From: an uncultured virus (IMG/VR IMGVR_UViG_2778261679_000001)
Taxonomy: Duplodnaviria > Heunggongvirae > Uroviricota > Caudoviricetes
Virus record (IMG/VR): IMGVR_UViG_2778261679_000001
Reading direction: 5' to 3' (one strand)
DNA length: 53,854 nt
In this document: piece by piece, positions 1-53,854 of the stretch
Position numbering within the stretch: position 1 is the first letter of the stretch
Layout: every line of letters begins with the position of its first letter
Program-made: the position numbers and the translations under genes
Notes under the pieces: generated by a model
Seen by the model: the letters and a program-made list of their open reading frames with translations, nothing else
Database searches by the model: none
Told to the model about the DNA's origin: nothing

Positions 1-191
1 TTAAAAATCCAGATTCATTTAATGAAGCTTACGAGCGACTAAAAGAATTGGCTTTTACAAAATCTGTTGAACATGGCAGTATTGATAACTTGCTAATTGA
101 AGGAACTATCCGAATCAAAGACTCTTTAAACTATCTTAGTTATAAGGGTAATATCCCTGTTCGTAGTGAAGCAGTTCTTTACTTTCTTTAA
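1..191 (+). CDS. hypothetical protein, 3' part (runs off window)
   Basis: Open frame from position 3 (KNPDSFNEAYERLKE...) to TAA at 189-191. Confidence 0.7.
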   Translation, partial: KNPDSFNEAYERLKELAFTKSVEHGSIDNLLIEGTIRIKDSLNYLSYKGNIPVRSEAVLYFL

Positions 192-308
192 TCTTTGATT
201 TTTCTTATTAACATTTATTGGACAAAAAAAATAAAAATAATGTAACAGCCTTTTAATTTGTAGATTATTTGGCTATTATATTAAAACAATATATTCTCGG
301 TTAAATAA

Positions 309-947
309 ATGGACATGACACTAGACGATTTTCTAAACAAAGATAATGTTGAAGTTAAACACATTAGAAAAAATGTAAGAAAAGCAGGAAACGATACTTA
401 TTATTATTCAGTTGCTCTCATTATTACTATCAAGCAGGGATTTGAAAACAAAGATTTAGAAATCGCATTCTTTCAAGAAAAAGATGAATCAAAAACCAAT
501 TTAATAATTGCACCTTCCATTAGACTTGGGAATAAAAACATTGGTTTGTTAAGTGTTTTTGAGATTGAACCCGATATTGCAAAAATCGTTAAAAATGAAA
601 TCGTTTCTTTTTTAACGGCTTTCGAATTTAACTTTTTGGGTTATGGCGAAACGCTTGACGATTTTAAAATCAAAAAACACAAAGATAATCAAGATATTTT
701 CTCTATTCACCCGCTTAAAGACATTGGCTACAATGACTCATTAGAAATTGAAAAAAATATATTCCGACACTTTCTAAAATCCAATAAAGCATTGAACTTT
801 GAAAATGAAAATGACATTGATTTTATCAAAGACCCAAAAATTTTTGATATTCTATGCCATTTAAAAATGAAAGAAATTGAAAATTTACTGTCTGGACATT
901 CTTCTAAAGATTGGGTTGATATTATTTTATTAAACAAAACTATCTAA
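309..947 (+). CDS. hypothetical protein
   Basis: 212-aa ORF with upstream -10 element. Confidence 0.75.
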   Translation: MDMTLDDFLNKDNVEVKHIRKNVRKAGNDTYYYSVALIITIKQGFENKDLEIAFFQEKDESKTNLIIAPSIRLGNKNIGLLSVFEIEPDIAKIVKNEIVSFLTAFEFNFLGYGETLDDFKIKKHKDNQDIFSIHPLKDIGYNDSLEIEKNIFRHFLKSNKALNFENENDIDFIKDPKIFDILCHLKMKEIENLLSGHSSKDWVDIILLNKTI

Positions 948-956
948 AGGTATTGT

Positions 957-1172
957 ATGACTGAAAAACGAGTTATGATTAAAAATCGACAAACTGGTAA
1001 GTATTGGTATGGGTTTGGAAAAGGTGAGTCAACCAGTAGTTTTTTTGAAGAACGAGATTATGAAGATACGACAATCAAACAAGCTACTCATTATGATCTA
1101 AATGACAAGCGAGAGTCTGATTATCTCAATGCAAACTTTAATGAAAAAGAGCATGAACTTATTGAAGTTTAA
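957..1172 (+). CDS. hypothetical protein
   Basis: AAGG RBS; followed by terminator AAAAGCCGC-TTCAA-GCGGCTTTT. Confidence 0.75.
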   Translation: MTEKRVMIKNRQTGKYWYGFGKGESTSSFFEERDYEDTTIKQATHYDLNDKRESDYLNANFNEKEHELIEV

Positions 1173-1217
1173 TAATTAAAAGAAAAGCCGCTTCAAGCGG
1201 CTTTTTTTGATTCTGAA

Positions 1218-1415
1218 TTATTCTTTCAACGATTCGTCTTTAATTTCCCAACGTCTATTACAGGTTGTGCAACAATCGTGGTTTTGATCGTAAATCAATG
1301 GCATACCAAAAGAACAAAAAGGACAAATCTCTGTCTCAGGCTTTTGTCTTACAGGTGGTTTCTTCTTTGGTTTTGAAAAAATTGCTTTAAGATTTGGAAT
1401 TTTAATCGTCTTCAT
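1218..1415 (-). CDS. small Zn-ribbon-like protein
   Basis: CPFC...CTTC motifs; minus-strand TATAAT near 1447; shares bidirectional terminator. Confidence 0.65.
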   Translation of the reverse strand: MKTIKIPNLKAIFSKPKKKPPVRQKPETEICPFCSFGMPLIYDQNHDCCTTCNRRWEIKDESLKE

Positions 1416-1549
1416 TTTGCTAATCTCTTCTTTGTCTATTTGCTTTATTATAGCAAGAAATCACCATTAGAACAAGTTTGTTTTTTTATTGCTTTAAATC
1501 TATTTTTATCGTATAATTAACTTAGTTTAAAAATCAAAAGGGCGCAGAA

Positions 1550-2617
1550 ATGCTAGTTTCAGTTCAAGACGTTAAAGTAAGAAAGCACACAGATTCTCAA
1601 CGTGAAAAAACGTATTATCTTGATTCTCTAATTAAAAGAAAAATCAAAGAGAAAGGCTCTGTTTTCCCTAAGCTTTTCCGTCACCTTGATACTTTTGACA
1701 TGGAACAAGTTTCTAAGCACATTTCAGAAGATTTTGGTTTAAACATGCGTAAGCTGCAGGTTTCTACCTCTTACATTGGAAGCAGCCACACGGTAAGTTA
1801 TGCAGAAGGTGGTGATATTTTCATTCACAACGGTCATAGACACTCTTTAATGGTTCTTCTTCATGAATACGCTCATATTTTTACAGATTTCTTTTTCCGT
1901 TCTGTAAATGGTTCTGCTCATGACGGTTATTTTAATGCTGCATACCGATTTTTACTAAATCATTATCATATTTTGTCTTATGACGAATTTAATGAACTTG
2001 CTAAGATTGCAAAAGTTGAAGTCTATGTTGACGCAATCGCAGGTTTCGATTTTGTTACAGAAGACGTTTTTAACAGTCTCTATCAAGAACTTGTTGAAAA
2101 TGATAAAGACGTTTACTTGCCGTATTGGGTTCGCTGTAATGGCTTAGAGCGCAATATTTTCAATGGTAAAAGAACGGTTCATTACTTTATTAAAAACCCT
2201 ATCACTGGTCAATTTATTGTTTCTTCTGTTAATAAGTGTCATTTTGAATATAGTCATGAATTTTCAGAAATGACAAAAGAAGAAATGAAAAATACTGTAT
2301 TGCTATCACCTGTTTTCCTTATGGACGAAAGCGGTGAAAAAGTAACAGGTCGAGATTTTGGTAGTCCAAGAGGTTGTTATGGCTATGCTATTGCTGATGG
2401 ACGCAACATTGACAATGGCTTATGTGGCTTTCACTCAACTTCTGGCTTCTACTCATACGGTTGCGAAAAAGAAGACAAAAAAGATTCCGCAAAAGAACTT
2501 AGCAATGATGTTAAATACTTTAAAAAATCTGGTCTTAATGTCATTAAAACCACTTCTGAAAAAGAATATCGTCGTTTATATTCACTTATGAGAGAACGTT
2601 ATTACGATGTAAGATAA
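1550..2617 (+). CDS. HExxH zinc metallopeptidase-like (SprT-like) domain protein
   Basis: LLHEYAH followed by AHDGYF. Confidence 0.55.
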   Translation: MLVSVQDVKVRKHTDSQREKTYYLDSLIKRKIKEKGSVFPKLFRHLDTFDMEQVSKHISEDFGLNMRKLQVSTSYIGSSHTVSYAEGGDIFIHNGHRHSLMVLLHEYAHIFTDFFFRSVNGSAHDGYFNAAYRFLLNHYHILSYDEFNELAKIAKVEVYVDAIAGFDFVTEDVFNSLYQELVENDKDVYLPYWVRCNGLERNIFNGKRTVHYFIKNPITGQFIVSSVNKCHFEYSHEFSEMTKEEMKNTVLLSPVFLMDESGEKVTGRDFGSPRGCYGYAIADGRNIDNGLCGFHSTSGFYSYGCEKEDKKDSAKELSNDVKYFKKSGLNVIKTTSEKEYRRLYSLMRERYYDVR

Positions 2618-2685
2618 TTTGTTACAATTTAATCGACGATTAAAACAAAATCTTATTTAAATAACCAATTTAAAAGACAACCAAT

Positions 2686-2988
2686 ATGACTATTCCTGAA
2701 TACTGGTGTTGTTTGACTGACGAAGGCAACACCTTTTACACTGAACTTGCAAAAAAATACCAACCCATTTTCGAAAGCACCGAAGAACCTGTCGAATCAA
2801 TGATTGCTTATTTGAAAGAAGGCGTTGCATTTGAAGCAACTCCTGATGGTCTTAACGCAGACGTCACAAAAGAAGTTCAAGCGTTTGTTTACCAATTTGT
2901 TTCAGACTCATTAAAACGATTTAATGTAACAGAAGAACAAGTTAACGAACTTTATTGGGAAGCGTATTATGACTACAATTTTACCTAA
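2686..2988 (+). CDS. hypothetical protein
   Basis: 100-aa ORF with phage-like codon use. Confidence 0.75.
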   Translation: MTIPEYWCCLTDEGNTFYTELAKKYQPIFESTEEPVESMIAYLKEGVAFEATPDGLNADVTKEVQAFVYQFVSDSLKRFNVTEEQVNELYWEAYYDYNFT

Positions 2989-3077
2989 TTTTTTATCTTT
3001 TACCTTTGATTCTTGTTTTTATTTTTGATATAATACACGCATTCATTAAACAGTTATTTAGATTAAGGTTTAAGCCC

Positions 3078-3392
3078 ATGATTGAAGTTAAAAACAAGAG
3101 CATTGCTACTATTGTTCTAAAACTTGTGCAAAAAAAGAAAAAGAATCTTTTTGAAATCGATCTACACGAAGCTGTCGAGCGAATTAAAGGTAGCACTGTT
3201 TTCTTTGACGACTTAGAAATCAAACCTATTGTTTCAAACTGGCTTATGCTTAATTCTGATAAACAACAAGAAGCTTTGAAAACAAATCCACATTTGAAAA
3301 AGTTTCAAAAAAACATTACAGAATCATTCGCAGAGTTCGACACTACTCCTGAAGAGTTTTTCACTACCATTCATAACACTTACAAAAAATAA
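3078..3392 (+). CDS. hypothetical protein
   Basis: Start moved to the ATG after AAGG RBS. Confidence 0.7.
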   Translation: MIEVKNKSIATIVLKLVQKKKKNLFEIDLHEAVERIKGSTVFFDDLEIKPIVSNWLMLNSDKQQEALKTNPHLKKFQKNITESFAEFDTTPEEFFTTIHNTYKK

Positions 3393-3400
3393 GGCTTATT

Positions 3401-3892
3401 ATGCTTCTCGAAGAAAACGAAATTACAGAAGAAACCATTAACAAAAAAACACATAGTCGAACCGTTTTAATCCTACCAACAGAAGGTGTTGAAATTGGAG
3501 CTGTTTTTGAAGCGAATTTTAACGTGGAAAAAGTCCTTGACGAAGAAGATTCAAATTGTTTTCTTTCTGACACTTCTCTGATGGCAGAAGTTCGCCCGTC
3601 TAAACATGCTTTTATCATTTCCGATATTAGCACTATTAATTTTGATACTTTTGTCAAACCGCAAGAAGTTTTTGACTTTGAAGATATCAAAGAAGAATCA
3701 AAAGGTGTTATTTATCAATTTCCAATGGGTTTTGACACTGAAAATGATAGCTATGACGAAGTTATGAAAAAAGTTGGCATTGACACTTTGCTTTCTTGGT
3801 TCGACGACGAAAAAGACCCATTTATGAGAATCTTTAACGAGATTCATAAAATTTATGGCAATGACCCGAAAAACTTTATCTTAAAAAAATAA
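3401..3892 (+). CDS. hypothetical acidic protein
   Basis: 163-aa ORF, AAGG RBS. Confidence 0.75.
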   Translation: MLLEENEITEETINKKTHSRTVLILPTEGVEIGAVFEANFNVEKVLDEEDSNCFLSDTSLMAEVRPSKHAFIISDISTINFDTFVKPQEVFDFEDIKEESKGVIYQFPMGFDTENDSYDEVMKKVGIDTLLSWFDDEKDPFMRIFNEIHKIYGNDPKNFILKK

Positions 3893-3911
3893 TTGTTTTA
3901 AAAATAAATAA

Positions 3912-3946
3912 AAAGCCTTGTCTATACAGGGCTTTTTTTGTATAAT
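3912..3946 (+). promoter_or_regulatory. fused terminator hairpin / sigma70 promoter
   Basis: AAAGCCTTGT-CTAT-ACAGGGCTTTT; TTGTCT 3918-23, 17 nt, TATAAT 3941-46. Confidence 0.7.
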
Positions 3947-3975
3947 AGCCTTATCGTTTTTTTTAAGGCTATCTC

Positions 3976-4425
3976 ATGATTTTTTATCGAATTGAATGCA
4001 ATGGTTTAGGTCTTTATGATTCAGGTTGTGGTCATAGAGCGCAAGACTTAACAACTGCAGAACATTCTATTTCTCAGCAATCACCTGAAAGAGCTTTTCC
4101 CGACATCTTCAATTATTTGAATGATGATCGCAAAAACTATTACTTTGCATTCCCTACCATTGAAGCAATTTATGAATGGTTCAACACTGTTGAATCTATT
4201 GCATATCTTGAGTTTAGAGAATGTGAAATTTTGAAATATGAAATTGATGGTGATTATCATATTTCTGGCAATCAGCTTATCTATCGCAAAGGAAAAGAAA
4301 CATTTATTGAAAAAGTGCCTTTTTCTTATGATAATCTGGAAAAACTTACACACATTAAAATCCATATTCCTTATAAATTTCGAAATTACCTTATCGAAAA
4401 CAACTTAACAGAGTATTCATTATGA
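3976..4425 (+). CDS. hypothetical protein
   Basis: 149-aa ORF, AAGG RBS. Confidence 0.75.
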   Translation: MIFYRIECNGLGLYDSGCGHRAQDLTTAEHSISQQSPERAFPDIFNYLNDDRKNYYFAFPTIEAIYEWFNTVESIAYLEFRECEILKYEIDGDYHISGNQLIYRKGKETFIEKVPFSYDNLEKLTHIKIHIPYKFRNYLIENNLTEYSL

Positions 4426-4838
4426 ATGAAATTGAAAAATTCCTAAAAGAACAAAACTTACCAAGCGACATTGAAAACGCTATCACCAAAGAATTTATCA
4501 CTCGATTTTTTATAGATAATCCAGAAGAGTTTTCAAAGATTTCTCAGCGAGTTTTCAATCAACAAACACAAAAGATTAAAGACTTGGAACAGAAGCAAAA
4601 ACAGACGCATGTTGCTTTAATGCCTGTCATTTCAATGTGCATGTTTGGCAATCAAAATTCAACAAACGTTTCATCGTTCCGTGGTCTTCTTGGTGATCGT
4701 AAAACAGAAGATCGAGTTGACGAAAATATGGAAAAAGTATTTCAACACTTAACTGTTGATAAAAAAATTGTTTTAAAATTGCGTGAAGATGGGGGATTAG
4801 ACGTTCCAGATTCACTCAGAGAAGAAACAGAAGAGTAA
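4422..4838 (+). CDS. hypothetical protein
   Basis: ATGA overlap with previous gene. Confidence 0.75.
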   Translation: MNEIEKFLKEQNLPSDIENAITKEFITRFFIDNPEEFSKISQRVFNQQTQKIKDLEQKQKQTHVALMPVISMCMFGNQNSTNVSSFRGLLGDRKTEDRVDENMEKVFQHLTVDKKIVLKLREDGGLDVPDSLREETEE

Positions 4839-4972
4839 CTGATTGATTTTAAATAGATAATTTTATTTAAAAAGTCACATTATTGTGGCTTTTTTTATTG
4901 ATTTTTGATTTGTTTTATTGTATAATTAAGCCATAGATTAAATGATTAGGTTGAAACTAAATGGAGGTAAAA

Positions 4973-5464
4973 ATGACTTTAAAAAAACTTTTTTTGATTA
5001 TCGTTTTGATTGTTTCTGCTCTATTGGTATGGTTTCTTGATAAACCCCTTGCAGTAGCTACTAATGGACTGCCTTTTCAATTAGAAAAAGAAATTGATTT
5101 TGAACATCGTGGGGAATACATTCAAATATCCGAGTATGCCCAAAAAGCAGGGTATGACTTAGGCATTCGTTTTATTCCTGACGAAAATTTAGTTGGTGAT
5201 TATAACTATGACGATTATTTCATTTTATATCAAAAAGATGAGATGCCGTCTAATATTGTAACTAGAAGAGTGTTTGACTCCATTGAGGAATGTCAAAAAA
5301 ATGCTGAAAAAGTCTTTAATATTTTAAATAAAGACGAGATTTACGAAGAAAAAGCAAATGGTTCAGTCCTAACAAACAGAACCGAGAGCATTCAATGGTC
5401 TTGTCACCAAAGTATTAAAGAAAAAAACAAATTTCAACAATATATAAACTACTACTTAAATTAA
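4973..5464 (+). CDS. membrane-anchored or secreted hypothetical protein
   Basis: GGAGG RBS; N-terminal basic plus hydrophobic segment. Confidence 0.7.
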   Translation: MTLKKLFLIIVLIVSALLVWFLDKPLAVATNGLPFQLEKEIDFEHRGEYIQISEYAQKAGYDLGIRFIPDENLVGDYNYDDYFILYQKDEMPSNIVTRRVFDSIEECQKNAEKVFNILNKDEIYEEKANGSVLTNRTESIQWSCHQSIKEKNKFQQYINYYLN

Positions 5465-5470
5465 AAAAAT

Positions 5471-5504
5471 AAACCTTGCTTTTTAAGCAGGGTTTTTTTA
5501 TAAT
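5471..5504 (+). promoter_or_regulatory. fused terminator hairpin / sigma70 promoter
   Basis: TTGCTT 5476-81 within hairpin arm, 17 nt, TATAAT 5499-5504. Confidence 0.7.
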
Positions 5505-5539
5505 AAATATATCCTACATTTAGCAACTAAAGGTTTATT

Positions 5540-6109
5540 ATGAGCAAGAAATCTCGTCTTTTTGCCGACAAAAAACATCAAGAAGCAGGAACGCTATTTA
5601 ACGGCAAAAGATACCGTGTTCATACTGATGGCGTTGCTAACATTGTTAAAAACACAATTATCACTTACCCGTCATACGTAGACAGAATGCAACTATTAAC
5701 CTATTCTGTTGAAACTGCCGATTTACACGATACACTTGAAGATACAGACACTACATTTGAAGAACTTGTTTCAGAATTTGGTGAAGTCGTTGCTAAGTCT
5801 GTTGATAACGTAACTGATATTGACGCAGAAAATCGTGAAGAACGTAAAAGACTTACCATTCAAAGATTTGCTCATTTTGAAGTAAGTGTTCTATCCGAAC
5901 TTATTGCATTGATTGTAAAACCTGCTGATCGCTACCATAACTGGTACACAGCTATCAAGCTAAACCAGAAAAAATACATTAAAATGTATTACCGTGAATA
6001 TCCTATATTCAAGCTTTCTGTCTACCGTCCTGATTTGGTCGAAAAGCTATGGAGCGACTTAGACGAACTTGATTTATATGTTCGAAAGAACTACAATTTT
6101 ACTCGATAA
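5540..6109 (+). CDS. HD-domain small alarmone hydrolase, (p)ppGpp hydrolase / Mesh1-like
   Basis: H...YxxH, LHDTLEDT, FGEVVAKSVDNVTD and VKPADRYHN match the RelA/SpoT hydrolase domain. Confidence 0.75.
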   Translation: MSKKSRLFADKKHQEAGTLFNGKRYRVHTDGVANIVKNTIITYPSYVDRMQLLTYSVETADLHDTLEDTDTTFEELVSEFGEVVAKSVDNVTDIDAENREERKRLTIQRFAHFEVSVLSELIALIVKPADRYHNWYTAIKLNQKKYIKMYYREYPIFKLSVYRPDLVEKLWSDLDELDLYVRKNYNFTR

Positions 6110-6225
6110 TTAGATTTATTTTAAAAAAGGCTATTTTTATAGTCTTTTTTATTGACCTTTATTAATAATTCTAGTATTATTTATGCAAATTAAAATATAT
6201 TTTGTAAACAACAAAGGTAAATACC

Positions 6226-6750
6226 ATGTCAAAACAAGCTAAACAATTCGCTATTGCTAAATCGTCAAATGGCACAATTGGTCTAATTACTTCAAAAGAA
6301 ATGGTAGACCATACTTACCCAGATCAAACAGAACCGACTCAGGTTTGGAAAGGCGTTATCATCCAACCTAATACATTTACGGGACGTAATGGCTCGATCA
6401 TCGAAGCAAAAGCAGGTGGTCTATGGACTTCTTCTAACCCAGAAGTTATTGGCTATGCCGACCCTGAAATGATTGCACAGCTTGTGCAAGACTCTAATGA
6501 AGTTCAGCAGTTCTCTATCGCTAAATCATCAAATGGCACTGTCGGTCTAATCACTTCAAAAGAAATGGTAGATCATATCTATCCTGACAAAGAAGAAGCA
6601 ACTAAGGTCTGGAAAGGTGTTATCATTCAGCCTAATACCTTCACTGTTGGCGAAGACAAGGTTATTGAAGCAAAAGCGGGTGGTCTATGGACTTCTTCAA
6701 ATCCACAAGTCGTTGGTCATATTGATCCTGCAATGATTGAAGCTGCTTAA
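6226..6750 (+). CDS. hypothetical protein with two near-identical ~88-aa domains
   Basis: QFxIAKSSNGTxGLITSKEMVDH...GGLWTSSNP occurs twice. Confidence 0.8.
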   Translation: MSKQAKQFAIAKSSNGTIGLITSKEMVDHTYPDQTEPTQVWKGVIIQPNTFTGRNGSIIEAKAGGLWTSSNPEVIGYADPEMIAQLVQDSNEVQQFSIAKSSNGTVGLITSKEMVDHIYPDKEEATKVWKGVIIQPNTFTVGEDKVIEAKAGGLWTSSNPQVVGHIDPAMIEAA

Positions 6751-6776
6751 AAATAACTTGTTTTAAAAACAAATAA

Positions 6777-6810
6777 AAACCTTGCTTTCATAGCAGGGTT
6801 TTTTTATAAT
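6777..6810 (+). promoter_or_regulatory. fused terminator hairpin / sigma70 promoter
   Basis: TTGCTT 6782-87, 17 nt, TATAAT 6805-10. Confidence 0.7.
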
Positions 6811-6839
6811 AGTCGTATCATAAATAACAAGGTTTTAAA

Positions 6840-7181
6840 ATGAAAAATTTATCAGTTTCTATTAAAGGCACTTATGAAAGTTGTGACCGTAGACGCTTAT
6901 TCGTTTATCTCGAAAACGCTGATATGTCGAATATTGATAATGTTCCTTGTTATGCAGGTGAGCATCTTAGAGATGCTATCCAACAAGTTTTTCAACTTGC
7001 CGACTTTTTTGAGCTAGAACGACCTAGCCTTGATCACTTAATCTCTGACCGTCTTTTTTCAAAAGACGAAATCAATTCTGCAATTGAAGACGTTAGCGGA
7101 ATGATTGAAATGTTTGAACGCAACAAACAAATGAGAATTGAAATGAAAAAAGAAAGTAAGAAACAATCAACTTCTAAATAA
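6840..7181 (+). CDS. hypothetical protein
   Basis: ORF with AAGG RBS. Confidence 0.75.
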   Translation: MKNLSVSIKGTYESCDRRRLFVYLENADMSNIDNVPCYAGEHLRDAIQQVFQLADFFELERPSLDHLISDRLFSKDEINSAIEDVSGMIEMFERNKQMRIEMKKESKKQSTSK

Positions 7182-7285
7182 TTTGTTTTAAAAATAGTAA
7201 AATAAACCTTGTTTTTTAATTTTTGTTTTGCTATTATATATTCTCAGTCAGGGCATTCACCACTATCTAAGCAAAGGGCAAGATT

Positions 7286-7831
7286 ATGACTAACGCACAA
7301 AAAGAATTGGTTTCTCTAATTAACTCTCTAAACAACGCTAACAACGTTGAGGGTTCTTTATGGTTTCAAGCTTTGTCTACTGATCTAGCTTACTGGGCTA
7401 AGTTTGGTGTGGAAACTGTTAAAGATTTCCAAGCAAAAGCGGCTGCTTTTGCCGAGCATCTTGATGCTATGGCTAAAAAACAAGAGGTAGAAAATGTTTC
7501 TATTGGTCTTGTTACTGACCTAGAACACTGGAATGTTCGTGGTATCCAAACTGTTGAGCAATTGGATCATTACCTAGCTCAATCAACCCACTATGACCTT
7601 TACAAAGAGGTTAATGGGATTCGTCCACGTTGGTTTAAGTATGACGAAATGACCACGGAAGAAATCGAAAAGGAAATCGACTCTCTTTGTAACCAAATGG
7701 AGAAAGAAGAACAATGGCAAAAGGAAATTGAAGAAGCGGAGCAAAAGGAACACGAAGAACGTAAAGCTCGTAATGCTTATCAGCCTAACTTGGCTTTGAG
7801 TGGCTTAAAAGATTTAATGGACAAGCAATAG
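7286..7831 (+). CDS. hypothetical protein with internal repeat and acidic coiled coil
   Basis: LSTDLAYWAKFGVETV / LVTDLEHWNVRGIQTV. Confidence 0.8.
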   Translation: MTNAQKELVSLINSLNNANNVEGSLWFQALSTDLAYWAKFGVETVKDFQAKAAAFAEHLDAMAKKQEVENVSIGLVTDLEHWNVRGIQTVEQLDHYLAQSTHYDLYKEVNGIRPRWFKYDEMTTEEIEKEIDSLCNQMEKEEQWQKEIEEAEQKEHEERKARNAYQPNLALSGLKDLMDKQ

Positions 7832-7893
7832 CTTGTCCTTTTAAAAAGTCCTTTCTCATTTTACTTCAAATCATAGATTAATCGAGAATAATC

Positions 7894-8442
7894 ATGAAAA
7901 AAAACAAAATCGATCTGATTAAGTTTCATCGAAATGCTATTTTTAAAAATGCAGCTAAAACATTTAAACCAAGTATTCGCAACGAGTTTATGCGTATCAC
8001 TCAAATTATGTTAAATGAAAACCCTACTCTTTGGTTGAAGATTTTTGAATTTGAAACAATGAATCTAAATCGAAAAGAACTAGGCGAATTTCATAGTCAG
8101 GTTAATGAACTTCGAAAAAACCTTAGAATCAAAGATCACTACCCTATTCTTACAACAGAGCAAGAAGAGCGAATTTATAAAGAGTTCTATTTCAGTTGTT
8201 TTATTCGAGACGAAGCGAACTCAAAATCTGCTTGTCTTACTACTTTGCGTGATGTTTCCTATCGTTATGACTTTCAATATTTCCCTGTTGAAAAGATTCA
8301 AAATCTGCATTACTTGCGCAGGAACATTCATGCAGAAAAGAAGATTCGTAAACACCTTAACAATCTTCTGAAAATTTTGCCTAAAATGATTGTTAGTGAA
8401 ATAAACAAAATTGACGCAAAAAAACATAATGTGGCTGTTTAA
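7894..8442 (+). CDS. hypothetical basic protein
   Basis: 182-aa ORF. Confidence 0.7.
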   Translation: MKKNKIDLIKFHRNAIFKNAAKTFKPSIRNEFMRITQIMLNENPTLWLKIFEFETMNLNRKELGEFHSQVNELRKNLRIKDHYPILTTEQEERIYKEFYFSCFIRDEANSKSACLTTLRDVSYRYDFQYFPVEKIQNLHYLRRNIHAEKKIRKHLNNLLKILPKMIVSEINKIDAKKHNVAV

Positions 8443-8476
8443 TACAGCCTTAAACACACGTTAAAAGGTTTTTGTT

Positions 8477-8746
8477 GTGAATCAGATTGATATTGCTAAT
8501 CCACTTAATGCGGCTTTAATTGAAGATGCTGAAAGCGTTTCTAACACTCTTAATCAATCTGGTTCTGAACCTTTTTCATTTCTTGCTTTGCTTGTTCTTT
8601 TAATTTGTGTTGCTCCTGTCCTATTTTTCTTCTTTCGTTCTCTTGGTAGCGACACAAAAAACAATTCAACCCCATTGCACCTACCCGATAGTTTCCTTAA
8701 AAACTTAAAAATTAACGATATTCGTTTTAAAAACAAAAAAAAGTAA
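8477..8746 (+). CDS. single-TM hypothetical protein
   Basis: GTG start after AAGG; hydrophobic segment. Confidence 0.6.
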   Translation: MNQIDIANPLNAALIEDAESVSNTLNQSGSEPFSFLALLVLLICVAPVLFFFFRSLGSDTKNNSTPLHLPDSFLKNLKINDIRFKNKKK

Positions 8747-8818
8747 ATTACCATTATACTTCTCTTACTTGTTTTGATATAATATCTCTATCTTATAAAA
8801 GACAGAGAGAGTTTTGTT

Positions 8819-9157
8819 ATGTCAGAATTGATTAAACATGAAAACGGTGGTCATTCTTTTTCAATCCCTAAAAGTGCAGTTGAAAAATTAGGTTCTCAAC
8901 TTGTCCTTATCAACCTAGATCGAATTAAAAACTATTTTGAGACTATGGTTAAACACTATCCTGTTAAAGCCGAAAATCTTCCTGCTCTTAAAGACTATGC
9001 TAATATTCAAAGTGAAACATTGCCTAACACGTATGTAGTTTGTTCAGAGACAGATTTTAAGGTATTTATTGACGGAATAAAAAACAATGTCGATTTGATC
9101 ACTCGTAATGATTATTTGGCGAACAACAAAATTAATTCATACCACTTTGAGGTTTAA
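8819..9157 (+). CDS. hypothetical protein
   Basis: ORF with promoter and GAGAG RBS. Confidence 0.75.
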   Translation: MSELIKHENGGHSFSIPKSAVEKLGSQLVLINLDRIKNYFETMVKHYPVKAENLPALKDYANIQSETLPNTYVVCSETDFKVFIDGIKNNVDLITRNDYLANNKINSYHFEV

Positions 9158-9158
9158 A

Positions 9159-9566
9159 ATGGATATTCGAAAAGCAAATGAACTACTGGCTTCTATGATT
9201 AAAGATATCTATGAAGACCATGACGGAAAACTTTCAAAGAAGACTGGTTTAAAAGCAATGAATCTTGTTGCTACAAGCCCAGAGATTCAACGTTTGATTA
9301 ATATTGGTAATTATCCTGCATTTCGCAAACAAATCATTGCAGAGCTTAATGAGCAATCTGCAGAACTTAAAGAATCAAATGTTGTTTTTGCTGATTTACT
9401 TCGTGACCTATACACTAGTCGAACTGGTCGCTGTAAAAAATCAACTGCTAAAAAAGTTATGGTTTTTATGGAAAATAATTCAGATTTTCAACACCTTGCC
9501 AATATCGGAAATTACGAAAAACTAGAAACTCAGATTTCCGAAGATTTAAACAAAAAAGTTGCTTAA
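9159..9566 (+). CDS. hypothetical protein with two internal repeats
   Basis: GAGG RBS; both repeats end in QxLxNIGNY. Confidence 0.75.
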   Translation: MDIRKANELLASMIKDIYEDHDGKLSKKTGLKAMNLVATSPEIQRLINIGNYPAFRKQIIAELNEQSAELKESNVVFADLLRDLYTSRTGRCKKSTAKKVMVFMENNSDFQHLANIGNYEKLETQISEDLNKKVA

Positions 9567-9677
9567 TTTTTGTTTTTTTAAAACAAACCCCTTGCTATCC
9601 TAGTTAGGGGTTGCTATAATTACCACTCACTTGCAAAGACATTCTTTGTTAATTATCAAGCAAATTGGACGTTTATT

Positions 9678-10316
9678 ATGACTAGCCTATTTCACGTTGT
9701 TAAATTTGAAGAAATTCCTTACGAAAAATTTGATCACGCAGTTGTTTGCACAACTCTTGATCTAGATAGTGCTATTGAAAAAGCGGAAGAAGTGCTTGAA
9801 AAAGATATCTTTGATAAGTTTGGATACCGAGCAGAAGAAGAATCTGGTGTTTACATCGCTGATTTTAGACGTATCGCTGAATATGCTTCAAAAGAGATTT
9901 TTAAGCGTAAAAGGTGTTATGGTAATGAGCAAAATGTATTCATTCTTGAAGTGAAAGCAGGAGAACTTATTTCACTGCCGACTTTAACACATGAAAACAA
10001 AGGTGTTATTTGGCAAGCAAACGACGAAACGTTGTTTAAAATCTTCAACAAACACCTTGACCTTATTATGGTTCGAGACAATCTTGATATGCTTCCTAAA
10101 TCTGAAAAAACGATTCTTTGGGAGCAATTCAAGAAAGAAAAAAGCCTTCTTTCCAATGTTAGCCCTACATTGGAGCGTTTAAAGGCTCTTGGTTGTAAAA
10201 ATCGTCGCCTTTCTGTTAAGAACAAGCTTGAACTTAATATGAATGGTGCTGATATTTGGGCTATGACTTCAATCAACAAGCAAGAAGAAATGCTTTATCA
10301 AACCTATGAAGCGTAA
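9678..10316 (+). CDS. hypothetical protein, paralog of 32156-32764
   Basis: Shared LDLIxxRDxLxxLP and GAxxWxMT motifs. Confidence 0.8.
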   Translation: MTSLFHVVKFEEIPYEKFDHAVVCTTLDLDSAIEKAEEVLEKDIFDKFGYRAEEESGVYIADFRRIAEYASKEIFKRKRCYGNEQNVFILEVKAGELISLPTLTHENKGVIWQANDETLFKIFNKHLDLIMVRDNLDMLPKSEKTILWEQFKKEKSLLSNVSPTLERLKALGCKNRRLSVKNKLELNMNGADIWAMTSINKQEEMLYQTYEA

Positions 10317-10344
10317 TTAAAATCAAAAAAAAGATAACAAAAAG

Positions 10345-10398
10345 CACAATTCATCCCCGCCCTAGAAACGGGCGAGGGTTTCTTGTGGTTTATTCGCT
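10345..10398 (+). mobile_element. possible solo IS200/IS605-superfamily end hairpin (remnant)
   Basis: CAATTCATCCCCGCCCTAGAAACGGGCGAGGGTTTCTTG resembles ends of TnpB/IscB elements; no transposase nearby. Confidence 0.35.
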
Positions 10399-10552
10399 AA
10401 AATCATAAAATCCCTTTCAAATCTGGAGCCTTTTTGGGTTCAAGATAAACTTAAAAAAGGTGCAAAATACAAAGGAAATATTGCTTAATCACTTCACTTT
10501 TTAGTTATTTTTATTTATAATATAGGCACTTAACCAATGAGAGGAAATTTCA

Positions 10553-10768
10553 ATGTCTCTAAATACTTGTCCTTGTGGTAATGAAACAAAAAACAACTAT
10601 ATGTGTTCTCCTTGTATTGAGGATTCTTTTCCCGCTTATCTTGCCGACGAAAATGGCAACGAAATGACAATTGAGGAAGTTATGGCAAACTCCGTTGTCG
10701 TTGACGAACAACCTTCAACTAATGATACAGAGGCTTCTTCGGAAGCCTCTAATCCTTCAGCCTTTTAG
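10553..10768 (+). CDS. small Cys-rich protein
   Basis: CPCG...CSPC; GAGG RBS. Confidence 0.7.
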   Translation: MSLNTCPCGNETKNNYMCSPCIEDSFPAYLADENGNEMTIEEVMANSVVVDEQPSTNDTEASSEASNPSAF

Positions 10769-10838
10769 TAATATTTTCAAATCAACTTGATAAATCTAAA
10801 TTTTTGTTTTAATATCGCAAAAAAAGGAATTATCAAAA

Positions 10839-11435
10839 ATGCAAGAAAACAACTCTGATTTTATTAATTATCCACTTTTAATTGAGAAGGTTAAACGCTC
10901 TTTCTTACGAAAAAAAATCAATGTAAATCATTTTAATTATCTTGATAAAAGAACTGTTCGATCTGCTTTATTTGATTATTTCCTTAAATATCATAGCTTA
11001 GACATTTATGTTAACAAAGTTAACACAAATAATCCTTTCTGCATTAATAATTTACATAAATCCAGTGAATATGCTGTCTTATGGTATTTTGCACACTATT
11101 CTTTCTCTGATATTTATCCTGAAACCATTGACGTAACTAGTGGCGAAGAAAAAGACGAACTGCATTACTATTTAGATAATATTTCTGATTTTAATGGCTT
11201 CCTTAACTCTTATGAATCCCTTCTTGATATGAAAAAAATCAAAGATCACTGTTTTGCAAATGGCTTTAAAAATTTACAAGAACAATATTCTGAGATTCAA
11301 AAGGATATGAATGAAGAATTCAAAGAGTATTATTACTGGTTTTTCATTTGTTTCTCTAAATCAATCGCTTCGAAAGTGCCAAAGCAAATAAAAAAAGAAG
11401 CGTCCGAAATGGTTTTTTTACTTTCAAAGTCTTGA
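10839..11435 (+). CDS. hypothetical protein
   Basis: 198-aa ORF. Confidence 0.75.
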   Translation: MQENNSDFINYPLLIEKVKRSFLRKKINVNHFNYLDKRTVRSALFDYFLKYHSLDIYVNKVNTNNPFCINNLHKSSEYAVLWYFAHYSFSDIYPETIDVTSGEEKDELHYYLDNISDFNGFLNSYESLLDMKKIKDHCFANGFKNLQEQYSEIQKDMNEEFKEYYYWFFICFSKSIASKVPKQIKKEASEMVFLLSKS

Positions 11436-11500
11436 TTCTAAAGGGTTTATTGAAAACTTCCTTTTTTTTCGAAAAAAAAGACAAAAAATGGTTTCTTTTT

Positions 11501-11550
11501 CTTGCTTTTTAAAAATAGGCTTGCTATTATATATCCATAGTCAAGGGGGC
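11501..11550 (+). promoter_or_regulatory. early-type promoter with conserved downstream CATAGTCAAGGGGGC element
   Basis: TTGCTT...TGCTATTAT; same element near 7245, 25198 and 28667. Confidence 0.6.
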
Positions 11551-11599
11551 AACAACGAAACGCTTCCAAATCAATCACTTAAATAGAGAGAACTTCACT

Positions 11600-12085
11600 A
11601 TGACAGCTACTAAAACTACTTCAACTCGTGGTCGTAAATTCAACAAATCAAAATATGCTATCACTCGTGCTTGGGAAATCGCTCGAAACGCAGAAGTAGC
11701 GCATAACACTAACCCAGTAGACGTTGCTCAACGTGGTCTAGTTAAAGCGTCAGAATATTTCGCTATTGCCCTAAAAGAAGCTTGGAAAGAAGCACGTCAA
11801 AAAGCGGCTAAACTTGAAAACATTGAAATGTATGTTCTTCATAAAGTGCCTAAGAAGAACCAGAAAAAGATTCTTAACGCTATCGACATGCTAATCGAAA
11901 CAAAAGCGTCAATTGGTGAAACTCCAACAAACCAAATGATTGCGGAAACTGTTTTCCAAGCACGATACACTACACCGTCAGCTATCAGCTCACACCGTCA
12001 TATCCGTGATTCAATCGCAGAAGTGGCAGCAACAAAAGAGCTATCAGAAGCGGTAATCGGTGAGTCTACTTACTCAGTAGCATAA
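11600..12085 (+). CDS. hypothetical protein with AWxxAR...ALKxAW phage motif
   Basis: RAWEIAR and FAIALKEAWKEAR; strongly biased codons. Confidence 0.8.
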   Translation: MTATKTTSTRGRKFNKSKYAITRAWEIARNAEVAHNTNPVDVAQRGLVKASEYFAIALKEAWKEARQKAAKLENIEMYVLHKVPKKNQKKILNAIDMLIETKASIGETPTNQMIAETVFQARYTTPSAISSHRHIRDSIAEVAATKELSEAVIGESTYSVA

Positions 12086-12212
12086 AACCAAATTAAAGAA
12101 AAAGCCCTTGCATTGCAGGGGCTTTTTTTTGCTTTTAAAAAACAAAATTGCCTGGTTTTTAATCGGATATGCTACTATAATACTATTAGAAACTAACGGA
12201 AAGGTTAAAATT

Positions 12213-12494
12213 ATGAACACTAAGGCAAGAAAAGAAACTATCATTAATATTCATAGAGATTTAAACGCTACTCTGTCAAGCTATAAAGTCACTATTTTAT
12301 TTACATTTATCTTTATTTCTGTTCATACATTATTTTCTTTGTCTTTTAGTAATGAAAATACGTTTGGTTATGAAATTGCTGCTAGAAATTTAATGATCAT
12401 TGCCTTTGGTTTTTTCAATCTATTTATATGTTTCTTAAATGCTGCCACGCACAAAGAAAATCTAAAAAACAACATCGATTTACTTTTGAAATAA
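12213..12494 (+). CDS. two-TM membrane protein
   Basis: AAGG RBS; two hydrophobic segments; resembles next gene. Confidence 0.65.
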   Translation: MNTKARKETIINIHRDLNATLSSYKVTILFTFIFISVHTLFSLSFSNENTFGYEIAARNLMIIAFGFFNLFICFLNAATHKENLKNNIDLLLK

Positions 12495-12506
12495 CAAGGT
12501 TAAAAT

Positions 12507-12806
12507 ATGCTTCTATTTACTCTTAGCGAAACAAATGTAAAACATGAACTTTATCGAAACTATGATTGTTTTAAAAAAGCAAAGAAAAAACTAAATTCTT
12601 TTCTGAGCTTTTACATTTCCTTTATCATTGTCTGTTTCTCGGTTTTAACGGCTGTTGAGGCTCAACCCGTTACATTTGCTATTGCTTTTGTGTTTGCGTT
12701 TTTAGGTTTAATGTTCCTTTTCCCTATTCAACAAGTGTATATGATTAGAAAAGAAAACCTGAATGATTCTGTCGATTATTTTAAGGTCTTGTTAAAACAT
12801 TCTTAA
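12507..12806 (+). CDS. two-TM membrane protein
   Basis: C-terminal KENLNDSVD vs KENLKNNID in previous gene. Confidence 0.65.
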   Translation: MLLFTLSETNVKHELYRNYDCFKKAKKKLNSFLSFYISFIIVCFSVLTAVEAQPVTFAIAFVFAFLGLMFLFPIQQVYMIRKENLNDSVDYFKVLLKHS

Positions 12807-12822
12807 TAACGCAGAGGTCATT

Positions 12823-13017
12823 ATGGGTAGAGTTTCTAGCAAAAAGGCAAGACATATAATGTGTAATGCTTGGAATGCTTCAACAAATGATTGCATAGCT
12901 CATGTGGTTCGTGGTAAAATAGTGTTCAACTTTGGGTTAGACGAAAGAATCCCATATAACTATGTTGTCACCGATCCCGTTTCTTTAATAGGCGAAAAAT
13001 TAAAGGTTAAAAAATGA
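12823..13017 (+). CDS. hypothetical protein
   Basis: GAGG RBS. Confidence 0.6.
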   Translation: MGRVSSKKARHIMCNAWNASTNDCIAHVVRGKIVFNFGLDERIPYNYVVTDPVSLIGEKLKVKK

Positions 13018-13262
13018 AATATTTAGTTCACTTCATTACCAACGAAAAAGCACAACTTGGCGAAAATCGCTATGCCAATGCTGTAATTACTGCCCCTACA
13101 AAAGAACAGGCTATTAAACAGGCTTCATTTCGTCCACATTTTAAAGAAGCTTTCTTAGTCGTTGTTAAGCACCATAGTCGAATTGAAAAAGTTATTGACG
13201 CTATGGTTGCTAAATATGGACACCATGACGGAATCCATGACATTCGAAAAGAAACAGCTTAA
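13014..13262 (+). CDS. hypothetical protein
   Basis: ATGA overlap; terminator follows. Confidence 0.7.
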   Translation: MKYLVHFITNEKAQLGENRYANAVITAPTKEQAIKQASFRPHFKEAFLVVVKHHSRIEKVIDAMVAKYGHHDGIHDIRKETA

Positions 13263-13356
13263 ATTATTTAAAAAAAGACCTTTTCTAAGGTCTTTTTTTG
13301 TTTTATTGTTTTATTTTTGCTATAATTAAGTCCTACCAATTAATCAGGATAGAACA

Positions 13357-13950
13357 ATGCCTAAGCAATACAAAATCAAAGCAGAACTAAACAACATGAC
13401 TCTTACTGTTTTCTCTGAAAGTCGTTATGGTAAAGATTTTCTTGGACGTATTATCTTTATGTCTACTGAAAATAATTCTTCTGTCTATCAAATTTCATGT
13501 GTTGTTTCTCGTAAAGGTTTTGGCTTTATGACATATCAATGTTTGCTTATGGCTGCAAAAATTAACGGCTTCACTGTTTGTAGTGATCGTGACACTGAAA
13601 CAACTGAAACTTGCTTTATTCTTTGGAATAAGCTTCACAAGCTTGATAAAGCAATTCGCAACCCTTTATCTGAAAAACTAAACCATAAGTTTTTAGAGTT
13701 CACCTCAGAGGAAGAATCACCAGAAATGTTTGCTTCTTATTCATTAGAACCTACGCCCTATTTCCTAGATAATTTCGGTGTTGTCAAGGAAGATAGTTTT
13801 GCAGAAACAGCCAAAGAACAAGGTTGGGATGATTTTTTTGAAAAAGCTTATTATTCAAATGACGCTGAATATCGAGAGGAAAACCATTTTATTGATGCTG
13901 ATTTTCCAATGAATATTGAAGTCGATAAATCACACGAAATTGTCTATTGA
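13357..13950 (+). CDS. hypothetical protein, possible GNAT-like fold
   Basis: RKGFGFMTY resembles an acetyl-CoA binding loop. Confidence 0.6.
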   Translation: MPKQYKIKAELNNMTLTVFSESRYGKDFLGRIIFMSTENNSSVYQISCVVSRKGFGFMTYQCLLMAAKINGFTVCSDRDTETTETCFILWNKLHKLDKAIRNPLSEKLNHKFLEFTSEEESPEMFASYSLEPTPYFLDNFGVVKEDSFAETAKEQGWDDFFEKAYYSNDAEYREENHFIDADFPMNIEVDKSHEIVY

Positions 13951-14019
13951 TTTCTTGCTTTGTTGTTTTATTTTTTGTATAATAAATCCAAGTTAATTAA
14001 AAGAGTTAGAGAATAAATT

Positions 14020-14454
14020 ATGCCAATACTATCAATTAAAAATCAACTAAAAATCGTTTCTTTTGACGCAGAAGATGCAGTAATCAATGTTGCAAAAGGT
14101 GATTTTGAAGTCTTTGGAGCTGTTGAAGAAATCAATCTTGTTCTTCAAGGTCAAGAGTTTGATATTGAATCTGCAAATTGGGAATATGTTTACGAAGACG
14201 ATCCTGAAAATGCTTCTATTTTCTCTGACTACTGTGTTCTTGCGGTTACAGACAGTAAAGATACTGGCTATCAAGTTGTAGACCCTTACAATGCGATTGA
14301 CGAAGTTGATAACTACAAACATTGTGACAATTTTGGTCTTTTTGAGATTCCTTGTGGCAATGGAGGTTGTTGTTTTATTTACACAGCTAAAAATGATTCT
14401 GGTGAAATCATTGCTGTTAAAGTTTGTGGTGTTCACCCCGAAGATATGGAATAA
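14020..14454 (+). CDS. hypothetical acidic protein
   Basis: 144-aa ORF; terminator follows. Confidence 0.75.
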   Translation: MPILSIKNQLKIVSFDAEDAVINVAKGDFEVFGAVEEINLVLQGQEFDIESANWEYVYEDDPENASIFSDYCVLAVTDSKDTGYQVVDPYNAIDEVDNYKHCDNFGLFEIPCGNGGCCFIYTAKNDSGEIIAVKVCGVHPEDME

Positions 14455-14719
14455 TGCCAATTTAACCAATTAAACGCCCTGTTACGCAGGGCGTTTTTTT
14501 TTATTTTTTTTCCTTGCTTTTCTTTGTCTACTAACCTATAATTACTCTTAGATTAAGCAAACAAATAAGCCTTAGTCCAAGGTTGACAACCTAGCCGCTC
14601 TTACACTTGGTAAATCGTCTTTATACTACAAAAAAAGAAACTTTCACTTTATCTTAATTGATATTTGAAAGCTAACGAAAAGAGCAAGTTTATCAAATCA
14701 AACTTTTAGGAAAAACAAA

Positions 14720-15289
14720 ATGAAAGCTAAAAATCTATTTTCTCTACTTACTCGCAAAGAACTAACCAACATCGCTACCGAAATTGCTAACTGCAAAGTT
14801 CACGGTATGAAAGTAAAAGCAAATCAATTTATTGAAGCTATCGCACAAATGAACGGCAAAGGTTCAGAAGCTTTACTTAATGATATGAATAATGAATCAT
14901 TGTTCTCGTTTAATGACTTACACGCTATCTTTGACCATTCTTCTGGTGAAACTGCACTTGCTGCTATTGGCTTCTCTATATCTGTTAACGGTTTCTGGGA
15001 TCGCAGTAAAATCCGTGTGTGTGAAGGCACATTTGAAGAGAACTCTATCTTTATGCGTGATGTCCGTGTTGAATTTACGGGTTCTTCTAATGGCGTTGAT
15101 AATGATATTGACCTATCAACCAATGAACGCAATAGAAACTTACGTATGGCTATCAACGCAGCCTTTGAGCTTGCAGAAACAATCAACTCTAACAAAAGAC
15201 AAATCAAAAGTGAAAAAGATCTTCAAAAGCTAATTCAGGAAGAATGGGAAATTCGACATATTCAAAAAGAAAAAGCAACTGTCTTATAA
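14720..15289 (+). CDS. hypothetical protein with long structured leader
   Basis: AGGA RBS; promoter ~175 nt upstream. Confidence 0.75.
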   Translation: MKAKNLFSLLTRKELTNIATEIANCKVHGMKVKANQFIEAIAQMNGKGSEALLNDMNNESLFSFNDLHAIFDHSSGETALAAIGFSISVNGFWDRSKIRVCEGTFEENSIFMRDVRVEFTGSSNGVDNDIDLSTNERNRNLRMAINAAFELAETINSNKRQIKSEKDLQKLIQEEWEIRHIQKEKATVL

Positions 15290-15369
15290 TCTTAACATTA
15301 GAAGCCTTGATTCACTCAAGGCTTTGTTATACAATCAGACTATTAAATATTCTCTACAAGGAATAACCT

Positions 15370-15591
15370 ATGAAAACAAGTCTAGAAGTTTTGCTTGAAA
15401 TTCACACTACGTATGCTGCTAATGTTGGCGGTAATTATCAAAGTGCAACCCTTTCTTTGAAAAAAGCTATGGATAATGGTTCATTGCATTCTGATATTGA
15501 AAAACTTGTTAAAAAACATGATCAATGGTCAAAAGACGTTGGTGGTAATTATCGTGATCTTGTTAAAACACTCAAAAAATTTGTTTCTTAG
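15370..15591 (+). CDS. small protein with internal repeat
   Basis: H...VGGNY occurs twice. Confidence 0.75.
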   Translation: MKTSLEVLLEIHTTYAANVGGNYQSATLSLKKAMDNGSLHSDIEKLVKKHDQWSKDVGGNYRDLVKTLKKFVS

Positions 15592-15602
15592 GGGGGGGGT
15601 AT

Positions 15603-15974
15603 ATGGTTGAATTTTTAGACGAATCAGAAGAATTTTTAAAACTACAGCAGTCAAATGCATTGGTTCGTAATCAAGTTCGTCAGATATTAAGATCTTCAGA
15701 ATGCGACGAAGAAATCGAGAGAAAGAAAAAGCAACGATTAGAAAAAAGTTTTGTTCAGTTTAAAAAGTTTCTCAATAAAAACTTATCTGCCCTTTCTCAT
15801 TATAAAATTGATATTGTTATTAACTGGTCTATTCGAATCCTTATTGGACAAGAAAAAGAATGGCTGTCCAGAACAACCTTTGAAGAACGAAAACGAATGG
15901 AAATGTTTCTTATTTTAGAAAATAAAGACCCAAAAGATATACACAATAAAAAGACATTAGAAGCAAAATTCTAA
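15603..15974 (+). CDS. hypothetical protein
   Basis: Preceded by a G9 tract. Confidence 0.7.
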   Translation: MVEFLDESEEFLKLQQSNALVRNQVRQILRSSECDEEIERKKKQRLEKSFVQFKKFLNKNLSALSHYKIDIVINWSIRILIGQEKEWLSRTTFEERKRMEMFLILENKDPKDIHNKKTLEAKF

Positions 15975-16035
15975 ACCAATAAGATTTAGTGTTGATTTTT
16001 GTTTTTAAACTTGATAATATATAGTCTCTTTCCTA

Positions 16036-16299
16036 ATGACAAACAAGGTTATTGAAATGATCAAGAATCAAGCAAAAATTGAAGAATTCCAAATTGACGT
16101 TCGCACTACACTAGACCCAGTGTGTGAGTATTCAGACGCTTATAAAAAACTTCAACATATTCGAAGCGAAGCAATGAAAACGCTTGAAGCAACAGAAGAA
16201 GAAGTTGCTGAACTAATGGAATTACATTTCGGAAACTGTCTTGAAATCGATGACGCACTTATTGCAATCTACCCTGAACAATTCGGTGATCGTGAATAA
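16036..16299 (+). CDS. hypothetical protein, copy 1 (true start may be 16057)
   Basis: Paralog of next gene with identical C-terminus. Confidence 0.8.
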   Translation: MTNKVIEMIKNQAKIEEFQIDVRTTLDPVCEYSDAYKKLQHIRSEAMKTLEATEEEVAELMELHFGNCLEIDDALIAIYPEQFGDRE

Positions 16300-16532
16300 C
16301 AAAGCGTATACATAATCAAACTTAAAGAGCTTTTTGTTTCGCACACCAAGCTCTTTTTTGTTATAATATCACCATAAAAAATAATAGAGAGATTGCAAAA
16401 TAATTAAACTATTCAACACTTTTTTGAATTCCCTAAAACTTCTTCAATATTTTATAAAATTATTCAATTTGTTTTTTTTGTTTTAGTATTGATTTTTGTT
16501 TTTAAACTTGATAATATATAGTCTCTTTCCTA

Positions 16533-16796
16533 ATGGCAAACAAGGTTACTAAAATGATTAACAATCCAGAAAAAATTGAAAATTTTCAAATTAATGTTCG
16601 TATCGCACTAGACCCAATTTCTGATTATTCTGAAGCTTATGGAAAGCTTCAAGAAATCCGAAATGAAGCAATTGAAACACTTGACGCCACAAATGAAGAA
16701 GTCGCTGAAATGATGGAATCTCATTTTGGAAATTGCCTTGAAATCGATGACGCACTTATTGCAATCTACCCTGAACAATTCGGTGATCGTGAATAA
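16533..16796 (+). CDS. hypothetical protein, copy 2 (true start may be 16554)
   Basis: Paralog of previous gene. Confidence 0.8.
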   Translation: MANKVTKMINNPEKIENFQINVRIALDPISDYSEAYGKLQEIRNEAIETLDATNEEVAEMMESHFGNCLEIDDALIAIYPEQFGDRE

Positions 16797-16896
16797 TAAA
16801 GTATATACATAATTAAACTTAAAGAGCTTTTTGTTTTACACATTAGGCTCTTTTTTTTTATAATAACAACATTAAAAACAATAGCGAGATTCGATT

Positions 16897-17616
16897 ATGA
16901 AAAAAATCATTAATTCCCTTATCAAAGAATTATCAGACACAGCTACTATTCAACTAATTCAAAAGCCCGACAATGAAAATCGAATTTTTTTGAAACTTAC
17001 CTTTCACAATTCTCAATTCTTTGTTCCATTTAAACTTCAGTTTGCCAAATATAATTGCGCTTATTATTTCGAAGATTTTTGTTCCGACTCCAATACTTCA
17101 AAAAATAATCTCTTCAATATTGTAGAACAGGCTTATAGAAAACATAACAATGTTCAAATAAATGACTCTGGAAATTATTTAGTTAGCGTTTGGATTAAAA
17201 AAAGACGAGTCTCATTTTTTGAAGAACTTTCTAAATCTGAATATTTTTCACGAGTTCTACGTCATTATGAGACAGTTTTTAATTCTTTAATACCAAAAAT
17301 TGAAAAAGAAGTATCAACCACATTCCAAAACAATGCAGAAAATCTTTTTGACCTTGGTTTTTCGACAATAAACCTTGTTAAGAGATATCCTGAATTATTT
17401 CCTAATAGCAATCTGTTTATAGGTAAGGTCGATATTGATTCTTTTGATTTGCTTTATAAAGACGTTTTAAATTACGATTCAAAACAAGGGATTTCAGTTT
17501 ATAAAACTCCTGACGGTTATCTTTATGCCGAGGGTGATTCTGATTTCATTTTTATCAAAGCTCGATTCTTGAAAAATCTTTTTATAACCGAAGAACCCTT
17601 AGAACTCGAACCTTGA
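16897..17616 (+). CDS. hypothetical protein
   Basis: 239-aa ORF. Confidence 0.75.
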   Translation: MKKIINSLIKELSDTATIQLIQKPDNENRIFLKLTFHNSQFFVPFKLQFAKYNCAYYFEDFCSDSNTSKNNLFNIVEQAYRKHNNVQINDSGNYLVSVWIKKRRVSFFEELSKSEYFSRVLRHYETVFNSLIPKIEKEVSTTFQNNAENLFDLGFSTINLVKRYPELFPNSNLFIGKVDIDSFDLLYKDVLNYDSKQGISVYKTPDGYLYAEGDSDFIFIKARFLKNLFITEEPLELEP

Positions 17617-17724
17617 TTTTATTTTAAATTTAGTATCTTTTTTGCTCATGTTTCTTGATTTTTAAAAGAAAGTCGCATATAATATATTCATTCGATTGGC
17701 AAACCCTACTTTGGAGATATTTTT

Positions 17725-17940
17725 ATGGGACGCAAAACAAAAGCGCAAAAGAAAAAATTATCTGGTAAAGCATTGTCTAAGCAGGAGCAAGCGCAAGCTT
17801 CTAAGCCTCGCAACGAGTTGGTTCGCCAAATAGTTGAGCAAGGCGGCATAGGTGGTGCAGGTAAACACCGTGATCGTCGTTACGAAGCCAAAAATGGTGG
17901 TCGTCAAAAACACAAAGGCAAAGATTACGACGAGTATTAA
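17725..17940 (+). CDS. small basic Gly/Lys/Arg-rich protein, possibly ArfA-like
   Basis: PRNELVR...AGKHRDRR...RQKHKG; GGAG RBS. Confidence 0.7.
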   Translation: MGRKTKAQKKKLSGKALSKQEQAQASKPRNELVRQIVEQGGIGGAGKHRDRRYEAKNGGRQKHKGKDYDEY

Positions 17941-18194
17941 ACAGATATTAAAGAGCGACTCAATTGAGTCGTTTTTTTTATTTTTCCTTTTTTTGTTGCA
18001 AAAAAAAGAGACATTCAATGCCTCTTTTCTTTTTTTATTATTTGAATTTCGAAATTTGAACCTTTCAAAACTCTAGCTGTTCATGTGCCAATTGCTCATA
18101 ATCAAGCATTCAACCAAATCTTCAGGGGGTTGCAAGAGGACTTTTATTATAGCATAAAAAAACGACCCTTTCGAGTCGTTTTTCTTTATTTGTT

Positions 18195-19289
18195 TTATTT
18201 TTTTCTACGCAAGGTCAATAAACTAAGACCAAGTAAAGTAAGTAATCCAGTAGAACCACCCGAATCACCTGAATTACTTGAATCAACACTTGAGCTTGTT
18301 TTACCTGTATACCAATCACTATAATTAGCCCCATCACCATTTGACACATAACCACCGTCATCCGTAGCTGCATTGTAGTTCAATGGAGTGCCACCATACA
18401 TATAAGATAGAATCCAATCACGGTAAAATTCGATGTCTGTATATGCTGCTGCTGAACTTACTCTACAATTAGAAGGTCCGTATGAGGTTAGACCAATTTG
18501 TTGATAATTACCGTCTTTTAGATAGGTTATAGGACCGCCTGAGTCACCTCTACAAGTATCACCGCCAATCAAAGAACTACTGTGTAATTTTGCACAAAGA
18601 ATATTCGAATCATTGCCAAAATTAGCACATTCATCGTCTAAAACATATTCTAAGTCTGCTTCTTTTACTTGTGACGGTTGAGCACCAAAACCTGTATCAC
18701 CTAAACCGAAAGCCCTTAGTGTGTTACCTACGGTTGCATATTCACTTACATGTGTTGCGTCAGGTAAAGTAATAGATTGAACATTATCTGTAATCGGATA
18801 TTTAAGCTTCACTACTGCAACATCACCAAAATAAAACATAAGTGTGCCATAATCTTCATGAATTTGAATTGATTCAACTTCTTTCAGCTCCGATCTCTGT
18901 ATACCCATCATTGGATTACGAACAACAACACGCATTCTATAATCTTCGGTAATACCTAATTCGTCTTCAGCAACGCAGTGTGCTGCAGTTAGAATATGCC
19001 TATCGTCGAGAATTGACGCACCACAGATATTTGAATACGCATAGCCATAATCCACAATGATTCTCGCAAAAAACTTATGGTCTTCGGGATCGGCTGTTTG
19101 ACCACCAAAAATATAAGCGGCAAAATCATTGCTTTGTTCCGCAATAAAAGCTTTTTCTTCTTCTAATGATACTTCACTAGACACAAAAGAAATTTTTTCT
19201 CTCTCACCAGTAGACACTTTATACTCTTCTGCTGCGAGAGCAGAACACGATAAAACCATTCCTAAAAGACAAGCAATTTTACGCTTCAT
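18195..19289 (-). CDS. trypsin-like (S1) serine protease with signal peptide and GlyGly-CTERM sorting signal
   Basis: LTAAHC, GDVAVV and GDSGGP triad motifs; C-terminal SGGSTG + hydrophobic stretch + RRKK. Confidence 0.9.
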   Translation of the reverse strand: MKRKIACLLGMVLSCSALAAEEYKVSTGEREKISFVSSEVSLEEEKAFIAEQSNDFAAYIFGGQTADPEDHKFFARIIVDYGYAYSNICGASILDDRHILTAAHCVAEDELGITEDYRMRVVVRNPMMGIQRSELKEVESIQIHEDYGTLMFYFGDVAVVKLKYPITDNVQSITLPDATHVSEYATVGNTLRAFGLGDTGFGAQPSQVKEADLEYVLDDECANFGNDSNILCAKLHSSSLIGGDTCRGDSGGPITYLKDGNYQQIGLTSYGPSNCRVSSAAAYTDIEFYRDWILSYMYGGTPLNYNAATDDGGYVSNGDGANYSDWYTGKTSSSVDSSNSGDSGGSTGLLTLLGLSLLTLRRKK

Positions 19290-19479
19290 TTTTTAACCTT
19301 ATATGTTGTTTTTGTAGTTGCTTATATTATAGCATTTTTCCATTCATTTTTTCAATATTTAATTTGTCTTATTTATAAAAAGAACCTAAGTTTTTGTTTT
19401 TCTTCTTTGTTTTTTTTATTGTTGACTTTTCAACTCATTTTTGATAATATAGTTTTTTCTAAATCAAAGAGATTAAAAA

Positions 19480-19665
19480 ATGTCTAAATATTACATTAAA
19501 AATGATGACAACGGTAAGTTCCTTTACATTGACGAAGACGAAACTCATATCGAAGAGGTAGATAGAACTTCATTTGCTTCAGATTATGAATCGTTTCGTG
19601 TTGCAAACACTATTCGAAAAATCATTCTAGACAGGTTCCCTATGGCAAACGTTGTTTGTTCCTAA
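19480..19665 (+). CDS. hypothetical protein
   Basis: Promoter and GAGA RBS. Confidence 0.65.
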   Translation: MSKYYIKNDDNGKFLYIDEDETHIEEVDRTSFASDYESFRVANTIRKIILDRFPMANVVCS

Positions 19666-19812
19666 TTTTTTGTTCAAGCTAATTAACTGGTTTATCAAAT
19701 AGTCTGATTCTACTTATTTTTACACTTTAAAAGAAAAAATAAAAAGGTTGTGTTTTTTTCTTTTTTTGTGTATTATTACTCTATCTTAAATAAAGCCGAC
19801 AAAGGTATTGAA

Positions 19813-20601
19813 ATGCAACTATCTAAACTACTTCTTGAAAATGGTATTGATCTTAAAAAACGTCTTTCTTTTGGTGAAACTGTTGAAAAAACATTCCCGA
19901 TTAAGGTCGATCAGGTTGATTTTGATATCACAGCAACTCTAAGTTGCAAAGGTGAAATCGAACTTTACTGTAAGACACCTATCAGCAGCTTTCCTAAACG
20001 TTTTATTGTTTCTTATGACGAATATCATAAAGTAACAAGTAAGCGTTCTCGAATCAATATTTCAGAAGATTTTAGCCTTTCTGGTAGCCGTGACAATTTA
20101 GATAATGTAATTGCTATGGCTAAATTCAACATTCTTATTGCCGAGTTCATTAAAGAAATTGTTGCAGACGAAGATATCTTAGCTGTCTTTGAAAGCAATT
20201 GTGAAGACTTCCGATTGGCGGTTGACCAAAGAAACGAAGAAAACAAACTTAAACGTAAAGTTGAGAAACAAGCTCGTAAAGTTGAGTTTGAAGCAAATGA
20301 GACAATTCTTACTGATAAAGAAATCTCTAAGCTTATTCGTGACGTAAAAGCTAAAAGTGAATCAGAGTATTGCAAACCTGCGTCTATCGTTTTTAAAGTC
20401 ATTAATGATAGCTATGAAGTGCGCTTTGTTCGTGTTACATACAAAAATAGCAACCTTCATGTTCAGCACGGAACTAAACTTGACGACGTTCCACAAGAAA
20501 TGGCTCGAAACCATAATAAATCAACGCTTCGTAATGCAAAAGATCGCTTATTCGGAAAAGCGTTTGCAATTGCCGAAGATAAAATCAGAGAAAACGCTTA
20601 A
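19813..20601 (+). CDS. hypothetical protein
   Basis: Start moved to the ATG after AAGG RBS. Confidence 0.75.
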   Translation: MQLSKLLLENGIDLKKRLSFGETVEKTFPIKVDQVDFDITATLSCKGEIELYCKTPISSFPKRFIVSYDEYHKVTSKRSRINISEDFSLSGSRDNLDNVIAMAKFNILIAEFIKEIVADEDILAVFESNCEDFRLAVDQRNEENKLKRKVEKQARKVEFEANETILTDKEISKLIRDVKAKSESEYCKPASIVFKVINDSYEVRFVRVTYKNSNLHVQHGTKLDDVPQEMARNHNKSTLRNAKDRLFGKAFAIAEDKIRENA

Positions 20602-20684
20602 TTAAAAGACAAAAAGCCTTGCTTGCTGCGAGGCTTTGTTTTATAATTACCTTAAATCAACCAAACAAAGAAAAGAGGTTTTTC

Positions 20685-20858
20685 ATGAAAAAAACTATTA
20701 TGGCTACCAATAAAAATAATGGCAATAAGATTGTTTCTCGACACTGCTACAATACTGTTGTAGATCGCATGCAAGACATCGTTGTCAATGAAGCAGCTCG
20801 AATTATTGGTAATTCTGAGGACGTAGAAATCACTATTACTGATAAAATTGAATTTTAA
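20685..20858 (+). CDS. hypothetical protein
   Basis: GAGG RBS; fused promoter at 20619-20647. Confidence 0.7.
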   Translation: MKKTIMATNKNNGNKIVSRHCYNTVVDRMQDIVVNEAARIIGNSEDVEITITDKIEF

Positions 20859-20967
20859 TTTAAACTAGATTCAAAAGAAAAAGTCGTGTTTTTACACGGC
20901 TTTTTTATTGCTTTTTATTCTTGTTTTATATATAATGATACTATTCTAAACAACAGAGAGAAACACA

Positions 20968-21360
20968 ATGGAAATCATTGCAATTTCGAATCAACTAGCC
21001 GATTTCTCAGTAGATCGCCCTTGTTTGAAACAAACGGTAAAAGCGATTATCGTTACACAAGATGGTCAAAGAATTCTTGGTAGTAATGCCATCAACAATG
21101 ACGTTGATGTTTGTCCACGAGTTGTTGAAAATATGCCTACTGGCGAAGGTTATCACCTTTGTAAAGATGTATGTAACCAAAATGAACATGCCGAAGTAAC
21201 CGCACTTCAAAATGCAAAAGCTGCAGGTGTTGACGTTCAAGGTGCTACGCTTTACATTACTGGTCATACATATTTCTGTGACAATTGCCAAAATGAAATG
21301 CGTAAGGCAGGTATCAAAGAAGCGGTTTGTCTGGATTCTGATATTAAACATTCATTTTAA
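20968..21360 (+). CDS. dCMP/cytidine deaminase-family protein
   Basis: HAE and CDNC zinc motifs; GATLYITG. Confidence 0.8.
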   Translation: MEIIAISNQLADFSVDRPCLKQTVKAIIVTQDGQRILGSNAINNDVDVCPRVVENMPTGEGYHLCKDVCNQNEHAEVTALQNAKAAGVDVQGATLYITGHTYFCDNCQNEMRKAGIKEAVCLDSDIKHSF

Positions 21361-21374
21361 AGGTCGTTTTAAAA

Positions 21375-21698
21375 ATGAAAAAGCAAGTTTTCATTCCTTG
21401 TAAATATCCTGAATTGCTGCATTATTATGTAAGATACGGCAATTCTTTTGTTGATAAAAATTCTGAAAAAGAAGTTTATGAAAGATTTCGTGAATTTATG
21501 ATCGCATTAGGTATTGAAGTAGAAGACGTTAGAGATGGCTCACCTTATCTTTGTTTTTCTGACAATACTGTTTATCATTATGACGAACCAAATAAGTATT
21601 GGGTTCAAGCCCTTGCAGGTGTCGGTTATAAAAGTACTGACAAACAAATCAAAACTCTTGAAGATTTAGATAGATTTAAGAAATTAATTGGTAAATAA
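21375..21698 (+). CDS. hypothetical protein
   Basis: ORF with AAGG RBS. Confidence 0.7.
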   Translation: MKKQVFIPCKYPELLHYYVRYGNSFVDKNSEKEVYERFREFMIALGIEVEDVRDGSPYLCFSDNTVYHYDEPNKYWVQALAGVGYKSTDKQIKTLEDLDRFKKLIGK

Positions 21699-21775
21699 TT
21701 GTTTTAAAATTTGCTTAATTATCTTCGTTTTGCTATAATTATCTTACTTTAAAACAACAGCTTAAAGGTGTATTT

Positions 21776-22102
21776 ATGAAAACAGAAATTAAAAACTTTA
21801 TCCTAAATGTTCTTGTAATTGGTGAAGATTACAGTGATAGTGGCGAACCTGAATATTCAGGGCGTGGCATGTATGGTGAAACAACTGATGCTATCAAAAC
21901 AGAAGACCGCAACGAGATCAATGACGCTATCCAAGCACACATTGAAGATAACTACGAAGATAATGTAGTTGAAGAACTTGAAGAACTTGGACTAATCAAC
22001 ACTGTATGGGATAAAAGCGATTCTGACTTTGAAGTCGAAGGTGAACTTTACGAAGTAAACCTACGTCGAGACAATCTTGGACTTGGCTATATCCACTATT
22101 AA
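21776..22102 (+). CDS. acidic phage protein with YSGRGMYG motif
   Basis: YSGRGMYG...DNLGLGYIHY. Confidence 0.75.
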   Translation: MKTEIKNFILNVLVIGEDYSDSGEPEYSGRGMYGETTDAIKTEDRNEINDAIQAHIEDNYEDNVVEELEELGLINTVWDKSDSDFEVEGELYEVNLRRDNLGLGYIHY

Positions 22103-22203
22103 AAAAACAATTAAAGGCAGGTTCTTCCTGCCTTTTTTATTGACTTTAATTCAAAATTTTATTAATATATACCCATACCTTAAAGACATAAAGAGATAAA
22201 GAA

Positions 22204-22488
22204 ATGACTCAGCAATCAGAAACTATTAAAGTCGAAGAAGCAACTTTTAGTAATTATGCTACAAACAAAGAAATTGCAGTAAATATTTCATTTCCTTATG
22301 TAAATCAAACTATTTTTGATTCAATTGAAGTTCACGATGATATTGATAACTACTTTTTCGAACAAGCAGAAAAAGGCAATATGTCTGGTGAAAAAGAAAT
22401 CTACTGTCGTCGTAACGACTCTAATTTTACTATGAAATGGGAAATTACTGTCTACTGTGATGCAGAAGACGAAGACGACGAAGAATAA
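22204..22488 (+). CDS. hypothetical acidic protein
   Basis: ORF with promoter. Confidence 0.7.
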   Translation: MTQQSETIKVEEATFSNYATNKEIAVNISFPYVNQTIFDSIEVHDDIDNYFFEQAEKGNMSGEKEIYCRRNDSNFTMKWEITVYCDAEDEDDEE

Positions 22489-22581
22489 TCTTTTAATAAA
22501 CCGAAAAAGATAATTTTCATTGCTTTTAAAATCAATATTTGATATGGTTCTTTTATCAAATCTAAACTTAAAAGGTTTTGT

Positions 22582-23235
22582 ATGGCTTCCATAATGGTAT
22601 TAAACGAAAAAGGTTTTTTAACTGAAACCAAGTTCTATGACCCTATCTCTCCTGAAATGGTTGGTCAAGTTGTTAATACTCATTATAACGAGAATTTAAT
22701 TCTTGTTGGTTACACAGAACCTAATAATGAAAATTCAATTCTTCTCTCTGGACAAGTTCTAACAAAAGAGCAATTGCAAAATCGTATTAACAAATCATAC
22801 GGTTCGCTACTTAGTTCTATTGCCAGTATTCCAGAAAAAGATTATTTTTTATTAGACCTAAGATTAACTGGTTGTGATCAGCCTTCATATCTCAGATTGT
22901 GTGAAGCAATTCTTTTAGTTACCGATCCTGATTTTGTCTTTAAAAAATCAATAACGCACGAGAAACACATTATTAGCTTACTTAATGAGACTAAAATGCT
23001 TCTTATTGCGGCTTCTCCATTGTTCTTAGATAAAGACAATAACACTTATGAGCGTAATTGGTTCTTTTCTGTTAAACGAACCCTATCAGCGATTAGAGAT
23101 ATTGTAGAGTATGAAACGATTGAAGGTTCTGATTATGAGCTAGTCAACTCAATGATGAGCAGTTTTAACGCTGTTTTGTTCGGCACTTTTCAGCCCGATA
23201 ATTCTTACTTTGAAAAAGACGATAAATATTTTTAA
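22582..23235 (+). CDS. hypothetical protein
   Basis: 217-aa ORF. Confidence 0.75.
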   Translation: MASIMVLNEKGFLTETKFYDPISPEMVGQVVNTHYNENLILVGYTEPNNENSILLSGQVLTKEQLQNRINKSYGSLLSSIASIPEKDYFLLDLRLTGCDQPSYLRLCEAILLVTDPDFVFKKSITHEKHIISLLNETKMLLIAASPLFLDKDNNTYERNWFFSVKRTLSAIRDIVEYETIEGSDYELVNSMMSSFNAVLFGTFQPDNSYFEKDDKYF

Positions 23236-23303
23236 ACCTTGATTTTTTATAATCTTTTTGTTATCATTTGTTTTATCGAATTGAGGCATTTTAAGGCTAT
23301 AAC

Positions 23304-23762
23304 ATGAATACTAAAAATCTTTTTCCAAAAGGCATTGTTAAAACGACATTTAGTTCAAGCGGTGCAATTGTTGTAGACATCCCGAAGAAAATTAAAATGA
23401 TTAAAGCTTTTCGTTGCCAATTGGATAACTTAGGTTTTATTGTCTCTGGCTCAGACGTTATTTCTTCAAGAAAGCCTATCAGTCAACTTATTAATGCTCA
23501 AATCAATAAATCTGACAGTAGTTATCAGGAAGACCGAAAATACCACAATGCTAGACAAAGCATGTATCGTTATATTCAAAATCCTGAAAAACTTCATAAA
23601 GACCATAAGACATTAGGCAATTTCTTTAAAGCGATTGACGAAGTTTACAAAACAGGTGATTCTAAATCTGCTTCTGCTCATGTTGTTGTTTTAAATCGTA
23701 TATTTAGAAAAAACAAAGGTGAAGCACTTTATAAAAAAATTGAAGAGCTTAAAGGCTTTTAA
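23304..23762 (+). CDS. hypothetical basic protein
   Basis: 152-aa ORF. Confidence 0.75.
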   Translation: MNTKNLFPKGIVKTTFSSSGAIVVDIPKKIKMIKAFRCQLDNLGFIVSGSDVISSRKPISQLINAQINKSDSSYQEDRKYHNARQSMYRYIQNPEKLHKDHKTLGNFFKAIDEVYKTGDSKSASAHVVVLNRIFRKNKGEALYKKIEELKGF

Positions 23763-23830
23763 TTCTTGATTTTTAAAACACATTGCCGTAAAATTATTGT
23801 TTTACGGTAATACTTTATTTAAGGTTTTCT

Positions 23831-24439
23831 ATGATTGTTTTTAAAAACAAAAATGATAAACTCAATCGTCTTAATGAAATGAGACTGCTTACGTTCTCTC
23901 TCCAACTATCAGACTATTATATTGGTCAAGAAAATCTTAATCTTGAAATCTCATTTGAAGAACTTGCTTTTCATAGTTATGCAATGGTTGGTTTTGATTC
24001 AAAAAACGAGACTTTTTGTATTTCTATTAACAACCGTATATTAGATTATTTCTTTCTTGCACTTCAAGCAGTATCACATGAGTTTATCCATATCAAACAA
24101 CGTTTGGACGGTAGACTTACACAACCAATGAAACACTTACCCCATATTCTTTGTTGGCAAGATTCGCCCAACTCGAAGCCTGAGTTTTATCAGAACGTTG
24201 ATTCAATAGAGAACAATGAGGCTTATTTGAACCTACCTTGGGAAAAAGAAGCATTTGCTGAAATGGATAACCTTTGTTATAAGATTCAATCTCAATTCAC
24301 AGATAAACAACTTAAATTTGGTTTATTCAAGATTTATGATTACTTCTTTAATCAAAATGATAAAATACTAAATCGTCTAAAAAAAGATTACAATATCACT
24401 TTAAGAGAATATCTAAGTCTTTATTCTTTAATTAACTAA
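23831..24439 (+). CDS. HExxH metallopeptidase-like protein
   Basis: SHEFIHIKQ...YLNLPWEKEA. Confidence 0.65.
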   Translation: MIVFKNKNDKLNRLNEMRLLTFSLQLSDYYIGQENLNLEISFEELAFHSYAMVGFDSKNETFCISINNRILDYFFLALQAVSHEFIHIKQRLDGRLTQPMKHLPHILCWQDSPNSKPEFYQNVDSIENNEAYLNLPWEKEAFAEMDNLCYKIQSQFTDKQLKFGLFKIYDYFFNQNDKILNRLKKDYNITLREYLSLYSLIN

Positions 24440-24448
24440 CCTTGTATA

Positions 24449-25063
24449 GTGAGACATAATATGATTACTCAACAACAAAATATTAATTTACTTCAATACA
24501 TTTTCAACAAACTTAAGATAATGCTTCCTGCATCTTATTACATTTCAAAACACAAAACTATCTTTAAAAAAGTTAAGCATGATTTAAAATATGAAGATAT
24601 GAGTTGCGAAGAACTAACCACGTTTTCTAAAATCTCTGGATTTTTAAAATCATTTCAAGAGGCATTAGATGATTATAAAATAAACTATAAAAAAATTGCT
24701 TTACAAAAATACATGCAATATTCTTTGTTTGAAATGGAAAGACACGAATACTATGATTTCTTTTTTAAAAAATACATTGATTTTGACAAAGAGTATACAC
24801 TTAAAGAATTTACGGATTTAATGAATAAAGAATCATTTTTGAATATTATTCAATTCGAATCTGAAATACGAAAGCTTATACCCGTAGAAACAAAGAATCT
24901 GCGAGAAAAACAAAAAGACATTGAAAACTTTAACATTGATTATCTTATTGATAGTTTCCTAACTTTTGTTGACTCAGAAGGTATTCAAGATAATGTTCGA
25001 GTTATGCGAAGAGGAACAGAAGGTTCTGAATCTATTTTTGTTTTCTTAAAGTTTAACTCTTAG
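24449..25063 (+). CDS. hypothetical protein
   Basis: 204-aa ORF; start may be 24461. Confidence 0.7.
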   Translation: MRHNMITQQQNINLLQYIFNKLKIMLPASYYISKHKTIFKKVKHDLKYEDMSCEELTTFSKISGFLKSFQEALDDYKINYKKIALQKYMQYSLFEMERHEYYDFFFKKYIDFDKEYTLKEFTDLMNKESFLNIIQFESEIRKLIPVETKNLREKQKDIENFNIDYLIDSFLTFVDSEGIQDNVRVMRRGTEGSESIFVFLKFNS

Positions 25064-25272
25064 TCCTATCAGCTTTACAGCGATCCTTTCGTGATCGCTG
25101 TTTTACTTTAAAATACATTAAAATAATTTATTTTACATTTTTATTTAAAAATAAAGTAAAAAAACTTGTTATTTCCCTTATTTTTGCTATTATAAATACA
25201 TAGTCAAGAGGGCATTACATTGACTCTTTGACTTAAATAACTAATTTTTGTTTTTTTGAAAAGGTATGTATT

Positions 25273-25485
25273 ATGAAAAAAGTTATTGAAACCCTAGCTG
25301 CAGCAGTAGAGAAAAGCGCAACCGTTGATACTGTTCAAACCCTTTACCCACAACTTAGCAATAAAGCAGCCGATATCGTTCTTACTGATGTTATTGATTA
25401 TTTAAATAAAGAGATTAACCTAGATCAACTAGCAATGTTCCTAATGAATCAAGGTATTCAAGAAACAGAAAAACAAGTCGCTTAA
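25273..25485 (+). CDS. hypothetical protein
   Basis: Downstream of CATAGTCAAG-type promoter. Confidence 0.75.
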   Translation: MKKVIETLAAAVEKSATVDTVQTLYPQLSNKAADIVLTDVIDYLNKEINLDQLAMFLMNQGIQETEKQVA

Positions 25486-25592
25486 CTCTAACCTATTTTT
25501 AACAAAACCCTTTGCTTTGCAGAGGGTTTTTTTATTGTATTCTTATTCGTTTTCGTTTATAATTACTCTATTCCTAACCAAGAGGCTTAAAA

Positions 25593-25859
25593 ATGAAAGC
25601 AACAATTTGTCGTATTCCACGAATCGAAATCACCGATCTTCTCAATGCCTTCTCAGAAGCGACAGGTAAAGATTATGAAGAAATCGAACAAGTCTTTTTT
25701 GAGTGTAATATCTATCCACAGAATGGCTTCAAACCTAGTTTCTCAATCAAGAATAAGATTCGAGTAACAAAAGAAAATTGTCCTTTCTGGTTAGAGCAAG
25801 CCTTTAAAGAGCTTTTCAAGGATAATGACCTTAAAGAACTTATCATTGTTGAAGATTAA
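25593..25859 (+). CDS. hypothetical protein
   Basis: GAGG RBS. Confidence 0.75.
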   Translation: MKATICRIPRIEITDLLNAFSEATGKDYEEIEQVFFECNIYPQNGFKPSFSIKNKIRVTKENCPFWLEQAFKELFKDNDLKELIIVED

Positions 25860-25931
25860 AATAAATACTTGTTATTTGTTTTAGTCTTTGATATAATTTT
25901 TATTCTTTCTTAATCAATAGGTATTTTTTAA

Positions 25932-26426
25932 ATGAAAAACGTTAGTATCTTTCAGCAACCAAAATTAGAACGCATTACAGAACTTGTAGGTTCAAATTTT
26001 CACAGTGATTCAAAGTTTCTTTTTCCAGAAATCTTTGAAATGATTCAAGATACAAAAGAATTGCTTACTAGTTCTACTGGTGAAGAGGCTTTTAATCTTC
26101 AAAATCGTATCCTTGCTTCACTTAATTATTTCGCTAATGAGTACAAAGGTGAAGTTGACGTATTAATTAGCTTAGAAAAAGAAGATCCTGACGGTTTTCC
26201 TGTTCGTGTTATCCAAGATGAATCTTCTCGTGCTCACTTACGAAAACTTATTGAAGTTTACGTTGCATTCTCTCTTTGTGAAGACGGAATACATGAGGCG
26301 TTTTTACCTGCTCTAAAACTCCAAGACACAGAAGACCGCCTTTACAGTAATCCTGATTGGATGAAAAGAGCATTTGATAACTTTAAATTTATTGGTGTTT
26401 ACTACCTTGTAGAACGTAAGTATTAA
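25932..26426 (+). CDS. hypothetical protein
   Basis: 164-aa ORF. Confidence 0.75.
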   Translation: MKNVSIFQQPKLERITELVGSNFHSDSKFLFPEIFEMIQDTKELLTSSTGEEAFNLQNRILASLNYFANEYKGEVDVLISLEKEDPDGFPVRVIQDESSRAHLRKLIEVYVAFSLCEDGIHEAFLPALKLQDTEDRLYSNPDWMKRAFDNFKFIGVYYLVERKY

Positions 26427-26524
26427 TTGATTAATTTTTAAAAATAAACAAAAAAGCCCTAGTTTTTTAGTTAGGGCTTTGTTATAATTGCCCTATCTTA
26501 AATAGTAAATGGAACGAACTTGTT

Positions 26525-27046
26525 ATGTCTAAACAAGAAACAAAAAAACAAATCCCACTTGTCGAACTTGAAAAAAATATTCGTGAAGTGTTTGGCGTAT
26601 CTGCAATGATTCGAATCACAACCCTTGCTGTATCTGTTGAATATAAAGGTGTTCAATTTACTGTCAAACCTATGAAAGATACAAAGGTAAAAGCCGAATT
26701 TTTAGGTCAAGAAAAAGAACATTCATTGTTAACTATTAAGCAAATTCTTGACGTAATGAACGACGACGAAGCAGAAATCACTCCTAAAAGCAAGAAAACA
26801 GAGTTTAATTTTAGTTTTGAAAATGATTTATCTGCTGTTGCTGTTGTTTATGAACGAGAAAATCGAAGTTCTACTGTTATTTATATTCAAAATTCATTTC
26901 AAGAAATTTACCTTGAATCAGAATACGAATATATGCTTTCTGAAAAACAGATCGAAACACTTGTTAAAAAAGGCTTTAAAAAGTGTGAAAATATGAGACA
27001 CGCACCGTCTAAATATGGTGAAGATATACCAACAATTGAAGATTAA
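26525..27046 (+). CDS. hypothetical protein
   Basis: 173-aa ORF. Confidence 0.75.
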   Translation: MSKQETKKQIPLVELEKNIREVFGVSAMIRITTLAVSVEYKGVQFTVKPMKDTKVKAEFLGQEKEHSLLTIKQILDVMNDDEAEITPKSKKTEFNFSFENDLSAVAVVYERENRSSTVIYIQNSFQEIYLESEYEYMLSEKQIETLVKKGFKKCENMRHAPSKYGEDIPTIED

Positions 27047-27143
27047 ATATTGTTTTAAAAAGGGCTTTAAGCCCTTTTTTTGTTGCTTTTTTTATCTTTT
27101 CTTGTTAATATACTTTTGTTTAAAAAATCATTCGAGGTTTATC

Positions 27144-27596
27144 ATGAAAATTGGACAAAAAGTTTTTACTACATTTTATAATAAAATGAATAGAAAAGGT
27201 GTTGTTTGTGGTGAACCTAAAAAAAATGTCTATTCTGAAGATTTTAACGTTACAGAAGAAACTCAAATCCCTGTTCTTTTTGATTGTGGGACTACTGAAA
27301 ATATCAACCTTAATTTTCTTATTGCATATGAAGATTGTTCTCAGCTACCAGAACAATATATCTTACCCTCGTCACTAAATCTCCAAATTAGAAAATCAGA
27401 AATTGAAACAATAAAAGATGCTCAAAAAATTGTCAAACTAGAATCTATATACAGTGGTGATAATTTACCCAACATTAAAAGAACCTATCAGGGAACTAAA
27501 ATCCTTTGTGAAAAGTTGTCGGTAGATTTCTTGGAAAAAATCAAGCATCTTGGTTATGATTTAGCAAATGATGTTTATTCTTTCAATGAAGATTAA
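27144..27596 (+). CDS. hypothetical protein
   Basis: Start moved to the ATG after GAGG RBS. Confidence 0.7.
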   Translation: MKIGQKVFTTFYNKMNRKGVVCGEPKKNVYSEDFNVTEETQIPVLFDCGTTENINLNFLIAYEDCSQLPEQYILPSSLNLQIRKSEIETIKDAQKIVKLESIYSGDNLPNIKRTYQGTKILCEKLSVDFLEKIKHLGYDLANDVYSFNED

Positions 27597-27647
27597 CAAT
27601 AAATTTTTCTGTTCTAAACATTTATAATTTTTATCCAAGGTGATTTT

Positions 27648-27944
27648 ATGCCAAAACATAAGCTTTTTTGTTTTAACTGCAGAACTACAAAAAGAACGCT
27701 TCAAATTGCTTGCACAAATTATGAATTAAGTCGCCCTTCAAATATTTGTCAGCATTGTCATGAAGAAATGTTTCTATCTTACAACTATCCAACTCCTAAA
27801 AAAAATGACGATAAAGGTTGGCGAAATCTAGAACGAACTATTTATCGTATCCTTAGAAAAAATGAAGTTAGTGAAGCTTGGAGCAATACAAACTATGTCA
27901 GAAATAAAATGAGAGATGAAGAAATGAAATATCGAACAAAATAA
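27648..27944 (+). CDS. Zn-ribbon protein
   Basis: CFNC...CQHC...PKKNDDKGW. Confidence 0.7.
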   Translation: MPKHKLFCFNCRTTKRTLQIACTNYELSRPSNICQHCHEEMFLSYNYPTPKKNDDKGWRNLERTIYRILRKNEVSEAWSNTNYVRNKMRDEEMKYRTK

Positions 27945-28005
27945 TTGTTTTTTTCTGTTTTAATTGCTAATATTATTACTCACTTTAAAAATTAAAGGTA
28001 TCCAA

Positions 28006-28173
28006 ATGAAAACTGTTCAATTTAAAAACATTGCTGTCGGAGACTTTTTCAAAGAGCAAAATTGTAACGTATGGCAAATGAAAACAAGTAGCACGACTGC
28101 TTTGTATCATTCAAATGGTATTACTGGCGAACCACGCTTTAATCCAGAAGAATCGGTTTTAGTCGAAGCCTAA
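28006..28173 (+). CDS. hypothetical protein
   Basis: AAGG RBS. Confidence 0.65.
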   Translation: MKTVQFKNIAVGDFFKEQNCNVWQMKTSSTTALYHSNGITGEPRFNPEESVLVEA

Positions 28174-28261
28174 TTTCTCTACTTTAAAGAAAAACCTTGC
28201 TTTTAAAGCAGGGTTTTTTTATTATAGATACTCTTGAAAAGCAGCGATAGTGAGATTCAAA

Positions 28262-28561
28262 ATGAAAAAACTTAGCCTTGAAAATATTGAACTTCCGACA
28301 GGTCCTGATTTTAACTTTAATCCAAAAACAAAAGAACTCATCGAATCAACTCAAACTGCACCTATTCGACTAGTTGACGGCACTATCGTTTGTGGTGATA
28401 ACAGTGGTAACAATCAATATTGGTTTGATTACTATGGTGAACTTCAACATGGCTGCACTTGGATTCGTGAAGACTTAGAAAAGTGGGCTATTGATAACTT
28501 TGGCAAAAATTCATACTGGGAATGGGAAAATCCTGAAATGCTATCTCTGGTTGTCGATTAA
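28262..28561 (+). CDS. hypothetical protein
   Basis: ORF after fused promoter 28197-28225. Confidence 0.7.
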   Translation: MKKLSLENIELPTGPDFNFNPKTKELIESTQTAPIRLVDGTIVCGDNSGNNQYWFDYYGELQHGCTWIREDLEKWAIDNFGKNSYWEWENPEMLSLVVD

Positions 28562-28722
28562 ATCTTTAACAAAGCCTTGCTGCGGCAGGGCTTTGCCACT
28601 CTAATTTCCTTAAAAATAAAACAAAAAAAGACTTGCTTTTAGAATCAATTTTTTGTATTATATCTCCATAGTCAAGGGGCAGTTAGCCACCTTAAATTGA
28701 AAATCCAAATAGGAATTAAATC

Positions 28723-29064
28723 ATGAAAAACGTATTCGGCACAGAAAAAACAGTTCTTAATAATGATCTAACTCTTGTTGAAGCATTGGCACTACTTTCA
28801 GGTGACGCAGTGGAGGTTCTTCAAAAGGTTCTTTTGGATATTGACGCAGAAGATTTGGCTAAATCGTCTAATCTAGACGCTCGTGGTTCTCGCATCGACA
28901 GTGAAGAATTTCAAACTGACGCTATCGAAGAACTTAAAGAAAGCGGTCTAGTCCTTGTTCACGAAGACAGCACAGAAGACGTTTCTTTTATGTCTACGAA
29001 CAAAGACGTTTGGTATGCTGCAATCAATGCAAAAGTTTATGAAACATTTGACCTATGTCCATAA
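28723..29064 (+). CDS. hypothetical acidic protein
   Basis: Downstream of CATAGTCAAG-type promoter. Confidence 0.75.
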   Translation: MKNVFGTEKTVLNNDLTLVEALALLSGDAVEVLQKVLLDIDAEDLAKSSNLDARGSRIDSEEFQTDAIEELKESGLVLVHEDSTEDVSFMSTNKDVWYAAINAKVYETFDLCP

Positions 29065-29132
29065 TCTTTAACTGTAATTAATTTAACAAAGCCTCTTGTG
29101 AGGCTTTGTTTTTATATTTCTTGGAGAATTTT

Positions 29133-29558
29133 ATGGTTGTTTTTTATATTTTTTCATTAGGTTTCATTCTTATTTCTCTTTATCTCTTTTCTTTAAGATT
29201 TGATCCTATGCAAAAAGAAAAAGACGAAATTAATAAAGGAAAATCAAAAGAAAAAACAATTGCTCTTTTTGATAAAGCAAACAATGCCCTTTCTGAGAAA
29301 GAGAAAGAAATTGCCATAGAAACAATGCGAAAAATTGTATCTAACGAACTAAAAAGAAATCGTTTATCTGAAACTGTTATTTCTCATGTTAGCTTTCTTT
29401 CTAAATTTGAAAATAAAGATGCTTTTATTTATGCCCAATGCAAAACAAGATGTTTTGAAGAGCATTATCATAAACTTTTTTGTGACCCTCGAATTACTCA
29501 TTATGATAGGTTTTATCTTAAATTACACCCTACATTCATGAGTTCGTTTCTGGCTTAA
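29133..29558 (+). CDS. N-terminal TM hypothetical protein
   Basis: GGAG RBS; hydrophobic N-terminus. Confidence 0.65.
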   Translation: MVVFYIFSLGFILISLYLFSLRFDPMQKEKDEINKGKSKEKTIALFDKANNALSEKEKEIAIETMRKIVSNELKRNRLSETVISHVSFLSKFENKDAFIYAQCKTRCFEEHYHKLFCDPRITHYDRFYLKLHPTFMSSFLA

Positions 29559-29652
29559 CTATCTTTGTTCATTTTTTTGTTCAAAAATAATGAACATTAA
29601 AATAAAATGAACATTAATAATAAAAGTCACAATACTTTGTAACTTTTATTTT

Positions 29653-30828
29653 TTATCTTACCCAAGTTTTCCAATTATAAAAAGACGCTGTGTTTTGTCT
29701 GTATCCACAACTCGGAGAAGTTATTCTATTTTGCCAATTTTTTTCTCCTTGACAGCCTTCCCTAAACAAATCGTCACTTAGTGTTCTTTCACTACAAGTA
29801 CCATATATTGTTCCATTTGATTTTATAAATCTCAGACAAGTATGAACACCATAGATACCTTTTATTTCATAATCACTTATTTTATGAGTTTGATACCAAG
29901 GATTCTGGCTCTCGTCTGAATATGTTAAGCCTGACTCTGTTGTTCCACCATTAGGTAAATCACACCTTACATGACCACGATAAGCCGTTGTAAAATGACA
30001 GTTTTGAAGATTGTAAGGGTTAGAATGTCCACTTCCAGTATAAACTACTTGATAGCTGCTTATTCCTACTGTTGCCAAGGTTTCACCTGAAACACCAGTG
30101 TTTGTAAAACTTGTCATTTTAATATGATTTTTGTATAAGCCAGTCTCACCTTCATATATATTTCTTGATTCAGTAAATTCTATTGTCTTTCTGTTATCAA
30201 CATGAGTCAAAAATGGTGTCTCCATATCAACAAACTTAAATACATCTTCGTAAAGATGACCATTTGTTTTATCGTAAGCTTCACCATACGCTCTCATTTC
30301 TTGATCTGTTGTGTTCTGGTTTATTGTCCCTGAATTTATCAGTGTCCAACCACCACCATCATAATCCATGTCACAATATACTTCAAATGGTGTGTCTATT
30401 CCTGTTAAATGATAAACACCAGAACCAGTAGAAAAACCGTTGTTGAGAATATCTTTGCAACTACTTTCTGTATGTGTTCCTTTTGCCGTGTATTTTTGTT
30501 CTATTTCTATATCTTTAGTTTCTTCTTTTGTGCTTATTATTTCTTCTGAACCATCACCATAAAATCGAGTTTTGGTCATCGTTCTTTTTTCTGTTTGAAT
30601 ACAATCATCGGTTTGTAAAAAATCATGCTGATAATAAATTACATTTGGGTTTAATTGAGATACGCAAGAATGAATACTATCTACCGACCATTCTGTATAT
30701 TCTGTTTTATCAGTAAAGATATCTACATCATAACTAACCTTATCTGATTTTATTACCACGTTAAATTCATTTGCATAAGTGATTGACATAAATCCTGTTA
30801 TTGCCAATATTAATAGACGTTTTTTCAT
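29653..30828 (-). CDS. secreted protein with fibrinogen-like (FReD N-subdomain) motif
   Basis: Signal peptide MKKRLLILA; SCKDIL...SGVY...VYCDM..DGGGWTL. Confidence 0.7.
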   Translation of the reverse strand: MKKRLLILAITGFMSITYANEFNVVIKSDKVSYDVDIFTDKTEYTEWSVDSIHSCVSQLNPNVIYYQHDFLQTDDCIQTEKRTMTKTRFYGDGSEEIISTKEETKDIEIEQKYTAKGTHTESSCKDILNNGFSTGSGVYHLTGIDTPFEVYCDMDYDGGGWTLINSGTINQNTTDQEMRAYGEAYDKTNGHLYEDVFKFVDMETPFLTHVDNRKTIEFTESRNIYEGETGLYKNHIKMTSFTNTGVSGETLATVGISSYQVVYTGSGHSNPYNLQNCHFTTAYRGHVRCDLPNGGTTESGLTYSDESQNPWYQTHKISDYEIKGIYGVHTCLRFIKSNGTIYGTCSERTLSDDLFREGCQGEKNWQNRITSPSCGYRQNTASFYNWKTWVR

Positions 30829-30958
30829 AAAATTCCTTTTTAATACATTCATCTTTAACATATTACATTTAAAACATAATAAGGCAAGCTTGTTCATTTA
30901 TTCATTTGTTTATTTTGCTTTAAAAATAAATAAAAAAAAACTCCTTTCGGAGTCTTTT

Positions 30959-31348
30959 TTAATAAATTTTTCCTGATTGCCATAATGAATATATGTATTC
31001 GAATGAATCCTTATATTCTTCTTTTTTTATTTTGCCATTTCTATCAAATATCAAATTTGATATTTTAAATATTCTTATATTGAAAGAAAGCTCTATTATT
31101 CTAATTAATCTTCTTAAAGATTTATTATCAAGATCTTCTTCAAACATTTTTTCATATATTTTTTTCAATTTATACTTTTCGAGAACTGGATTAAATACAT
31201 TAAGTTCGAACAATTCATTGTCACTTCTTCTTCTATATGAATCTATATATTTTATTACTTCAAAATTTTTATCTTTAAAATTTTTTTCTTTACATATTGT
31301 AAAATGTGATTTCGGTTTCTTAACCGTTCTTGTTTGTAATTCTACCAT
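30959..31348 (-). CDS. hypothetical basic protein
   Basis: AGGAGG RBS on minus strand. Confidence 0.65.
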   Translation of the reverse strand: MVELQTRTVKKPKSHFTICKEKNFKDKNFEVIKYIDSYRRRSDNELFELNVFNPVLEKYKLKKIYEKMFEEDLDNKSLRRLIRIIELSFNIRIFKISNLIFDRNGKIKKEEYKDSFEYIYSLWQSGKIY

Positions 31349-31787
31349 GTTACCTCCTTATTAACGTTATGATTCGTTACTAATATTTATTAGATTTGTA
31401 ATTCATTTTTTTCTTTCATTTTTTTTTAATTTTTTTTTATCTAAAAAAAATAAGGTTTATTTTAATGGTTTTTTATTTCTATTTATGTTATTATTTTTTA
31501 TGTTTGTTTTTGTTTGGCAGGACTCACTTCTGATTATTAAGAATGAAGAAAAAACCCTTTCGGGTTTTTTCTTTTGTCACTTTTTCGCCATCAACATAAC
31601 GATAAGCATCTTTGACTGTCTGGATTTCATTAAAACTTATTTATAAAAATCTGTCAAATATCACACTTTTATTAAGATTTCACTAAAAATGAATAAAAAA
31701 TCTTGTCATTCCTTATTTATATATCTATAATTAACCTATCTTAAAGAGAGCAATGTTTGTTCTTGGACTTTACACAAAGGTTGAAGT

Positions 31788-32054
31788 ATGGAAGACCAGA
31801 AATTAATTGATTTGTATCTTGATTACTGTAATGATTTTTTAACAATCGAACGTTTTTCTGAATATCACAATTTGTCTGTTAATGAATCTCGAAGTATTAT
31901 TGCTCGTGGGAAGGTTAAGTATTTGTCTCAAAACCCTAGCCAAAGACTATTCTTTACTCTAAACACGAAACCAATGAACGATGTCAGCCCTGCGAATGCT
32001 GCTTTCTTCAAAAAAAGATACGAAGATAAGTTATTATCAGAACATTCTGCATAA
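31788..32054 (+). CDS. hypothetical protein
   Basis: YLDYCNDFLTIERFSEY motif; AAGG RBS. Confidence 0.7.
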   Translation: MEDQKLIDLYLDYCNDFLTIERFSEYHNLSVNESRSIIARGKVKYLSQNPSQRLFFTLNTKPMNDVSPANAAFFKKRYEDKLLSEHSA

Positions 32055-32155
32055 CAAAAAAAATCGTCTTCAAGACGGCTTTTTTTATTGCCATTGTTTT
32101 AAAAAATCGGTATTATATGCCCATACTCAAAAAGCAATGATTAAAGGTAAGCAAA

Positions 32156-32764
32156 ATGACTAATCAAACTATTTTCCAAGTTGTTTTTTCAGATTACATG
32201 GAATGGGAATATGACAATCGAGATGTTGTTGCAAGTGCTACCGATCTTGAAACTGCTATTTCATTAGCAAAAGAATATTTATTGAAAACAATCTTTTCGC
32301 CTGTCAAAGATAATGACCAGAACGCATATTTTGTCCCTAACTTTCATCGTTTTAACGATTTTAGCCCTGCTTTACCAGAACTTTTCAAGAACAAGAAAAA
32401 AAGTCGTATCGATGAACATACAAATATCTTTGTTTTTGCACAAGAGTTAAACACCCTTGCAGACAAGAAAAGCTCAAATATTGTTTGGACTATGGATATT
32501 AATTTCTTATTCAACTTGTTTTCTGACAAGCTTGATCTTATTACTAAACGTGATGGATTAGAAAATCTTCCTTTGGAAGAAAAAGTCTCTTTCTGGAATG
32601 CTTTTCGTAAAAATCCACGTATCTTTGAAACAGGTGTTTCTGTCTCATTCTGGGACTCAAAAGGAATCGATTTTGGTGATTGCACTTTGTCAGGTGCAGA
32701 ACTATGGTCTATGACCAAACAAAATCAAAAAGAAATCGAAATCTTTGAAAAATATGAGCTTTAA
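32156..32764 (+). CDS. hypothetical protein, paralog of 9678-10316
   Basis: Shared motifs with 9678-10316. Confidence 0.8.
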   Translation: MTNQTIFQVVFSDYMEWEYDNRDVVASATDLETAISLAKEYLLKTIFSPVKDNDQNAYFVPNFHRFNDFSPALPELFKNKKKSRIDEHTNIFVFAQELNTLADKKSSNIVWTMDINFLFNLFSDKLDLITKRDGLENLPLEEKVSFWNAFRKNPRIFETGVSVSFWDSKGIDFGDCTLSGAELWSMTKQNQKEIEIFEKYEL

Positions 32765-32833
32765 GCTCATATTTTCTTTATCTTTATCGCTTATTTCGGT
32801 ATAATAAGGACATTAAAAGAGAGAGACTTTATT

Positions 32834-33274
32834 ATGAGTCATGAAACTGCAAAAGCTGTAATTATCGACACTATTAACGGCATTCAAGCTACCTTGAAAG
32901 AGTCAAAAGAATTGTGTCAAAAACTTAATTCAGAAGAATACAATAGTTTAACGAGCTTTATTAATGAAGTCACTGATAATATTCGAGCTAGTTTAGTTTA
33001 TATCTCTGTTCGATTTGATATCAAGTCTTATGACGAATCTCTAATCATTTGCCCTGTTAAGCTTAAATTTGTCCTTGGCAATGAAATGCTGTGTGATTTG
33101 CTATTAAAGGATCTTAAAAAAGTATCAGAACAAGGTATGCAGATTAATTTTGATTTAACTATGGATCAAGACTCCCTTGACCGTGATAATGTTGATTTAG
33201 AAGAAATCTATAAAGCAACTAATCTTATGAGCAAAGCTTTTGAATACGTTAGCGTTGGTGTATACAAACCTTAA
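32834..33274 (+). CDS. hypothetical protein
   Basis: 146-aa ORF. Confidence 0.75.
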   Translation: MSHETAKAVIIDTINGIQATLKESKELCQKLNSEEYNSLTSFINEVTDNIRASLVYISVRFDIKSYDESLIICPVKLKFVLGNEMLCDLLLKDLKKVSEQGMQINFDLTMDQDSLDRDNVDLEEIYKATNLMSKAFEYVSVGVYKP

Positions 33275-33362
33275 AAAATCGCAAAAAATATGGAAGAATA
33301 TTAGACTTCCAAGGATATTGAACTATACTTGTTGTATGTAAAATAATTAAAGGCAAATCATT

Positions 33363-33599
33363 ATGTCGATAATGAAAATCAATACTCTTAATGAAGAAGC
33401 ACAACATATTTTCCATTCTAACCTTGTAAGAGAGGGCGCAGCCTTTGCTAAATTTGGCACTGCCTTTCTTGTTGATTCGAACCTTGCTATGCAATACAGA
33501 AACGCTTTTGATGGTTTGTGGCAAGGTTATAACGCAAATATTGAAATGCAAGAATTGACCGATTTTGATCTAAAACAAGAATTAAAAACTCAATGTTAA
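33363..33599 (+). CDS. hypothetical protein
   Basis: AAGG RBS. Confidence 0.7.
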   Translation: MSIMKINTLNEEAQHIFHSNLVREGAAFAKFGTAFLVDSNLAMQYRNAFDGLWQGYNANIEMQELTDFDLKQELKTQC

Positions 33600-33664
33600 T
33601 GGTTGTTTATTGTTTTAGTTTTTGGTATAATTTTTATTATCTTATCTAGCAAGAGTAATTAAAA

Positions 33665-34105
33665 ATGATTAAAATTGAAAACCACAAAGATATTGAGTCT
33701 AATGTTAAATCTATTATTGATTCTCATAATTTTGATGAGCTTGCTTGCGATGATTTCAAAATGTCTTGGCAGATCTTGAAAAACGCTTGCGAACAAGATA
33801 ATCATTCAGCATTCTTTGTTCTTCCTGCTGTTGTTAATCACTTATCTAAAATTCAAACGAAGAATAGAGATTTCTATGACTTCATTAACGCTGTTAAAGA
33901 AGTTAATGACGCTACTTCTGAGTTTGTTTCAAATGAAAACCCTATCACCTTAGAAGATTTAAAAGGTATGTTTGGTTTCGCAGGTTTGTCTTTCTACATT
34001 GACCGAAGAAATTGTGCAGACGATATCAGCGATGAACTATTAGAGCAGGTTTTACAAAAAGTTTATACTGATAATTACTTAGATCTTACTCTAAAAGAAG
34101 AATAA
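33665..34105 (+). CDS. hypothetical protein
   Basis: 146-aa ORF. Confidence 0.75.
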   Translation: MIKIENHKDIESNVKSIIDSHNFDELACDDFKMSWQILKNACEQDNHSAFFVLPAVVNHLSKIQTKNRDFYDFINAVKEVNDATSEFVSNENPITLEDLKGMFGFAGLSFYIDRRNCADDISDELLEQVLQKVYTDNYLDLTLKEE

Positions 34106-34189
34106 AAAAATAACTTGATTTAATTCTCAAAGGCGGATATAATATGCGTCTTCAATTTTTATAAATATTTAAATAGGAAAAATAAGAAC

Positions 34190-34462
34190 ATGAAAACACA
34201 AATTTCTGCAACAGTTAAAAACGCATTCCAAGCAGTTCTAAATCGTGTAATGCTTGAAACCAAAAAAGGCACTTCAAAAGAAGACGTAAAAGCAATGGTC
34301 GTTGATCACCTAACAAAAATGGCTAATAAATCTCAGAATCATTATGATAAAGAGCACCTACTTGATAAAACACTGTTCAATCATCACATTGAATCTGAAT
34401 ACATTAACCAAGTTATTCACGAAAACATGCGAAACTTCCTTAAAGACGAAGTTGTATACTAA
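34190..34462 (+). CDS. hypothetical protein
   Basis: AGGA RBS. Confidence 0.75.
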   Translation: MKTQISATVKNAFQAVLNRVMLETKKGTSKEDVKAMVVDHLTKMANKSQNHYDKEHLLDKTLFNHHIESEYINQVIHENMRNFLKDEVVY

Positions 34463-34629
34463 AATAAACTGAATTATTTTTTAGATCAGATTTACTTTTA
34501 AACCGTAGTTTTTTAAAGCTACGGTTTTTATTATTTTATATAAACAAATTATTTAATTTGTGCTACAAAAAAAAACTGATAGAATCAACCTTGAAATAAT
34601 AACAATAATAAACAATTCTAGGAGGTATT

Positions 34630-34908
34630 ATGTCATTAGATGCTACATTCCAAATTAAAAATCCACATGGACTACACGCAAGACCAGGGGCTTTATTGGT
34701 TGCAGAAGCGAAAAAATTCGAATCAAAAATAACAGTGCTTAATTTAGAAAACAATTCAGAACCTGTCAGTGCTAAAAGTTTAATGAAAATAATGACGCTT
34801 GGTGTAAAAAACGGTCATAAACTTCAATTTACTGCTGACGGTGGAGACGCAAAAGAAGCGTTAGACGCTATTGGTAAAGCTATTGATTCTGGTTTAGGCG
34901 AATCATAA
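34630..34908 (+). CDS. HPr-family PTS phosphocarrier, stand-alone FruB/FPr-type domain
   Basis: KNPHGLHARPG (active His), SAKSLMKIMTLGVK, C-terminal SGLGE; AGGAGG RBS. Confidence 0.92.
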   Translation: MSLDATFQIKNPHGLHARPGALLVAEAKKFESKITVLNLENNSEPVSAKSLMKIMTLGVKNGHKLQFTADGGDAKEALDAIGKAIDSGLGES

Positions 34909-35004
34909 CCTTAGAATAATTAACACATTAAGACACTTTTTAGTGTCTTTTTTTTGTATTTTTGCTATAATAAAACAAATATTCAAACACTTAATAGGCT
35001 TAGA

Positions 35005-35298
35005 ATGATAGATTACACAGAAAGGGCATTAAAACAAAAAAATGCTTTCAGCAAAATTTTCAATCAGACTGACGTTAGATTTGTTGATAACATCAAAGCA
35101 ACTTATTACGAACATAAAACATTACCTATTAAAGCACATTTGTTTTTTGTTTATGGCGAAGAAGCAAAAGACAAAACAAAGCCTGTTATCGGTATTGAAG
35201 CTCGTATCGAACCTAAGCGAAACATAGAGCAAAATATGATCAAAACTGTTGAAAAAGAAATCAATTTACTAGGTGAAAAATACCTTATTCGTGATTAA
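35005..35298 (+). CDS. hypothetical protein
   Basis: Start moved to the ATG after AGG. Confidence 0.7.
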   Translation: MIDYTERALKQKNAFSKIFNQTDVRFVDNIKATYYEHKTLPIKAHLFFVYGEEAKDKTKPVIGIEARIEPKRNIEQNMIKTVEKEINLLGEKYLIRD

Positions 35299-35364
35299 AT
35301 GGTTGTTTTTTGCTTTTAAAATTGATAAAATACTATCATTGAAATTAATCAATAAGGCATTCTT

Positions 35365-35988
35365 ATGAAACACGATAAAGCGAGAATCAAAGAAATATTC
35401 AATTTTCACTCAGAAGGTGAATCGTTATTTCATAGTTCTCAGTTTCAAGATCATTGTTGCAACTTCTGCAGTGGTAACGCAGAAAAACATGACGAAGATT
35501 GCCTTGGCATGGAAATGCGCAAATGCTTAGAATACAGCGAATATTTCGAAAACAACTACAAACGTGTTGCTCTTGAAATCGCTATTGGTATAGAATATCA
35601 TGCTGTTGCTCATTATATCCATTTTGATTCTTGTGCTTTTTGTGGCGAAGAAGACGACCACGATGAAGATTGTGCAATGTATGAAATGCGAGAGCTTGTT
35701 GCCGATCTATGGAAAGAACATTGTGAAAAAGTTGAAACCGAGAAAGCTGAAAAAGAACGCAAGGAAAAAGAAGCAAAAGCAAGAATAGATCGATTGAAAC
35801 GCAGAAACGAAAATCGTAAAAAAAGTGAACGTGAAGCACACGAAGCACGTTGGGCAAGAGAAGCGGCTGAATCTGGCAAACACGTTTGTAAATACTGTAA
35901 ACGTCCTGCTGCCAATCTGGAAGCACATTGGGCAGGGCGCAACTGCACAAGATTCCGTGAAAAGCACAATCTTAAATTTGTAGATTAA
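35365..35988 (+). CDS. Cys/His-rich zinc-binding protein with coiled coil
   Basis: Two CxxC...HDEDC repeats plus C-terminal CxxC...H...C. Confidence 0.75.
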   Translation: MKHDKARIKEIFNFHSEGESLFHSSQFQDHCCNFCSGNAEKHDEDCLGMEMRKCLEYSEYFENNYKRVALEIAIGIEYHAVAHYIHFDSCAFCGEEDDHDEDCAMYEMRELVADLWKEHCEKVETEKAEKERKEKEAKARIDRLKRRNENRKKSEREAHEARWAREAAESGKHVCKYCKRPAANLEAHWAGRNCTRFREKHNLKFVD

Positions 35989-36018
35989 AGCCTTTCGGGG
36001 TTTTTTTACCGAGGTTTT

Positions 36019-36300
36019 ATGATCAAATTATTCAAAAAAAAATTAAGCTTTAAGAAAGAGAAAAGGTTAATTAAATACATTCCTTTTAGCCGCTACTGGA
36101 CTATGTATTATGACAATGGTGATGTTTGTCGTTTTGAATCTCGTTATTGCATTAACGTCTATGAAGACCATACAGTTGATTATGAAGTTCTTTGGTCGAA
36201 CTATCCAAATTATCACCCTATTCACAAGCTTATTATCTTATTTAAAGAGCGAAAATCCATTAGACAAATAGTTGACGAATTTAATAAAAAAGCCTTTTAA
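36019..36300 (+). CDS. hypothetical protein
   Basis: GAGG RBS. Confidence 0.65.
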   Translation: MIKLFKKKLSFKKEKRLIKYIPFSRYWTMYYDNGDVCRFESRYCINVYEDHTVDYEVLWSNYPNYHPIHKLIILFKERKSIRQIVDEFNKKAF

Positions 36301-36373
36301 CTGCGGCTTTTTTATTGATTTAAAAACAAAAAAATACTATAATACTTTCAGTTTAAACAAATGAGTAAAAATT

Positions 36374-36970
36374 ATGCTTTCTAAGAAAATCCAAGATAGT
36401 CTAATTAATAAAATGGCAGCAAATGGTGAGAAGTTTACACCAATGCAATCTTCATACATTAACTCTATTATGCGTATTTCTGACGGGACACTTCAAACAC
36501 TTTGTCGTGAATCGAATACCCTAAATACTGATAAGACAGATCAATATGATTTTTTATTTGTTGTCCGAATGATGTTTCAAAATTTTGTTGTAAATCAATA
36601 TATTAATGATAATGTTATTTACCCTAATCATTGTGAAGCGTGGATCGCTTTCCGTGACGAACTACCACAAGTCCCTGAAAATAAGATTGTTCGTGTTGAT
36701 TATATCAATTACGCTTCTGAGATTGAGTTAACAAAACTATTTACTGTTACATTCTCTCTCTTTGATATTGATTCTACGGAAGCAGATCAAATCAGTGACG
36801 TATTGGATAATAAAAATCAATTCTTTGCTTTCCAGTTAACAGAGCAAGAGCGATTAAAGATTTTGACCAATACATTCACTTTTAAATGCGGCTTATTTGA
36901 AGAAATTGAAAATGCAAAAGCACTTGATCAGTCTTATGCAAGTCCTTATGGTCAAATGACATACGCCTAA
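36374..36970 (+). CDS. hypothetical protein
   Basis: 198-aa ORF. Confidence 0.75.
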   Translation: MLSKKIQDSLINKMAANGEKFTPMQSSYINSIMRISDGTLQTLCRESNTLNTDKTDQYDFLFVVRMMFQNFVVNQYINDNVIYPNHCEAWIAFRDELPQVPENKIVRVDYINYASEIELTKLFTVTFSLFDIDSTEADQISDVLDNKNQFFAFQLTEQERLKILTNTFTFKCGLFEEIENAKALDQSYASPYGQMTYA

Positions 36971-37065
36971 CTTTATTTATTAGGGCTGTTTGTTAATAGC
37001 CATATTTTTCTTGCTTTTTCTTTTATTTTTTGTTAATTTAATCCCACAATTTATTGGGGAGGGTT

Positions 37066-37446
37066 ATGTTTGAACAAGTTTTAAAAAAAGACCAAGAAAA
37101 TAGGAAAGATATTCAAAATCATATCTTAGACCTGATTAATTTGAAGTTTAAATCTGAAAGTGATTCTGTTCGCATTAGGATCGCAGAAAAAGACGATATC
37201 GATAAAGCCAGAGAAAGGCTTTCTAAAATGCACAATAATAAACTTTCAGGTATCATATTTGAATATCCTGAACTATATGGCGGATATTCTGCACCTTATG
37301 ACGAATATCGCCCTATTGATATTACTATAAGCTTAGAACCTGATACATATGACATCACCATTGCTTCTTATGGCAAGCTATTCAACACAGAGCACTTATC
37401 TATTAAAGATTATCTCATGGTCTTTGGCTTTTTAAACGATATTTAA
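37066..37446 (+). CDS. hypothetical protein
   Basis: GGAGGG RBS. Confidence 0.7.
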   Translation: MFEQVLKKDQENRKDIQNHILDLINLKFKSESDSVRIRIAEKDDIDKARERLSKMHNNKLSGIIFEYPELYGGYSAPYDEYRPIDITISLEPDTYDITIASYGKLFNTEHLSIKDYLMVFGFLNDI

Positions 37447-37530
37447 AACAAAAAAAAGATAGGTTTCTTACCTATCTTTTCTTTTTTGTGCTATAATTAA
37501 CCTAAGTTAAAAACAACTAGGTTATCAAAT

Positions 37531-37749
37531 ATGTTAGAAAATAGTCTTAAAGTTATTGTTTCTGCAATTTCAATGGTTCTTACCATTAAGTTCTTATTTT
37601 TAATCTTTCCTATGGAAATGACGAAACCTAACCATGATATGATTCTTATCCTTGTTGGCTTTATTACAGGTATATTTATCTATTATGGACTTGAAGAATT
37701 TATTACCAAAATTAAAATTATCCGAAGACAAAAACTTTGGCATGATTAA
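37531..37749 (+). CDS. two-TM membrane protein
   Basis: Two hydrophobic segments. Confidence 0.65.
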   Translation: MLENSLKVIVSAISMVLTIKFLFLIFPMEMTKPNHDMILILVGFITGIFIYYGLEEFITKIKIIRRQKLWHD

Positions 37750-37826
37750 AAACAAAAAAAGAAACCGCTAGATAGCGGTTTTTTTATTTGCCTATAAAAA
37801 AAGAGCCATTCGAGGCTCTTTTTTGT

Positions 37827-38273
37827 TTAACTGAAAAATTCATTAACTTCTGGTGCTTTTTCTTTATTTACCATTACCCATTCGTCTTCTGTTTCAAAGA
37901 TTGATTCAAAACCTTGTCTTTTATAAAAGTCTTTTAGGTTAAAACCTTCTCTTTGTTTTATGTGTTTTCTGGCTACCACAAACTTAAAATCAATATCTTT
38001 TGTTACTTGATTGAATGATTTGACCAGATTACGACCTATGCCTTTGCCTCTATCTACCTCGTCAACGTGTAAAACAGATAGCATTGCACAAGACGATTGG
38101 TATTGCTCTATAAACATAAGAAAGTGATTTGCAAATTCGTCAGGTAAAATTGTGTATCTATCCAACTCCAAGCAGATCACGCCAAAATCAGACATATCAG
38201 TAACACTTACACCTTTAATTTGAGCGTATTTTTCTAATGTGTCATTTTCTCTTGTGAAAACTATTCGTTTCAT
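37827..38273 (-). CDS. GNAT-family N-acetyltransferase
   Basis: LHV...RGKGIG motif A; FYKRQGF. Confidence 0.8.
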   Translation of the reverse strand: MKRIVFTRENDTLEKYAQIKGVSVTDMSDFGVICLELDRYTILPDEFANHFLMFIEQYQSSCAMLSVLHVDEVDRGKGIGRNLVKSFNQVTKDIDFKFVVARKHIKQREGFNLKDFYKRQGFESIFETEDEWVMVNKEKAPEVNEFFS

Positions 38274-38639
38274 TTTAATAAACCTTGTTTTAAAAACTAT
38301 GCTTATTATAGCCTATTCGTTTGGTTTTTTCAATTTTTTTGTTGTTTTTATATTCATTTTTGTTGAAAGTTTAGCCATGTTGGTTAAAGCTTGTTCGAAC
38401 GTTCTTTTTATCAAAAAAAAACCTGGTTTTTGAAAACAGTCTTTACTATACTTATTCTCGTTGTCAGGGAGAACTCTCTGATTTAACCTTTATGCTCTTT
38501 AAAAAAAGTAATTGTTGTTTGGTCTTTATTTAACCATTTGAAAATATTCGTTAAATATCAAAAAAAAAGACTTGTAATTAGAAAAATCTTGTTCTATAAT
38601 TACTTCACTTTCTTAGAGAGATAATCTTTAAATAAGTAT

Positions 38640-38724
38640 GCGATCATGGTGGAATTGGTAGACACAAGGGATTTAAAATCCCTCGCTATATGGCGTCCGA
38701 GTTCAAGTCTCGGTGGTCGCACCA
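38640..38724 (+). tRNA. tRNA-Leu(TAA)
   Basis: Cloverleaf with long variable arm, AGGGA-TTTAAAA-TCCCT, CCA end. Confidence 0.95.
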
Positions 38725-38827
38725 AATAAAGTTGAAAAGTGAATAAAAAATCATTTGACTCTTTGTTTGAAGGTAACTATAATTGATTACAGATAACAAT
38801 AGTTATTTAAGAATTGTTTGGTTGATT

Positions 38828-38900
38828 GTTAAGTTCGTCTAGTGGTCAAGGACACCAACCCTTCACGTTGGTAACAGTGGTTCGAATCCGCTACTTAACA
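38828..38900 (+). tRNA. tRNA-Glu(TTC), atypical (C33, no encoded CCA)
   Basis: GTTAAGT/ACTTAAC acceptor; CCAAC-CCTTCAC-GTTGG; GGTTCGAATCC. Confidence 0.8.
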
Positions 38901-38914
38901 GTTATACATATTAT

Positions 38915-38991
38915 GCACCCTTAGCTCAGTTGGATAGAGCACGTGCCTTCTAAGCATGTGGTCGCAGGTTCGAATCCTGCAGGGTGTGCCA
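38915..38991 (+). tRNA. tRNA-Arg(TCT)
   Basis: Canonical cloverleaf, loop CTTCTAA, CCA. Confidence 0.95.
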
Positions 38992-39026
38992 TCTTTAAGC
39001 ACTTTTCACCAAGAGTGTTTAAAAAT

Positions 39027-39217
39027 GGTAAGGAAGGAAGGCTTTTATTCCAATAGCTCGTAGCTATGTTCGCAGATAAGCCGTCAAATTAATAGTAGGT
39101 TAGTTAAATCCTGCCTCTCTACTTTTAAGAGGGAAAGAAGATTTACTCTGGGTGTCGAAAGCCTATTCGCAGGTTAACGAACTATTTAATGAGACTGGAT
39201 GTAATTCTGCCCTTACC
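39027..39217 (+). ncRNA. ~190-nt rod-like structured RNA within tRNA operon
   Basis: GGTAAGG/CCTTACC closing stem with nested stems TTCCA/TGGA, CTCGT/ATGAG, GTTCG/CGAAC, AGTAGGTT/AGCCTATT. Confidence 0.55.
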
Positions 39218-39227
39218 TGAAATATAT

Positions 39228-39304
39228 GCTTCCTTAGCTCAGTTGGTTAGAGCGTCCGACTCATAATCGGTAGGTCACAAGTTCAAGTCTTGTAGGAAGC
39301 ACCA
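39228..39304 (+). tRNA. tRNA-CAT (Ile2-like or Met)
   Basis: CCGA-CTCATAA-TCGG; resembles bacterial tRNA-Ile2; CCA. Confidence 0.9.
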
Positions 39305-39335
39305 TTTTATTTAATTTTGGTTTAAAGGTATCAAG

Positions 39336-39671
39336 ATGAAAAGAATCACTCTTTTACAACAGGCTTTTCGAGAATTTCAATGTGCTTCACAATGGGTTAC
39401 AAGTAATCCTAGCCGATACGTTGAATGTTTGAGCAAAGCAGAGTCAATTATCGAAATCTTAGAAATAGAAGATTGTGGATCAGTTGGCGGATTTGATAAA
39501 GAGAATAAATGTAAAGCTGTTACTGGCTTTAAACTTTATGACCGTTTTTTAACTGTTATAAGAAAAAACAATGAATATTCTGATTTGAAAGACGAATGTG
39601 AATTTACCGTTGAACTTCTTGGTGAATACTATAAGGTAATTCATAGTTTTCGAAGTGATATTTTGAGATAA
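39336..39671 (+). CDS. hypothetical protein within tRNA cluster
   Basis: AAGG RBS, 111 aa. Confidence 0.7.
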   Translation: MKRITLLQQAFREFQCASQWVTSNPSRYVECLSKAESIIEILEIEDCGSVGGFDKENKCKAVTGFKLYDRFLTVIRKNNEYSDLKDECEFTVELLGEYYKVIHSFRSDILR

Positions 39672-39770
39672 TTTTTAAAATAAGTTGATTTCTAAAACGT
39701 TTTTAGGTATTATATCTTCATTAATTAACATCTTGAAAGTGTTTTTAAAAAATCAATTTTTAAAAGTTTA

Positions 39771-39837
39771 AATTGTATCTTCTAGCGGTCTAGAATACTC
39801 CGACTGTTGAAATGTTGGTTCCAATCCATCTACAATT
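39771..39837 (+). pseudogene. tRNA-like remnant lacking the anticodon arm
   Basis: AATTGTA/TACAATT acceptor, D-like arm, degenerate T loop TTCCAAT; no CCA. Confidence 0.55.
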
Positions 39838-39858
39838 TAATAGTTTTTTAAACAATAT

Positions 39859-39935
39859 GCTCCCTTAGCTCAGTTGGTTAGAGCGTCCGACTCATAATCG
39901 GTAGGTCAATGGTTCAAGTCCATTAGGGAGCACCA
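39859..39935 (+). tRNA. tRNA-CAT (Ile2-like or Met), second copy
   Basis: Same D and anticodon arms as 39228 copy; compensated acceptor and T stems; CCA. Confidence 0.9.
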
Positions 39936-39985
39936 TCTTTAAGACTATTTTTGAAAGTGTTTTTAAGATAAAACTTATTAAAAAT

Positions 39986-40054
39986 CGCTCTGTAAGGCTT
40001 TGTCAGGGACTCTAAATCCTACGGCAGAGGGTTCGAATCCCTCCAGAGCGACCA
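39986..40054 (+). tRNA. atypical tRNA with CUA (amber) anticodon and reduced D arm
   Basis: CGCTCTG/CAGAGCG + ACCA; GGGA-CTCTAAA-TCCT; GAGGG-TTCGAAT-CCCTC. Confidence 0.7.
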
Positions 40055-40071
40055 TTTTTATTTCAAGTCGT

Positions 40072-40090
40072 GCGCCCTTAGTTCAGTTGG
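40072..40090 (+). pseudogene. 5' fragment of a tRNA (Arg-like)
   Basis: GCGCCCTTAGTTCAGTTGG, then similarity stops. Confidence 0.45.
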
Positions 40091-40252
40091 GTGTGATACT
40101 TTTGAGCTGTGTATTTAATTTATTTTGCTCTTTTATAATAAAATATTACCAAAAAATGATTTAAAAATAGTTTATTTAATCCTTGTTATTCTTGATTATC
40201 TCAACTATAATTTCTTTATTAAATCGAGACAAGTTCTTGATTTGAAAAAAAT

Positions 40253-40337
40253 GCGGGTATGGTGGAATTGGTAGACACAAGGGATTTAAAATCCCTCGCT
40301 ATTTGGCGTCCGAGTTCAAGTCTCGGTATCCGCACCA
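40253..40337 (+). tRNA. tRNA-Leu(TAA), second copy
   Basis: Nearly identical to 38640 copy except acceptor stem; CCA. Confidence 0.95.
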
Positions 40338-40385
40338 AAAAAAATGATATAGATATTATATTCATATAGCATAAAAAGGCTACGT

Positions 40386-40868
40386 ATGTCTAATATTAAC
40401 TTATTGGAAAAAATTTATGAACAATTTTTAATAGATAAGGATAAAGATAAAGCTTCTAACCTTATCTATGAAGAGTTTAAACGTTCTAATGAAACAGATT
40501 TTTCTGTTGTTACAGTTGTTTTTGGTAATGAATTTTTACCCATTCAAATAAGGTTAAAATGGGAACACATTCTTTCTGTTGCTTCTAAATCTTCTTTACC
40601 TACAATTATTTTATCAAATCTCATTATGGTTAATGAAGATTTCAAAGAAGAAGCTTATTTGGGATTAGAGTTCTTAAAAGAGTATAAGAAAGAACAATTT
40701 GAATCACTAAAAGAAGAAAGTATATCTTATTATATAGAAGTTCAAAAAGAAAATAATTCAAAATTTGAAATGAACAAAGAATCTATATTTGGATACCTTG
40801 AATACTCTATTTCTGGCTCTCCTTTTTATGAGGAAATTGTTTCAAGATTTAAGAGTATTTATGATTAA
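40386..40868 (+). CDS. hypothetical protein
   Basis: AAGG RBS, 160 aa. Confidence 0.7.
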   Translation: MSNINLLEKIYEQFLIDKDKDKASNLIYEEFKRSNETDFSVVTVVFGNEFLPIQIRLKWEHILSVASKSSLPTIILSNLIMVNEDFKEEAYLGLEFLKEYKKEQFESLKEESISYYIEVQKENNSKFEMNKESIFGYLEYSISGSPFYEEIVSRFKSIYD

Positions 40869-40919
40869 ATGGTTTTTTAATTCATTTTAAATAAATTAGC
40901 GTAAAAAACAAAAAAACAC

Positions 40920-40949
40920 TTGATTTTTTAATGCTAAATAGGATATACT
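40920..40949 (+). promoter_or_regulatory. sigma70-like promoter of the long ncRNA
   Basis: A-rich UP element, TTGATT-N18-TATACT. Confidence 0.65.
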
Positions 40950-40956
40950 TTATATC

Positions 40957-41667
40957 AAGGCGGTAAGGGAGACCTTACGAAAAACAATAACTAACTTAAA
41001 GGTGATTAGATATTTGACTTGGTTGATGTCCAAGTCACAGTAATGATAGCTTAAATTACTTGCACATAAATAAGTCGAGTATAGCCAAAAGCAACAAAAA
41101 AACAGTTTCTAACTGGCTTTTGATTACTGGTAGAGCATTAGATATTACATTATTATTTTATAATTTTAATTTAAAGGTGCGACACTTGATTTGGAGGTTA
41201 TCTGACTCGCTTCCATTGATGTCTTAGAGTCTATAACGAACTTAAAATGGTGAATAGATATCTGGATTGGCTGACGCCCAATTCACAACAATGAAACTTA
41301 GCTGTCCCTTATTGTTGGTAGAACGTCTGGTTATAAAATTATAATTTTTTAACTTAAAAGGTGCGACACTTGATTTGGAAGTTCCCTGACTCGCTTCCAT
41401 TGATGTCTTAGAGTCTTCACAAAACTAGAATGGTGAATAGATATCTGGATTGGTTAACGCCCAATTCACAACAGTAAAACTTAGTTGTCCTTTATTGTTG
41501 GTAGAGCGTTTGGAATTGAACATTTATTTAATTTTGAAAACTAATAGAATCGACAGAGGCTAACGATCAAAGCCTACTCCCTATGGAATCATTTGGTTCG
41601 TTCATTGCGGAGAGTCCAGAACCAAAACCGTTCGAACTCCTACCTCCGTGTAGGAGTTTGCCGCTTT
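40957..41667 (+). ncRNA. ~710-nt modular ncRNA with five homologous pseudoknot-like units
   Basis: Own promoter, 5' GNRA hairpin, repeated units with covarying stems, 3' hairpin, no long ORF. Confidence 0.6.
41170..41513 (+). repeat. imperfect tandem duplication, period ~184 bp (units B+A)
   Basis: GGTGCGACACTTGATTTGG at 41176 and 41360; GGTGAATAGATATCTGGATTGG at 41249 and 41432. Confidence 0.9.
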
Positions 41668-41746
41668 AGACGTTTTTTTGTTGCTTTCTTTTCCTAACTA
41701 TCATATAATCTATTCACTCCTTAAAGATAATTCAAAAGAGATTATT

Positions 41747-42136
41747 ATGATTGACACTACTGAAATTGATATCACTGACCTAATTCTTATTATCGACAAA
41801 AATCATAGACCAGAGCACCCTTCTTTGAAAGAAGTTGTTAAAGAAGAAGCGATTGATATGTTAATGTCAAATCTTCCTGAATCTTTTAAAAACTCCGCAA
41901 AGTTTCAAAAACTTATCAATAGTGATTCACCAGTTCAAGAGATACTTTTTGTTTTCTTTGGTAATCCAGATGAAGACGAACTTTCTATCGAACACCCTTA
42001 CATTTCTATCGTTAATGATAAAATTGAAATGACGATCCATCATTACTATACTTGTGGGGCTAATGATGAGCTTAAAGGCGTAGATATCCTTACACACAGC
42101 TTTACATTAGAAGAATTTGAAAGCAAATTAGGATAA
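41747..42136 (+). CDS. hypothetical protein
   Basis: Start moved to the ATG after GAGA. Confidence 0.7.
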   Translation: MIDTTEIDITDLILIIDKNHRPEHPSLKEVVKEEAIDMLMSNLPESFKNSAKFQKLINSDSPVQEILFVFFGNPDEDELSIEHPYISIVNDKIEMTIHHYYTCGANDELKGVDILTHSFTLEEFESKLG

Positions 42137-42276
42137 TTTAAAATTCGAAGCTGATAGATTGAAAAGAAAACTATTAGACGATATCTAAAAAAAGGCTACC
42201 TTGCAGCCTTTTTTGTTGTTTTAAAAACAATAAATTGCTATAATAATCTTATCTTAAACAAACAGAGATTAAAAAA

Positions 42277-42687
42277 ATGAGTCTAGTTAAAGTATATGTT
42301 TCAGCCAATTTAAAAGAAGACGCTCTAAAACAAGCAAAAGAACTTAAGACTAAAACAAATCAAACTCATTATGTTTGGGAGTATCCTAACCACAAAATTT
42401 CTGTTGTTGGAACTAGTAAAGGTATTTCTAGCTTTTTTGTAAAAGAAGAAGACCTTTACCCACGACACAAAGACTATGTTTCTGGCAATGAAACTCCTAT
42501 TAAAGTCATCCTTTCAGAAGACCCAAAAGAAGATGCAGATCGTGCTGCTCTTGCTGTTGCCTTTAATTCTAGTGACTCTATTACTGTTAAATCAATGTCT
42601 CCTGACATTGAAGGACAAGCACTTGTTGATTATGACAATCGAATTGTCGCTATTTTCCTAGACAAACGAAGAGAAATGATATTATAA
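42277..42687 (+). CDS. hypothetical protein
   Basis: 136-aa ORF. Confidence 0.75.
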   Translation: MSLVKVYVSANLKEDALKQAKELKTKTNQTHYVWEYPNHKISVVGTSKGISSFFVKEEDLYPRHKDYVSGNETPIKVILSEDPKEDADRAALAVAFNSSDSITVKSMSPDIEGQALVDYDNRIVAIFLDKRREMIL

Positions 42688-42828
42688 AATATTTAATAAC
42701 ATATTAAATATTTATTAAAATATTTAATATATTATTTTTTAGTATTGATTTTATTTTTTATTTTGATATAATATTGCCTATTGATTGGATTTAATTCATT
42801 CAATTTGTTAAAAATAGAGAGGTAAATT

Positions 42829-43200
42829 ATGTTTGTAGTCGTAAATAAAGATAATAATTCTGTAAATGTCGCTTTACAAGGTCTTGATTGTTTAGGTCTT
42901 GTTGAATCACACTGCATAAAAGTTAAAACAACTGGAAATAGTAAAAATGGCGTTGCTGAATTTGTTCCTGTCTTTGAAAGTGATTTTACTAACCTATTGC
43001 ATGACGAACTTGAATATATGAAGCTTGAAGACTTCATTAATCAAACACACGTATTGGAAGTCAACGAACTACCAATAACTAGTGAACAACGCAATACAGC
43101 AGTTAAATGGTATGCAGAAAATTGGAGCATTGAAACAATTGCACAAGAATTTGGCTTGCATGTTGAAGACATGAAAAAAGCCCTTCACAATAACCATTAA
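42829..43200 (+). CDS. hypothetical protein with possible C-terminal HTH
   Basis: WSIETIAQEFGLHVEDM; GAGG RBS. Confidence 0.7.
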   Translation: MFVVVNKDNNSVNVALQGLDCLGLVESHCIKVKTTGNSKNGVAEFVPVFESDFTNLLHDELEYMKLEDFINQTHVLEVNELPITSEQRNTAVKWYAENWSIETIAQEFGLHVEDMKKALHNNH

Positions 43201-43307
43201 ACTATTTTGAATAAAATAAACGTCTCTTTTGAGGCGTTTTTTATTGTTTTTAATTCTTCTTTTTGCTATAATATGTTTATTAAAATTCATGAATTTAAGG
43301 ATTCATT

Positions 43308-43682
43308 ATGAGTATCAAAATGTTTGACCACGAACCTATTTTAACCGTTATGTATCTTTATATTACCGTTGACGGTCTTCCTAAACCTATCAAGTTTTAC
43401 GAAAAAGAAGATCCATATAGTAATACAAGAAGTCCATCTGGTTCACTTTACGAAAGAACTGTCGAGTCTCGACACATTATAACGGTAGACAAGCTTTCAG
43501 AAGCTACAAAAATGACTTCTTTGATTACCTTTACTGATTTTCTTAAAGACCCACAAGTAGAGTTTAATGCGTTTCTTGACGAACACGGAATTAAGAAAGA
43601 AGATATTAAAATCGTTCGAGTTGACTACGAAGAACCAAAAGAACACCATATGAGCGGTGATGCCATTTTTGCATTGTTGTAA
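43308..43682 (+). CDS. hypothetical protein
   Basis: AAGGA RBS. Confidence 0.75.
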   Translation: MSIKMFDHEPILTVMYLYITVDGLPKPIKFYEKEDPYSNTRSPSGSLYERTVESRHIITVDKLSEATKMTSLITFTDFLKDPQVEFNAFLDEHGIKKEDIKIVRVDYEEPKEHHMSGDAIFALL

Positions 43683-43818
43683 TTTACTTAACAGTATATT
43701 AAAAACGTCTCAACCGAGGCGTTTTTTTTGTTTTAAAAATTGCTTTTTTACTTGATTTTTAAAGGTTTAATTGCTATTATTGCCTTGTCGAAATGAGAGA
43801 TAGAAAGAGGAATCTTTT

Positions 43819-44034
43819 ATGAGCTTCAATGTTAATACTGACGATTTTGGTACCACAACAGTTTCAATTGAAGGCAAAAGCCACCCAGACTTTGATTTCA
43901 ATCGTTGGAATCTAAGACGAGACGGTAACAGTGTTGATGTCGAGTTTTACATTCGTGGCGAACTAAAACAAGTGACTGTTAATTTCACTGAAAAAGAAGA
44001 GACTAAACGTTTGTACGTGAAAGACTATCTTTAA
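43819..44034 (+). CDS. hypothetical protein
   Basis: GAGG RBS. Confidence 0.7.
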   Translation: MSFNVNTDDFGTTTVSIEGKSHPDFDFNRWNLRRDGNSVDVEFYIRGELKQVTVNFTEKEETKRLYVKDYL

Positions 44035-44138
44035 AAATTATTAAAAAAGGGGTTTTTCTAAACCCTTTTTTCTTGCTTAATCCAAGCAAAAGAATTATAA
44101 TAAAGTCATACAGTTAATAAGCCTTTTGAGGAAAAACA

Positions 44139-44681
44139 ATGCGAGAATTCAAGTCAATTAATCTTTCTCTACTTCTTTCAGAACTACAAGGTTCTATCTC
44201 AGAAGATGTTATTATGATTGCTTCTTGTAATTATGGTGATCACTGCTCAACTCAACAAGTTATCCCACTTACGGGTGTTGAAATTGGCTACGTCCGTGAA
44301 AGTGCATATTCAAATTCAGGTTTCAAAATCATTGAAAACGATGATGAACGCCAACCTGACGACCAAAAGGTTATTATTCTTAATCCAGAAACGAACACAA
44401 ACGTTGATGACGCACTAACAGCGCAACAACTTGAAGAATGTATCGAAGAAATCCTAATGCAAGATACAGAGCTTCTAGAAACGCCTATTACCTTTGGTTC
44501 TCCATACGGTGATCGTGCAGGAACAATTCAAGCAAACAACGCTGACGTTTACGGTATGGGCGAATGTCGAGTTCAAGAATCTGCGTATTCTTCTTCTGGC
44601 ATGGCTATCATTTGTGAAGAAGATGAAACGGAGTTTGATACTGACACCGACAATGACACGAATTATTACACAATTGCTTAA
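44139..44681 (+). CDS. acidic protein with two internal repeats
   Basis: YGD...VxESAYSxSG occurs twice. Confidence 0.8.
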   Translation: MREFKSINLSLLLSELQGSISEDVIMIASCNYGDHCSTQQVIPLTGVEIGYVRESAYSNSGFKIIENDDERQPDDQKVIILNPETNTNVDDALTAQQLEECIEEILMQDTELLETPITFGSPYGDRAGTIQANNADVYGMGECRVQESAYSSSGMAIICEEDETEFDTDTDNDTNYYTIA

Positions 44682-44821
44682 ATAGGTTTAAACGATTGCA
44701 AAGCCGCCTCGTGCGGCTTTTTTTTTGTGACTTAAATATCCTTTTAAAATAATTAGAGTTTTTACTCTTGCGTTCTCTTTTTTTTGGAATATCCTAAAAG
44801 GAAAAACTAGGAGAATCCAAA

Positions 44822-44986
44822 ATGGAAGCCGTTTATCCATCAAGCCGAAACCACGACAAAATTCAAAAAACAAAACAAGAAGAAGAAAATATATGCTGTA
44901 TCATTAAGAAAATGTTCGAACTGCAGAGCAAACATGACTTGAAGAAAATGACGGTTAAAGAAATTGAAGAACTTTTGAAAAAATAA
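44822..44986 (+). CDS. small hypothetical protein (54 aa, not in the supplied ORF track)
   Basis: AGGAG RBS; MEAVYPSSRNH...EELLKK. Confidence 0.6.
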   Translation: MEAVYPSSRNHDKIQKTKQEEENICCIIKKMFELQSKHDLKKMTVKEIEELLKK

Positions 44987-45033
44987 ATAAAAAAAGCACA
45001 AATTCCTATTTGTGCTTTCTTTTTATCTTTCTA

Positions 45034-45360
45034 TTAAAGGTAATCTGTTACTTTTCTAACCTTATAAGGAACAAGCTGATCTTCTCTTGCATTTTCCTTA
45101 TAAATGTAATCAATAGGTACCGCTATGCTATAGACTCTATCAATTTCTTTCAAGATTGCTTGTATTTTTCTTGACGATTCAACGTCTGTCATTACTTGAT
45201 CCCACGTTAAAATAACACTAGGGACATCTGAATTGACTTCCTTTGCCTTATCAGAGACTATCTGTTTAAGCATTGAGTCTAATTTTTCAACCAACTCTTT
45301 TACCTCTAAACTGTATATTGGAACAAGAATAGGGACTTTATCCATTGTAACATTAATCAT
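45034..45360 (-). CDS. hypothetical protein
   Basis: GAGG RBS on minus strand. Confidence 0.65.
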   Translation of the reverse strand: MINVTMDKVPILVPIYSLEVKELVEKLDSMLKQIVSDKAKEVNSDVPSVILTWDQVMTDVESSRKIQAILKEIDRVYSIAVPIDYIYKENAREDQLVPYKVRKVTDYL

Positions 45361-45505
45361 ATATAAACCTCAATTATTATTAAACTACGAATATTTTATC
45401 ATAACTTTATACAAAAAAAAGCTTATACAACTAACTTTTAAATTGTCATTGTTTTTTTATTTTGCTATAATTATTTCACATTCAAAGAGAATCAAGGTTA
45501 TCAAA

Positions 45506-46060
45506 ATGACACCAAGTAACGCCACTGGTATTCGAGTCCCTTCTACTGCTACCGTTAGTGACGTTCAAGACAACGTTCGAGAATTTAAGCTTACTCCAAA
45601 AGAAATTGAAATCATTGTGTCTCAATTTCCCCGTAATACAGACTATTGTTTTTACAATGACATTTTTGAAAGAGATAGTTTCATTTTTGTTATTAACGGT
45701 GAATGGAAATTCTTAAATACTAATGGTGATGTCATTCAAGATTGGGATTGGAAAAAAGATCTAGACGATATTTATAAATCTATCGAAAATGACGCTTGCG
45801 GTGACTTAGAAGAACAAAAAGAAGAAAATCAACGTTTTGAAGACGGTTGGAGTATTACAAATGTAAATAGCCTTGAAACAACTTTCTGGAAAGAAGAGTT
45901 TGATAAGCTTGGTTTTGATAGTCTATTTGAAGATATGGATATCCCTGCCATTTTATCAAAAGGAATGAGCATTGAGGAACGAGCTTTGCTTATTATGCGT
46001 GAAAGCTGCCTTTCTGACGAAGAACGTGTAAAAAGAATCCTTGCTTTAAAACCTAATTAA
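45506..46060 (+). CDS. hypothetical protein
   Basis: Start moved to the ATG after AAGG. Confidence 0.75.
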   Translation: MTPSNATGIRVPSTATVSDVQDNVREFKLTPKEIEIIVSQFPRNTDYCFYNDIFERDSFIFVINGEWKFLNTNGDVIQDWDWKKDLDDIYKSIENDACGDLEEQKEENQRFEDGWSITNVNSLETTFWKEEFDKLGFDSLFEDMDIPAILSKGMSIEERALLIMRESCLSDEERVKRILALKPN

Positions 46061-46154
46061 AACAAAAAAAGGCTATCCTGATAGCCTTTTTTCTTGCTTA
46101 ATTTCGAACATTTTATTATAATTATTCTATTGAAAACACATAGAGAATGTAAAA

Positions 46155-46538
46155 ATGAATATTCAAAACGCACAAGCAAAATCAGATATTAATTGGCGTC
46201 ATTACCTTGCAATGTCTTTGAATGTTGCTAAATCTTTTGTTGACGCATTTTTTACATTAATCTTTATTGGATTTGTTTTTTCAATCTGGCTTGAATTATT
46301 TGAAATGAGCGACTTTATTGTTAACTGCTATCTTTGCTTTTCTGTTGCTTTTGGGCTTCATAAGCTCGTTAAGGAATGGGAGCAAAAAGGACTTCCACTA
46401 GACAATGATATCACTAATTTAAATAAAAAATATTTTGTTGATATTTTAGGGAGAATAGTTAAAATTGTTGTCTTTACTTTGGTTTTCTATTATATCTTTG
46501 AAGACACAATGATAGCTTATGCCGCAGCCAACAAATAA
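46155..46538 (+). CDS. membrane protein
   Basis: Three hydrophobic segments. Confidence 0.7.
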   Translation: MNIQNAQAKSDINWRHYLAMSLNVAKSFVDAFFTLIFIGFVFSIWLELFEMSDFIVNCYLCFSVAFGLHKLVKEWEQKGLPLDNDITNLNKKYFVDILGRIVKIVVFTLVFYYIFEDTMIAYAAANK

Positions 46539-46625
46539 AAAAGCCCGAAAGGGCTTTTTCTGTATGTTAATTATCCAATTTTTTTGCTATAATTAATACA
46601 TTTTAACAACCATGAGAAACATGAC

Positions 46626-47150
46626 ATGAGTATTAAAAAGAAACTTTCAAGTACCCTTTCTGATTTTCTTCTTCGAGTTAAATCACCTTACTATGATAAT
46701 CTCATCAAAGAAGAAAAAAAATTTATAAAAAACATGGAAGAAATGCTTCAAGGTCTTAGGCACATAAATAAGTTTTTGTCAGATCTTGATACTGAGTTTA
46801 ATACATACAATTCTCTTAAAAATGATTTTGATAAATTCCCTACTGAATTCAATTCAGATAAAGAAATAATGGTTGCAAAGAATAAACTAAGAAGTTTAAT
46901 GACTTATTCTTTGTTTAATACGCAATCATTAAACTCTCAATGGGATAGAGTTAAAAACCTTAAAGTCAGATACGATAGTATATTAAAAAGTTACTCATTT
47001 AAGGAACTTGAAAAACGTGGTAACTGCTCCGATATGGTTCGTGAAATAAAAGAGGGGGTTCGTTATTTTGACGACAAACTGATTCAATTAGCCCAAGTTC
47101 TTTCTGACAGTAAAGGGCTTGACCACAAACTAGCACAAGTTAAGATTTAA
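46626..47150 (+). CDS. hypothetical coiled-coil protein
   Basis: 174-aa ORF. Confidence 0.7.
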   Translation: MSIKKKLSSTLSDFLLRVKSPYYDNLIKEEKKFIKNMEEMLQGLRHINKFLSDLDTEFNTYNSLKNDFDKFPTEFNSDKEIMVAKNKLRSLMTYSLFNTQSLNSQWDRVKNLKVRYDSILKSYSFKELEKRGNCSDMVREIKEGVRYFDDKLIQLAQVLSDSKGLDHKLAQVKI

Positions 47151-47191
47151 CGCTTAATAAAAAAGAGTCTCTACTGAGACTCTTTTTTTGC

Positions 47192-47470
47192 TTATAATAA
47201 GGGCTGTAATTTTTCTTCTTCAATTGATAATTCTTTCACATGAAATCCAAGCTCCAAATGAACCGCCTCTATCAAATCATCAATAAACTCAATTGCGCTT
47301 TTTTCTGTGCTTCTCAACGCTGCTGTAATTACAGATTCAGGGATAGATTGACTTTCTTCCATTTCGTCCGATTCTGGCACTTCTAGCTTTACTACAATGC
47401 CTTTTAAATAAGACTCTAAGTTCATTTGTTTAACCGTGGTTCGGTCTGCTGTTGCGAATGTGTTTTTCAT
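47192..47470 (-). CDS. hypothetical protein
   Basis: AAGGA RBS; own minus-strand promoter. Confidence 0.7.
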   Translation of the reverse strand: MKNTFATADRTTVKQMNLESYLKGIVVKLEVPESDEMEESQSIPESVITAALRSTEKSAIEFIDDLIEAVHLELGFHVKELSIEEEKLQPLL

Positions 47471-47595
47471 AATATATCCTTCTCTATATTGATAATGATT
47501 CTCAATTGTATCAAGTTTTTTTTTAAAATACTAGTTTTTATTTTGTTTTTTTTAATGTTATAATTGCCTTGTTTTTAAAATAATAGAGGTTTGTT

Positions 47596-47826
47596 ATGAC
47601 TACTGAAGAAATCTTAAAAAAACGTTGGCTTGAAAAACAATCTGAAGTAAATATCAGCAATGTTAAAGTCAATATCCTTTCTTCTGAATACAATAACTTA
47701 TCTACCAAATATCACTTTGAGGTCTGTTACTCTATTGAAAGTGAATTCGTTATTGAACACAAAAAAGACGTTTTCTTAACAGAAGATATTGAACACGAAA
47801 TATACTTTAAAAAAGAAGTTATCTAG
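47596..47826 (+). CDS. hypothetical protein
   Basis: GAGG RBS. Confidence 0.7.
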   Translation: MTTEEILKKRWLEKQSEVNISNVKVNILSSEYNNLSTKYHFEVCYSIESEFVIEHKKDVFLTEDIEHEIYFKKEVI

Positions 47827-47923
47827 CGCACATTTTTGTTATGTTTGTTTTGATTTTCTTGTTCTTTATTTGTTATAATTTTATTATCAAGTCAAGATAT
47901 CTTTCAATAGTAAGAGGTGTATT

Positions 47924-48109
47924 ATGTTTGTAGAAACTAATGAAATTGTTAGCTATAATTGTTCTAACTGTGGTTCGCAATCTAAACTTGAAGTAAATTG
48001 TGTTTTCAAACCCGATCACAGTATGGAATGTTCTTGCGGTCAACACTTAAAATTTGCGGAAAACTTTAAAGACAAACGCAACACATATGGATTCGAAGAA
48101 GAATTCTAA
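47924..48109 (+). CDS. Zn-ribbon protein
   Basis: CSNCG...CSCG. Confidence 0.7.
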   Translation: MFVETNEIVSYNCSNCGSQSKLEVNCVFKPDHSMECSCGQHLKFAENFKDKRNTYGFEEEF

Positions 48110-48187
48110 AACAAAAAATCGGGTATTCGGATTAAAATTACATTATCAAATTAATCAAAAACTAACGAAAAGACGAGGATATGAGTT

Positions 48188-48424
48188 ATGACAACCTCAT
48201 TCACGGTTGAAACGGCACACCTACCTGAAAATGATGACATTACAGTTTACCTTGAATTACTCGATAAATTCTCAGTCGAGAAATTTGGCAAAACAGCAGA
48301 TCTTATGGTTGATATGTTTGATACAGATATTGAAACAGAAGATATATTAAAAGGTTACTTCAGTAACTGCATACCAATTATTGAAGCGATAAACGATATA
48401 GAAAAAAAATCATTATCTAAATAA
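48188..48424 (+). CDS. hypothetical protein flanked by inverted repeats
   Basis: GAGG RBS. Confidence 0.65.
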   Translation: MTTSFTVETAHLPENDDITVYLELLDKFSVEKFGKTADLMVDMFDTDIETEDILKGYFSNCIPIIEAINDIEKKSLSK

Positions 48425-48495
48425 TCCGAATATCCAAAAAATTAATAAAAAGGCACTCTTTCGAGTGTCTTTTTTTATGTCTAGATTTTATGCAT

Positions 48496-48591
48496 AAAAA
48501 AAAGGCGACTTCAACCTGAAATCACCTTATGGTCATTAAATTAATGACGAGGAAACAATATGAGGACTATTTAAACCTTCGCCTAAACAGT
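48496..48591 (-). ncRNA. ~96-nt sRNA, paralog 1
   Basis: Minus promoter TTGATT(48626-21)-N17-TATAAT(48603-598); 5' hairpin, CCUCAUAUUGU core, hairpin, U8 terminator. Confidence 0.65.
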
Positions 48592-48649
48592 GAAATTATT
48601 ATATCTCAATTAGATTTTAAAATCAATATAAAAAATACACTTTTTTGCA

Positions 48650-49096
48650 TTAATTCCACGATATACCCGACCCTAGCTTTTTACATTCTTCTAGCTTGGC
48701 GTCATACGCCTTCGTAAAACCAGATAATGTGACTGTTTGAGTCGAATCACTTACATTACCTGTAATTGTAATTGTATTACTTTCTTTCATTGCCAACACC
48801 ATTTTTTCTTCAAAACTGTATTTTGAAGGTGTTAGCTTTGTTCCTGTTCGACCATAAGCCACACCTTTTAAATAAGCGTCTTTATGACCTTTATCTGTTG
48901 TATACTTGACGAATTTTGTAGAAGACTTCAATGAAGTTTTGAAGTCAATAATCAAAGAAGGCATTGCATATGGATTACCGTAACCTATTTCACAGCCTAA
49001 TTTTAAGACAGATTGTTTGTTTTCCCAATTACTTGCAGCTATTGAAGGTGTCGAAAATGCTAGACCTAATGTAAAAATTGCGATTTTTATTTTCAT
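48650..49096 (-). CDS. secreted protein with IalB-like C-terminus
   Basis: Signal peptide; AMKESNTITI...TLSGFTKAY. Confidence 0.65.
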   Translation of the reverse strand: MKIKIAIFTLGLAFSTPSIAASNWENKQSVLKLGCEIGYGNPYAMPSLIIDFKTSLKSSTKFVKYTTDKGHKDAYLKGVAYGRTGTKLTPSKYSFEEKMVLAMKESNTITITGNVSDSTQTVTLSGFTKAYDAKLEECKKLGSGISWN

Positions 49097-49181
49097 TTGA
49101 TTACCTTGTTTTGTTTGATTTTGGTTTTGTGTGACTATTGTAGCATATTCTATTTTATAAATCTAATTCTATTTTGGAAAT

Positions 49182-49277
49182 AAAAAAGGGATAGTCCCAC
49201 TTGGGGCTATCCCGTATCACCAGTACAAGTGACTAAGTACAATATGAGGAGGACTTTCTAAGTTTCCCCTAGAAAGT
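49182..49277 (-). ncRNA. ~96-nt sRNA, paralog 2
   Basis: Minus promoter TTGATT(49312-07)-N17-TATAAT(49289-84); 5' hairpin, CCUCCUCAUAUUGU core, hairpin, U6 terminator. Confidence 0.65.
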
Positions 49278-49576
49278 GAAATCATTATAAACAATCGATT
49301 TTTAAAAATCAACCCTAAAAATGCATTTTTTTGTATTTTTTTTCTATGTTTATATTTTGTTAAAAAAGTACTTATGAGAATGCTTCTTTCTCAACAAAAG
49401 ACTTACATAAACCAACCGATTGAAGATTGGTTAGAAAGGCAGTCAGAAACGATGCAGATCAGGTAAGATATTTAAAAGATTTTCTTTTTTCTGTTTTTTT
49501 CATGACTTATTGCTTTTATCTCTTATTGTTGCTATACTTACTTCATATTATTTATTACAACAATTAAGGTTTAAAA

Positions 49577-50185
49577 ATGCTTAAAAAAATAACATTAGGG
49601 TTAGCTGTTATTGCCGCTTCTTTAACTGCCAATGCGTCTGACATTACAACCACTGTCGTTAAAAACGATAATCTTACTATTGAGCACACTTTTACACCTG
49701 CTGTTAGTGCTTTTGGTGTTCCTTTTGGCGTTAAGTATGACGTCACAGAAGAAAACCCTAATGTTAGAAGCATTGTTTCAAAAGGCAACAATAATTTAAT
49801 TCAACTATCTGTTGATAAAAATCCTTACTTTAAAACCGCTTATGTAAATACCAATCAGAATCAAATGCCTTATGAAGTTAGCGCAACTAGCACCATCTTT
49901 GAAAGTGTAAAAAAAGCAAGTGAGGCTTTTAATAATGTCGCTATGGTTCTAAGTGATAAATATGAAATAGTCAAAGACGTAACTAAAAAAGAAAATTCAA
50001 ATGGCACTTTTTATTACTTATCTGAACATAAGAAAGATACTGTTTCTATTTTACTTAAAATGCAAGAGTATGAAAAACTCATTAATGGTCGAAAAAGCAC
50101 TTATTACAAGATAATCATCAATTACACCGATTCTAAATACAAGAGTAACAAGATGCAATCCGATCCATTGTTCAATATTTTGTAA
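49577..50185 (+). CDS. secreted hypothetical protein
   Basis: Signal peptide ending ANA-S. Confidence 0.75.
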   Translation: MLKKITLGLAVIAASLTANASDITTTVVKNDNLTIEHTFTPAVSAFGVPFGVKYDVTEENPNVRSIVSKGNNNLIQLSVDKNPYFKTAYVNTNQNQMPYEVSATSTIFESVKKASEAFNNVAMVLSDKYEIVKDVTKKENSNGTFYYLSEHKKDTVSILLKMQEYEKLINGRKSTYYKIIINYTDSKYKSNKMQSDPLFNIL

Positions 50186-50483
50186 AACAAAAACTTACAT
50201 TTAATTAGCCGCTTCATGCGGCTTTTTTTGTTTTAAAACTTGAAAAATAAAAAATAATAAATTATTGTTGTTTTTCAAGTTCGAGTTTGTTATAATGATT
50301 TCATAGTCGGACTTCAAGTAAACACCCACTTGATTGGACGCTATGAGTGGGTACGCTCGACCTCTTCTGAAATAGTCGATATACGTTCAAATCTAAATAC
50401 ATTTAAGCTAAGTGGTTTCCAATTTTAGGCTTAAATAGTAACGAAGAGAGCTATTACAATGCCTAGTTATTGAGGACAAACTT

Positions 50484-51113
50484 ATGCATAACATGTTTAA
50501 TATTTCTACTGTATCAGAACTAGAATCCGCTTTTCAACACTACCTTAAACACTTAAGCGTTGATCACAGCATTACTCTAAGCAAGAAAACAAAAGCCCAA
50601 AACACCTTTGCGCACTTTTTAGGGTATGAAAACTATTCTCTTGCTCTTTCTGAGATCGAGAAAAAAGAAAATTCAAAATTACTATTAGAGAATGGAACAC
50701 CAACGGAAAATATTTATTGTTCAAGAGTTTCTAAAGGTTATGAAATTGAAACAACAATGATAACAGATGATGGAACACACACTGTTCATTTTGATTCTTC
50801 ACCTATTTTTTTAGAACTTCTTTCAAAAGGTAATCACAAAGGAATTGTTGATTTGGTTCATCGATTGAAAGAAGACGATTTTATGTCGGGTTATGGCACT
50901 GATGACCTTGCTCTGCACTTCTCTAACTATGACGGTTCTAATGAACAATATCTTCAAGTCCGTTATGCTTTCGAACATAATGAACAATTACCAGAAGATA
51001 TTGAAGAACGTGGTTTTTCTGTTAATGTAGACGAGCACCAGATCTTAAAATGGTGTCAACGATTCTGTGACTCTAATACTGTTAAGTCTGTTAAATCAAT
51101 TATTCTTGAATAA
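50484..51113 (+). CDS. hypothetical protein with long structured leader
   Basis: GAGG RBS; AQNTFAHFLGYENY helix motif. Confidence 0.75.
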   Translation: MHNMFNISTVSELESAFQHYLKHLSVDHSITLSKKTKAQNTFAHFLGYENYSLALSEIEKKENSKLLLENGTPTENIYCSRVSKGYEIETTMITDDGTHTVHFDSSPIFLELLSKGNHKGIVDLVHRLKEDDFMSGYGTDDLALHFSNYDGSNEQYLQVRYAFEHNEQLPEDIEERGFSVNVDEHQILKWCQRFCDSNTVKSVKSIILE

Positions 51114-51217
51114 TTAATTATTATATCAATAAAGCTAGGCGTTGATTCGTCTAGCTTTTTTTATTTTTAAAGAACCAAAAAAAAACCTGTCCAAAGACAG
51201 GCTTTTTTCTTTGTATT

Positions 51218-51652
51218 TTAAGCTGAATGATTTTCTATCTGCTTTTGCACTTTTGTTAAAAATATATGAGTTCCATTAACAGTCACACCTCTTTCATCTT
51301 GAATTGTTATGAATTTTTTTGTTCCCTCGACTAATTCATCTGTTGTCGGAAACGGGTTCAAAGCTTTTACTGATAATTTAACTCTTGATAGTTTTACTTT
51401 ACATTTTTCAATGCTTTCTAAAATCGGTACAACAGCAGCGATCATATCATATTTTGGAAAGATACTTGATTTCTTATAACCCACAACTATTTCTAGTGGA
51501 GTATCAAGAATATTCATTACAATTTCAACAGAGTCTTTATTTCTATTCTCAATCAATTCGAAATCTTTGTTCAACTTATTCATTGGGTGTATACCAACGA
51601 TATGAGCTTTAAATTCAGACGTTGATTCAAAAGAAATTGGAAATTTTGACAT
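51218..51652 (-). CDS. hypothetical protein
   Basis: AGG RBS; minus-strand promoter. Confidence 0.7.
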   Translation of the reverse strand: MSKFPISFESTSEFKAHIVGIHPMNKLNKDFELIENRNKDSVEIVMNILDTPLEIVVGYKKSSIFPKYDMIAAVVPILESIEKCKVKLSRVKLSVKALNPFPTTDELVEGTKKFITIQDERGVTVNGTHIFLTKVQKQIENHSA

Positions 51653-51798
51653 TTTTGATACCTATCGGTCATTAATATAGAATTATTATAACAATGTTTT
51701 TCTTTAAAAACAAACAATTTGATTGCTTTTTTTGTGTTGCTTTTTTTGGTTTGTTTTGCTATTATTTGTTTAATTCTTAACCTTGTTAGGGAAATGAA

Positions 51799-51951
51799 AT
51801 GATTGATTCAGCTTACGGTGAAGGACAGGTCAGCGTTTACAAAGAAAGTAAACACATTTGTAACGTCAGTTACTAGGGTGGAAAATTTCAAAAACCTGTT
51901 TCTTCGCACTTATCGAAATACATTGTTAAAATTATCGATGAATATGGCTGA
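51799..51951 (+). pseudogene. 50-codon ORF interrupted by in-frame TAG
   Basis: MIDSAYGEGQVSVYKESKHICNVSY*GGKFQKPVSSHLSKYIVKIIDEYG; TAG at 51874-76. Confidence 0.45.
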
Positions 51952-51979
51952 AGCTAAACTACAGATATAGGAATAAAAA

Positions 51980-52300
51980 ATGAAATATTTTATGGTCAAT
52001 GTTAAGCTTTATACCCTTGACGAAAAAGGTGTTGAAAACGGAACTATCACTACAACACATGTTCCTACTATTGCAAAAGATAGTCTAAGCGCAAAAGCTT
52101 GTGCTGTTGTGTGGCAAAGTGACGGTGGTATTGCTACTATTGATAATCAACGTCCAGAAGATTTTGTTTGCATTGAAAAAGAACGTGGTTATTCTTGGGT
52201 TGTCACTCGCTGTATTGAAGTTACACAAGAAGAATTTGATATTTTTCGTTCTATAACAAGCGGTATTTCAGAAAACGCTTATTGCAAACAAGAAGATTAA
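51980..52300 (+). CDS. hypothetical protein
   Basis: AGGA RBS. Confidence 0.75.
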   Translation: MKYFMVNVKLYTLDEKGVENGTITTTHVPTIAKDSLSAKACAVVWQSDGGIATIDNQRPEDFVCIEKERGYSWVVTRCIEVTQEEFDIFRSITSGISENAYCKQED

Positions 52301-52305
52301 AAACA

Positions 52306-52337
52306 AAAAAAGCCTTGATTCGGAGTCAAGGCTTTTC
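52306..52337. terminator. bidirectional intrinsic terminator
   Basis: AAAAAAGCCTTGATTCGGAGTCAAGGCTTTT. Confidence 0.8.
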
Positions 52338-52343
52338 TTTGAT

Positions 52344-52514
52344 ACTTATAACTGAATCTCGTGTGCTCAATTATTTTTCAATATTGAGTTAACTAGCAAA
52401 ACTAATTATCCTGATTCTTTTGTGAATTCTTTCGAATGGTAATAACACAATAGCTCACGTGGACAACAGGGATTACCATATTGCTACCCACCTCACCTTC
52501 TTAGGCTATAAGTC
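52344..52514 (-). ncRNA. ~170-nt structured RNA (or 25-codon micro-gene mRNA)
   Basis: Minus promoter TTGATT(52548-43)-N17-TATAAT(52525-20); closing stem ACUUAUAGC/GUUAUAAGU. Confidence 0.5.
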
Positions 52515-52642
52515 TTTTTATTATAGTCTCATATCAAAGATAAATCAAGAGATTTTTTTTGCTTTAAATTTTAATTAAAACTAGATTTTTACCCCTATCT
52601 CTTATATAATATAATCTCTTTAAACGAATGAGGTTTTTTACA

Positions 52643-52846
52643 ATGCAAGCCAATTCAAAACTGCACAAATGGTTTCAGCAACGTTTCCCAAATATTGCTG
52701 ATAAAACAACTGTTCAAAACGGAGAAGTCGTTTCTGCAGAACCTAGCAATTCCAATATTGCTAATGCTCTAATTATCGCTAGTGAATCTTGGGACGAGGG
52801 TTACGATCAAGGCTGTTATGAATCAACAAATTCAACAGGTGAGTAA
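52643..52846 (+). CDS. hypothetical protein
   Basis: GAGG RBS. Confidence 0.65.
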   Translation: MQANSKLHKWFQQRFPNIADKTTVQNGEVVSAEPSNSNIANALIIASESWDEGYDQGCYESTNSTGE

Positions 52847-53139
52847 TGAAAGTTTATCACGGAACAACAAAAGCAAAGCTTGAACGAATTAAAGAAGAGG
52901 GTATTAATCCACCGTCTTATTGGGGAGACCTTGATATCGCAAGTGATTATTCAGATGGCGTTATCTTAGCTGTCGAACTTGAAGATTTCCCCTTTATTGC
53001 CAATGTTCAACTTTCTGAAGCTATCGCAGAATCAGACGAAGAACACGTTGTTTTAAAAGAAGAAGAAGTGCAACGTTCGCTAGAAGAACTAGACAGCGTT
53101 GTTTGTAATGATCGTATTTTTAATTTTGAGGTAATTTAA
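52846..53139 (+). CDS. hypothetical protein, possible ADP-ribosyltransferase-like fold
   Basis: N-terminal VYHGT...I..EGI. Confidence 0.6.
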   Translation: MKVYHGTTKAKLERIKEEGINPPSYWGDLDIASDYSDGVILAVELEDFPFIANVQLSEAIAESDEEHVVLKEEEVQRSLEELDSVVCNDRIFNFEVI

Positions 53140-53140
53140 A

Positions 53141-53410
53141 ATGTCTAATCAAATCACAGAAGTAACTGAAGCAATCTCTGAGTTTCTTGATTCACACCGT
53201 AATCAAGAAGTTGAAACAAATCTTTGTTCTTGTGGTGCAATCACAATGACAACGTTTGAAAGTAGTGATTCTATTCAATTTAAATCTGAAAATGCACCAT
53301 TTATCAAGTCTACCAATAATATGATCTTAGATAACTGCAATCATTGTGTTAACAATTGGGGCGTGGACATTGATGAAGAATACGAAGACGAGGAAGACGA
53401 GGAAGACGAG
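53141..53410 (+). CDS. Cys-containing acidic protein; C-terminus of the ORF (to 53572) probably chimeric
   Basis: CSCG...CNHCVNNWG in AT-rich sequence, then an abrupt GC switch. Confidence 0.6.
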
Positions 53411-53854
53411 GAGGTGGCTGGTGTTGTCACCCCGGCTGCAAACCCCTCGGCGGAGGGTGTCGTGGAACGTCAGGAAACGGAGATGCATTGTCCCCACTGT
53501 TTTCTGCTGGTGAAGACGGCCTCTGTCGCCGAGACCGGTGAGTGCGGACACTGTGGGGGGCCGATCTCGTAGGGTTCCCTGCGGCGATCGGCTTACTGCT
53601 ATGGAGGAGTCGACGAGGCCTGCAGGTGCCGACGACCAGGATGTCCTGCGTCGGTTAGCTGGAGCAGCCCGGGCCGACCTCGACGGCAAGCGGGGCGGCG
53701 ACGTCAAAGTCCACGTCGCCGCTCACGGCAAGCTGTCCCTCTGCGGCCTCGAGGCACACATCCTGCTCGTCGAAGAGACGCGTCATGCGTCCTGACCTTC
53801 TTTCGTGACGTCGACATCGGGCGACCAGCCATCGATGGTGGCATCGTAGTCTCG
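53384..53854 (+). other. high-GC foreign segment joined through (GAAGACGAG)3
   Basis: Abrupt composition and codon change after the low-complexity repeat. Confidence 0.8.
53601..53795 (+). CDS. hypothetical protein in the high-GC segment
   Basis: GC3-rich frame; next ATG at 53785 overlaps it. Confidence 0.4.
   Translation: MEESTRPAGADDQDVLRRLAGAARADLDGKRGGDVKVHVAAHGKLSLCGLEAHILLVEETRHAS

Follow-up and report, generated by a model that had tools for sequence, protein, structure and literature searches.

The window analysed here is a 53,854-nt stretch of DNA (positions 62001-115854 of contig C19 in assembly G000) and contains an array of small RNA units beside a cluster of tRNA genes. The full-length unit (U0) and the two truncated units (A1 and A2) belong to a real structured RNA family of mobile-element tRNA islands, uncatalogued as far as we searched. 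We consider it very probable that this is a genuine structured RNA acting in trans. The evidence lies in the paired sequence changes of its stems, in homologs on unrelated elements and in the genes that surround the homologous copies.

Array layout and conserved fold

The features between the tRNA cluster and the next gene are listed in Table 1. A single promoter candidate precedes the array, in which one full unit is followed by a B+A pair present in duplicate. The initial annotation proposed a stand-alone RNA of ~710 nt composed of five homologous pseudoknot modules. The unit starts it gave, 41001 (U0), 41176 (B1), 41249 (A1), 41360 (B2) and 41432 (A2), are found in the sequence, as are the GTAAGG-GAGA-CCTTAC hairpin, the quoted stems with their loop-tail complements, and the AU-rich linkers (3-27% GC, compared with 34-47% GC in the units). 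B1-A1 and B2-A2 form a tandem duplication of 183-184 nt (87-91% identical), so the five units represent three sequence types. The promoter claimed upstream is present as a site, but a scan gave 21 such sites against 16.4 expected in shuffles. The candidate promoter of the next gene scores under the threshold of the same scan. In the close strain L025, the array promoter candidate is identical and lies immediately 3' of tRNA-Leu; the 5' hairpin there has an altered loop and a retained stem. The hairpin probably shields the 5' end. Between tRNA-Leu and the array promoter, the window has a 160-aa ORF (40386-40868) without a Pfam match. The ORF is missing in L025 and in contigs of three of the four RNA runs examined, where tRNA-Leu abuts the promoter, and it is thus a variable insertion. 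A GC-richer non-coding stretch of ~190 nt (39028-39218) lies between tRNA-Arg and a CAT tRNA and is closed by a GTAAGG/CCTTAC stem identical to that of the array 5' hairpin (fold z -1.3); it has no Rfam match and no homolog in two megaplasmids or the phage.

Table 1. Features of the array region, with positions in the window
Feature	Position	Strand	Description or basis
tRNA cluster beside array	38640..40337	+	Leu-TAA x2, Glu, Arg-TCT, CAT x2, one CTA tRNA-like gene
Sigma70-like promoter candidate	40920..40949	+	TTGATT-18-TATACT; 9/12 matches, not significant by itself
5' hairpin	40963..40978	+	Read from sequence
U0, full-length family member	40999..41149	+	Covariation across homologs; 5' single strand with AGATATY
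U0 helix P1	41015-22/41030-37
U0 helix P2	41038-44/41123-29
U0 helix P3	41057-62/41076-81
U0 helix P4	41086-92/41116-22
U0 pseudoknot (likely)	41025-28/41136-39
B1, second unit type	41176..41232	+	Candidate small pseudoknot or hairpin
A1, truncated member	41247..41337	+	Model match 57.5 bits, E 1.8e-13
B2, copy of B1	41360..41416	+	91% identity over 69 nt
A2, truncated member and copy of A1	41430..41520	+	Model match 59.7 bits, E 4.6e-14
3' domain	41547..41672	+	GC-richer, hairpins and late U run
Promoter candidate of next gene	41681..41709	+	TTGCTT-17-TATAAT; read from sequence

The core fold consists of an 8-bp hairpin (P1) whose 7-nt loop reads YURAYGY, of helix P2 next to it and of an optional two-helix arm (P3 and P4) on P2. 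As claimed at the outset, the stems change sequence yet keep pairing: across seven U0-type sequences, 224 of 224 cells are paired, and 11 of the 32 pairs show two-sided changes (four in P1, three in P3 and four in P4). P2 gains two two-sided changes once the A units are added. None of 500 shuffles scored as high, a count that is not a probability because the seven sequences are related and the structure was derived from them; slid controls pair in 24-46% of cases. Contigs of all four RNA runs examined carry a double change in P1 (41018 C>T with 41034 G>A) that is independent of the alignment of seven, although the four runs may share one strain type. Taken as a whole, the region 40957-41690 is more stable than its shuffles (z = -4.25, 20 shuffles), but single units are not (z -1.5 to +0.6), and the structural evidence is therefore covariation, not energy.

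The 3' tail of the core can pair with the hairpin loop as an H-type pseudoknot. Four central pairs (G-U/A-U/G-C, A-U, U-A/C-G and G-C) are kept in all 11 full copies, the locus L020 having been dropped as chance, and a fifth pair fails in two of the 11. With one two-sided event behind it, the pseudoknot is likely rather than proven. Loop-tail pairing had been described for every unit; it is in register across homologs (11 of 11 full U0 and A copies), but unit by unit it reaches only P 0.03-0.6 against random 16-mers. The pseudoknot columns are constant among the U0-type copies, so diversification of the loop is confined to the A units. The hairpin loops can also pair with the tails of neighbouring units.

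A covariance model (R1) was built from the seven U0-type sequences only, with A1 and A2 outside the training set. R1 finds both A units (Table 1) and, with filters off, gives no match at B1 or B2 down to 7.9 bits. The five homologous modules thus reduce to three sure homologs (U0, A1 and A2) and a doubtful second unit type. B and A have a common 5' start and a similar loop heptamer. The 5' likeness is weak, since 14 other places in 2.45 million positions score equally with an upstream GGTG and the pattern was chosen post hoc; the fold of B is marginal. In the plasmids, phages, IMG/VR and metagenomes scanned, B has no homolog outside close strains. B could have diverged from the other units or could be an RNA of a second type.

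The A units correspond to the core without P3 and P4; P1, P2 and the pseudoknot are kept, and an 18-nt loop takes the place of the arm. The extra ~75 nt of U0, described by the initial annotation as an insertion, is present, but the direction of change is reversed: the long form occurs in all five lineages, and it is therefore probably ancestral, with A a truncation. GGTG and TAGAR do not hold as a constant unit signature, as neither C11 nor L019 keeps them invariant and TAGAR in B falls in another register relative to the loop-tail helix. Neither the inclusion of the 3' domain in one RNA of ~710 nt nor the pairing of the ends (AAGGCGG/CCGCTTT) gained support, with no distant homolog or covariation found for either. 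The 3' domain gave 0 loci in the IMG/VR pattern scan and no homolog elsewhere in our searches. It could mark where the transcript ends or be an element of its own.

Homologs, carriers and genomic setting

Homologs of U0 are found in four other lineages: contig C11 of G000, megaplasmids of V. parahaemolyticus, a 125-kb phage (G001) and an unrelated metagenome contig (L019). Identity between lineages is 62-88%. Three of 72,556 plasmids match, all of them V. parahaemolyticus plasmids of ~0.9 Mb, two of which were retrieved for analysis. IMG/VR contributes the one phage; its terminase has 63% identity to Salmonella phage 7-11 and Aeromonas LAh_6. The matches also include L021, L024 and L025, which are close strains of the window and of C11. 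Each megaplasmid and the phage has one significant copy. Four of the five lineages are single-copy without an array, and the array is a local duplication. All known occurrences of this ~150-nt RNA gene are on mobile elements or metagenome contigs (plasmids, IMG/VR phage and metagenomes), the mobile carriers being large elements of marine bacteria, both giant plasmid-like ones and a phage. The phage also carries eight tandem paralogous genes with a common N-terminus (77754-88242), which we take to be capsid-like.

For host chromosomes, a pattern scan of 185,579 species genomes gave one match, which the model rejected. A blastn search of 5,426 E. coli genomes with U0 found nothing, and blastn with four queries against 50,697 phages returned chance matches only; those in Mammaliicoccus and Pseudomonas phages were examined and rejected. 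In IMG/VR pattern scans, one pattern gave 0 loci and three others only the 125-kb phage. Further patterns gave 11, 6 and 5 loci; one of the five is the 125-kb phage and the remainder are chance by eye, 16 of these 21 being rejected by the model as well and five near-duplicates, from the set of 11, being left out. The metagenome scan gave eight loci. L022 and L023 represent the window and C11 themselves, and L018 and L020 are chance (L020, 19.8 bits, E 0.007, has broken stems).

The initial annotation did not recognise the family, and an Rfam search of the window and homologs at gathering and E-value thresholds agrees, giving only chance matches over the units. No text containing any of four core 15-18-mers and no description of the RNA was found in the literature searched, in which journals are incompletely covered. 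The name of the carrier plasmid occurs in one paper, which concerns a different plasmid of the same strain. The supplements of a catalogue of viral candidate RNAs (PMC10690425) gave no match in the files searched, with the three largest outside the search. According to the part of that paper covered, its pipeline required at least three IMG/VR regions, as against the one with the core RNA found here.

The RNA lies in or beside tRNA clusters in four of the five lineages. The megaplasmid copy is 11 nt upstream of tRNA-Leu, inside an 18-tRNA cluster, and the phage and L019 copies are ~80 nt upstream of a tRNA (11-84 nt over these three lineages). The C11 copy is located 3.9 kb from the closest tRNA. 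Among its own signals are a promoter-like site, 5' hairpins and a hairpin resembling a terminator, and the gene beyond it is convergent. In the other three outside lineages, tRNAs follow. This bears out the initial view of a stand-alone RNA rather than a leader. Placement as a riboswitch is likewise absent, with tRNAs or a convergent gene downstream in four of five lineages and no Rfam family match. Short structured-looking stretches lie immediately 3' of the C11 and phage copies (L001 4760-4620 on the minus strand and L004 3150-3215). Within the tRNA cluster of megaplasmid L002, several GC-rich non-tRNA stretches are seen (4880-5980 and 6470-7400), none with an Rfam match at the gathering score; one of them ends in a tRNA- or tmRNA-like 3' arm near 5790-5845.

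Assembly G000 looks like a mixed bin, with contigs of ~33% GC, one of which carries the sole ribosomal L2 gene, and nine contigs of 26-32% GC. The latter (C1, C2, C11, C12, C15, C19, C21, C22 and C25) total ~1.2 Mb. Most of them have tRNA clusters or tandem arrays with up to 10 copies of one tRNA, and one has a permuted tmRNA. For C19 and C11, 9-10% of the ORFs have counterparts, at ~33% identity, in an 883-kb V. parahaemolyticus megaplasmid, which has similar tRNA arrays. The low-GC contigs appear to come from a giant element that was binned together with an unrelated bacterium, and we infer that the window belongs to a giant extrachromosomal element whose host is a marine gammaproteobacterium. 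Genes resembling tRNAs, with a CTA (amber) anticodon, occur in the window (39986-40054, with a shortened 5' arm) and on C11 (30399-30475). The window also has a stand-alone HPr-domain gene (34630-34908) that shares 69% identity with the HPr portion of Vibrio FruB.

Array depth in RNA sequencing runs

Among 23 sequencing runs listed, 16 recorded as RNA contain part of the stretch; four of these, metatranscriptomes from four studies, were examined. The data are contigs from runs chosen for containing the stretch; repeats leave their depth summed or collapsed, and some DNA may be present. Read with these bounds, and among the contigs listed, the array exceeds the downstream gene in contig depth 13-37x in run X1, 9-37x in X2 and 4-16x in X4; in X7, the array is covered at depth 5-7. 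Short contigs over the array in X1 reach depths of 3,861-10,524 among those listed. A 5.5-kb contig of the same run, at ~95% identity, covers 41487-42675 at depth 286, so a close relative is present in X1. The high depth stops near 41517, 5' of the 3' domain, and in two of the four runs the 3' domain and the downstream gene share contigs of lower depth. The contigs listed span some linkers, and no monomer or processed ends are seen in them. As a weak line of evidence, the depths hint that the array RNA is abundant.

Possible functions of the RNA

Six of the 214 phage ORFs match the assembly of the window and five match the megaplasmid. The only one to match both, a metallophosphoesterase, is distant from the RNA, so no dedicated partner gene travels with it, and the RNA therefore would act alone or on a host factor. 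Pfam search for ToxN was negative in four of four records (CptN, TenpN and AvcD lay outside this search), and the downstream ORF (41747-42136) has no Pfam match. The RNA has repeated tRNAs (Leu-TAA, Arg-TCT and CAT) as neighbours. The plasmid-like elements also have an RNA-repair gene, that of the Tpt1/KptA RNA 2'-phosphotransferase; its distance to the RNA is ~7 kb in each of the two megaplasmids searched and ~20 kb on C11, and the gene was not found in the phage. tRNA arrays and RNA repair are typical cargo of elements that counter host defences cutting tRNA or other RNA.

Our best single guess, which we hold tentatively and at less than even likelihood, is drawn from this context: the RNA would be an abundant trans-acting decoy that titrates a host protein, probably a defence ribonuclease, and its copies would be amplified and diversifying. 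We favour it because the RNA is partnerless, its neighbours are tRNA and RNA-repair genes, and the amplification and loop-tail drift recall phage phiTE, which escapes ToxIN through amplified pseudo-ToxI repeats (PMC3594212, in part). Repeats of tenpI can be non-identical and each functional (PMC13682666, in part). The precursor would be cut within the AU-rich linkers, and the stable units would bind the host protein via the conserved core (AGAUAUY, UUGG/CCAA, the loop and GGWAG). Binding would titrate the protein, the likeliest target being a defence ribonuclease or a similar RNA-binding defence factor, and the RNA would protect translation together with the spare tRNAs. Additional copies would be predicted to give a higher dose and altered loop-tail sequences a wider target range. 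The decoy reading is weakened by the pattern scan of 185,579 genomes, since a copied antitoxin should have a homolog on host chromosomes and none was found there. The single-copy state of four of the five lineages, the local origin of the array by duplication, the constancy of the pseudoknot columns among U0-type copies, the absence of KptA from the phage and the lack of a match to ToxI, or to the TenpI rows compared, also count against it.

A likeness of the unit start to ToxI, raised by the initial annotation, does not amount to kinship. The array resembles pseudo-ToxI and type III antitoxins in its tandem units with a likely pseudoknot, AU-rich spacers, location on a mobile element and local amplification, and in three of five lineages the U0 start is identical to the opening 8 nt of the ToxI repeat (PMC3401426, in part). 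In U0, however, this 8-mer is single-stranded, its complement is absent, and it is not conserved in C11 or L019. There is no Rfam ToxI match, the layout differs, U0 has a helix inserted in loop 3 and, in contrast to pseudo-ToxI, the family usually is single-copy. Repeats of ToxI-family antitoxins measure 34-36 nt and those of TenpI 49-55 nt in the rows compared, against 90-150 nt for U0 and A and 57 nt for B; the TenpI repeat of V. cholerae given in PMC3401426 does not resemble U0 by eye. Two core 10-mers occur 0 times among the stored rows of the type III antitoxin table. AvcI, the RNA antitoxin of AvcD, is alike in its Vibrio setting, and U0 is close in size to its minimal form of ~171 nt; the two primer ends of avcI, which are the whole comparison drawn from this source, are not recognisable in the unit by eye (PMC10511110, in part). 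That the RNA is an antitoxin for an unrecognised toxin of the element itself, as an addiction module, is very improbable. The promoter, repeats, hairpin with U run and following ORF do give a type III-like layout, but ToxN is missing from the four records, the downstream ORF lacks a Pfam match and has its own promoter candidate, and in other carriers its place is taken by tRNAs or a convergent gene. Most improbable is a cis-regulatory leader or a non-functional relic of duplication. Single units are not unusually stable and neither the B units nor the 3' domain has outside support, which speaks for such a reading; the two-sided stem changes over five lineages and the C11 copy, with no same-strand ORF downstream, largely refute it for U0 and A, whereas it may hold for B and the 3' domain.

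The location in tRNA islands in four of five lineages, on elements that bear tRNA arrays and tmRNA, would suit a translation helper, or a ligand of the ribosome or tRNA machinery that tunes host translation with no defence protein involved. We regard this as unlikely: the units have no T-loop motif and no tRNA, tmRNA or Y RNA match, and the 7-nt loop, anticodon-like in size, is apparently occupied by the pseudoknot. A position 11-84 nt 5' of a tRNA in three lineages and a compact pseudoknotted core with invariant junction nucleotides would be in keeping with an unrecognised self-cleaving or ligating ribozyme that would process tRNA-island transcripts, like the theta (minimal HDV-like) ribozymes, small pseudoknotted RNAs beside phage tRNAs (PMC10879173, in part). 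This is quite unlikely, as no Rfam ribozyme matches, the tRNA spacing is variable with C11 far from any tRNA, and neither the nested double pseudoknot of the HDV type nor a hammerhead core fits any of eight units (by a descriptor without a positive control); covariation favours a plain 8-bp P1. An HDV-like reading in which 5' GTGAAT pairs with ATTCAC was dropped because homologs break the pairing. ROOL and GOLLD are structured RNAs without a known function near phage and prophage tRNA islands; ROOL has no known protein partner (PMC12286853, in part). The same niche, the lack of a partner gene and the ability of loops to pair with neighbours' tails would fit an RNA-only scaffold or oligomer of this kind, with loop-tail pairs between units or molecules. 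We find that improbable: ROOL and GOLLD are ornate RNAs of several hundred nt, whereas the units here (90-150 nt) are much smaller and simpler, of another fold, arrayed and without an Rfam match, and loop and tail co-vary inside one unit, as an intramolecular fold predicts. With ROOL, GOLLD and the theta ribozymes alike, the niche is common and the fold is not.

In preQ1-II-type riboswitches, the hairpin loop pairs with the 3' tail across an intervening helix. That topology (hairpin, inserted helix and tail pseudoknot), the conserved single strands and the lack of a downstream gene to regulate would accord with a trans-acting small-molecule aptamer, such as a sponge that takes up a nucleotide alarm signal. 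This too is improbable; no riboswitch family matches, preQ1-II included, and the pairs that would form the pocket differ between A and U0. We know of no natural trans-acting small-molecule sponge of such a kind. A modular counter-defence sponge common to giant plasmids and phages of marine bacteria, arrayed, with a fixed protein- or signal-binding core, swappable pseudoknots and, as its target, a host defence component for which no RNA inhibitor is known, we consider rather unlikely.

The orphan RNAs of phage and plasmid tRNA islands are few, and this family extends them by one that is small and supported by covariation. It is readily tested, being short, having a natural minimal form (A) and being present in cultured V. 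parahaemolyticus strains. If the decoy reading is true, RNA counter-defence would be common to unrelated mobile elements, and finding the partner of the RNA might bring a host defence factor to light; should the RNA prove to be a ribozyme or an aptamer, it would represent a new class. Ro60 was considered as a partner and rejected: the T loop of Y RNA and Yrl is absent from the units, and the TROVE gene is on another G000 contig and in 0 of 3 other carriers. Directly 5' of the Ro60/TROVE gene on that contig, C12, are two similar units of ~65 nt (L043 525-680) with the pattern CGGTTACTTC...ACCGA...TTCTCC; these have no Rfam match at E<=1 and are candidate Y-like RNAs.
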